Shown piece after piece: positions 1-64,000 of a stretch of 64,000 nucleotides of DNA; the first letter of the stretch is position 1, and each line of letters starts with the position of its first letter. The notes beneath the pieces were generated by a model. The model was not told the origin of the DNA and did no database searches. It saw only the letters and a list, made by a program, of their open reading frames with translations. The DNA comes from Eledone cirrhosa (lineage: Eukaryota). A program made the position numbers and the translations under genes. The stretch is taken from the NCBI GenBank assembly GCA_964016885.1, contig OZ024745.1, forward strand, positions 2,418,001-2,482,000, written 5' to 3'.

Positions 1-380
<380 letters not shown>

Positions 381-449
381 AAAAAGAGATGAAATCGAAA
401 ATGCAACTGAAGTCTTATTTTTTTTTTAAATATATATATTTATTTGGTT

Positions 450-487
450 CCTTTACCGGTTTCACAGTTCTTCTGCTTTTCAAAAGG
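450..487 (-). ncRNA. Type I hammerhead ribozyme, U3:A8 core variant
   Basis: Minus strand CCTT-TTGAAAA-GCAG aagaa CTGT-GAAA-CCGGT-A-AAGG: stems I and II, palindromic stem III ACCGGT, GUA site. Confidence 0.7.
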
Positions 488-910
488 TGAGTTGAGATGG
501 AGGGTCTGTGGTTTTTCTCACATCTGGTTGGTCTCTGAATGTTACTTGTTTTATATGGAAAAAGTGGCTCGAAATTCCAGGTTTTTCGAGAAGTAATTTG
601 AATATTCCTACTAAAGGAATCACTTTCCTACACACACACATACACACACACACAATATATATATATATATATATATATTCTCTTCATCTTAACATGCTAA
701 CCATACTCCCACACACATAACACCCATACACACACATAACAACCCCCATTTCTACTAATAGAACCACTTTCCTTCACATATATATATACACATACACAAA
801 ATATATATTCTCTCCATCTTAACATACTCGCACACACACACATAACACCCATACACACACACACACACAACCTCCTCCCCAATCTCTACTAATAGAATCA
901 TCTTCCAATA

Positions 911-949
<39 letters not shown>

Positions 950-1479
950 ACACACAAACACACAAATAAACATACATATCTTCAGTCTCAATAGAAAATC
1001 TAAACTCTGACACCCCGGCGAGCTGGCCATATTCACTGAACCAGAACATTTCTCCCAATCCCCAATCCCTTTTCTCTTGACCACTATCTCTCCATTGTCA
1101 TAACATTCACTATAAAGACTACAGAATAGTTTTCCAAATAAGGGCGCAAAAACGTAATAAAAACTTGTTCACGTGACAGCCAAATTTCATTTATAACCAA
1201 CCCCAAAAAAGCCTTCGTGAGCCTCCTTTTTTCAAGTAAAAAGAAATTCAAACACTCATATATGAAAAAACAACCTGTGACACCCCCCCCCCTCTCTCTC
1301 TCTTATTTGAAGAACTATTGTAACGCGAACTGGCGCGAAATTTATTATAATTATTGACAAACCAATCAAATTACTTCTCGAAAAACCTGGAATTTCGAGC
1401 CACTTTTTCCATATAAAACAAGTAACATTCAGAGACCAACCAGATGTGAGAAAAACCACAGACCCTCCATCTCAACTCA

Positions 1480-1517
1480 CCCTTTGAAAAGCAGAAGAAC
1501 TGCGAAACCGGTAAAGG
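1480..1517 (+). ncRNA. Type I hammerhead ribozyme, U3:A8 core variant
   Basis: CCCT-TTGAAAA-GCAG aagaa CTGC-GAAA-CCGGT-A-AAGG (one mismatch in stem I). Confidence 0.65.
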
Positions 1518-1586
1518 AACCAAATAAATATATATATTTTTTTTAAAAATAAGACTTCATTTGCATTTTCGATTTCATCCCTTTTT

Positions 1587-1633
<47 letters not shown>

Positions 1634-1794
1634 CGTGTGTGTGTGTGTATCAATACATATATATACACCCACTCACAGAAATAGAAAGAAACAGCTGTCG
1701 GAACTGGAGGTGATTTGATGTGGAAATACATCTAGAACAAGAGGAGAGTAATAGTGGGAGATGATGGGTGGGAGGGGGGGGATAGATAGAGAGA

Positions 1795-2690
1795 GGGGTG
1801 ACAGAGAGGGTGACATGGGGTGACTGAGAGGGTGACAGAGAGGGTGACAGAGAGGGTGACAGGGTGTGACTGGGAGGGTGACAGAGAGGGTGACAGGGGG
1901 TAACGGAGAGGGTGACAGGGGGTGACTGAGAGGGTGACAGAGAGGGTGACAGAGAGGGTGACAGAGAGGGTGACAGAGAGGGTGACAGGGGGTGACAGAG
2001 AGGGTGACAGGAGGTGACTGAGAGGGTGACAGAGAGGGTGACAGAGAGGGTGACAGAGAGGGTGACAGGGGGTGACAGAGAGGGTGACAGGAGGTGACAG
2101 AGAGGGTGACTGAGAGGGTGACAGAGAGGGTGACAGAGAGGGTGACAGAGAGGGTGACAGGGGGTGACTGAGAGGGTGACAGAGAGGGTTACAGGGAGTG
2201 ACTGAGAGGGTGACAGGGGTGACAGAGAGGGTGACAGGAGGTGACAGAGAGGGTGACAGGAGGTGACAGAGAGGGTGACAGAGAGGGTTACAGGGGGTGA
2301 CAGAGAGGGTTACAGGGGGTGACAGAGAGGGTGACAGGGGGTGACAGAGAGGGTGACAGAGGGGGTGACAGAGAGGGTGACAGGCGGTAAAGGAGAGGGT
2401 GACAGAGGGGGTGACAGAGAGGGTGACAGGGGGTGACAGAGAGGGTGACAGGGGGTGACTGAGAGGGTGACAGATAGAGTGACAGAGAGGGTGACAGGGG
2501 GTGACAGAGAGAGTGACAGAGAGGGTGACATGGGGTGACAGAGAGGGTGACATGGGGTGACAGAGAGGGTGACAGGGGGGTGACAGAGAGGGTGGCAGGG
2601 GGTGACAGAGAGGGTGGCAGGGGGTGACAGAGAGGGTGGCAGGGGGTGACATGGGGCGTAACTCAGGATGACCGAGAGGGTGACAGGGGT
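1795..2690 (+). repeat. G-rich minisatellite of mixed 11/12-bp units (GGGTGACAGAGA / GGGTGACAGGG)
   Basis: Direct tandem repetition. Confidence 0.95.
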
Positions 2691-2770
2691 TTCAGAGAAA
2701 GATAGGTATGTCTGTATGTATGTATATATGTATATATGTATATATGTATATATGTATGTAATGTAATGTA

Positions 2771-3976
2771 ATGTATCTCATAAGAGACCTCTTGTATGCA
2801 GATGATTGCGATCTTGTAGTGCACCCAGAGAGTGATATGCAGCACCTTTTGAATGCATTTTCTGACGCTTGCACTGCCCTAGGTCTGACTGTCAGTCTCA
2901 AAAAAACCGTCGTCATGTACCAACCTGCCGCTGGTAAGCAGTACACTGAACCAAACATCTATGTGTATGGTAAACGACTTGGAGTGGTTGATCAGTTTGT
3001 CTACCTGGGAAGCACTGTCAATCGATACAGCAACCTTGACAGTGAAATCTCACTTAGGATTAGGAAAGCAAGTGATGCTTTCGGAAAGTTAGTAAGGCGA
3101 CTTTGGGGTCGGCGAGACATATGCAAGAGGACAAAGGTAAAGGTGTACAAGGCATGTGTGCTCTCTTGTCTTCTTTATGCCTGCGAGACCTGGGTCACTT
3201 ATCGACACCACCTTAAGCAATTGGAGCGTTTCCATCACATGTGTCTCAGACGGATCCATGGCGTTCACTGGAGGGACCACATCAGTGATGTCGAGATTTT
3301 GGAAAGCTCTATGTGTGACAGTATAGAAGCTCTTGTGCTTAAGCAACGACTCCGTTGGAGTGGTCACCTTGCCAGGATGAAGGATTCTAGAATACCAAAA
3401 CAACTCTTTTATGGAGAGTTAGTTAAAGGAAAACGACCGCCATATAAACCAAAAAAGAGGTATAAGGATTCCTTGAAAGCCTCTCTGAAAGACGCTAACA
3501 CCTCTGCTGATACATGGGAAAATATTGCTGCTGATCGTAATAAATGGAGAAAGACTGTATATGAGGGAAAAGTTGCCTTTGAGGCATCTCGAATCGCATA
3601 CGAGAAAGTAAAGCGGGATGTGAGGAAGGGCATTGCTGTTGCACTTCCAGACGGAGAGGGTCCTCCAATGGTGCTGACATGCAGCGTATGTGCGAGACTC
3701 TGCCTAAGCAAAGCTGGACTCGAAAGTCATGTTCGCAGTCATAAAGTAAGACCAGTGGTTGACTACCAGGCTGCTGTTGGAGATGCTACTCATCATGCTT
3801 GCCAAACATGTGGTAGAGAATGTAAATCAGCAGGAGGGCTCAAACGACATGCAAAAGTACACGAACTCCAACCACAGCCGACTATTCCCAGTGAATGTTT
3901 TGGTTGCCAACTCTGTGCAAGACATTTTAGATCATTGACTGGGCTAAAAAGCCACATTCGATCGCAGCGCTGTTAA
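2771..3976 (+). CDS. 5'-truncated RTE-clade LINE ORF: RT C-terminus, thumb and three C2H2-type zinc fingers
   Basis: LLYADD, GLTVSLKKT, FVYLGS, KVYKACVLSCLLYACETW, RLRWSGHLARMKDSRIPKQLFYGEL; CxxC...HxxxH motifs; frame uninterrupted, but the start codon lies in the flanking repeat. Confidence 0.9.
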   Translation: MYLIRDLLYADDCDLVVHPESDMQHLLNAFSDACTALGLTVSLKKTVVMYQPAAGKQYTEPNIYVYGKRLGVVDQFVYLGSTVNRYSNLDSEISLRIRKASDAFGKLVRRLWGRRDICKRTKVKVYKACVLSCLLYACETWVTYRHHLKQLERFHHMCLRRIHGVHWRDHISDVEILESSMCDSIEALVLKQRLRWSGHLARMKDSRIPKQLFYGELVKGKRPPYKPKKRYKDSLKASLKDANTSADTWENIAADRNKWRKTVYEGKVAFEASRIAYEKVKRDVRKGIAVALPDGEGPPMVLTCSVCARLCLSKAGLESHVRSHKVRPVVDYQAAVGDATHHACQTCGRECKSAGGLKRHAKVHELQPQPTIPSECFGCQLCARHFRSLTGLKSHIRSQRC

Positions 3977-4285
3977 TTGTTATCGTGTGTGTGTATAGAT
4001 ATGTTTATGTGTGTGTGTGTGTATATATATATGGATATGTATATTATTATTGTTGTTGTTGTCGTTATTATTATTGTTGTTATTATTATTATTATTATTA
4101 TTATTGTTATTAATGTATATGTGTGTATGTATATATATATGTGTGTATAAATGTATATGTATGTGTGTATATATATATATATATTTCTTCTTTTTTATTT
4201 TATTTTATTTTTTATTTATTTATTAATATTTTTTTTCTCCTCGTGCAATGGCCATACTCGATAACGAGGGGGCAGCCATCATCAT
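2778..4285 (+). mobile_element. RTE LINE copy 1 including microsatellite-rich 3' UTR
   Basis: Ends GGCCATACTCGATAACGAGGGGGCAGCCATC then (TATG)n; closely similar to 39530-41358. Confidence 0.88.
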
Positions 4286-4348
4286 ATATGTATGCATGTT
4301 ATATATGTATGTATATATGTATGTCTGTATATATGTATGTATGTATGT

Positions 4349-4956
4349 CAGGTCACCAGTTGGTGCAACTGGTAACAGGTATCCCAGTACAACCTGTCTC
4401 ATGGTCGGGTCGTTGGCGACTAAACTGGCAACCCCACCAAGGTTTCTTGGTGAGGAGGGTGACTTTGGACATCCTGCAGGACTAAAAACAAAACCTGTCA
4501 AAGGGCAAGGGCGCTCTTTAGAATCAATGGCAATCCAAAATCACCAGGAGAGATGACCCCTTAGCCTTTGTCAAGGCAGAATTCTAGGAGAAGGAAAACT
4601 CTGATATAACACCTGCAACTCTGATGGTATCCAATGATGTTGACTTGTTCTTCTTTTTGGTAAATATCATCTTGGTTAAGAGAGTGGGACTGGCTTTGTG
4701 CAGAGCCTTTGCTCACTATAAAAGCTTCACGGCACAGGCATTGCTTTATATCTGGAGATCTCTCTGTACTTGTCGTCACATGGTACCATGGGCCCAGCAC
4801 TATGTGTCAATAATTGTCACAAGTGTAGTGTTTGTACCAGAGTTTTCAAGTCGCTGGCTGGACTAAAAAGTCACACTCGTTCAGCGCATCGGTAGGAGTT
4901 CTCCTACATGGATATAAAGTAGTGGCCGTACTCGAAAACGAGTTGGCAGCCACCAT
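4349..4956 (+). mobile_element. Short non-autonomous RTE derivative (5'UTR-like part plus last zinc finger and 3' terminus)
   Basis: Encodes CSVCTRVFKSLAGLKSHTRSAHR* and ends GGCCGTACTCGAAAACGAGTTGGCAGCCACC+(ATGT)n, homologous to the RTE 3' end. Confidence 0.6.
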
Positions 4957-5128
4957 GTATGTATGTATGTGTGCATGTATGTATGTTTGTATATGTGTAT
5001 GTATGTATATATGTATATGTGCATGTATGTCTGTATGTTTGGTTGCGTAAATCTAAGGTTACATAAGTTTAACAGGTTAAGTCTGACTGAACCAACTTAT
5101 ATATATATATATATATATATATAGATAC

Positions 5129-5201
<73 letters not shown>

Positions 5202-5205
<4 letters not shown>

Positions 5206-5626
5206 TACTTTGGGAGGGTCATGTTGCCAATGAGAAACACACGTACCAGTTGCTTTCACTTCAATTTATTATAATAAATTTATAAATTTAGGAGTTTATA
5301 AATTTCTGGTTGGTTGGTTGGTTCCACAACCAGATGATTGTTTATATATTGTCAAAGTTCTTTCGTCACCATCCCCAGTTACTGAAGAGGTCACAGAATG
5401 TGTGACGAAACAACTTTGACAATATATAAACAATCATCTGGTTGTGGAACCAACCAACCAACCAGAAATTTATAAATTCCTAAATTTATAAATTTATTAT
5501 AATAAATTGGAGTGAAAGCAACTGGTACGTGTGTTTCTTATTGGCAACATGACCCTCCCAAGGTATAACAATATCGGTTTCAACACACGTTTTCAGATAA
5601 AGAATCTTGCTAAACAAATTCAGAAA

Positions 5627-5629
<3 letters not shown>
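5202..5629 (+). mobile_element. Fold-back PLE-like element (arms 5202-5369 / 5402-5569, plus tail)
   Basis: Near-perfect inverted repeat with an HHR at the centre; (TA)n flanks. Confidence 0.75.
5378..5420 (+). ncRNA. Minimal type I hammerhead ribozyme
   Basis: GTTA-CTGAAGA-G-GTCACA gaatg TGTGAC-GAAA-CAACT-T-TGAC; the inverted arm has GAAAG, which restores stem III. Confidence 0.65.
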
Positions 5630-6089
<460 letters not shown>

Positions 6090-6302
6090 TAGATAGATAG
6101 ATATATAGATAGACTATATATATGTGTTTGTGTCTATATTGTATCTGTATTTTTGACCGTTGGTCAGACAATGGTATCATTGAGGACCGAATAAATTAAA
6201 TTAACCGATATAAAAGACACGGAAGCGAAAACCAACCAAACAGTAAGTGTATTCTGTTATTAATTCTGGCAATATCATTACACAAATATGACCCTCCCCA
6301 AG

Positions 6303-6340
<38 letters not shown>

Positions 6341-6432
6341 AAGTAATCCCGTCGGAAAGGTCCAGGAAAAAAGAGTGCTCTATGTAGGTTACAGAGCTTA
6401 TTAGTTATGTAATAAACAACATAAGATAATTA

Positions 6433-6492
6433 TTTCATTTACCAGTGGTTTCTTGAAAGCAAACAAATCTGCTTTCAGCCGTCAGAATGAAA
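6433..6492 (-). ncRNA. Type I hammerhead ribozyme (A9G, probably impaired)
   Basis: TTTCATT-CTGACGG-...-GAAAC-CACTG-GT-A-AATGAAA. Confidence 0.55.
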
Positions 6493-6541
6493 AAATTTGA
6501 AAACTTTTCAAATCCACATTCAATAAAAACACCAGGATTTT

Positions 6542-6601
6542 TTTCATTCTGACGACTGAAAGCAGATTCGTTTGCTTTCAAGAAACCACTGGTAAATTAA
6601 A
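6542..6601 (+). ncRNA. Type I hammerhead ribozyme
   Basis: TTTCATT-CTGACGA-C-TGAAAGCAGA ttcg TTTGCTTTCA-A-GAAAC-CACTG-GT-A-AATTAAA; 10-bp stem II with UUCG loop. Confidence 0.8.
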
Positions 6602-6650
6602 TAATTATCTTATGTTGTTTATTACATAACTATATATATATATATATATA

Positions 6651-6711
<61 letters not shown>

Positions 6712-7121
6712 TCAGCGAGAAACGCATTTCGGCGGGTAGAAAGAATTCACTGCCTCTGGTCAGTTGCAGATTCTAAAGAATCAATCACATGACACTGAGG
6801 TTAATCAGTTAGGAGCGGGGTGGTATTATGACAAGAGCCTACTACTACCATGAATCAGCAGTAAATTTTGGCAAGTTTTGCTCAACAAATAATTTGGAGA
6901 TAAATATAGAGAATTAGTACATCTACCAACATATGTGTACAGATGTACACCCATGCTAGCAAATATATATGTTATGTCTTAGTACCTTTGTGGTTCTATG
7001 CAGTGAATTTTTTCAGTGCTCTGGAATTTAGTCCTCGCTAGCTTTATTCCATCCACTGAATTATTATTTTTATATGGGTTCCTAGTGTCCGCGCATCGCC
7101 TGGGAACTTAGCTGAGAATAG

Positions 7122-7203
7122 ACTCCCTGATGCCGTAAGGAATTCTCTATAGTTATATTACGTAACTATATTTATCCCCTTACAGAAACTAATTAGTTGG
7201 AGT
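7122..7203 (+). ncRNA. Type I hammerhead ribozyme with long stem II (A9C in this copy)
   Basis: ACTCC-CTGATGC-...-GAAAC-TAATTA-GT-T-GGAGT. Confidence 0.6.
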
Positions 7204-7652
7204 GAAAATTTTAGTAAGTTGATTTTTAATTTTTTAAATTTTCTTATTTTACGTCTTTCATATAATTGTTCTGCATCCCCCTGCATAGAACCACAAAGGT
7301 ACTAAGACATAACATATATATTTGCTAGCATGGGTGTACATCTGTACACATATGTTGGTAGATGTACTAATTCTCTATATTTATCTCCAAATTATTTGTT
7401 GAGCAAAACTTGCCAAAATTTACTGCTGATTCATGGTAGTAGTAGACTCTGGTCATAATACCACCCCGCTCCTAACTGAGTAACCTCAGTGTCACGTGAT
7501 TGATTCTTTAGAATCTGCCACTGACCAGAGGCAGTGAATTTTTTCAGTGCTCTGGAATTTAGTCCCCGCTAGCTTTATTCCATCCACTGAATTATTATTT
7601 TTATATGGGTTCCTAGTGTCCGCGCATCGCCTGGGAACTTAGCTGAGAATAG

Positions 7653-7734
7653 ACTCCCTGATGACGTAAGGAATTCTCTATAGTTATATTACGTAACTAT
7701 ATTTATCCCCTTACAGAAACTAATTAGTTGGAGT
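7653..7734 (+). ncRNA. Type I hammerhead ribozyme with long stem II
   Basis: ACTCC-CTGATGA-C-GTAAGG...CCTTAC-A-GAAAC-TAATTA-GT-T-GGAGT; palindromic stem III. Confidence 0.8.
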
Positions 7735-7790
7735 GAAAATTTTAGTAAGTTGATTTTTAATTTTTAAAATTTTCTTATTTTACGTCTTTC

Positions 7791-7850
<60 letters not shown>

Positions 7851-7901
7851 CAACTCGGCCACGCGCCTTCACAAAATATTATATATATATATATATAATA
7901 T

Positions 7902-7941
<40 letters not shown>

Positions 7942-7959
7942 TAGTATATACATACACAC

Positions 7960-8049
<90 letters not shown>

Positions 8050-8077
8050 TATATATATATATATAATATTTTGTGAA

Positions 8078-8260
8078 GGCGCGTGGCCGAGTTGTTAGAG
8101 AACTGGATTCGCAATCGTGAGGTTGTGAGTTCGATTCCCGAACCGGGCGATGCTCCTTCTACCTGGAGTTGCGACCGATAGATAGTATTAGCAATTGGAA
8201 AGACCAATGGAAACATTGTTTCTTCGGTCCGATTTGACGAAAGTCATTCGACTGTCGATA
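8078..8260 (+). mobile_element. tRNA-derived SINE (OR/CORE-like family, CORE segment deleted)
   Basis: A box TGGCCGAGTTG, B box GTTCGATTCCC; tail shared with 18828-19031. Confidence 0.75.
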
Positions 8261-8336
8261 TATAATATATATATATATATTATATTATATTGTATTGTAT
8301 TGTATTATATTGTATTATATTATATTATAATACAAT

Positions 8337-9700
8337 GGCGGTGGATTGGCAGTATCGGTGGAGGGTCGAACGCCATGTTTCCAACATAGTTACGTCCCTT
8401 TACGATCTGAGTTCAAATCCCGCGGAGGTTGACTTTGCCTTTCATCCTTACGGGGTCGATAAAATAAAGTACCAGTAATGCACTGGCTAATTGCTGGCCT
8501 TGTGCCTAATGTAGAAACAATTATATTATATTATATTATATTTTATTATATTATATTATATTATATTATATTGTATTATATTATATTAAATTTTATTATA
8601 TTATATTATATTCTATTATATTATATTATATTATATTGTATTATATTATATTATATTATATTGTATTATATTATATTATATTATATTATATTATATTATA
8701 TTATATTATATTATATTATATTGTATTATATTATATTATATTGTATTATATTATATTGTATTATATTATATTGTATTATTTTATATTATATTGTATTATA
8801 TTATATTGTATTATATTATATTATATTGTATTATATTATATTATATTGTATTATATTATATTGTATTATATTATATTATATTGTATTATATTGTATTATA
8901 TTATATTGTATTATATTATATTGTATTATATTATATTGTATTATATTATATTGTATTATATTATATTATATTATATTATATTATATTATATTATATTATA
9001 TTATATTGTATTATATTATATTATATTATATTATATTGTATTATATTATATTGTATTATATTATATTATATTATACAATATACAATATAATATAATATAT
9101 TATATTGTATTATATTATATTATATTATATTATATTATATTATATTATATTATTATATTATATTATATTATATTATATTATAATTGTATTATTACGTCCC
9201 TTTACGATCTGAGTTCAAATCCCACCGAGGTTGACTTTGATTTCATTCTTACGGGGTCGATAAAATAAAGTACCAGTAATGCACTGGCTAATTGCTGGCC
9301 TTGTGCCTAAAGTAGAAACAATTATATTATATTATATTATATTTTATTATATTATATTATATTATATTATATTGTATTATATATATTATATTTTATTATA
9401 TTATATTATATTCTATTATATTATATTATATTGTATTATATTATATTATATTGTATTATATTATATTATATTATATTATATTGTATTATATTGTATTGTA
9501 TTATATTATATTGTATTATATTATATTGTATTATATTGAGGTTAACTTTGCCTTTCATCCTTATGGGGTCGATAAAATAAAGTACCAGTAATGTACTGGG
9601 TAATTGATGGCCTTGTGCCAAAAGTAGAAACAATTATATTATATTATATTGTATTATATTATATTATATTGTATTATATTATATTGTATTATATTATATT
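8337..9700 (+). mobile_element. OK-like SINE (8337-8520) and two 5'-truncated tandem copies (~9191-9322, ~9538-9633), each followed by (TATAT)n
   Basis: TGGCAGTATCGG A box, GAGTTCAAATCC B box, GCCTTTCATCC, GTCGATAAAATAAAGTACCAG, tail GCTGGCCTTGTGCCTAAAGTAGAAAC. Confidence 0.85.
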
Positions 9701-9996
9701 CCTAACACATTATTCTGTATGAATCGTTAATGGAAACAACAATATACACGATATATTTGACAGAAGGTAGGTTTCTAAAACATATTCTTTTGTCTGGTGT
9801 TGGAGGCAGGCGGTTGTGTGGTGATGGTCGCTAACGCATCTATTGGATCGTCTTTCAAAGATATATTAACAATCTATGTTATGTTGTTATTTCAGAAAAT
9901 GAATGCTTAGCTGTTTAGGTATCTGGAACACTTAAATTGAATCGATGTAACTCTCTTTGAAATCTGTAATAGACAGGTAATGCAGCAGGACAAGTT

Positions 9997-10126
9997 GGTC
10001 GATTCGGTAGAGGTGATAGAACGTGAGATATTTCTGGTCTCTGTGTTCTGAGTTCAAATTCTGCCAAGGTCCACTTTGCCTTTCATCCTTTCCGAGTCGA
10101 TAAAGAAAATACTAGCCCAGCACTGA
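9997..10126 (+). mobile_element. Diverged OK-like SINE
   Basis: CTGAGTTCAAATTCTGCC...CTTTGCCTTTCATCCTTTCCGAGTCGATAAA. Confidence 0.65.
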
Positions 10127-10240
<114 letters not shown>

Positions 10241-10357
10241 GCAGTCACATCCTGTATATTCTGCAGAACTAAAGGAGAGAGAGAGAGAGAGACGAGAGGC
10301 CATGTCTGTTTAGGATTTAAAATCTATGATGTCCGAAAAGCCATTCTTCCAAACTTA

Positions 10358-10557
10358 TACAAGAATCGGGCGAAAAATTCATAGGCTGAAAATTTCATAG
10401 GCTGACTAAGATACTCTCATGGAATGACCAAATGAGGTTTATTTTTCAACATGGAAGGAAACAATGCAGTTATTAATAAAAGGAGTTGAAATTAATGCCT
10501 GCAAGATTTCATAGCTGTAGCATCACGCTTTTCCGGACTTTTCAGTCGACCCTCGTA
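10358..10557. mobile_element. Mariner-type MITE remnant
   Basis: Degenerate TIRs TACAAGAATCGGGCGAAAAATTC / GGACTTTTCAGTCGACCCTCGTA (TACGAGGG-type ends). Confidence 0.55.
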
Positions 10558-10643
10558 TTAACAGTTTGACGACAATTAAACTGGGTACTGCATTTTTTTG
10601 CTACTAAAATATAATTTATCTCATTTAAAGCATTTAAATATAA

Positions 10644-10715
<72 letters not shown>

Positions 10716-11088
10716 CTCTTAGATAGACAGTTTATTGCCCACAACACCGTCAGCTCAGTGTTGTAATACTTTAAAACTAGTTGTCAACATAGATTCACGT
10801 ACCTTTATCACTTATCGTTGGAAGTAAGAACGATAAGCCAGTATTAGAGCCACAAACCGGAAACACCACCATTTTAAGCTAGACAATTAAATGGCAGATT
10901 TAAGATGAGTTGTACACTTAGTCTCTTCACGTGACGGAAACCGAGATAAATACCGACGTGGTGAACCTACTGGGTAGAGACAGACTTTAGACTTTAGACT
11001 TTTAGTTGTTTACCAGTGATAAACCTGATGACATGCGTTTGACACACTTCAATGCCCCGATCTAATCTATACATAACAAGGTTAATGT

Positions 11089-11217
<129 letters not shown>

Positions 11218-11764
11218 GCTTTCACTTTAATTGCTCTTCAACTCTCTGGCTAACAAAAACCTCGTTATTATTTCAGGTTCAAAGAGATAATGCAGGATAA
11301 ACAGAAAACGTGGTTATATAAAATTAGAAAAGAAATATGGTGGGAAACATGTGTAAAGATTTTGAATATAGGCAAAGAAAAATGATGCTTCTTGGCACGA
11401 TTTAGTCACAGATTTCTCCAGCCAACAAAAGGTATATGAAATAGGGAACATGGCGTGTAATATATGTTTGTAAATCATTGTACTCGCTTCTAATGCAGCT
11501 AGCATTTTCATAGTTGAGTTTTTGTTTCTAAAAAAGGACATTAAGCGAATCTTTAAAACTCACCTCCCCGCCGCACCTTCTACTAGTTATATTTACATCT
11601 ATTGCAATTTTGGAGACACAAACAGGCATTATATACAGGCTGTAGGCCTGGCTGTCTGTAAGCGAATATATTTGTATATGTGTGAGTACTTCGGTTTGCC
11701 TATATATATAGTTATATTTACATATCGATAAACTGTTCAATACAAGGAGTTTAAATAAATTCCC

Positions 11765-11858
<94 letters not shown>

Positions 11859-13240
11859 TAGATAGATAGATAGATATATAGATATAGATATAGATATATA
11901 GATATATATATAGATATATATATAGATATAGATATATATATATAGATATATATATAGATATAGATATATATATATAGATATATATATAGATATAGATATA
12001 TATATATAGATATATATATAGATATAGATATATATATATATATAGATATAGATATATAGATAGATATATAGATATATAGATATATATAGATATAGATATA
12101 GATATATAGATATATATAATGTTCTATTCTGTCTTAAGTAATATATTACATACTTGAATAATACATTATTTTCAAATATTGATTTTTTCCTATGTTGAGT
12201 GAGGATCCTTTAAAATCACGAAATCTAAAACAAATACTGTGGTACTGACATCACACTCTTAATGTGTGTGTCTGTGTATGTGTGCGTGTGTCTGTGTGTG
12301 TGTTTGTGTCTGTGTGTCTGTGTGTGTGTGTCTGTGTGTGTTATGTATGTATTTACCACTATATATATAAATATACATATATATATATATTATTATTACC
12401 ACTTTCAAAGTAAAGGGTGTCATGAATCATACAAAATCAAACATATATCTATGTGTATATATATATGTATACACACGCACACATACACACATATATATAA
12501 GTATATATATATATATAGAGAGAGAGATAGATAGATAGATAGCAGTATATATGTATCGATAAATAGATATCAGTGTATATATATACACACAGTAATCCAT
12601 ATATGATCTGGTATGTCATAACACGTGCTTAATTGTTTCATCTAGCGTTCTTTACAATATATATCCCAATATTTAGACTGTTTCTTAAATATACTCAAAC
12701 ACAAACACTGGCACACTTATTCAACACTATACACACATACGCATATATATATACACATACACACATATATATATATACACACACACGCATATATATATAT
12801 ATACATACACACATATATACACACACACACGCATATATATATATAGATACACACATATATACATACACATACACACATATATACACACACATACAAACAC
12901 ACATATACATACACATACACACATATATATACATACACATACACACATATATACACACATATGCACATATATATACAAACATATACATATATATATACAT
13001 ACATGTACACACACATAATCATACACATACATACTACAATACATACATACCTACATACACACATACATACTACAATACATACATACACACACATACATAC
13101 CACAATACATACATACATACACACACACATACATACTACACTACATACATACATACATACATACATACATACATACATACATACATACATACATACATAC
13201 ATACCACAATACATATGGACATGCGTACTCATCTGCATAC

Positions 13241-13276
<36 letters not shown>

Positions 13277-14086
13277 GCACATTATACACGCGCAAGCACA
13301 CATGCCTGTGTAGGAGATGATAAAAGAAGAGAGAGGCTGAGTGAGATAGATATTGAGAAAGAGAGAGTGGGAGAGATGGAGAGAGAATGAGTGAGAGAGA
13401 TAGGTAGGTAGAGAGAGGGAGAGAAAGCGAGAGATAGGTAGGTAGAGAGAGAGAGAGAAAGCGAGAGAGAGATGGGTAGAGAGAGAGAGAGAGAGCGAGA
13501 GAGCGAGAGAGAGAGAGAAAGAAAGAGAGAGAAAGAGAGAGAGAATGAGAATGAGAGAGAAAGAGAAAGAGAGAGTGAGAAAGAGATGGAGAGAGAAAGA
13601 GAAGAGAGATAGGTAGTGAGAGAGGGGGGCGTGTGATATGCTGGTTTTGCTGCACCAATGCAACAAGCAGATGATGTATGCCAGCTAGTTTAGACACCAA
13701 TTCATTTTAGGGCTTCTGGCACTCTCATTCTTGTTGTTGTTGCTGTTGCTGCAATTGTGGTTGCAGTTGTAGATGCTGCTGCTAGTTGACGGTGCTAGCT
13801 GCTGCATCTCTGTCTAAAAATACATCGATATTTAAAGGTAGATTGAAAAATAGAAAATTAACGAGCTCACTCGTTTATGCGCGCACCAGAATAGCAATAG
13901 CAATTTTGTAGACAGACACAAACAGGCATTATGTAGAGTTTCTACGTCTGTATGTCTGTATAGCTGTATGTCTCTATGTCTGTGTGTCTGTATAGCTGTA
14001 TAGCTGTGTGTCTGTACGTCTGTATGCGTATATATTTGTATGTGTGCGTACGCGCGTTTGCGTATATATGCATGCATATAGGTATG

Positions 14087-14175
<89 letters not shown>

Positions 14176-14351
14176 AGAAAGAGAGATGGATAGATAGATA
14201 GATAGTATGTGGTACTGGGACCGGGAAGACCACAAATCAAAGAAGTACTCGATACATGGAGTTACAGAGTAGATGTATTAGTTAAAGCAGAGGATCTACC
14301 GTGAGTTCGGCGATTTCAACTAGTCACCTCGCGGTAGATCCTCTACCTTTA

Positions 14352-14453
<102 letters not shown>

Positions 14454-14907
14454 GCGAGAATCGCATTTCGGCGGGTAGAAAAGGCGAAACGAAACGCAAA
14501 AATCAGAAATAATGTTGGCAAGCGCTCCATAGTTAAAAAACCTGAGCTAAACAATATGTTAAGACGCCATACAAAACTGAAAAAGTGGTCAAGAAAGCAT
14601 CAACCACCTAAGCCAAAAAGCAAATCAAGCTAAACAGGTCAAAACAAAATAAATGATAATAAAAAACAGGCCTGGACCCATTGGAATTGATGTTAAAATC
14701 CAAATGCAGGGTTTCTATGACACTTAAATCAAAATACTGTCTGCTTAAAATTATAAGCTTTAGGTATAATGATCGAACAAGGAATATCACGTTATCAACA
14801 GGTATTTTGCTCTGTACCAAATTTGTGAATGACACAGAGCCGCGTAAAAGCACATGTAGAATTCACAAGGGGAAAAAACCCCAGATTTTGGCAAATGAAT
14901 TCAGTAT

Positions 14908-14983
<76 letters not shown>

Positions 14984-15448
14984 TGAATACATATGAAAAT
15001 TAAAAAACTCATCGCTAGAACTGCCGTTAAAACAACTGAATGCTCTCAAAGACAGCGATGGGCAAAAATGCCTCATAAAACAGCAGCCAGTGGTCAACAG
15101 AGAGACAATCCACAAGGTGGGTGCAGGTAGATGAAATATAATACCTCAGAGGACAGAGACCAGCAGCCTGTGGTCAACAGAGAGACAGACCACAAGGTGG
15201 GTGACAGATGAAATATAGAAAAGATTGAAAGAGGAGGAAGACAAGGAGAAGTGCACTGACACTTAGAAGTTACTGGAAGAAAGAAATAAAGAAAGGCGTT
15301 GTCAAGACAAGTTTACACACATCTTCATCCTCATCAGCTCTCAAACCAGCAAAATGGTTTCGCACGATTTAACGGAGAGTACCATTTTAAAAAGCTGGAT
15401 CATGCAACAAAAAAATAAGTATTTCTGCTGGTAGAAACAACAGCTTGA

Positions 15449-18194
15449 GTGGAAAGAAACTGCCTATTTAAAATTACTACTTGGGACAACATCAATGAAC
15501 TAATATTCATGCAAGATGAGGCCTCATCTCATTTTGTACGCACTGTTCGTGAACGGCTTGCTGTCAGATTTCCAGAACGTTGGCTGTGTTGTCGTGATTC
15601 ACATAAATGGCCAGCAACAAGCCATGATATAGCGCCATGTTTGACCAGCAAGAAGCCATGATATAACGCCATCTTCGGCCAGCAACAAGCCATGCTATAA
15701 CGCCATGTTTGGCCAGCAAGAAGCCATGATATAACGCCATGTTTGGCCAGCAAGAAGCCATGCTATAACGCCATGTTTGGCCAGCAAGAAGCCATGATAT
15801 AACGCCATGTTTGGCCAGCAAGAAGCCATGATATAACGCCATGTTTGGCCAGCAAGAAGCCATGCTATAACGCCATGTTTGGCCAGCAAGAAGCCATGAT
15901 ATAACGCCATGTTTGGCCAGCAAGAAGCCATGATATAACGCCATGTTTGGCCAGCAAGGAGCCATGATATAGCGCCATGTTTGGCCAGCAAGAAGCCATG
16001 CTATAACGCCATGTTTGGCCAGCAAGAAGCCATGATATAACGCCATGTTTGACCAGCAAGAAGCCATGATATAACGCCATGTTCGGCCAGCAACAAGCCA
16101 TGCTATAACGCCATGTTTGGCCAGCAAGAAGCCATGATATAACGCCATGTTTGACCAGCAAGAAGCCATGATATAACGCCATGTTTGGCCAGCAAGAAGC
16201 CATGCTATAACGCCATCTTCGGCCAGCAACAAGCCATGCTATAACGCCATGTTTGGCCAGCAAGAAGCTATGATATAACGCCATGTTTGGCCAGCAAGGA
16301 GCCATGATATAACGCCATGTTTGACCAGCAAGAAGCCATGATATAACGCCATGTTTGGCCAGCAAGGAGCCATGCTATAACGCCATGTTTGGCCAGCAAG
16401 AAGCTATGATATAACGCCATGTTTGGCCAGCAACAAACCATGATATAACGCCATGTTTGGCCAGCAAGAAGCTATGATATAACGCCATGTTTGGCCAGCA
16501 AGGAGCCATGATATAACGCCATGTTTGGCCAGCAAGAAGCTATGATATAACGCCATGTTTGGCCAGCAAGGAGCCATGATATAACGCCATGTTTGGCCAG
16601 CAAGAAGCTATGATATAACGCCATGTTTGGCCAGCAAGGAGCCATGATATAACGCCATGTTTGGCCAGCAACAAGCTATGATATAACGCCCTGTTCGGCC
16701 AGCAACAAGCCATGATATAACGCCATCTTCGGCCAGCTACAAGCCATGCTATAACGCCATGTTTGGCCAGCAAGAAGCCATGATATAACGCCATGTTTGG
16801 CCAGCAAGAAGCCATGATATAACGCCATGTTTGGCCAGCAAGAAGCCATGATATAACGCCATGTTTGGCCAGCAAGAAGCCATGCTATAACGCCATGTTT
16901 GGCCAGCAACAAGCTATGATGTAACGCCCTGTTCGGCCATCAAGAAGCCATGATATAACGCCATGTTTGGCCAGCAAGAAGCCATGATATAACGCCATGT
17001 TTGGCCAGCAACAAGCCATGCTATAACGCCATGTTTGGCCAGCAACAAGCTATGATGTAACGCCCTGTTCGGCCAGCAAGAAGCCATGCTATAACGCCAT
17101 GTTTGGCCAGCAAGAAGCCATGATATAACGCCATGTTTGGCCAGCAACAAGCCATGCTATAACGCCATGTTTGGCCAGCAACAAGCTATGATGTAACGCC
17201 CTGTTCGGCCAGCAAGAAGCCATGATATAACGCCATCTTCGGCCAGCAACAAGCCATGATATAACGCCATGTTTGGCCAGCAACAAGCCATGCTATAACG
17301 CCATGTTTGGCCAGCAACAAGCTATGATGTAACGCCCTGTTCGGCCAGCAAGTAGCCATGATATAACGCCATGTTTGGCCAGCAAGAAGCCATGATATAA
17401 CGCCATGTTTGGCCAGCAACAAGCCATGATATAACGCCATGTTTGGCCAGCAACAAGCTATGATGTAACGCCCTGTTCGGACACCAAGAAGCCATGCTAT
17501 AACGCCATGTTTGGCCAGCAAGAAGCCATGATATAACGCCATGTTTGGCCAGCAAGAAGCCATGCTATAACGCCATGTTTGGCCAGCAACAAGCCATGAT
17601 ATAACGCCATGTTTGGCCAGCAAGAAGCCATGATATAACGCCATGTTTGGCCAGCAACAAGCCATGATATAACGCCATGTTTGACCAGCAACAAGCCATG
17701 CTATAACGCCATGTTTCACCAGCAACAAGCCATGCTATAACGCCATGTTTGGCCAGCAACAAGCCATGATATAACGCCATGTTTGGCCAGCAACAAGCCA
17801 TGATATAACGCCATGTTTGGCCAGCAACAAGCCATGATATAACGCCATGTTTGACCAGCAACAAGCCATGATATAACGCCCTGTTTTCTTGTGGGGTGGG
17901 TAAAGAAAGAAGTTTATAGCTTAAAACCAAAACCTCTGACTCAATTGGAGGAACACATTCGTCATGTCCTGACCAACATGACACCTAAGTTCCCGTTAAT
18001 CAATGATATACCCAGATAATTACAAACACTGGTGGACAACACTGGTGCCTACCTCCTAAAATTGTAACTTTCTACTATTCTTCTATCATTATATTGTCCA
18101 AAATAAAACGCATTTTTATGAAAATTGACCAATAATTAATAAAATTATTAACAAGTTAACAATTTTAAGTAGGGAGTTTCTTTCCACCAACCCC

Positions 18195-18197
<3 letters not shown>
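15449..18197 (+). mobile_element. Internally deleted Tc1/mariner-superfamily DNA transposon, split by a minisatellite
   Basis: TIRs GTGGAAAGAAACTGCCTATTTAAAATT / AATTTTAAGTAGGGAGTTTCTTTCCACCAACCCCG-TA; transposase FMQDEASSHF..VR..L..RFPERW...WPATSHDIAPC before the array and FLVGWVKKEVYSLKP after it. Confidence 0.8.
15608..17885 (+). repeat. 34-bp minisatellite, ~67 copies (TGGCCAGCAAGAAGCCATGATATAACGCCATGTT)
   Basis: Direct tandem repetition. Confidence 0.97.
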
Positions 18198-18230
<33 letters not shown>

Positions 18231-18330
18231 GTGTGTGTGTGGGTGTGTGTGTGTATGTGTGTGTGTGTGTTTCTCTGTGTGTGTTTGTGTGCATTTGTGT
18301 ATACGTGTGTGTTTGTATATACGTGCATAC

Positions 18331-18389
<59 letters not shown>

Positions 18390-18390
18390 C

Positions 18391-18514
<124 letters not shown>

Positions 18515-18515
18515 C

Positions 18516-18553
<38 letters not shown>

Positions 18554-18827
18554 CAGGGAGTGTAACTTGGAGTTACTGTAGGTTCACCCGGGAGAGCACT
18601 CGATGTTTAGGTTCACTAAGTGTGGAGGTGTAGAGCTAGACAGAGTGTAGTATAGTGAAAGGATAACAAGGACGATTGGTTACTCCTTCATTACATTTAT
18701 TGGTTTCGCCACTGATCAGCTCAAGGTCCGATCTGTATCGATCTGACCCGACTCTGTAATCCGCGGCCAGTCAGACCCCTTATAATGGTAATGGAAAAAT
18801 GAATAATGTATATATATATAAAGTGTA

Positions 18828-19031
18828 GGCGTGTGGCTGATTGGTTATAGAACTGGATTCGCAATCGTGGGATTGTCAGTTCGATTCCTGGACCGGGCGA
18901 TCCATTATGTCCTTGAGCAAGACACTTTATTTCACATTGTTCCTTCTATCTGGAGTTGCGATAGTACTAGCAATTGGAAAGACCAACGGAAACATTGTTT
19001 CCTCGGTCCGATTTGACGAAAGTCGATCGAC
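18828..19031 (+). mobile_element. tRNA-derived CORE-like SINE
   Basis: tRNA-like head and TGTCCTTGAGCAAGACACTT CORE-type motif. Confidence 0.8.
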
Positions 19032-19039
19032 ATAAATAA

Positions 19040-19100
<61 letters not shown>

Positions 19101-19175
19101 ATATATAAACATATATATATATATGTGTGTGTCTGTGTGTGTGTGTTTGTGTGTGTGCGTGTGTAGAGAGACAGA

Positions 19176-19224
<49 letters not shown>

Positions 19225-19322
19225 AGAATGAAATTGATTTGATTAATAACTTATTTATCATGCATTTAAATACATATTTATATATTTGTATGTATACACA
19301 TGCAGCGCACCCATAATTGCAG

Positions 19323-19393
<71 letters not shown>

Positions 19394-19409
19394 TACACAC
19401 ACGCCCACC

Positions 19410-19441
<32 letters not shown>

Positions 19442-20030
19442 TACACACATGTAACATGCATCACATATAACACACACACACACACACACATACACACACA
19501 CATGTAACATTCATCACACACACATGTAACATGCATCACACACACATGTAACATGCATCACACACCCATGTAACATGCATCACACACACATGTAACATGC
19601 ACCACACACACAAATAACACACACACACACACATGTAACATCATACATATAACGTACGAGAAATGTGGAAATAGGTCGAAGCTCTAAAACGGTTTCCTTG
19701 CAATCGATAAAGAAGGAAGAAGAGAAAGAAGGAAGAAGATAAAGAAGGAAGAAGATAAAGAAGGAAGAAGAGAAAGAAGGTAACGATCAATAAAAGGTTG
19801 ATATGCAATATTACCAATTTGACAATAATGTTGACCTAAAAGACAAGTCTTCCATAGCTATTGATGACAGACATGCGCAGTACTTATATCTCTCCATGTC
19901 TCACATAATCTCGTCGTGCGGGGCTGATTATTATGTGGAGGCCAACTCTTCAGGTTAATAAACGTCAAAGATTGTCTAAATTACTGTAAATGAGAGTTCC
20001 AGGGGGAAGAGGGTTAAAATGTAGGTACGG

Positions 20031-20464
20031 ACACTCACACTACCACTCTCACTACCACTACCACTACCACTCACACTACCACTCACACTACCACTCATAC
20101 TACCACTCACACTGACACACCCACTCTACCACCCACTCTACCACTCACACTACCACTCACACTACCACTCACACTACCATTCTCACTACCACTCACACTA
20201 CCACTCACACTACCACTCACACTACCACTTACACTACCACTCACACTACCACTCATACTACCACTCATACTACCACTCACACTGACACGCCCACTCTACC
20301 ACCCACTCTACCACTCACACTACCACTCACACTACCACTCACACTACCATTCTCACTACCACTCACACTACCACTCACACTACCACTCACACTACCACTC
20401 ACACTACCACTCACACTACCACTCACACTACCACTCATACTACCACTCATACTACCACTCACAC
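20031..20464 (+). repeat. 12-bp minisatellite (ACTACCACTCAC)n with an internal 168-bp duplication
   Basis: Direct repetition; marker ACTGACAC at ~20111 and ~20281. Confidence 0.9.
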
Positions 20465-20790
20465 TGAATTAAGTGCAAAAATTGCAGGAGCTGGTGCAGT
20501 AATACGCCAGCTCCAGCATTTGGTAACCAGAAGAAGGGAGGCAGGTGTAAAAGCCAAACTCGCTATCTTCGTGCCAACCTTTACCTATGGCCATTTAAAA
20601 TAACCTTTACCTATGGCCATTTAAAATAAAGAATACGATCGCGAATACAAGCGGCCAAAATAGGATTCCTCCAAAAGGTGTTAGGAGTAACATTACTCGA
20701 TATAGTGCGTAGCTCTGAGATGAGAGAGTCACTCCAGGTAGAGGCGCTACTTCTCCGAATTGAACGATCAGACCTCCAGTACAATAGACA
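20465..20790 (+). pseudogene. Degraded fragment of a second RTE-type LINE
   Basis: KAKLAIF..PTFTYG, RIRSRIQAAKIGFLQKVLGVTLLDIVRSSEMRESLQVEALLLRIERS. Confidence 0.7.
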
Positions 20791-20943
20791 TTTGTTTTCT
20801 AAAAAAATAAATCATACACAAAACGCCAGCGCCAACAGTTTTGCAAGAGATGTCAACATGAATGGACCTGTCATTTTTATCTAAAGACATTTCTTCCAAT
20901 TCCATCCCGCCCGTCCCCTCAATCTATTTTATTTCTCATTCTT

Positions 20944-20979
20944 TCTTCTGATGAAGGACTAGTGTCCTAAACGTTAAGA
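20944..20979 (+). ncRNA. Degenerate minimal hammerhead (G12U)
   Basis: TCTT-CTGATGA-A-GGAC tagt GTCC-TAAAC-GT-T-AAGA. Confidence 0.5.
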
Positions 20980-21219
20980 CCCTCTACCTGCTATATCAAG
21001 CGTTAACCTAATATATACCTTCCATATACTGTACCGATTGTTGTTATTTCTGTTTACCTTTTACATACATATCTATATATATATATATCAACGCTTACGT
21101 GGACCTCTCAAAATTCGTTTGATTTTCTGATCGGACTTTCACCTCGAAACTGATACCAACCCGGAGTACACCTGAACTTCCACCAGGAAATCTTTCGTAT
21201 CTTTGAAATTTTCTTTGCT

Positions 21220-21307
<88 letters not shown>

Positions 21308-21705
21308 CAATAATATATATCGATAATATATATCAATAATATACAAAGTTATGTATGCTTCCGTCTGATTTCATACCGGAACAGGTCATTTTATTGGAAA
21401 TGATGCTCATTTCTATTGTTCGACATTTATCAGTCTTTGATGTTTTTACAGGGCTGATCGATACATGAAAGATGACAAAAACAAAACAAAATTGCATATA
21501 ATTAGTGAGTAGATAAAATAGACAAATGGAGGCAATAATTTTTCAGTTATCTCCCATAAAATTACCTCTTCCGGTGTGAGACCAGATGACAGTCTACGTA
21601 ATGTTGTGTAGTATCGTTATTATGTAACAACGTAGCTCGTAGCTCTTCTACTATTAGATCTCTCTCTCTCTCTGTGGTGGATTATTACGCTGCACATACA
21701 CATAC

Positions 21706-21738
<33 letters not shown>

Positions 21739-21752
21739 TACACACACACACA

Positions 21753-21836
<84 letters not shown>

Positions 21837-21846
21837 CACACACAAG

Positions 21847-21906
<60 letters not shown>

Positions 21907-22164
21907 TATAACGAAGGAAGTGTGGTAAGGAATCAGGTGGACCATAGCGCACCAGAGTACTCAATACTTAGGGTAGTGGAGCGGGTAATAGGAAAATGTT
22001 CAAGACCCCGACGGAGTATATATGGAGTAAATCTTGTTCTTTTTACGATGTTGCATCTAGTAGTTAGATAACTCAGGGAGACATTCAGTTAAATTATACC
22101 AGACTCTTAAAAAAGCAAAACAAAGACATGGATAGTGTAGTCCTAGGTACACAGTGATAAAAAT

Positions 22165-22500
22165 GATTTGTCTAAACATTGCGTCTTTTCTGTGTGTAGA
22201 TTCTATTTTTATTTCTATGTTCTCTAATTTACCCTTATGTTCTATTTTTGCATGTTGGTGGAGTACAGATGATTCTTTACTATCTTGAAGCTCTCGCCAG
22301 TGTTCATTTATCCGTTCCCCTATACTACGAGCTGTCTCACCTATGTACACTATATGTTTATCTCTGCATTGTCCTTCAGTACATCTTATGCTATACACTA
22401 CATTTCTAGTTTTACAGTTAATATGGGGGCTTAATTTACAGATTATACATTTCTTATCTATACAGGGAGGTCTTTGAAAATGGTATGTATTGCTAATAAG
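22165..22500 (-). pseudogene. PLE Cys-rich linker and GIY-YIG endonuclease (disrupted after KDAMFRQI)
   Basis: PPCIDKKCIICK...CKTRNVVYSIRCTEGQC...VYIGETARSIGERINEH. Confidence 0.85.
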
Positions 22501-22776
22501 TGTTTTTATGGAGGTACCTGGTCTTTCTACTATCTTAATATTGAGTTTATGTTTATCTAGGGCCCTTCTAAATTTTTAAGCTAATTCACCTCTAGGGGTT
22601 GTATCGATGAACATTACACTCTGGTATTTATTGCTATCATACCATGAGTTTATTCTATTAACCTTATTCCTATTTCTTTCTATTCTATACCAAAACTTGC
22701 TCCTATACAAGGGGCAGGTCCCATTTGTATCATTATTTACCATTTTTTCCCATTTCGTTCTGGCTCCTCTATATAC

Positions 22777-23442
22777 TCAGATTTTATCTCTCTGATTGTA
22801 ACCAGAGAACTGCATACGGTGGATGAAGTGTTGTATGTGTCTCTCTAGTTCTTTGGGGTTGCACATGCAGGACACGTTTCTCATCACCCGTACCAAATCC
22901 GCAATCAGTATGTTGATTTTGGTATGGTCCGAAACAGCTGAGTTTCGGTGGATCAGATATTTGGAAGTCATGGGTTTGGCATAATGGGAATGGAGGATTT
23001 GTTTTTTGTTATTAATGGTATCTAACCAGAGCTCTGTGTCTAGTACAGATAATCGATGGTCGGGGTGTTTGCTTGGGTAGTCTATAGTAACTCTAATACT
23101 CTGGTGGATGGAGTTAGCTATTTGCTGGATGCTTTCCATGGTGTTTTTCTCTAATTCCTGACTGTTCTCTAGTGGGGGTGTCTTAACTACGATGTTTATA
23201 TCATCAACGTAGCAGGAGTACATTATCAGGGTTAAGAGGTTGCTGTCTTCTAATTGTTCTTTAAGTTTAAGTTTAAGTCTATTTCCCCACCATACCATGA
23301 ATAGGTTAGCTATGTCACCTGCAATGCTAACACCAATGGCTGCTCCCTCCTCTTGGGTATATGTTTTTCCATTAAATTTGAACATATGTTCCTTAAGGGT
23401 TAATTTTATACTGGCCCCCACCGGATGTGCAATCATTTTCAT
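22777..23442 (-). pseudogene. PLE reverse transcriptase fragment
   Basis: FKFNGKTYTQEEGAAIG..IANLFM, YVDDI, LSVLD, HYAKP, SGY motifs. Confidence 0.85.
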
Positions 23443-23452
23443 TTCAGAAACG

Positions 23453-23518
<66 letters not shown>

Positions 23519-23617
23519 TAATAAATGAACAGAGAACAGAGAGGCAGTACAAATGATATCAGTATTAGTTTCACGTTTGAGAGTGGAAGACAGAGATGAT
23601 ATGAGAGACAGAGACGA

Positions 23618-23718
<101 letters not shown>

Positions 23719-23767
23719 AGAAGGAATGGTGGACAACTTACTCTATATACGTGAAAAACAGAGCTGA

Positions 23768-23847
<80 letters not shown>

Positions 23848-24111
23848 AAGAGAGGAGGAATGGTGGACAATTCTATAGACGTGAAAGACAGAATAAAAGA
23901 AAATGATGCAACAAGTTATTCCAGTTGGAATTTGGATGTAAACTAATTATTGTCTAAACTTAAAGAGAATATAAATTATCGATTTGATAAATATAATTCT
24001 CGATGAAATAATGAATATTCACTTGTAGATAAGCACATATACAAACATATATATATATTTTTCATTTATATATACATATATATATATAAGTGAAAAGTAT
24101 ATATATATGTT

Positions 24112-24171
<60 letters not shown>

Positions 24172-24181
24172 AAACTATATT

Positions 24182-24246
24182 TATTTCATTATACATATTT
24201 CAAGGACACCAAAGCAAATTATGGTGCGCTTTCATCAGATAAAATA
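24182..24246 (-). ncRNA. Type I hammerhead ribozyme
   Basis: TATTTTAT-CTGATGA-AAGCGCACCA...TGGTGTCCTT-GAAA-TATGTA-TA-ATGAAATA; same family as 41811-41876. Confidence 0.7.
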
Positions 24247-24419
24247 TAATATAGATCAGTTTTATAAACAAATATTGACATACCCTTAAAGAATGCGACC
24301 ATGTCTGTTGCAAGTTCCCGGGTAGTGGGGTTACTAATGTTATTATTGGTCTATTATGCAAATTAGTGTCGGAGAGGTTTAAATCCCATACATTTAAATT
24401 AAGCCGTTGGAATAGGGAA

Positions 24420-26760
<2,341 letters not shown>

Positions 26761-27411
26761 TGTGTGGTTAATTTAGTCGGTGTTTAACCATACTATATGA
26801 GGAACATATAATAGGTTTATATACACAAAACATATCGCTGCCAAAGAATAATATATTTTTCGTAACGAAAAAAATGAATTTTTCTCTATTTTCCTCTGTG
26901 ACTATATCAGAGAATTACCAGTATGTTTGAGAATGTCAGACAGCGCTATTTCAAGATTTGTTAAACTCTTATCAGTGACACTCTTGCTGGCATGAAATAG
27001 GCCAGAGTGTATATAGAACTTTATGTGATGATCATTTTCTGGCCATACTCATGTGTATATAGCAAATGGAAAACATCGACTGGAAATGTTCATATATATA
27101 TATGAAAGGGTTCAGGACCCCGACGGCTGAGCTCCAGCCGTTTCGACAGCTAGATCCGAACTCATATATATATGTGTAAAAGGTAAACAGAAATAACAAT
27201 ACAATATATATATATATTTATTTATTAAAATAACAGATTAAAGTTTAAGCAAACAATCGCTGCTTTCACCCTTGAAGGGATTTTCTGAAACTAAAAAAAA
27301 ATCAATCTGTGAACGCAGAAGTAAATATTTCGAAAAACGTTGCAACCGTTATCCTTATCGAGCTCTCTTTGGATTTAAGTCTTCACATTTATTATTATTA
27401 CTATATATATG

Positions 27412-27718
27412 TCTATATATATAAAACTGAAGATGTCTGTCTGTGTGTGTGTGAGTTTGAATCCCTAAAACTTGAGAACCACCCAACCGACTGTTTTCAA
27501 ACTTTACACATATAATACTTATGCTTCAGGGAGTGTTTTGAGAAGAAACAAATTCAAATTTTCAATGCCCTAGGGACCGCATTAGGCGATTTAGCGATCT
27601 CTCTCTATAATTCTTAGTCTTTCTCTTTTTAGATAGATACATATAACGTCACGCCCTTATAATATCTGTCTGTATGTCTGCTGTCTGCATTACGTCACTT
27701 CCCTGAGGATGTCTCTCT

Positions 27719-27795
<77 letters not shown>

Positions 27796-28411
27796 TGTGT
27801 GTGTGTGTGTGTGTGTGTGAATCCCTAAAACTCGAGAAGTACCCAACCGACTTTTTTCAATCTTTACATGTGTATTACTTATGTTTCAGGAAGTGTTATG
27901 CACATAAAGAAATTCAACTTTTTGATCCCCTAGGGCCCGCATTAGATGAAAAACTGCGTTTTTTTCAGGTTTTTAGGGGTTTTTTGAGGCGTTACGTCAG
28001 ATCGATTTCCTTGAAATTGTAACTATGTATTAGTCAGTCTCTTCCTCATACTGTGAGCAAATAAAATCCAACTTTTTTTGGCCTAGTGCCCGCATTAAGT
28101 GAAAAACTTCCTTTTTTTTTCAGCTTTTTAGGGCTTTTCTGAGGCGTTACGTCTAGCCGATTTTCCCGAAATTTCAAGACATATGCACATAAAAAAAATT
28201 CATTTTCTTGATCCCCTGAGGCCCGCATTAGGTGAAAACCTGCATTTTTCCTGCTTCATCGAGGAAAATCTTAAAGATTATCCAGCCATCAGAGTTTTCG
28301 GTTTATTTTCTTTACATATTGTCCAGGCATGCAGTTTTTCCACGATTAGGTCTGTAGGCGGCCGGCGTTCCAAAATACCTTATCCCGTGCAACGCCCGGT
28401 ACCACTGCTAG
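27412..28411 (+). mobile_element. Non-autonomous Helitron
   Basis: 5' TCTATATATATAAAA; 3' subterminal hairpin CCGTGC-AAC-GCCCGG then CTAG|T; internal subrepeats; second copy at 61062. Confidence 0.75.
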
Positions 28412-28487
28412 TATATATATATATATATATATATGTAAGTATGTATGTATACGTACATACATATATGTATACAGACGTACAGTAGCA

Positions 28488-28525
<38 letters not shown>

Positions 28526-28695
28526 TATACATATATGCATACAGGTACACATACATATATGCACGCATCAGTTTAGCCGACGTTTATTATAACGCCTGCT
28601 TTGTTCGTTTGTTTGTCAACAAATCGAACAGCCTGAATTTATGCCATACGGTGTTAAGGCAACCACGTCACCTTTTTGTTCAACACTGACACAGG

Positions 28696-28740
28696 AACGA
28701 TGTACTAGTTTCAAGCTTGTTAGCTATCATCAGCACCGTT
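28696..28740 (-). ncRNA. Type I hammerhead ribozyme (canonical core)
   Basis: AACGGTG-CTGATGA-T-AGCT aaca AGCT-T-GAAAC-TA-GT-A-CATCGTT. Confidence 0.85.
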
Positions 28741-29184
28741 TACCCATCTGCCAGATAGTTGAACGTTCGAAAGTATATACTTTCCTTATGAAAATTAACG
28801 GCTGAGCAGCCTAATTTGCATATTGAGTGAGTTAAATCGGTCAGGCATACCGAAAACGATAAGTTGAATAAAATGAAAACGAAATTTCATTTCTCACTCT
28901 TAGTATGGCACTTACTTAAATGTAAGTATGTATGTATACGTACATACATATATGTATACAGACGTACAGTAGCATGCATATATATATATATATATATATA
29001 TGTGTATACATATATATACACATATGCATACAGGTACACATACATATATGCACGCATCAGTTTAGCCGACGTTTATTATAACGCCTGCTTTGTTCGTTTG
29101 TTTGTCAACAAATCGAACAGCCTGAATTTATGCCATACGGTGTTAAGGCAACCACGTCACCTTTTTGTTCAACACTGACACAGG

Positions 29185-29229
29185 AACGATGTACTAGTTT
29201 CAAGCTTGTTAGCTATCATCAGCACCGTT
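29185..29229 (-). ncRNA. Type I hammerhead ribozyme (identical tandem copy)
   Basis: Same sequence as 28696-28740, 489 bp away. Confidence 0.85.
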
Positions 29230-29433
29230 TACCCATCTGCCAGATAGTTGAACGTTCGAAAGTATATACTTTCCTTATGAAAATTAACGGCTGAGCAGCC
29301 TAATTTGCATAATGAGTGAGTTAAATCGGTCAGGCATACCGAAAACGATAAGTTGAAAAAAATGAAAACGAAATTTCATTTCTCACTCTTAGTATGGCAC
29401 TTACTTAAATGTAAGTATGTATGTATACGGGTA

Positions 29434-29478
29434 AACGGTGCTGATGATAGGTAACAAGCTTGAAACTAGTACATCGTT
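29434..29478 (+). ncRNA. Type I hammerhead ribozyme (inverted copy, one stem II mismatch)
   Basis: AACGGTG-CTGATGA-TAGGTAACAAGCTT-GAAAC-TA-GT-A-CATCGTT. Confidence 0.75.
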
Positions 29479-29648
29479 CCTGTTTCAGTGTTGAACAAAA
29501 AGGTGACGTGGTTGCCTTAACACCGTATGGCATAAATTCAGGCTGTTCGATTTGTTGACAAACAAACGAACAAAGCAGGCGTTATAATAAACGTCGGCTA
29601 AACTGATGCGTGCATATATGTATGTGTACCTGTATGCATATGTGTATA

Positions 29649-29690
<42 letters not shown>

Positions 29691-29691
<1 letters not shown>

Positions 29692-29823
29692 CGAAGGAAA
29701 TGTGGTAAGGAACCAGGTGGACCATAACGCACCAAAGTACTCAATACTTGAGGTAGTAGAGTGGGTAATAGGAACCAGTAAGACCCCGACAGCTGAGCTC
29801 AAGCCGTTTCGACGGCTAATTCT
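29691..29823 (-). mobile_element. PLE pLTR-like fragment with the 3' half of an HHR, nested in the (TA)n of the retrozyme
   Basis: Minus strand GAAACGGC-TTGAGCTCA-GCTGT-C-GGGGTC; relatives at ~21911, ~27110 and ~36098. Confidence 0.6.
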
Positions 29824-29972
29824 ATATATATATGCATGCTACTGTACGTCTGTATACATATATGTATGTACGTATACATACATACTTACATTTAAGTAAG
29901 TGCCATACTAAGAGTGAGAAATGAAATTTCGTTTTCATTTTTTTCAACTTATATATATATATATATATATAT

Positions 29973-30040
<68 letters not shown>

Positions 30041-30702
30041 CTAATTGCGGATTGATCACTCTTAGACTCAGTGCCGTTTAAAATTCCAGTTTAATTAATC
30101 CGGCAATTCTACCATCCAACTATTTCGACAGGTCTATCTTTACATATATTTTTACTCTATCAGTTGCCCACAACTAACTTTATTTATTATTTCCTATTTT
30201 CACCTTAAATATTTAAATATTTAACTATTGTTTAACCTATCACTTGTCGTCTAATCCATGTACATTATTTTCTAGAATTATTCATGAAACTTTTCGCTCT
30301 CTTTCTATTTCTCCCTTCTTGTACTCCTTTATTTTTTATATATAAAATGGATCTGTTTTATATTCTTACATAAATTTAGTATGACACATACATCGCTTAA
30401 TATACCACAACACCTCCTTTAGTGACATTATTAAATATTATTCATTCAATTTCTTATAGCTCTACTTGCATCATACTTCATACGGATTTATAAGTTATAA
30501 CCTTCAATACTTCGCTTTCTCTATTCTCGTATTTATTATTTATTATTTTCACCTCAATATTGTCTCTTGCCGTCTAATTCATGTAGAGTTTTTTCTACAA
30601 GTTTACTCATGACTTTTCCTCTCCATTTCTGTCCTTCTTGTACAACTGTATTTTGTTTTATATTCTTATATAAATTTAGTATAACACATACATCTTATTA
30701 TT

Positions 30703-30890
30703 GCGGTGGGTTGGCAGTATTGGTAGAGGGTCCGACGCCATGCTTTGCAGCAAAGAGTCACGGCCCTTTACGGTCTGAGTTAAAATCCTGCCGAGGTTAA
30801 CTTTGCCTTTCATCTTTGCGGGGTCGATAAAATAAAGTACCAGTAATGTTCTGGGTATTTGCTGGCCTTGTGCCTAAAGTAGAAACAATT
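30703..30890 (+). mobile_element. OK-like SINE
   Basis: Full-length match to the family; a diverged copy follows at ~31010-31200. Confidence 0.85.
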
Positions 30891-31498
30891 ATTGCTGTTG
30901 CTGTTGTTGTTGGTGTTGTTGTTGATACTGTTGTTGTTGTTGTTGTTGCTGATAGTGTTGTTGTTGGTGTTGTTGATACTGTTGTTGTTGTTGTTATACA
31001 GTAGATTAACAGACTCGTCAGACTATCAGAGAAATACTTTGCAATATTCAGACACTTTTCTCAGTTCAAATGTTGCTGGGTTAATTTTCGTTTTTATTCT
31101 CCCGGTGTCGATAAAATAAGTACCAGTAACTCACTGTGGTCCATTTAATGGACTTTCTCCTCTTCAAGAATTGTTGGCCTTATGCCTAAATGAGAAACCA
31201 TTATTATTATTGTTGTTATTGCAGTTGTTTTTCTTTTACATATCGATAGCGTCATACATATTTTAAATTATTGATGATTGGAAAATATTGTAGAGTAAAA
31301 AATATAAGAGATATGTAATTTAAGTTTTCGAAAAGATTGTATGTCCGTTAAATATTCAAAAAGCATATCAGTTATATATATATATATGACTCCAGTTCCT
31401 CTGAAATAACAACCCAACAAGGAACTGGGCATATCAGAGTATTGACAATATTATACACCTAAACAACATATGTACTTGTCTATACCATACTAATTCAA

Positions 31499-31553
31499 AC
31501 TGCCTGAAGAGGTCACAGCCAAAGATGGCTGTCACTGAAATATATATAGCAGT
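31499..31553 (+). ncRNA. Type I hammerhead ribozyme (canonical core)
   Basis: ACTGC-CTGAAGA-GGTC-ACAGCCA aaga TGGCTGT-CACT-GAAA-TATATA-T-A-GCAGT. Confidence 0.8.
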
Positions 31554-31597
31554 AATAAACGAAGCTAAATTTTAATCATTTGACTTTTATTTAACTT

Positions 31598-31681
<84 letters not shown>

Positions 31682-31899
31682 GATAACAAAATATCGTTAT
31701 AGGTAATCCAGTTAGAGGTTGTGAATACTCCGTATTGTGGATAGTTTTAGCGTATGGCATTGTTTTACTCAACAAGAGGTTTATGTAGGTGACGAGTTTA
31801 TGATTTCACTTGTATTCCTATGTAAGTTTATCTTGGAGTAATACAATTGAAAAAGTGGAGAAGAACATGGTCAACAGTACAAAAAAAGGGGATTTATTT

Positions 31900-32011
31900 A
31901 CAGTCTAACAATTGTTTCTCTGATAAAGTTGTCTAAAAATTGCTGAACACTAGAAGCAGTGCCACTCAATTTCAAATACGATGCTAGCTCGATCAGATCT
32001 TCAGAAACTGT
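31900..32011 (-). ncRNA. Type I hammerhead ribozyme with ~70-nt stem II insert (sense to the PLE ORF)
   Basis: Reverse complement of 34006-34117. Confidence 0.75.
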
Positions 32012-32887
32012 TACAAAAAATATATATAACCGGCAAATTTACAAATTCAAATTACATCATCAATAATAATATTAATAATAAAGATAGAGAGAGAAAAAAA
32101 AAGAAAGAAAGGGGGATAGATACAAGAAAGAAAGAAAGGAAAAGGAAAAAGAAAAAAGAAAAAGAAAAAGAGAAAGAAGAAGAAAAAGCTGAAATGAATA
32201 CAGAGAAAAATATAGAGAGAGGAAAATATATGGAGAAATGATGGTAGAAGGGGGAGAGACAAGCATAAGGAGAAATAACGTAGGATAGAAAGAAAAATAG
32301 AGGGGAAAATAATGATATCAGCAATAAATGAATAAACGTTAATAAATGAATAAATGTAAATAAAAATAAAAATAAATATATAAAAAAATAATAAATAAAT
32401 AAATAAATAAATTACATCTAATCTGATATAAAATGGTACAAAATGTGAAAATGAAAAATGGAAATATGAAAATAAATAAGTAAAAAAGTAAAAATGTGCG
32501 AAGAATATTTAAACATATTAAGATTATTGAAAGTGGTTTTTGAGAATGGTTAAAATATATAGAGATACGAAGGTAAAAATATGATAATGTTAAATATATT
32601 TATGTGTGTATTGGTTATTTTAATAAATAAATTAATTAATTAGTTGTAAGTTATATTATATGATAAAATAAAATGCCAGAGATGAAATAAACTTAGGGAG
32701 AGAAATATAAAGATAGAGAGTGAAAGATAGAGATATATAAAATAAGAATGTAAATATAAGAGGTTTTGATGTTGTTCATTGATAGATGATGACAATTATA
32801 ATCATAATGATGATGATGATGATGATAATGTCATATTATAATAGATCTAAGTGGTACAATTTGGGTTATGGAATAGATAAGATGGAA

Positions 32888-33880
32888 TTAAGCTTGTCTA
32901 AAGTTCTCAAATTTGGTCGCCGATTTATGCCGACAGAAAATAGTTCTTTCAATTTTACTGTTAAGAAGCATTTTGTTGTAATTTAAAATTTGGAAAAGTT
33001 CCATATTACAGAGATCACAGTGGGACATACCAATTTGATAGGCCTTTGCTTTTGATAGCTTCGTCCAGCTGATTTTATATTCCATGTTTGCATCCTTGAG
33101 TTGCCAGATTTTATTGGCGAAAGTCGTTGTATTTAAGAGATTCCTGTTAATCATAGAGTGTCTATGTACGTACTACCTTTTCTTAAACTCTCCAGCTGTG
33201 GAACCAATGTAATGCCATGCTAAGCTACCTGAATTTATAGTACATAGGTATACTGTATTTGTCTCTAGGCATCTATTTTGTAAAGGGCATTTGTCAGGTA
33301 GATGGCAGTTACATTTAGATGCTTTTCTATGTGCCGGTTCTTCGATATGGTTTTGTAGGTTGCTATGTATGGGCTGAGAATTGGGTTTGTTGATGTATTG
33401 TGGTGATGTGCTCTGACGTGTGTTTGGTTGAGATGATGTTTTGTATTTGGTATTATGGTACTTATTTGCGGGCTACTTGTATTATAAATTCTTTTATAGT
33501 TAATTTTATGTATGTGCGATTCTATGTTGTTGACAGTGGCGTATGATAGCTTGATAGTTTTTCTATTAAAGATTTTATGATATTTATGAATTTTAGAGAA
33601 GTGTTTGTCAACCAATTTGAAGAAAGTGTAAGGTAGCTTAGTTTTTATAGAGGAGTTAAATATTGGATTGAACCATAAGTAGTTTCTATTTCTGCATCTT
33701 CTATAGTTATTATTGGTCTTTATATTAGTATTCTGTTCATTTAATTTACGCTGCCAATTTTTATGTTTAGTCCTAGATTTGTTGCTTCTATAGGTGTGGA
33801 TAGTGCTATTAATATTTAGTGTGTTGTTATTTTTTGTATCTGGTATGTATTTGAGTCTCTCTTTATGGCCTGCCTTTTCC
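32888..33880 (-). pseudogene. PLE RT-thumb and GIY-YIG endonuclease, frameshifted (Naiad-like motifs)
   Basis: WFNP, LVDKHF..HKYHKIFNRKTIKLSY, CNCHLPDKCPLQNRCL..VY...YIGST..FKKR*, IWQLK, CDLCNME, LLNSK.E...CRH; clade assignment from memory. Confidence 0.85.
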
Positions 33881-34005
33881 TTTCTTTCTTTCCTGTATCT
33901 ATCTCCCTTTCTTTCTTTTATTTCTCTCTCTATCTTTATTATTAATATTATTATTGATGATGTAATTTGAATTTGTAAATTTGCCGATTATATATATTTT
34001 TTGTA

Positions 34006-34117
34006 ACAGTTTCTGAAGATCTGAACGAGCTAACATCGTATTTGAAATTGAGTGGCACTGCTTCTAGTGTTCAGCAATTTTTAGAAAACTTTATCAGAGA
34101 AACAATTGTTAGACTGT
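34006..34117 (+). ncRNA. Type I hammerhead ribozyme with ~70-nt stem II insert
   Basis: ACAGTTT-CTGAAGA-TCTGA...TCAGA-GAAAC-AATT-GT-T-AGACTGT. Confidence 0.75.
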
Positions 34118-34267
34118 AAATAAATCCCCTTTTTTGTACTGTTGACCATGTTATTCTTTACTTTTTCAATTTTATATATATATAGTAAAAAAACAAAAAA
34201 AAACAAAAAAAACAATAACAAAGAGTGCAGTACGAACAGTATTGATATAAAGTTCACGCTTGAGAGT

Positions 34268-34322
<55 letters not shown>

Positions 34323-34733
34323 GATAGATAGGTGTGAGTGTATTGAATGTCGTTAAACCGGATTTTTGCCCCTCCTACCTAAAGGTTTCGTGTAGTTCTA
34401 GCTAAACTGTAATGATAGTAGGGATTGTATTGAAGTGGATTGGCTGGAATTTGGCTATGGCGGCAACATGAAATAACACATCACTACACTTTCATTATTT
34501 TAGACTCACAGATGAATAAGGTGGATGTAAGTCAAGCGTAGCAATCCTTCAACTATGAGGAAATAAACCGGTTTGCCAACATCCAATCAAATTCTACACA
34601 GTTACAACATAAGTCTATTGAGCACTTTAAGGTTTTGCTAGAACATCCACAACTATCTATCTATCTTTCTCTTTCTTTATCTATCTATCTTTCTTTCTAT
34701 CTATCTATCTACTTATCTATCTATCTATCTACA

Positions 34734-34803
<70 letters not shown>

Positions 34804-34859
34804 GTGGGGGGGCAAAGAGATGTTTACGTTTTTGTACAAATCAGAAAGTGCTGATTTTC

Positions 34860-35004
34860 AAGGAGGTGAATAACGTCAGATAAAATGGTTTTCAATGTCC
34901 GTTCAGGCTGAATGAGCTCTGAATTCAAATCCCGCCGCGGTCAATTTTACCTTTCATCCTTTCGAGGTCGATCAAAGAAAAATACCAGTCCAATACTGAG
35001 ATCG

Positions 35005-35006
<2 letters not shown>
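34860..35006 (+). mobile_element. Diverged OK-like SINE
   Basis: CTGAATTCAAATCCCGCCGCGGTCAATTTTACCTTTCATCC. Confidence 0.6.
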
Positions 35007-35076
<70 letters not shown>

Positions 35077-35167
35077 CTCTGTTCAGACATAGAGAGGGGA
35101 TTAGCTCCGCAAAATTTAAAATGGTGTATGTCACAACGATATGGTATACACACACACACACACACAC

Positions 35168-35221
<54 letters not shown>

Positions 35222-35572
35222 CAGTGTGGTCTACCTCTGGTGGTAGGGTCTGTACCGTAGATAGAACTCAATGTAATCCAATGGCGAGTAATCCAGTGAA
35301 ATCCATAGAAAAGTTCTGTGTTCCGCTGAGTTAATTCCTTAGATACAGAGTCAGATATTCGATATCAAAAGAAGACAGTCTGATTGAACCTATATATGAT
35401 AGTATACAGTTATATAACTGCTATAAGTCTGATAGTTTTAGTTATATAACTGCTATAGATCAGTCAGTATGTCAATATGTTCAACCCTCCGACATGAACG
35501 TAAAACAATGATATGAATAGGTAAAATAACTTGACTTTGTTGTTATTTTTTTCATTCTTAAATTAATGTCGA

Positions 35573-35628
<56 letters not shown>

Positions 35629-35660
35629 AAAATTTCGCTCTACATGGCTGAATACAATAA

Positions 35661-36058
35661 ATGTAATCTGAGTTTTTCGAATATTAATAATAACATTCGA
35701 TTCGTTTGCTGATCAGTCAGATCTGCATATTAGCAGATCCACTGATCAGCCAATATCTGCTAATATGCAGATCTGACTGATCAGCCAGTCTGCTAATATG
35801 CAAATCAGTCCGATCAGTCACTGTGTATTCTTGAAAATACCATATATTTTCACTAGCTCTGACAGTTTGGCAGGTGAACAGTGAGGTGTACTGATGAAGG
35901 GTGATACCTAGAAACATTAGTGTCTGCAATTCTGTTCGCATGGCAACACAAGAGCAAGAATGAAATGTTAATTCTACTGACATGGCTATAAAATTGAGGC
36001 TTGTTTGCAAAATTGCAAACGAATCGAATGTTATTATTAATATTCGATAAACTCAGAT

Positions 36059-36063
<5 letters not shown>
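35661..36063 (+). mobile_element. Element with ~50-bp inverted ends and an internal HHR
   Basis: ATGTAATCTGAGTTT..CGAATATTAATAATAACATTCGATTCGTTTGC / its reverse complement at 36015-36063. Confidence 0.7.
35887..35928 (+). ncRNA. Type I hammerhead ribozyme (canonical, GUC site)
   Basis: TGTA-CTGATGA-A-GGGT gat ACCT-A-GAAAC-A-TTAG-T-GT-C-TGCA. Confidence 0.78.
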
Positions 36064-36098
<35 letters not shown>

Positions 36099-36290
36099 AA
36101 AAAGTATGACCCCGACGGCAGAGCTCAAGCCGTTTCGACGGCTATTTCTGGACTAAGTATTGAGTACTCTGTATCTTCTACCCTAAGTATTGAGTATATA
36201 CTAAGTATTGAGTACTCTGTATCTACTACCCTTAGTATTGAGTACTCTGGTGCGTTATGGTCCACCTGGTTCCTTACCACAATTCCTTTG

Positions 36291-36372
<82 letters not shown>

Positions 36373-36573
36373 CTCTCTTTACGTTGCTTCACCCTTCGTA
36401 TCTGTTTACATTTATTCTCTCTCTCCCCTCTTTTTTTTTATCCCAATAACTTATTTAATTATTGTTCACCCTAGGATGAGGTATCTTGTCTCTAACGCGA
36501 AGAAATACCTATGATTCCTAGCAGACAACTGACGATGGACATTACCCTCTTTCGCCCGTAATTTTTATTTTCG

Positions 36574-36625
<52 letters not shown>

Positions 36626-36667
36626 CTTCAAAATATTAATAAATATAGACATTCATGTGATCAAATA

Positions 36668-36733
36668 TATTTTATTATACATATTTCAGAGGTACTGAGC
36701 TATTTCAACAGTACGTCCTCATCAGATAAAATA
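36668..36733 (-). ncRNA. Type I hammerhead ribozyme
   Basis: Reverse complement of 36783-36848. Confidence 0.72.
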
Positions 36734-36782
36734 AGTTGATGTCTGACATACCTTGACTATGACTGAATTATAGGCATCAACT

Positions 36783-36848
36783 TATTTTATCTGATGAGGA
36801 CGTACTGTTGAAATAGCTCAGTACCTCTGAAATATGTATAATAAAATA
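36783..36848 (+). ncRNA. Type I hammerhead ribozyme
   Basis: TATTTTAT-CTGATGA-GGAC-GTACTG...CAGTAC-CTCT-GAAA-TATGTA-TA-ATAAAATA. Confidence 0.72.
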
Positions 36849-36984
36849 TATTTGATCACATGAATGTCTATATTTATTTTATATTTTGAAGTAATATTAA
36901 TAACTCCAGAAAACCTTGCTGTAGAGTGCTTCTAATCTATTGTGAAACTTTATTCATTGATTAATTCATTGAACCTTGTTAAAC

Positions 36985-37076
<92 letters not shown>

Positions 37077-37081
<5 letters not shown>

Positions 37082-37196
37082 TTCTATTAAGGTTAAATAC
37101 TGAGTCTTGTTACTCTGGAGTTTCGCCCGTTTATCGCATGGGTTATCAGAAACTCCACAGTAACAAAACTCACTATTTATCCTTAATAAAATGAAT
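37077..37196 (-). mobile_element. Small fold-back with a degenerate HHR (37106-37149)
   Basis: Imperfect arms; minus strand CTGATAA-CCC...GGGC-GAAAC-TCCAGA-GT-A (C3/A8 mismatch). Confidence 0.5.
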
Positions 37197-37234
37197 ATTA
37201 AAACTCTACTTCGGTATTGAGTACTCTTTTCTCT

Positions 37235-37520
37235 CGGCTGTCAACTACATAGCTTGGGCCTCGGGGGACCCAGCTTTTTAATAAGCTGCCAAAAAGAGAT
37301 TTGCATGATGTGTATGTGGATGTTTTCAAGAGACATCTTGACATTCTGCTGACCAAGGTCCCTGATAAAACCACACCAACAGATGAAGCACAAATAACAA
37401 CAGCAGAAAGAAACTCCCTTTTGCATGAATGGCCAACCAAGGAAGGCTGGCTGTAGGAAGTGTAGCATCAATGGCGGTGCCCCACCATGGCCTCAGCCTG
37501 TAGGCTGGAACACACTATTC
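37235..37520 (+). pseudogene. 3' end of a CR1/L2-group LINE
   Basis: GTQLFNKLPKRDLHDVYVDVFKRHLDILLTKVPD...AERNSL. Confidence 0.6.
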
Positions 37521-37539
37521 AGTAATGTATATATGTGTA

Positions 37540-37581
<42 letters not shown>

Positions 37582-37682
37582 TAATTTAATATATCAACTA
37601 ACATAGGCGCACAGATGTACGTCCATGCCAGCAAATACACAGGTTATGTCATAGTACCTAGGTGGTTCAATGCAGGAGGCAG

Positions 37683-37764
37683 ACTCCCTGATGACGCAAT
37701 GAATTCTCGACAGTTGGATTATGTAACTGTCTTTATCCCATTGCAGAAACTAATTAGTTGGAGT
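37683..37764 (+). ncRNA. Type I hammerhead ribozyme, diverged relative of 7653-7734
   Basis: ACTCC-CTGATGA-C-GCAATG...CATTGC-A-GAAAC-TAATTA-GT-T-GGAGT, within element ~37580-37848. Confidence 0.82.
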
Positions 37765-37842
37765 GAAAATTTAAGTAAGTAAGTAAAAAATTTTTTTAAA
37801 ATTTTTTAAAAATTTTTTAAAAAAATATTTTCTTATTTTACG

Positions 37843-37927
<85 letters not shown>

Positions 37928-38027
37928 ATTAGAAAGTGAACAACACTTTGTATTGTTTACTTTCTAATTAAATAGCTCTGTTCTATACATAGAGCACTCT
38001 TTATATATATATTTATGTGTGTGTTTG

Positions 38028-38132
<105 letters not shown>

Positions 38133-38556
38133 CACGTGCATTGCGTATTTTTGTGATTCATGTTTTCGCCGTGTGTTTATGAATAAATAATGTATGCTAC
38201 TACATAAACATGAAAAAGAATATGGATGATGATGATGGCGGTAGTAGTGGTGGTGGTAGTGGTGGCGGTGGCGCTGATGGTGGTGTGTGTGTGTGGGCTG
38301 GGGGGTATATAGGATTTAGATTCGATTTGTCAGGAACTACAGCACAGAAAATATATTTGAATATTCCTCATTGTGAGTTGGTCCATTGACACGTCACTCT
38401 GAGGTAATAATTGTCTCTTACGGCGCCATATTGCAAGCATTGCCATACCTGGGGCATGTGCACTACTATATTATCTGCCAAAACATATTACAACATTCCA
38501 CTCGTACAAATATTCACGTTCGATGTATCAGAAAAGACTCTTCTTCTTCTTCTTAC

Positions 38557-38626
<70 letters not shown>

Positions 38627-39092
38627 GTTTGAGTCTTAGTCATTGATGTTATTTAACTGGAAAGTTTGTTGAAATGAATATCAAGCCACTACCTGCAGCC
38701 TCAGATATTCAGGATGTATCGGAGGGTTCTTGCTGTTCCCAGCAAGCATGCCTTTTGAAGTGTTCCAAAAAGCGGGGCGGGACCAATTTTCTTTAACCAA
38801 CCTTGGAAACTCTTTGAGATAGTACCTAGTGCGCCTATGACAATCGGGACCACTTTGACCTCATGGCAGTTCCAAATCCTTTTTACCTCCCACTTTAAGT
38901 CCTGGTATCGGTTAATTTTCTCCCTCTCCTTTTCTTGCACTCTCGTGTCGAATGGGCAGGCCACATCCACAATCAGGCACGATCTTTTTCCCTTGTCCAA
39001 AACCACCAGGTCGGGTCTATTGTGTTCCAGTTTCTTGTCCGTCTGTATCCTAAAATCCCACAGCACCTTCACCTGATCGTTTTCCATCACCG
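38627..39092 (-). mobile_element. 3' fragment of an R4/Dong-type non-LTR retrotransposon (restriction-like endonuclease) in (TAA)n
   Basis: VLWDFRIQTD..HNRPDLVVLDK..IVDVACPFD..KEREKINRYQDL..VVPIVIGALG; (TAA)n on both sides. Confidence 0.85.
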
Positions 39093-39105
39093 ATTATTAT
39101 TATTA

Positions 39106-39147
<42 letters not shown>

Positions 39148-39149
39148 GA

Positions 39150-39335
39150 GTGGTGGATTGGCAGTATCGGTAGAGGGTCGGACGCTATGCTTTCCAGCAT
39201 AGTTACGTCCCTTTACGATCTGAGTTCAAATCCCGCCGAGGTTGACTTTGCCTTTCATCCTTATGGGGTCGATAAAATAAAGTACCAGTAATGCACTGGG
39301 TAATTGCTGGCCTTGTGCCTAAAGTAGAAACAATT
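39150..39335 (+). mobile_element. OK-like SINE
   Basis: Full-length match to the family, in (TTA)n. Confidence 0.85.
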
Positions 39336-39407
39336 ATTATTATTATTATTGATTTATAGAATCAAAATATGCGATCCCTATCGGACTACGTTATATAACC
39401 CCTCTTC

Positions 39408-39449
<42 letters not shown>

Positions 39450-39529
39450 AAAGAGAGAGGGGAAAGAAAAATATGAATACATAGATAGCTAAGCACATAC
39501 ATACATAATACATACACACATACTTACAC

Positions 39530-39646
39530 ACATGATGGCTGTCCCCTCGTTGTCGAGTATGGCCATTGCACGAAAAAAAAACATAACGACAATAATAATA
39601 ATAATAATGATTTCTTAATAATAACAATAATAATATATATATATAT

Positions 39647-39737
<91 letters not shown>

Positions 39738-41358
39738 ACACACGCACACACATAAACATATCTATACACACACACGATAGCAATTAACAGCGCTGCGATC
39801 GAATGTGGCTTTTTAGCCCAGCCAATGATCTAAAATGTCTTGCACAGAGTTGGCAACCAAAACATTCACTGGGAATAGTTGGCTGTGGTTGGAGTTTGTG
39901 TACTTTTGCATGTCGTTTGAGCCCTATTGCTGATTTACATTCTCTACCACATGTTTGGCAAGCATGATGAGTAGCATCTCCAACAGCAGCCTGGTAGTCA
40001 ACCACTGGTCTTACTTTATGACTGCGAAGATGACTTTTGAGTCCAGCTTTGCTTAGGCAGAGTCTCGCACAGACGCTGCATGTCAGCACCATAGGAGGAC
40101 CCTCGCCGTCTGGAAGTGCAACAGTAATGCCCTTCCTCACATCCCGCTTTACATTCTCGTATGCGATTCGAGATGCCTCAAAGGCAACTTTCCCCTCATA
40201 TACAGTCTTTCTCCATTTATTACGATCAGCAGCAATATTTTCCCATGTATCAGCAGAGATGTTAGCGTCTTTCAAAGAGGCTTTCAAGGAATCCTTATAC
40301 CTCTTTTTTGGTTTATGTGGCGGTCGTTTTCCTTTAACTAATTCTCCATAAAAGAGTTGTTTTGGTATGCTAGGTGACTACTCCATTGGAATCTTTGCTT
40401 AAGCACAAGAGCTTCTATGCTGTCACACAGAGAGCTTTCCAAAATCTCGACATCACTGATGTGGTCTCTCCAGTGAACGCCATGGATCCGTCTGAGACAC
40501 ATCTGATGGAAACGCTCCAATTGTTTAAGGTGGTGTCGATATGTGACCCAGGTCTTGCAAACTGATCAAACACTCCAAGTCGTTTACCATACACATAGAT
40601 ATTTGGCTCACTGTACTACTTACTAGGGGCAGGTTGGTACATGACGACAGTTTTCTTGAGACTGACAGTCAATCCTAGGGCAGTGCAAGCATCAGAAAAT
40701 GCATTCAAAATGTGCTGCATATCACTCTCTGTGTGCACTATAAGATCGCAATCATCTGCATACAAGAGGTATCTTATGATTGATGTAAATACTTTTGTTT
40801 TTGCAGCAAAGCGCCTGATGTTAAATATGCTGCCTGAGGTTCGATATTGGATGTAAACACCATGCTCGCAATTCCTGAATACAATATAGAAAACCATTGC
40901 AAAGTATATGGCAAACAAAGTCGGTGCTGGAATATCCCCTCCTGTTTCACCCCATTTTTTACTGAGATGTTACCTCTGACATTAACCTAAGCATTCATGT
41001 CGTCATGGAAAGAACTAACCAAAGCAAGGACTTATCAGAGCAACCATGTTTCTGCCGAACCTTCCACAATGCATTTCTGTTAACAGTATCGAAAGCTTTT
41101 GTCAGATCGACAAAAACCTGATACAGATCCAAACCTTGTTCCATCCACTTCTCCTGGAGCTGTCTAGCTGAGAATATCATATCAGTAGTGCCGCATCCAA
41201 CACGAAAACCAGATTGACTTTCAGGAAGAACACAATCTGCAATGTGTGTCAGCAGACGGTCCAGAAGCACTCTACATAAAATTTTTCCTACGTCAGAAAG
41301 CAATGATATACCTCTGTAGTTTCCACAATCATTCTTGTTACCCTTTCCCTTGTACAAG
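39530..41358 (-). mobile_element. RTE LINE copy 2 (longer 5' part, with frameshifts and deletions)
   Basis: LYKGKG..DCGNYRGISLLS, LPESQSGFR..GTTDMIFSARQLQEK, FVDLTKAFDTVNR, YADD, same zinc fingers and 3' end as copy 1. Confidence 0.9.
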
Positions 41359-41359
41359 A

Positions 41360-41564
41360 CCTCAGCGGGATTAGAGCTCAGAACGTAGAGGGTCGTAGCT
41401 CTATGTTGTAAAGCAATTATAATTGTTTCTACTTTAGGCACAAGGCCAGCAATTACCCAGTACATTACTGGTACTTTATTTCATCGACCCCGTAAGGATG
41501 AAAGGCAAAGTTAACCTCGGCGGGATTTGAACTCAGACCGTAAAGGGACGTAACTATGCTGGAA
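41360..41564 (-). mobile_element. Two partial OK-like SINEs
   Basis: 41421-41564 matches the family 3' part; 41360-41415 is a diverged piece. Confidence 0.75.
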
Positions 41565-41810
41565 ATTATAATAATACTGAACAGTAACATACGAACAGCT
41601 TCAATTATACGAACTCTTTCGAAAGTCAACAGTTGACATAATCTAGTATCAGTAATGACGGTAATATATATATATATGTTATTTATAAATAAATATTGAC
41701 ATACCCGGAAAAAAAGACAACCTTAACGGTTGGAGCTATCCAGGAAGCTCCAACCGATAAGGTTGTCTTTTTTAACGGGTATGTCAATATTTATTTATAA
41801 AACAAATCTG

Positions 41811-41876
41811 TATTTTATCTGATGAAAGCGCACCATAATTTACATTGGTTGCCCTTGAAATATATATAATAAAATA
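41811..41876 (+). ncRNA. Type I hammerhead ribozyme downstream of a ~117-bp hairpin (41684-41800)
   Basis: TATTTTAT-CTGATGA-AAGCGCACCA...TGGTTGCCCTT-GAAA-TATATA-T-A-ATAAAATA. Confidence 0.72.
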
Positions 41877-41914
41877 AATATGGTTTTATAAATATAGTTT
41901 CCATTTATTAATAT

Positions 41915-41981
<67 letters not shown>

Positions 41982-42065
41982 TCATACAGATATCAATATA
42001 TACATATAAATATATATATACATACATACATCCATATAGATATCAATAGTCATTATATAGGAGTG

Positions 42066-42270
42066 GGCATGTTCATGGCTGTGTAGTTAAGGACCTCGCT
42101 TTGGAACCTCGGGAGTTCTGGGTTTCATCCTGCTTTGTTACACCTTCAGTTATTCCCTTAAATTGTTGTGTTGTGGTTGGACCTCGACTTAGCTCCACCT
42201 GTCTTGCCACTAATTACAGGTAAACTGAGAGTGAGGCTGGTTATTGATACAACTTTCGTTAGTGATACAA
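42066..42270 (+). mobile_element. Old tRNA-derived SINE
   Basis: TGGCTGTGTAGTTAAG A-box-like and GGGTTTCATCC B-box-like; degraded. Confidence 0.45.
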
Positions 42271-42646
42271 CGTCACAATTTACCTTGAAGTCGTCGAGGG
42301 GCCAACAACATTGTTTTTATATAAAATCTTGAATACTATACCTGACCACCACCTTGATGTTATAATAGTACTACTAATGTCTTTATTATTGGCCACGAGG
42401 GCCGAACATAGGGGACAATACAGGGGGGGGGGTACATACAATCGTGTAAAGAAATTAACAAAAACAATTAACAAAAATATCAACAACAGAATTCCCAGGT
42501 CAATAATTTAGGTCACAAGGTTTGGGGGGAGAGGAGAAACTGGATGAAACTGACCCCAGCGTGTTACTGGTACTTGAGGTCGATTTAATCAACTTTCATC
42601 CTTCCCTTCAAATAGTTGGTCTTGTGTCAAAAGTAGAAACAATTAT

Positions 42647-42678
<32 letters not shown>

Positions 42679-42679
42679 T

Positions 42680-42741
<62 letters not shown>

Positions 42742-42780
42742 TTACCCCTACTACTACTACTACTACTACTACTATTACCC

Positions 42781-42845
<65 letters not shown>

Positions 42846-43050
42846 ACTACTACTGCTCCTGCTACTACTACTGCTACTACTACTACTACCACTACTACTA
42901 CTACTACAACTACTACTACTGCTGCTACTGCTACTACTACTACTGCTGCTGCTACTACTACTGCTACTACCACTACTGCTACTACTACTACTGCTACTAC
43001 TACTACTACTGCTACTACTACTACTGCTACTACTACTACTACTACCACTT

Positions 43051-43096
<46 letters not shown>
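42647..43096 (+). repeat. (ACT/GCT)n trinucleotide expansion at a SINE tail
   Basis: Follows GGTCTTGTGTCAAAAGTAGAAACAATT SINE end. Confidence 0.9.
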
Positions 43097-43385
43097 GATT
43101 GATTATAGTTTACTTGTGGTATATTTCCTGGACCCTACCAACGTCTTTCCTCATCTACAACTTATCGATGTCTTTACTTGGTTGTACATCATCTCAGCTT
43201 CACCAGTTTCACCAACACGTGACAGAAACAGCTGCCATATTGTCATAAATCGCTGTTGGTGAAGAATACCCGAAATCTGTGAATATGACACGGGGCCTCT
43301 CTATGAACTTCCCTTAACCTGTGATTTATTGTAATATGTATTCCTCAATAACAACCAGTAATCTTCAGGTATCAAAGCAATCACT

Positions 43386-43467
<82 letters not shown>

Positions 43468-43634
43468 ACACTCTCTTTTTCTCACCACACACACACACAC
43501 AAAAATAACACTCTGTGTGTCTAAGAGAGAATTCCTTATTTTCTTGGAGCAATAATCTCCTGGGAAATCATGAAAGTGACTGTTTTGTGGTGAAAACATT
43601 CCAGTCGCTCTTAATGGAATGTTTTCATGTAATT

Positions 43635-45313
43635 TGTCAATGTTAAACCAGTCTACCACAGCCAGTCCTTCTCAGGTTACTGATACCTGCTACATGTCAA
43701 TGTTAAACCAGTCTACCACAGCCAGTCCTTCTCAGGTTACTGATACCTGCTACATGTCAATGTTAAACCAGTCTACAACAGCCTGTCCTTCTCAGGTTAC
43801 TGATACCTGCTACATGTCAATGTTAAACCAGTCTACCACAGCCAGTCCTTCTCAGGTTACTGATACCTGCTACATGTCAATGTTAAACCAGTCTACAACA
43901 GCCTGTCCTTCTCAGGTTACTGATACCTGCTACATGTCAATGTTAAACCAGTCTACCACAGCCTGTCCTTCTCAGGTTACTGATAGCTGCTACATGTCAA
44001 TGTTAAACCAGTCTACCCCAGCCTGTCCTTCTCAGGTTACTGATACCTGCTACATGTCAATGTTAAACCAGTCTACCACAGCCAGTCCTTCTCAGGTTAC
44101 TGATACCTGCTACATGTCAATGTTAAACCAGTCTACCCCAGCCTGTCCTTCTCAGGTTACTGATAGCTGCTACATGTCAATGTTAAACCAGTCTACCACA
44201 GCCAGTCCTTCTCAGGTTACTGATAGCTGCTACATGTCAATGTTAAACCAGTCTACCACAGCCAGTCCTTCTCAGGCTACTGATAGCTGCTACATGTCAA
44301 TGTTAAACCAGTCTAACACAGCCAGTCCTTCTCAGGTTACTGATAACTGCTACATGTCAATGATAAACCAGTCTACCCCAGCCTGTCCTTCTCAGGTTAC
44401 TGATACCTGCTACATGTCAATGTTAAACCAGTCTACCACAGCCAGTCCTTCTCAGGTTACTGATACCTGCTACATGTCAATGTTAAACCAGTCTACAACA
44501 GCCTGTCCTTCTCAGGTTACTGATACCTGCTACATGTCAATGTTAAACCAGTCTACCACAGCCTGTCCTTCTCAGGTTACTGATAGCTGCTACATGTCAA
44601 TGTTAAACCAGTCTACCCCAGCCTGTCCTTCTCAGGTTACTGATACCTGCTACATGTCAATGTTAAACCAGTCTACCACAGCCAGTCCTTCTCAGGTTAC
44701 TGATACCTGCTACATGTCAATGTTAAACCAGTCTACCCCAGCCTGTCCTTCTCAGGTTACTGATAGCTGCTACATGTCAATGTTAAACCAGTCTACCACA
44801 GCCAGTCCTTCTCAGGTTACTGATAGCTGCTACATGTCAATGTTAAACCAGTCTACCACAGCCAGTCCTTCTCAGGCTACTGATAGCTGCTACATGTCAA
44901 TGTTAAACCAGTCTAACACAGCCAGTCCTTCTCAGGTTACTGATACCTGCTACATGTCAATGATAAACCAGTCTACCCCAGCCTGTCCTTCTCAGGTTAC
45001 TGATACCTGCTACATGTCAATGTTAAACCAGTCTACCACAGCCAGTCCTTCTCAGGTTACTGATACCTGCTACATGTCAATGTTAAACCAGTCTACCACA
45101 GCCAGTCCTTCTCAGGTTACTGATAGCTGCTACATGTCAATGATAAACCAGTCTACCCCAGCCTGTCCTTCTCAGGTTACTGATAGCTGCTACATGTCAA
45201 TGATAAACCAGTCTACCCCAGCCAGTCCTTCTCAGGTTATTGATACCTGCTACATATCAATGTTAAACCAGTCTACCCCAGCCTGTCCTTCTCAGGTTAC
45301 TGATACCTGCTAC
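43635..45313 (+). repeat. 60-bp tandem repeat, 28 copies, with a 600-bp higher-order duplication
   Basis: Exact 60-bp period; rare variants recur 600 bp apart. Confidence 0.97.
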
Positions 45314-45411
45314 GTGTGCGGGCAACCGAAATAAATGTAATGAAACTGTTCAAATGAGAATCGGTCCTACATTGCAGACTCGATTGTTCGAGTGCTAACC
45401 ATCACACTAGA

Positions 45412-48400
45412 TTACCCACAACAATACCCACAACAAATACCCACAACAAATACCCACAACAAATACCCACGGCAATACGCACAACAATACCCACAACAAA
45501 TAGCCACAACAATACCCACAACAATACCGACAACAACACCCACAACAATACCTACAACATTTACCCACAACAATACCCACAACAAATACCCACAACAATA
45601 CCCACAACAATACCCACAATAAATACCCACAACAATACCCACAACAATACCCACAACAATACCCACAACAAATACCCACAACAATACCCACAACAATACC
45701 CACAATAAATACCCACAACAATACCCACAACAATACCCACAACAATACCCACAACAATACCCATAACAATACCCACAACAACACCCAAAACAATACCCAC
45801 AACAAATACCCACAACAATACCCACAACAATGCCCACAATAAATACCCACAACAATACCCACAACAAAACCCACAACAAATACCACAACAATACCCACAA
45901 CAATACCCACAACAATACCCACAACAATACCCACAACAATACCAGCAAAAATACCCACAACAATACCCACAACAATACCCACAACAATACCCACATCAAA
46001 ACCCACAACAATACCCACAACAATACACATAAATACCAATAACAAATACCCACACACACAAATACCCACGATAATACCCACAACAATACCAACAACCATA
46101 CCCACAACAAATACCCATATTAATAGCCACAACAATACCCACACATACCCACAACAAATACACACACATTCCCACAACAATACCCGAAATAAATACCCAC
46201 AACAAATACCCACACTCACGTACCCACAACAATACCCACAACAATGCCCACAACAAATACCCACAACAATACCGACAACAATACCCACAACAATACCCAC
46301 AACAATACCCTCAACAAATACCCACAACAATACCCACACATACCCACAACAATACCCACAACAAATACCCACAACAATACCCACAACAATACCCACAACT
46401 AATACCCACAACAATACCCACAACAATACCCACAACAAATACCCACAATTAATACCCACAACAAATACCCACAACAATACCCACAACAATACCCACAACA
46501 AATACCCACAACAAATACCCACAAAAATACCCACAACAATACCCACAACATTACCAACAACAAATACCCACAACAATACCCACAACAATACCCACAACAA
46601 ATACCCACAACAATACCCACAACAATGCCCACAACAATACCACAACAATACCCACAACAAATACCCACAACAAATACCCATAGCAAATACCCACAACAAT
46701 ACCCCCACACACACATAACCACAACAATACCCACATAATACCCACAACAAATACCCAAACATACCACCAAAAATACCCACAACAAATACCCACACATACC
46801 CACAACAATACCATAACAATACCCACAACAAATACCCACAACAATACCCACAATAATACCCACAACAAATACCCACAACAATGCCCATGACAATTCCTAC
46901 AACAATACCCACAACAATACCCATAACAAATACCCACACATACCCACAACAATACCCACAACAATACCCACAACAATAACCACAACAAATACCCACCACA
47001 AATACCCACAACAATACCCTAAACAAATACCCGCAATAAATACCCACAATAAATATCCACAACAATACCCACAACAAATCCAGACACATACCCACAACAA
47101 TACCCACAACAAATACCCACAACAATACCCACAACAAATACCCACAACAATACCCACGACAAATACCCACAACAATACCCACAACAATACCCACAACAAA
47201 TACCCACAACAAATACCCACAAAAATACCCACAACAACACCCACAACAATACCCACAACAAATACCCACAACATTACCCACAACAAATACCCACAGCAAA
47301 TACCCACAACAATACCCACAACAAATACCCACAACAATACCCACAACAATACCCACAACAAATACCCACAACAAATACCCAAAACAATACCCACAACAAT
47401 ACCCACAACAATACCCACAACAAATACCCACACAATACCCACAATTAATAGCCACAACAATACCCACAACAATACCCACAACAAATACCCACAACAATAC
47501 CCACATCGATACCCAAACCGATACCCAAAATTAATAGCCACAACAACACCCACAACAATACCCACAACAAATAGCCACACATTCCCACAACAATACCCAC
47601 AACAAATACCCACAACAAATACCCAAAACAATACCCACAACAATACCCACAACAATACCCACAACAAATACCCACACAATACCCACAACAAATACTCACA
47701 ACAAATACCCACAACAAATACCCACAACAAATACCCACAACAATACCCACAACAATACCCACAACAAATACCCACACTAATACCCACAACAATACCCACA
47801 ACAAATACCCACAACAAATACCTACAAAAATACCCACAACAATACCCACAACAATACCCACAACAATATCCACAACAATACCCACAACAATACCCATAAC
47901 AATGCCCACAACAAATACCCACAATAATACCCACAACAAATAGCCACACATACCCACATTAATACCCACATCAATACCCACAACAAATTCCCACAACAAT
48001 ACCCTCAAAAATACCCACAACATTACCCACAATTAATAGCCACAATAATACCCACAACAATACCCACCACTAATACCCACAACAAATACCCACAACAAAT
48101 ACCCACACATACCCACAACAATAGCCACAACAATACCCACAACAATACCCACAAAAATACCCACAACAATACCCACGACAAATACCCACAACAACACCCA
48201 CAACAATACCCACAACAAATACCCACAACGTTACCCACAACAAATACCCACAGCAAATACCCACAACAATACCCACAATTAATACCCACAACAATACCCA
48301 CAACAATACCCACAACAAATACTCACAACAATACCCACAACAAATACCCACAACAATACCCATAACAATACCCACAATTAATAGCCACAACAATACCCAC

Positions 48401-51400
48401 AACAATACCCACAGCAAATACCCACAACAATACCCACATCAATACCCACACCGATACCCACAATTAATAGCCACAACAATGCCCACAACAATACCCACAA
48501 CAATACCCACAACATTACCCACAACAATACCCACAACATTACCCACAATTAATAGCCACACATACCCACAACAATACCCACACAAATACCCACAACAATT
48601 ACCCACTATAAATACCCACACACAACAATAGCCACAACAATACCCACAACAATACCCACAACAATATCCACAACAATACCCACAACAATACCCATAACAA
48701 TACCCACAAATAATACCCACAACAATACCCACAACAAATAGCCACACATACCCACATTAATACCCACAACTAATACCCACAACAAATACCCTCAACAATA
48801 CCCACAACAATACACACAATAAATACCCACAACATAGACCCACACATACCCACAAGAATACCCACACAAATACCCACAACAATTACCCACTATAAATACC
48901 CACACACAACAATAGCCACAACAATACCCACAACAATACCCACAACAATACCCATAACAATACCCACAACAATACCCTGAGCCATACCCACAACAATACC
49001 CACACCAAATACCCACAACAAATAGCCACAACAAATACCCACAACAAATACCCACAACTAATACCCACAACAAATACCCTCAACAATACCCACAACAATA
49101 CACACAATAAATACCCACAACATAGACCCACACATACCCACAAGAATACCATAACAATACCCACAACAAATACCCACAACAATACCCATGACAATTCCCA
49201 CAACAATACCCACAACAATACCCACACCTAATACCCACACATACCCACAACAATACCCACAACAAATACCCAGAACAATACCCACAACAATACCCTGAGC
49301 CATACCCACAACAATAACCACAACAAATACCCACAACAAATACCCACAACAAATACCCACAACAAATAGACACACACACACATACCCACAACAATACCCA
49401 CAACAAATACCCACAACAAATACCCACACATACCCACAACAATACCCACAACAAATACCCACACATACCCACAACAATACCATAACAATACCCACAACAA
49501 ATACCCACAACAATACCCACAATAATACCCACAACAAATACCCACAACAATACCCATGACAATTCCCACAACAATACCCACAACAAACCCACACCAAAAA
49601 CCCACACATACCCACAATAATACCCACAACAATACCCACAACAAATAGCCACAACAATACCCACAACAATACCCACAACAATACCCACAACAAATACCCA
49701 CCAGAAATACCCACAACAAATAGCCACAACAATACCCACAACAATGCCCACAACAAATACCCACAACAATACCCACAACAATACCCACACCAATACCCAC
49801 AATTAATAGCCACAACAATACCCACAACAATACCCACAACAAATACCACAACAATACCCACACCATTACCCACAACATTACCCTCATAAATACCCACAAC
49901 ATTACCCACAATTAATAGCCACAATAATACCCACAACAATACCCACCACAAATACCCACAACAAATACCCACAACAAATGCCCACACATACCCACAACAA
50001 TACCCACAACAATACCTTGAGCCATACCCACAAAAATACCCACAACAAATACTCGCAGTAAATACCCACCACAAATACCCAAACAATACCCACAACAAAT
50101 ACCCACAACAAATACCCACAACAATACCCACAACAATAGCCACAACAAATACCCACAACAATACCCTCAACAATACCCACAACAAATACCCACAACAATA
50201 CCCACAATAAATACCCACAACAATACCCACAACAATACCTACAACAAATACCCACAACAATACCCACAACAAATACCCACACAATACCCACAATTAATAG
50301 CCACAACATTACCCATAACAATACCCACAACAAATACCCACAACAAATACCCACAACAAATACCCACAACAAATAGCCACAACAATACCCATAACAATAC
50401 CCACACATAATAGCCACAAAAATACCCACAACAATACCCACAACAAATACCCACAACAATACCCACATCAATACCCACACCGATACCCAAAATTAATAGC
50501 CACAACAATGCCCACAACAATACCCACAACAAATACCCACAACAATACCCACAACATTACCCACAACAATACCCACAACATTACCCACAATTAATAGCCA
50601 CACCTACCCACAACAATACCCACACAAATACCCACAACAATTACCCACAACAAATACCCACACACAACAATAGCCACAACAATACCCACAACAATACCCA
50701 CAACAATATCCACAACAATACCCACAACAATACCCATAACAATACCCACAAATAATACCCACAACAATACCCACAACAAATAGCCACACATACCCACATT
50801 AATACCCACAACAATACCCACAACAAATACCCAAACAATACCCACAACAATACCCATAACAATACCCACAACAATACCCACAACAATACCCTGAGCCATA
50901 CCCACAACAATACCCACACCAAATACCCACAACAAATAGCCACAACAAATACCCACAACAAATACCCACAACTAATACCCACACAAATACCCACAACAAT
51001 TACCCACAACAAATACCCACACACAACAATAGCCACAACAATACCCACAATAATACCCACAACAATATCCACAACAATACCCACAACAATACCCATAACA
51101 ATACCCACAAATAAGACCCACAACAATACCCACAACAAATAGCCACACATACCCACATTAATACCCACAACAATACCCACAACAAATACCCAAACAATAC
51201 CCACAACAATACCCATAACAATACCCACAGTAATACCCACAACAATACCCTGAGCCATACCCACAACAATACCCACAACAATACCCACAACAATACCCAC
51301 AACAATACCCTGAGCCATACCCATGACAATAACCACAACAAATACCCACAAAAATACCCACAACAAATACCCACAACAAATAGACACACACACACATACC

Positions 51401-54400
51401 CACAACAAAACCCACAATAATACCCACAACAAATACTCACAACAATACCCACAACAAATACCCACAACAAATACCCACACATACCCACAACAATACCCAC
51501 AACAAATACCCACACATACCCACAACAATACCATAACAATACCCAAAACAAATGCCCACAACAATACCCACAATAATACCCACAACAAATACCCACAACA
51601 ATACCCATGATAATTCCCACAACAATACCCACAACAAACCCACACCAAAAACCCACACATACCCACAATAATACCCACAACAATACCCACAACAAATAGC
51701 CACAACAAATACTCGCAGTAAATACCCACCACAAATACCCAAACAATACCCACAACAAATACCCACAACAAATACCCACAACAATACCCACAACAATACC
51801 CACAACAAATACCCACAACAATACCCTCAACAATACCCACAACAAATACCCACAACAATACCCACAATAAATACCCGCAATAAATATCCACAACAATACC
51901 CACAACAAATCCAGACACATACCCACAACAATACTCACAATTATACCCACAATAAATACCCACAACAATGCCCACAACAATACCCACAACAATACCCACA
52001 ACAAATCCAGACACATACCCACAAAAATACCCTGAGCCATACCCACAACAATAACCACAACAAATACCCACAACAAATACCCACAACAATACCCACAACA
52101 ATACCCACAACAATACTCACAACAATACCCACAACAAATACCCACAACAAATACCCACACATACCCACAACAATACCCACAAAAATACCCACAACAATAC
52201 CCACAACAATACCTTGAGCCATACCCACAACAATGCCAACAACAAATACCCACAACAAATACCCACACACACATAGCCACAACAATACCCACAACAATAC
52301 CCACAACAAATACTCACAACAATACCCACAACAAATACCCACAACAAATACCCACACATACCCACAACAATACCCACAAATAAACCCACACTTACCCCAA
52401 CAATACCAACAACAAATACCCACACATACACACAAGAATACCATAACAATACCCACAACAAATACCCACAACAATACCCATGACAATTCCCACAACAATA
52501 CCCACAACAATACCCACACCAAATACCCACACATACCCACAACAATACCCACAACAATACCCACAACAATACCCACAACAATAGCCACAACAAATAGCCA
52601 CACATACCCACAACAATACCCACAATAAATACACACAATAAATATCCACAACAATACTCACAACAAATCCAGACACATACCCACAACAATGCCCACAACA
52701 ATACCCACAACAAATACCCACAACAATACCCACAACAAATAACCACAACAATACCCACGAAAATACCCGCAACAATATCCACAACAATACCCACAACAAA
52801 TACCCACAACAAATACCCACAACAATACCTACAACAAATACCCACAACAATACCCACCACAAATACCCACCACAATCCCCACAACAATACCCACAACAAA
52901 GACCGACAACAATACCCACAACAACACCCACAACAATACCCACAACAAATACCCACAACAATACCCACAACAAATACCCACAATAATACCCACAACAACA
53001 CCCACAACAATACCCACAACAAATACCCACAACAAATACCCACAACAATACCCACAACAACACCCACAACAATACCCACAACAAATACCCACAACAATAC
53101 CCACAACAAATACCCACAATAATACCCACAACAATACCCACAACAAATACCCACAACAATACCCACAACAAATACCCACAATAATACCCACAATTAATAG
53201 CCACAACAATACCCACAACAATACCCACAACAAATACCCACAACAATACCCACAACAATACCCACAACAAATACCCACAACAAATAGCCACAACCATACC
53301 CACAACAAATACCCACAATAATACCCACAATTAATAGCCACAACATTACCCATAACAATACCCACAACAAATACCCACAACAATACCCACAATTAATAGC
53401 CACAACAATACCCACAACAATACCCACAACAAAAACCCACAACAATACCCACAACAATACCCACACCAAATACCCACACATACCCACAACAATACCCACA
53501 ACAAATACCCACAACAAATACCCACAACAATACCTACAACAAATACCCACAACAATACCCACCACAAATACCCACAACAATCCCCACAACAATACCCACA
53601 ACAAAGACCGACAACAATACCCACAACAACACCCACAACAATACCCACAACAAATACCCACAACAATACCCACAACAAATACCCACAATAATACCCACAA
53701 CAACACCCACAACAATACCCACAACAAATACCCACAACAAATACCCACAACAATACCCACAACAACACCCACAACAATACCCACAACAAATACCCACAAC
53801 AATACCCACAACAAATACCCACAATAATACCCACAACAATACCCACAACAAATACCCACAACAATACCCACAACAAATACCCACAATAATACCCACAATT
53901 AATAGCCACAACAATACCCACAACAATACCCACAACAAATACCCACAACAATACCCACAACAATACCCACAACAAATACCCACAACAAATAGCCACAACC
54001 ATACCCACAACAAATACCCACAATAATACCCACAATTAATAGCCACAACATTACCCATAACAATACCCATAACAAATACCCACAACAATACCCACAATTA
54101 ATAGCCACAACAATACCCACAACAATACCCACAACAAAAACCCACAACAATACCCACAACAATACCCACACCAAATACCCACACATACCCACAACAATAC
54201 CCACAACAATACCCACAACAATACCCACAACAATAGCCACAACAAATAGTCACACATACCCACAACAATACCCACAATAAATACACACAATAAATATCCA
54301 CAACAATACTCACAACAAATCCAGACACATACCCACAACAATGCCCACAACAATACCCACAACAAATACCCACAACAATACCCACAACAAATAACCACAA

Positions 54401-56862
54401 CAATACCCACGAAAATACCCGCAACAATATCCACAACAATACCCACAACAAATACCCACAACAAATACCCACAACAATACCTACAACAAATACCCACAAC
54501 AATACCCACCACAAATACCCACAACAATCCCCACAACAATCCCCACAACAAAGACCGACAACAATACCCACAACAACACCCACAACAATACCCACAACAA
54601 ATACCCACAACAATACCCACAACAAATACCCACAATAATACCCACAACAACACCCACAACAATACCCACAACAAATACCCACAACAAATACCCACAACAA
54701 TACCCACAACAACACCCACAACAATACCCACAACAAATACCCACAACAATACCCACAACAAATACCCACAATAATACCCACAACAATACCCACAACAAAT
54801 ACCCACAACAATACCCACAACAAATACCCACAATAATACCCACAATTAATAGCCACAACAATACCCACAACAATACCCACAACAAATACCCACAACAATA
54901 CCCACAACAATACCCACAACAAATACCCACAACAAATAGCCACAACCATACCCACAACAAATACCCACAATAATACCCACAATTAATAGCCACAACATTA
55001 CCCATAACAATACCCACAACAAAAACCCACAACAATACCCACAATTAATAGCCACAACAATACCCACAACAATACCCACAACAAAAACCCACAACAATAC
55101 CCACAACAATACCCACAACAATACCCACACCAATACCCACAATTAATAGCCACCACAATACCCACAACAATACCCACAACAAATACCCCCAATAATACCC
55201 ACAACATTACCCACAACAATACCCACAACATTACCCACAATTAATAGCCACACATACCCACAACAATACCCACAACAAATACCCACAACAAATACCCACA
55301 GCAAATACTCACAGTAAATACCCACCACAAATACCCACAACAATACCTACAACAAATACCCACAACAAATACCCACAACAATACCCACAACAATACCCAC
55401 AACAAATACCCACAACCATACCCAAAACAATACCGACAACAAATACCCACAACAATACCCACAACAAATACCTACAACAAATACCCATAACAAATACATA
55501 CAACAATACCCACAACAATACCCACATAATACCCACAACAATATCCACAACAATACCCACAACAAATACCCACAACAATACCCACAACAATACCCACAAC
55601 AATACCCACAACAAATACCCACAACAATACCCACAACAATACCCACAATAATACCCACAACAAATCCAGACACATACCCTCAACAAAACCCACAACAAAT
55701 ACCCACAACAATACCCACAACAATACCCACAACAATACCCATAACAATACCCACAACAAATACCCACAACAATATCCACAACAAATAGCCACACATACCC
55801 ACAACAATACCCACAACAATACCCACAACAAATACCCACAACAAATACCCACAAAAAATACCCACAATAATACCCACAATAATACCCACAATTAATACCC
55901 ACAACAAATACCCACAACAAATACCCACATTAATACCCACAACAATACCCACAACAAATACCCATAACAATACCCACATTAATACCCACACAATACCCAC
56001 AACAATACCCACAACAAATACCCACAACAAATACCCACACATACCCACAATAATACCCGCAACAAATACCCACAAAAAATACCTACAACAAATACCCACA
56101 ACCATACCCACAACAATACCCACAACAATACCCATAACAATACCCACAATAATACCCTCAACAAATACCCACAACAAATACCCACAACAATACCCACAAT
56201 ACCCACAACAAATACCCGCAATAAATACCCACACATACCCACAACAATACCCACAATAAATACCCACAACAAATACCCACAAAACACCCACAACAAATAC
56301 CCGCAACCATGCCCACAACAATACCCACAACCCATACCCACAACAATACCCACAACAATACCCACAAATACCCACAACAAATACCCACAACAATACCCAC
56401 AATACCCACATAAATACCCGCAATAAATACCCACACATACCCACAACAATACCCACAATAAATACCCACAACAAATACCCACAACAAACACCCACAACAA
56501 ATACCCGCAACCATGCCCACAACAAATACCCACAACCATACCCACAACAATACCCACAACAATACCCATAACAATACCCACAACCAATACCCACAACAAT
56601 ACCCACAACAAATACCCACAACATATACCCACATATACCCACAGATACCCACAACAATACCCACAACGAATACCCACACATACCCACAACAATACCCACA
56701 ACGAATACCCACACATACCCACAACAATACCCACAACAAATACCCACACATACCCCCAACAATACCCACAACAAATACCCACATATACCCACAACATACC
56801 CACAATAATACCCACAATAAATACCCACAACAAATACCCACAACAAATACCCACAACATACA
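45412..56862 (+). repeat. ~11.4-kb satellite of 12/13-bp units (CCACAACAATAC / CCACAACAAATAC)
   Basis: Direct repetition; + strand almost G-free. Confidence 0.97.
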
Positions 56863-57229
56863 TCATTGCTTACTTTCTCCACTTGGGTGAAGTCATACAC
56901 TAAATATTAGAATACCCAGCAAACCTCTTCAATGATACACATCAAAGGTACCTTTGTGCAAGATATTGGAATTGAAAAGTTATAAATACAGCTAGTCATT
57001 TCAAACAGTCTAACAATCCTAAACTAAAAAGACCCAGCTGAGGGCACAAATAAATTGCTACGGCCGTCGCTGCTGGGGGTCCCCACTGCAGGGGGTAATT
57101 GACCCCTTTGCCCACTATTAAATCCGACTATTTTAGGCACCACTTCGACTGTCCCTCTCCTTTTTTTTTCTTTGCTTCATTCATTTTTCTTTTTCTTCTT
57201 TTCATTTCCTTTTCTGTGTTCCCTTTAAT

Positions 57230-58083
57230 AATTGTTTCTACTTTTTGGCACAAGGCCAGCAATTACTCCATTGAATTATTGGTACTTTATTTTATCGACC
57301 CCGTAAGCATGAAAGGCCTCGGCGAGATTTGAACTCAGAATGGAAAGGGCCGTAACTCAATGCGTCAAAGCATGGCGTCCGACCCTCTACCGATACTGCC
57401 AATCCACCGCCCTAGCATGGCGTCCGACCCTCTACCGATACTGCCAATCCACCGCCCTAGCATGGCGTCCGCCTCTCTACCGATACTGCCAATCCACTGC
57501 CCCAGCATGGCGTCAGACCCTCTACCGATACTGCCAATCCACTGCCCCAGCATGGCGTCAGACCCTCTACCGATACTGCCAATCCACCGCCCTAGCATGG
57601 CGTCAGACCCTCTACCGATACTGCCAATCTACCGCCCTAACATGGCGTCAGACCCTCTACCGATACTGCCAATCCACCGCCCTAGCATGGCGTCCGCCTC
57701 TCTACCGATACTGCCAATCCACCACCCTAGCATGGCGTCAGACCCTCTACCGATACTGCCAATCCACCGCCCTAGCATGGCGTCCGCCTCTCTACCGATA
57801 CTGCCAATCCACCACCCTAGCATGGCGTCAGACCCTCTACCGATACTGCCAATCCACCACCCTAGCATGGCGTCAGACCCTCTACCGATACTGCCAATCT
57901 ACCACCCTAGCATGGCGTCAGACCCTCTACCGATACTGCCAATCTACCACCCTAGCATGGCGTCAGACCCTCTACCGATACTACCAATCCACCGCCCTAG
58001 CATGGCGTCAGACCCTCTACCGATACTGCCAATCCACCTCCCTAGCATGGCGTCAGACCCTCTACCGATACTGCCAATCCGCC
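57230..58083 (-). mobile_element. OK-like SINE whose 45-bp head is tandemly amplified ~16 times
   Basis: SINE body 57230-57369; array unit is the reverse complement of TAGGGCGGTGGATTGGCAGTATCGGTAGAGGGTCGGACGCCATGC. Confidence 0.9.
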
Positions 58084-58739
58084 GTTTTATAAAATATAAT
58101 TCAGTTAAAGAGAAACAAATGTATCATACGAGATTTTCAGTCTCCCCTCTCTCTCTCTCTCTCTCTCTCCCTCTCTCTCCCTCTCCCTCCCTCTCTCACC
58201 CTCTATCATCCTCTCACTTCTCTCTCTCTGTCACACACACACACTCTCTCTCTCCTTCCTCTCTCTCTCTCCCTCTATCTATCTATCTGTCTCTCTCTCC
58301 CTCTCTCTATCTATCTGTTTACCTATCTCTCACTCTCCCTTTATATATCTATCTGTCTCTCTCTCTCCTATATCTGTCTCTCTCTCTCTCTCCCTCTCTC
58401 TCTATCACTCTTTCTCTCTTTATCTATCTCTCTCTTCTCATTGGAAATACTTACCAGTCCTAAGTCAGTTATTTCTGTGGCGACTTAGATATCTCCCGCA
58501 CTATAAATAGCTTGTAGCACATAATGGTTCTCGTTGGCTTTGTTATTCATTAATGCATGAACCGGTTAAATTGGCGAGATGTTTAGAAATTCATCATCAC
58601 CACCATCATTATCAGCAGCATCCTCATCATATTCATCATCATCATCACCATCATTATTATCAGCAGCACCATCATCATATTCATCATCATCACCACCATA
58701 ATCATCATCATCATCATCATAATCATCATCATAATAATG

Positions 58740-58958
58740 CTTTCAAAATTAGGCACACCGCCAGCAATGATTTTTTTTGGGGGGGGAGGGTATGTCGATT
58801 AAATCGACCCCAGTGCATTACTGGTACTTTATTATATCGACCCTGTAAGGATGAAAGGCAAAGTTAACCTCGGCGGCATTTGAACTCAGACTGTCAAGGG
58901 CCGTAACTCTATGCTGCAAAGCATGGCGTCTGACTCTCTACCGATACTGCCAACCCAC
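58740..58958 (-). mobile_element. OK-like SINE (long form)
   Basis: Family match including GTCGATTAAATCGAC hairpin. Confidence 0.85.
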
Positions 58959-59390
58959 TAAGAAGAAGAAGAAGAAGGCGGCCGCTACATTCGCCATTGG
59001 TATTGTTTTTAAAATATGTGTCTTTCCATTTTTGGCATTGTTTTATGTTGTTTGAACATATCTGGCAATGTTTCTGATATCAGACAATTGTTGCACAAGA
59101 TGCAATGTCTTGGAATGGTTTGAATCATTGCTTTTATTCTGAATGTTTGATGAGGCAAGACATTGTGATGTGAAGAAGACTTTTCTCACATCAGCACCTC
59201 ACTTATCTACTTCTTTCCTCCTAACCCCGCTACATACACATAGTTGTCATTGTTGTTGTTGTTGTATCTGTAGTAGTTGTTGTTCTTGTAAGGTTTCTTT
59301 ACGTTTTCAGTTCAAATCCTGCCGAAACTAACCTTTTTTTTAATTCGGAATTTTCTCGGGAGGATGACTTGTTCCTTACTTCCCCATGAA

Positions 59391-59651
59391 GGTGCATGCT
59401 TAGTGGTTAGAGCATTGGGCTTGCAATCGAAAAGTTGTGAGTTCAATTCTCAGACCGGGTGATGTGATGTTTCCTTGAGCAAGACACTTTATTTAACGTT
59501 GCTCCAGTTTACTCAGCTGTAGAAATGAGATGATAGGACTGGGGTCCCTATCATTAAATCACCGAAGACACCTCCAACGAGATATACCTTGGAGAAGGCC
59601 AGCTAAACCTGCATAGGTGTGAGCTGTCACAACAACAACAACAACAACAAC
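59391..59651 (+). mobile_element. tRNA-derived CORE-like SINE with (CAA)n tail
   Basis: tRNA head, CCTTGAGCAAGACACTT; closely similar to 63121-63370. Confidence 0.82.
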
Positions 59652-60106
59652 ATATCTCGTATGTCTCCGCTAGGTTTTTACTCCTCAAGGTTTTCCAGTA
59701 TCCCTGTTTTTTTTGACTTCGTATTTGGTTCCAAATATTTTTCATTTGGTTTCTTTTTTCGAAAGCTTCTTTTTCCAGATTCAGTTCATTCCATTCTTTG
59801 AACGATGGAATTCTGGTCGTGTGTAACTATTTCAGAGAGGAAGATTTGTTCTTGTTTCTGGCGGTCTGCAATTAGGGAATCGAGTTTCTCCCTATAGCTG
59901 CCTGTTTGTTGTTCCATTACATGTACGGCATTAGTAAGAGAGTCGTACTTATTATTATGGAGAGTTTTTCTGAGATTTCCTGTAATATTGTCTCCGATTT
60001 GGGGGATTCAGTAAGAGATTTTGAACGTGTTTTAGCCATTCCATCGTGTACAAAGTGGTGGAATATTGGAAAATGTGTGAAATCCTTGGTACAGTTAGGT
60101 ATATTT

Positions 60107-60865
<759 letters not shown>

Positions 60866-60912
60866 CTTGATATAGCATATATATAAATATAGATATATAT
60901 ATAAATATATAA

Positions 60913-61029
<117 letters not shown>

Positions 61030-61061
61030 AGATTTCTCTTCAAGCATAGCTTTATACAATA

Positions 61062-62275
61062 CTAGCAGTGGTACACGTCGCTGCACGGGATAAGGTATTT
61101 TGGAACGCGGGCCGTCAACAGAACTAATCGTGGAAAAACTGCATGCCTCGACAATATGTAAAGAAAATAAACCGAATACTCTGATGGCTGGATAATCTTT
61201 AAGATTTTCTTCGATGAAGCAGGAAAAATACACGTTTTCACCTAATGCGAGCCCTAGGACATCAAGAAAATGAATCTTTTTTATATGCATAACATGCCTT
61301 GAAATTTCGGGAAAATCAGCTAGACGTAACGCCTAAAAAAAGCCCTAAAAAGCTGAAAAATGAAGCTTTTCACCTAATGCGGGCCCTAGGCCATAAAAAG
61401 GTTGGATTTTCTTTGCTCACGGTATGAAGAAGAGACTAATACATAGTTACAATTTCGAGGAAATCGGTCTGACGTAACGCCTCTAATACCCCCGCCCCCT
61501 CTGCGTCCAGAACGCGCCCTTATAATATCTGTCTGTATGTCTGGCTGTCTGCTGCCTCCGGTTATTTGCCACCCTTGCTCAAGACAAATCTCACACTCAT
61601 TCTCCAAACAGTTGGTAAGTGCACACAACTTCTTCCTCACGTTTTAAGCCACAGTGTTTCTTAGTTACATACCACCCGACCCTTACTTCTTTGCCAGCCG
61701 TGGTTGTGGCAATATTAAGCTTAGCTAAGGCGGTTATATATTTCACACAACACTAAAAATGAAAGCCGGTAACTATGTATTAGTCAGTCTCTTCTTCATT
61801 CCGTGAGCAAAGAAAATCCAACTTTTAGTGGAACCAGTGAAATAAAGTCGACCCCGCTGCGATTCAAAAATCAGGTTTTCAGGTTATATATTTCACACAA
61901 CACTAAACATTAAAGCCGGTAAAGAAAAACATCGCTGTTATAGCTTCAGTTTTCACAGTGTTGCTTACTTACGTGCCTTTACGAGAACAAAAGTTACTAT
62001 TTTACCGCTTAGTATTGTAGAAAACCGACTGTTTTCAAACTTTACACATGTAATACTTATGTTTCAAGGAGTGTTCTGAGCAAAAAAAATTTCAAATTTT
62101 CAATGCCCTAGGGACCGCATTAGGCGATTTAGCGATCTCTCTCCGTAATGCAGACAGCCAGGCATACAGACAGATATTATAAGGGCGCAACGTTATATGT
62201 ATGTATCTATCTAAAAAGAGAAAGACTAAGAATTATAGAGAGAGATCGCTAAATCGCCTAATGCGGTCCCTAGGG
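61062..62275 (-). mobile_element. Rearranged second Helitron copy
   Basis: A|CTAGCAGTGGTAC..TGCACGGGATAAGG is the reverse complement of the 28380-28411 end; internal inversions. Confidence 0.7.
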
Positions 62276-62282
62276 TGTGTAT

Positions 62283-62358
62283 CAGGATGTCCCAAAAAAA
62301 TGTATTCACATATTTATTAGGATGCTGTTGAAGTGTGCATACATTTTGGGGACACCTG
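62283..62358. mobile_element. Tiny Tc1/mariner-type MITE
   Basis: TIRs CAGGATGTCCCAAAAAAATGTAT / ATACATTTTGGGGACACCTG. Confidence 0.55.
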
Positions 62359-62360
62359 TG

Positions 62361-62393
<33 letters not shown>

Positions 62394-62448
62394 ACGTGTG
62401 TATGTGTCTGTCTTCTCTGTGTGTGTCTGTCTTCTGTGTGTGTGTGTC

Positions 62449-62501
<53 letters not shown>

Positions 62502-62781
62502 GTGTGTTGTCTTTTATTCTGCTATAAAAGGTGTTCTCGATTAGTTCAAGACTCTTATACTGTTAAAATGGCTGCCAGGCATAAGTCCTTTCTTACAGCG
62601 ATCATCTAATATTTTATTCATCTTACTTTACCAGTGTTATTAATTGAGCAAAATTAATTAATTAGCTTCATTGAAAGACAAATGTAAGGTTGTTACCTTT
62701 CTCAACATTAAACAACGACTTAGGTGTAAGGGATCTATAAAATATATTTACAATTTCAAAAATCCAGGGTTTATTGGAAAT

Positions 62782-62968
62782 AATTGTTTCTACTTTTGGC
62801 ACAAGGCCAGCAAATACCCAGTACATTACTGGTACTTTATTTTATTGACCCCGTAAGGATGAAAGGCAAAGTTAACCTCGGCGGGATTTGAACTCAGATC
62901 ATAAAGGGCCGTAACTCTATGCTACAAAGCATGGTATCTGGTCCGCTACCGATACTGCCAATCCACCG
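62782..62968 (-). mobile_element. OK-like SINE
   Basis: Full-length family match. Confidence 0.85.
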
Positions 62969-63120
62969 AATGAATTCTGCAGAGTTTATGGGAAAAGATT
63001 GTTAAATAAAAACAAAATTAGAATTATATCTCTCGCTCTCACGGGTCACACAATTTATGAGTTTTATCTCGAATAATGATAACGATTCGTCTGCAAGCAA
63101 GCAGCCTTCACTATAGTGAA

Positions 63121-63370
63121 GGCGCATGGCTTAGTGGTTAGAGCATTGGGCTTGTAATCGAAAGGTTGAAAGTTCAATTCTCAGACTGGGTGATGTGTTG
63201 TTTCCTTGAGCAAGACACATTATTTCACGTTGCTCCAGTTTACTCAGCTGTAGAAATGAGATGATAGGGACTGGGGTCTCTATCATTAAATTACCCAAGA
63301 CACCTCCAACGAGATATACCTTGGAGGAGGCCAGCTAAACCTGCATAGATGTGAGCTGTCACAACTACAA
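63121..63370 (+). mobile_element. tRNA-derived CORE-like SINE
   Basis: Matches 59391-59651. Confidence 0.82.
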
Positions 63371-63484
63371 GCAGTCTCATTACGCTATGTTTTTTTAAAT
63401 AAAATTCTAATTTTGTATACTTTACAATGTATACTTTAGAATAGTTTATATTTTCAACAGTTCAAGCGAGTGGCGGCGAGATAC

Positions 63485-63527
63485 ACAGTCTTGAGAAATG
63501 GCAATAACCCAGAAACACGTTGACTGT
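63485..63527 (+). ncRNA. Type I hammerhead ribozyme, U3:A8 variant (second family)
   Basis: ACAGTC-TTGAGAA-A-TGG caataac CCA-GAAAC-AC-GT-T-GACTGT; downstream sequence resembles the end of 35661-36063. Confidence 0.6.
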
Positions 63528-63626
63528 TTCTCGAAGCCACGGCTGGAACGAATAGATGGCCATAGTCATCAACAATGAGGCTGTTTGTGTGCAAACGAAT
63601 CGAATATTATTATTATTGGATATAAA

Positions 63627-63841
63627 GGCGGTGGATTGGCAGTATCGGTAGAAAGTCAGACGCCATTTTTTGCAGCATAGAGTTACGGCCCTTTATGATC
63701 TGAGTTCAAATCCTGCCGAGGTTAACTTTGCCTTTCATCCTTACGAGGTCGATAAAATAAAGTACCAGCCACACACTGGGGTCGATTTAATCGACTTTCC
63801 TCTCCCACCAAATTGCTGGCCTTGTGCCTATATCAGAAATC
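63627..63841 (+). mobile_element. OK-like SINE with 18-bp target-site duplication
   Basis: ATTATTATTGGATATAAA at 63609-63626 and 63842-63859. Confidence 0.88.
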
Positions 63842-64000
63842 ATTATTATTGGATATAAAACTCATGGATGGTAAATAAATGAAGTTTTATTAAAAACATT
63901 AAAATACTTCAATGTGTGTTCCATTGAGAGTACACAGCACATCTAGACGTGGGTCAGTTACTGACCATGTGTGTTGGAGCACCCCTCAGCAATGGTCAGC

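What the first reader, a model, noticed from the sequence alone, without database searches (positions are those of the whole stretch)
28432..29951. Best retrozyme candidate: near-identical 489-bp tandem monomers, each with an intact hammerhead
Seen: two head-to-tail units with identical canonical HHRs exactly 489 nt apart (minus strand; 7-bp stem I, palindromic ACTAGT stem III, GUA site), plus an inverted third copy. There is no credible ORF. The monomer carries its own internal (TA)n, into which another pLTR fragment has inserted. Established: non-LTR retrozymes are tandem HHR repeats that give abundant circRNAs in several animals. Inference: a young locus able to excise a ~489-nt RNA by dimeric cleavage. 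By carrying (TA)n it spreads new target sites, which could help explain the TA-saturated landscape.
Basis: partly seen in the sequence, partly recalled or inferred. Interest (0 to 1): 0.85.

Follow-up and report, generated by a model that had tools for sequence, protein, structure and literature searches.

The report
Two-armed hammerhead retrozyme with Penelope footprint
This is one of thousands of copies of a small protein-free repeat that carries a predicted self-cutting RNA and sits in TA runs as two back-to-back arms with two fixed ends, a footprint suggesting it is likely copied by Penelope-type retrotransposon enzymes, possibly from an RNA circle.

Summary
Two tandem 489-bp units carry identical type I hammerheads, but stem II opens with U·U, not G-C, and the inverted third hammerhead has a stem II mutation. 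The locus is one insertion of a genome-wide non-coding family (10,424 exact hammerhead matches). The inverted copy is the second arm of the same event. Insertions lie in (TA)n as head-to-head arms whose 3' ends fall at two fixed sites about 60 nt apart; 22 of 22 securely classed two-armed loci in a position-ordered sample have one of each. That is the published Penelope-like (PLE) inverted/tail signature, and a Hydra-type PLE end in this genome shows it too (18 of 19). Arms run through up to 15 cleavage sites and 5' ends do not gather at the cut, so a cut linear monomer is not the template; a circle is likely, an uncut multimer is not excluded. No parent ORF was found. Cleavage and circular RNA are untested. 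The internal TA is in the family, but adds only about 0.02% of the genome. Verdict: a non-LTR retrozyme with an unusually clear PLE insertion footprint.

The parts
28412..28433 (.). Left (TA)n target run
   Evidence: sequence
28434..29429 (-). Arm 1: about two tandem 489-nt units; 3' end at short site A (about monomer position 270), 5' break at monomer position 252
29185..29229 (-). Type I hammerhead 1 (stem I 7 bp, U·U plus 4-bp stem II, palindromic 2-bp stem III); predicted cut after 29192
28696..28740 (-). Type I hammerhead 2, identical; predicted cut after 28703
28703..29191 (-). Predicted excisable 489-nt monomer; GC 35%, MFE -169.9 kcal/mol, z -9.2
28921..29050 (-). Internal TA-rich long hairpin zone of the monomer (pure TA core about 28978-29018); the equivalent zone of the other unit is about 28434-28560
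29429..29952 (+). Arm 2: inverted partial copy from monomer position 447; 3' end at long site B (about position 331), about 60 nt past site A (the tail)
29434..29478 (+). Hammerhead 3 with C>G at 29451 breaking a stem II pair
29691..29822 (-). Later insertion into the internal TA: 3'-terminal 132 bp of a Hydra-type PLE family (family B)
29950..30040 (.). Right (TA)n target run

Best explanation
The locus is one insertion of a non-coding hammerhead repeat (a non-LTR retrozyme) made of two head-to-head arms in a (TA)n run, likely written by a borrowed Penelope-like RT-endonuclease that would prime one strand at each of two fixed internal sites on a probably circular RNA. Shown: the two arms, the two fixed 3' ends (A about 270, B about 331), TA targets, scattered 5' breaks, multi-unit arms, one haplotype per locus, and a hammerhead kept across subfamilies. 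Inferred steps: a tandem locus is transcribed; neighbouring hammerheads cut as dimers and release a 450-570-nt monomer; a host ligase closes it; a PLE enzyme (Hydra or Neptune clade, not identified) nicks both strands of (TA)n and starts one cDNA at A and the other at B; each runs round the circle for a variable length; the two truncated ends are joined. Later DNA-level duplication and conversion modify some arrays. Odds: PLE mobilisation about 0.9; circular rather than uncut multimer template about 0.6.
For: Two fixed ends: 95 of 100 classed arm ends are followed by (TA)4 within 24 nt. In the position-ordered sample, 31 head-to-head pairs; 23 had both ends classed and all were A+B, 22 of 22 after dropping L072, whose A call is a false fuzzy match; over all loci 32 of 33, exception L035. 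The Hydra-type family B shows long+short in 18 of 19 two-armed copies, 1 unclassed, and its end is continuous with an RT/endonuclease ORF in L070. PMC8557442 describes the inverted 5'-truncated copy, a tail at one end, and (TA)n targeting by Hydra; PMC11167929 shows a purified PLE cutting and extending both strands, starting at two internal RNA sites that define the tail. Template: of 89 arms, 49 span one cleavage site and 27 span two or more, up to 15; 1 of 84 5' breaks is within 6 nt of the cut against 2.1 expected. 24 of 32 multi-segment stretches have only private variants. The two arms differ by a median 0.3% against 4.7% between loci, over 30 pairs. Hammerhead: core intact in 25 of 30 matches picked by a non-hammerhead motif; subfamilies change the free position 7 and swap a stem I pair G·U to U·G or A-U.
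Against: No autonomous partner was found: none of 20 tail-selected loci, nor the other loci inspected, has an ORF continuous with the element. No RNA evidence is in hand. PMC11167929 found the hammerhead dispensable for insertion in vitro and uncut RNA the main substrate. In bioRxiv 10.64898/2026.07.22.740005, 8 of 9 Xenopus dimers did not cleave. 8 of 32 stretches show variants shared by subsets of units (2 of the 8 hold two separate insertions); L169 has a variant on adjacent units and L168 on the mirror-image inner units only, so DNA-level duplication and arm-to-arm conversion occur and can mimic a shared template. 27 arms in the sample are unpaired. The sample was chosen by a hammerhead match, which inflates arms spanning the cut. 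The stem I swap is one event inherited by five rows, in a hand-picked alignment. The tail is about 60 nt against the 30-40 nt published.
Confidence: 0.6

Rival explanations
1. Same PLE two-site priming, but the template is an uncut linear multimer read through a donor array; the hammerhead acts weakly or at another stage.
For: PMC11167929: uncut RNA is the dominant substrate in vitro. U·U and a 2-bp stem III predict slow cleavage. L096 repeats a variant-plus-length motif three times across its arms. Very uniform donor arrays exist (L043: 13 segments, 0 variants).
Against: 5' truncation would shorten arrays each generation, yet 11-15-unit arms persist. Arms aligned from their 3' ends do not share unit variants in L031 or L069 (my reading). 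The hammerhead fold is kept across subfamilies about 80% identical.
Confidence: 0.25
2. Short PLE-type insertions seed a minisatellite that then expands locally by unequal crossing-over, as proposed in bioRxiv 10.64898/2026.07.22.740005.
For: Shared variants in L038, L069, L096 and L169 show that local duplication happens.
Against: 24 of 32 stretches have only private variants, including L045 (8 segments, 9 singles) and L091 (7 segments, 15 singles); where long young arrays share a variant it is on non-adjacent units (L040, L050). Both arms are multi-unit at many loci and keep exact A/B ends. A second 310-bp family shows the same head-to-head multi-unit layout.
Confidence: 0.1
3. The units are only terminal repeats (pLTR debris) of 5'-truncated autonomous PLE copies.
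For: Inverted arm, tail and hammerhead are pLTR features; most PLE copies are truncated (PMC8557442).
Against: Upstream of each unit lies another unit, through up to 15 rounds. Old and young subfamilies are all non-coding.
Confidence: 0.04
4. Assembly artefact.
For: Palindromes and tandems are hard to assemble; L035 is palindromic including its flanks.
Against: Private variants in each copy, asymmetric A/B ends, a nested insert in one arm only, and thousands of such loci.
Confidence: 0.01

Closest known systems
Metazoan non-LTR retrozymes (Cervera and de la Peña 2020, PMC7229834), closest axolotl HHR_Amex2/Rtz_353
   Same: Small non-coding low-GC tandem units, one type I hammerhead each, highly self-paired; HHR_Amex2 also has U·U at the base of helix II and a 2-bp helix III, and cleaves better as a dimer.
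   Different: Unit about 450-570 bp (150-450 typical there); carries its own TA hairpin; inserts in (TA)n as head-to-head arms with two fixed ends and no clear direct duplication, which the sections I read do not describe. Expression is untested here.
Penelope-like elements, Hydra and Neptune clades (PMC8557442; PMC11167929)
   Same: Inverted 5'-truncated arm, tail on one end only, (TA)n target, hammerhead upstream of the priming sites; both clades have ORF fragments ending in TA in this genome.
   Different: No RT or GIY-YIG ORF; tail about 60 nt; no sequence link to any autonomous 3' end seen.
Non-autonomous Chlamys elements such as MRC1 (PMC8557442)
   Same: Non-coding PLE passengers with multicopy head-to-tail insertions.
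   Different: Algal, from a clade that mostly lacks canonical hammerheads, and generally similar to their autonomous partner at the 3' end.
Retrozymes as non-autonomous PLE derivatives (bioRxiv 10.64898/2026.07.22.740005)
   Same: Same conclusion on PLE dependence, reached from co-occurrence and pLTR similarity in Xenopus.
   Different: That work proposes local amplification for the arrays and, in the parts read, does not use insertion ends; here the ends point to arrays mostly born multi-unit.

Membership tests
Non-LTR retrozyme | Type I hammerhead in at least two consecutive tandem units | tested here: met
Non-LTR retrozyme | Small monomer (150-450 bp in PMC7229834; 51-972 bp in the 2026 preprint) | tested here: met
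   454-573 bp over 111 units: inside the wider range, above the narrower
Non-LTR retrozyme | No protein coding | tested here: met
   61 aa sense, 115 aa antisense stop-free maximum
Non-LTR retrozyme | GC below 50% and highly self-paired | tested here: met
   GC 0.35; z -9.2, -5.3 without the TA zone
Non-LTR retrozyme | Dispersed multicopy, mobile | tested here: met
   10,424 hammerhead and 15,763 non-hammerhead motif matches
Non-LTR retrozyme | No PBS or polypurine tract | not tested
   not searched
Non-LTR retrozyme | Target-site duplication longer than 4 bp when present | tested here: inconclusive
   flanks are TA runs; no non-TA direct duplication seen in 33 pairs, inverted duplications in a few
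Non-LTR retrozyme | Self-cleavage and circular RNA in vivo | not testable with these tools
   needs transcription and RNA assays
Canonical type I hammerhead | CUGANGA / GAAA / UH core with three helices and palindromic helix III | tested here: met
Canonical type I hammerhead | G10.1-C11.1 pair | tested here: not met
   U·U in the family, C·A in an older subfamily
Autonomous PLE | RT plus GIY-YIG ORF between pLTRs | tested here: not met
PLE-mobilised element | Inverted 5'-truncated arm and tail on one end | tested here: met
   22 of 22 secure pairs are A+B
PLE-mobilised element | 3'-end similarity to an autonomous PLE | tested here: inconclusive
   none seen by eye among the endonuclease-bearing 3' ends in about 750 kb of fetched sequence; genome not searched exhaustively

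The most novel reading that the evidence does not exclude
Each insertion is a frozen record of a Penelope-type enzyme dimer running rolling-circle reverse transcription on one circular ribozyme RNA from two fixed start sites, one per target strand. That would be sequence-level proof that animal retrozyme circles are the retrotransposition template, would give the rule one short end plus one long end per event, and would offer a 489-nt protein-free substrate for PLE biochemistry.
Probability: 0.45. Interest if true: 0.78.

Novelty: new variant of a known kind. Interest (0 to 1): 0.55.

Why it matters
PMC7761336 states that animal retrozymes show no conserved motif revealing which retroelement moves them, and PMC8557442 lists the origin of PLE tandem/inverted structures as open. 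This family shows the PLE footprint on a protein-free retrozyme across thousands of loci, with a near-strict one-short-one-long rule that matches the two start sites seen in vitro (PMC11167929). It makes two questions directly testable: whether circles are the template, and whether tandem arrays are born at insertion. The element class itself, and the idea of PLE mobilisation, are already published.

Tried and rejected
Expression: no RNA holder listed among six runs; laying four of them gave contigs only; neither bears on expression. Partner search: hammerhead variants with non-T at 10.1 (30 of 56 fetched; part of the output was cut) were point mutants and older non-coding subfamilies; 20 tail-selected loci had no continuous ORF; Neptune- and Hydra-type 3' ends in the flanks did not resemble the unit. 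Mixed-family junctions (L053, L060, L076, L042, L093, L136) first suggested co-insertion with Hydra RNA; a targeted search gave 8 matches, only L130 (= L053) and L136 direct, end pairing was mixed, and L177 looks nested, so this is only a lead. Private alleles on both arms (8 of 30 pairs) were downgraded after L168 showed mirror-type sharing. The TA-landscape idea was rejected on amount. Rfam miRNA hits are low-complexity TA matches below gathering scores. Earlier scan notes: none found. Literature searches that found no description of this family or of two-armed retrozyme insertions; the library lacks most subscription papers, I opened no supplements, and Repbase/Dfam were not available, so a prior annotation is possible.

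Full report
OBSERVATION. Tandem Repeats Finder gives period 489, 2.0 copies, 98% matches at 28433-29429. Two identical type I hammerheads lie on the minus strand at 29185-29229 and 28696-28740; the predicted cuts after 29192 and 28703 bound a 489-nt unit. Stem I has 7 bp with one G·U, stem III is the palindrome ACTAGT, and the triplet is GUA. Stem II is 4 bp but opens with U·U instead of G10.1-C11.1. The inverted copy at 29429-29952 has a third hammerhead with a stem II change at 29451 and a 132-bp insert in its TA run. Rfam has no gathering-level hit in the window; Hammerhead_HH9 scores 18.5 bits, E 0.24, on the two minus-strand motifs. The longest stop-free frames are 61 and 115 aa. The unit is 35% GC and folds at z -9.2, -5.3 without the TA zone. 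In a circular fold, stem II pairs at 0.91-1.0 and stem I at only 0.18-0.80.

FAMILY. The window is G000:C5:2418001-2482000 in a 3.0-Gb genome. My impression that it is a cephalopod is recalled from the repeat landscape and was not tested. A 35-letter hammerhead pattern matches 10,424 times, control 0, and all 100 listed matches have U·U. A non-hammerhead motif matches 15,763 times and a tail motif 13,273 times. Older subfamilies are about 80% identical and equally non-coding. Full units are 454-573 bp, and 110 of 111 carry a pure TA run, mean 35 bp.

INSERTION ARCHITECTURE. I fetched 13 loci chosen by best identity and a position-ordered sample covering the clusters among the first 100 hammerhead matches on C1 (plus L046). 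Numbering from the cut, arms end at site A (about 270) or site B (about 331); 100 of 114 arm ends were classed and 95 of those are followed by (TA)4 within 24 nt. The position-ordered sample has 31 head-to-head pairs and 27 unpaired arms (17 B, 7 A, 3 other). Both ends were classed in 23 pairs, all A+B; L072's A call is a false fuzzy match, leaving 22 of 22. Over all loci it is 32 of 33 (L072 included), the exception L035 being a palindrome that includes its flanks. The window locus fits: left arm A, right arm B. PMC8557442 (passages read) describes PLE insertions with an inverted 5'-truncated copy, a 30-40-bp tail at one end, and (TA)n targets for Hydra and Naiad. PMC11167929 (parts 1-2 of 4 read) shows a purified PLE protein cutting and extending both strands of AT-rich DNA and starting at two internal RNA sites that define the tail. 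As an internal control, the family that inserted into arm 2 (family B) shows long+short ends in 18 of 19 two-armed copies, 1 unclassed. Its 132-bp piece is 86% identical to the 3' end of an RT/endonuclease element in L070 with the Hydra motifs CxCX5C, CxxC and CxH and no TA break after the ORF (motifs as).

TEMPLATE. A monomer cut at both hammerheads and primed at A or B could give at most 270 or 331 nt, ending at the cut. Of 89 arms in the position-ordered sample, 13 span no cut site, 49 one and 27 two or more, up to 15; selection by hammerhead match inflates these numbers. Of 84 5' breaks, 1 lies within 6 nt of the cut against 2.1 expected; positions inside the TA zone or subfamily indels are imprecise. 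So the template was a circle or an uncut multimer. In 24 of 32 stretches with four or more segments all variants are private; 8 show shared ones, 2 of them because two insertions were fetched together. The two arms of a locus differ by a median 0.3% against 4.7% between loci in 30 pairs, and 8 pairs share alleles seen nowhere else in the sample. Against over-reading this: L168 shares a rare variant only between mirror-image inner units and L169 between adjacent units, and L038, L069 and L096 show block patterns, so conversion and duplication at DNA level do occur.

RIBOZYME UNDER CONSTRAINT. Among 30 matches picked by a non-hammerhead motif (several from the same arrays), 25 have an intact core. 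Subfamily changes fall on the free position 7, on loop II, on the mismatch at 10.1-11.1, and on one stem I pair that appears as G·U, U·G and A-U (95.5% of cells paired). The alignment was hand-picked and the double change is one inherited event, so this is suggestive only. PMC7229834 (parts 2-4 of 6 read) reports an axolotl retrozyme hammerhead with the same U·U that cleaves 22% in an hour as a monomer and much better as a dimer; PMC4209133 (passages) explains dimer cleavage through a palindromic helix III and already suggests circular templates for PLE tandems. In bioRxiv 10.64898/2026.07.22.740005 (parts 1-3 of 5 read; supplements closed) only 1 of 9 dimers cleaved.

PARTNER. Not found. Neptune-type and Hydra-type endonuclease fragments ending in TA are common in the flanks, but none shares the unit's 3' end by inspection. 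Twenty tail-selected loci show no continuous ORF. A few arms are joined directly to another PLE family's end, for example L060 to a Hydra endonuclease fragment; nested insertion with deletion explains these as well.

TA LANDSCAPE. About 16,000 units carrying 35 bp each give roughly 0.57 Mb, 0.019% of the genome, while TA runs of 10 bp or more fill 6.2% of this window. The internal TA is reused as a target here and in L047, but the family follows the TA landscape more than it makes it.

COMPARISON AND VERDICT. It meets the sequence criteria for a non-LTR retrozyme, fails the ORF criterion for an autonomous PLE, and works like a PLE passenger. PLE mobilisation of retrozymes is already proposed (PMC7229834; PMC7761336, passages; the 2026 preprint). 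Eight searches found no description of this family or of two-armed, two-ended retrozyme insertions; passages of PMC13282606, PMC11722881 and PMC8490949 added nothing on this, and PMC13282606 has no occurrence of 'hammerhead' or 'retrozyme' in its main text. No supplements were opened, and repeat libraries could hold the family under another name. The locus itself is an ordinary young copy; the value lies in the family-wide footprint. New variant of a known kind, interest 0.55.

Noticed in passing
L036:1-1400; L050:5700-8000; genome-wide: A second retrozyme family with a 310-bp unit, a hammerhead with the same U·U and a similar loop II, 4,498 exact matches, long head-to-head arrays in TA.
   Followed up: partly
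L043, L034, L050: About 25-70 nt of the flank beyond the TA run reappears inverted on the other side of the insertion; in L043 and L050 it is followed by a further TA run. Possibly fold-back at the self-complementary target.
   Followed up: partly
window 27411-28411: Helitron-like non-coding element (TC start, hairpin plus CTAG end; label recalled, not tested) directly left of the TA target.
   Followed up: no
window 22057-23517 (-): Broken Neptune-type PLE ORF fragment (weak RVT_1 and GIY-YIG hits), abutting a family B 3' end at about 21906-22040.
   Followed up: partly
window 32888-33987 (-): Broken Hydra-type PLE fragment with a CxCX5C linker.
   Followed up: partly
window 7658, 24238, 31504, 36725, 36791, 37688, 41819: Further type I hammerhead-like motifs of at least three other families.
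   Followed up: no
L060:3700-5120: Chimeric locus: retrozyme short-end arm joined to a Hydra endonuclease fragment, with that Hydra family's own 3' end as the opposite arm.
   Followed up: partly
monomer position 469 (window 29451; L038; L096): The same stem II base is changed in several separate copies, three times in L096.
   Followed up: no
window 15608-17886, 43635-45317, 45413-56858: Long satellites of 34, 60 and 12 bp period.
   Followed up: no
runs X4 and X6: Contigs labelled as organisms B and D hold low-depth pieces of the unit, including older-subfamily variants; meaning not examined.
   Followed up: no
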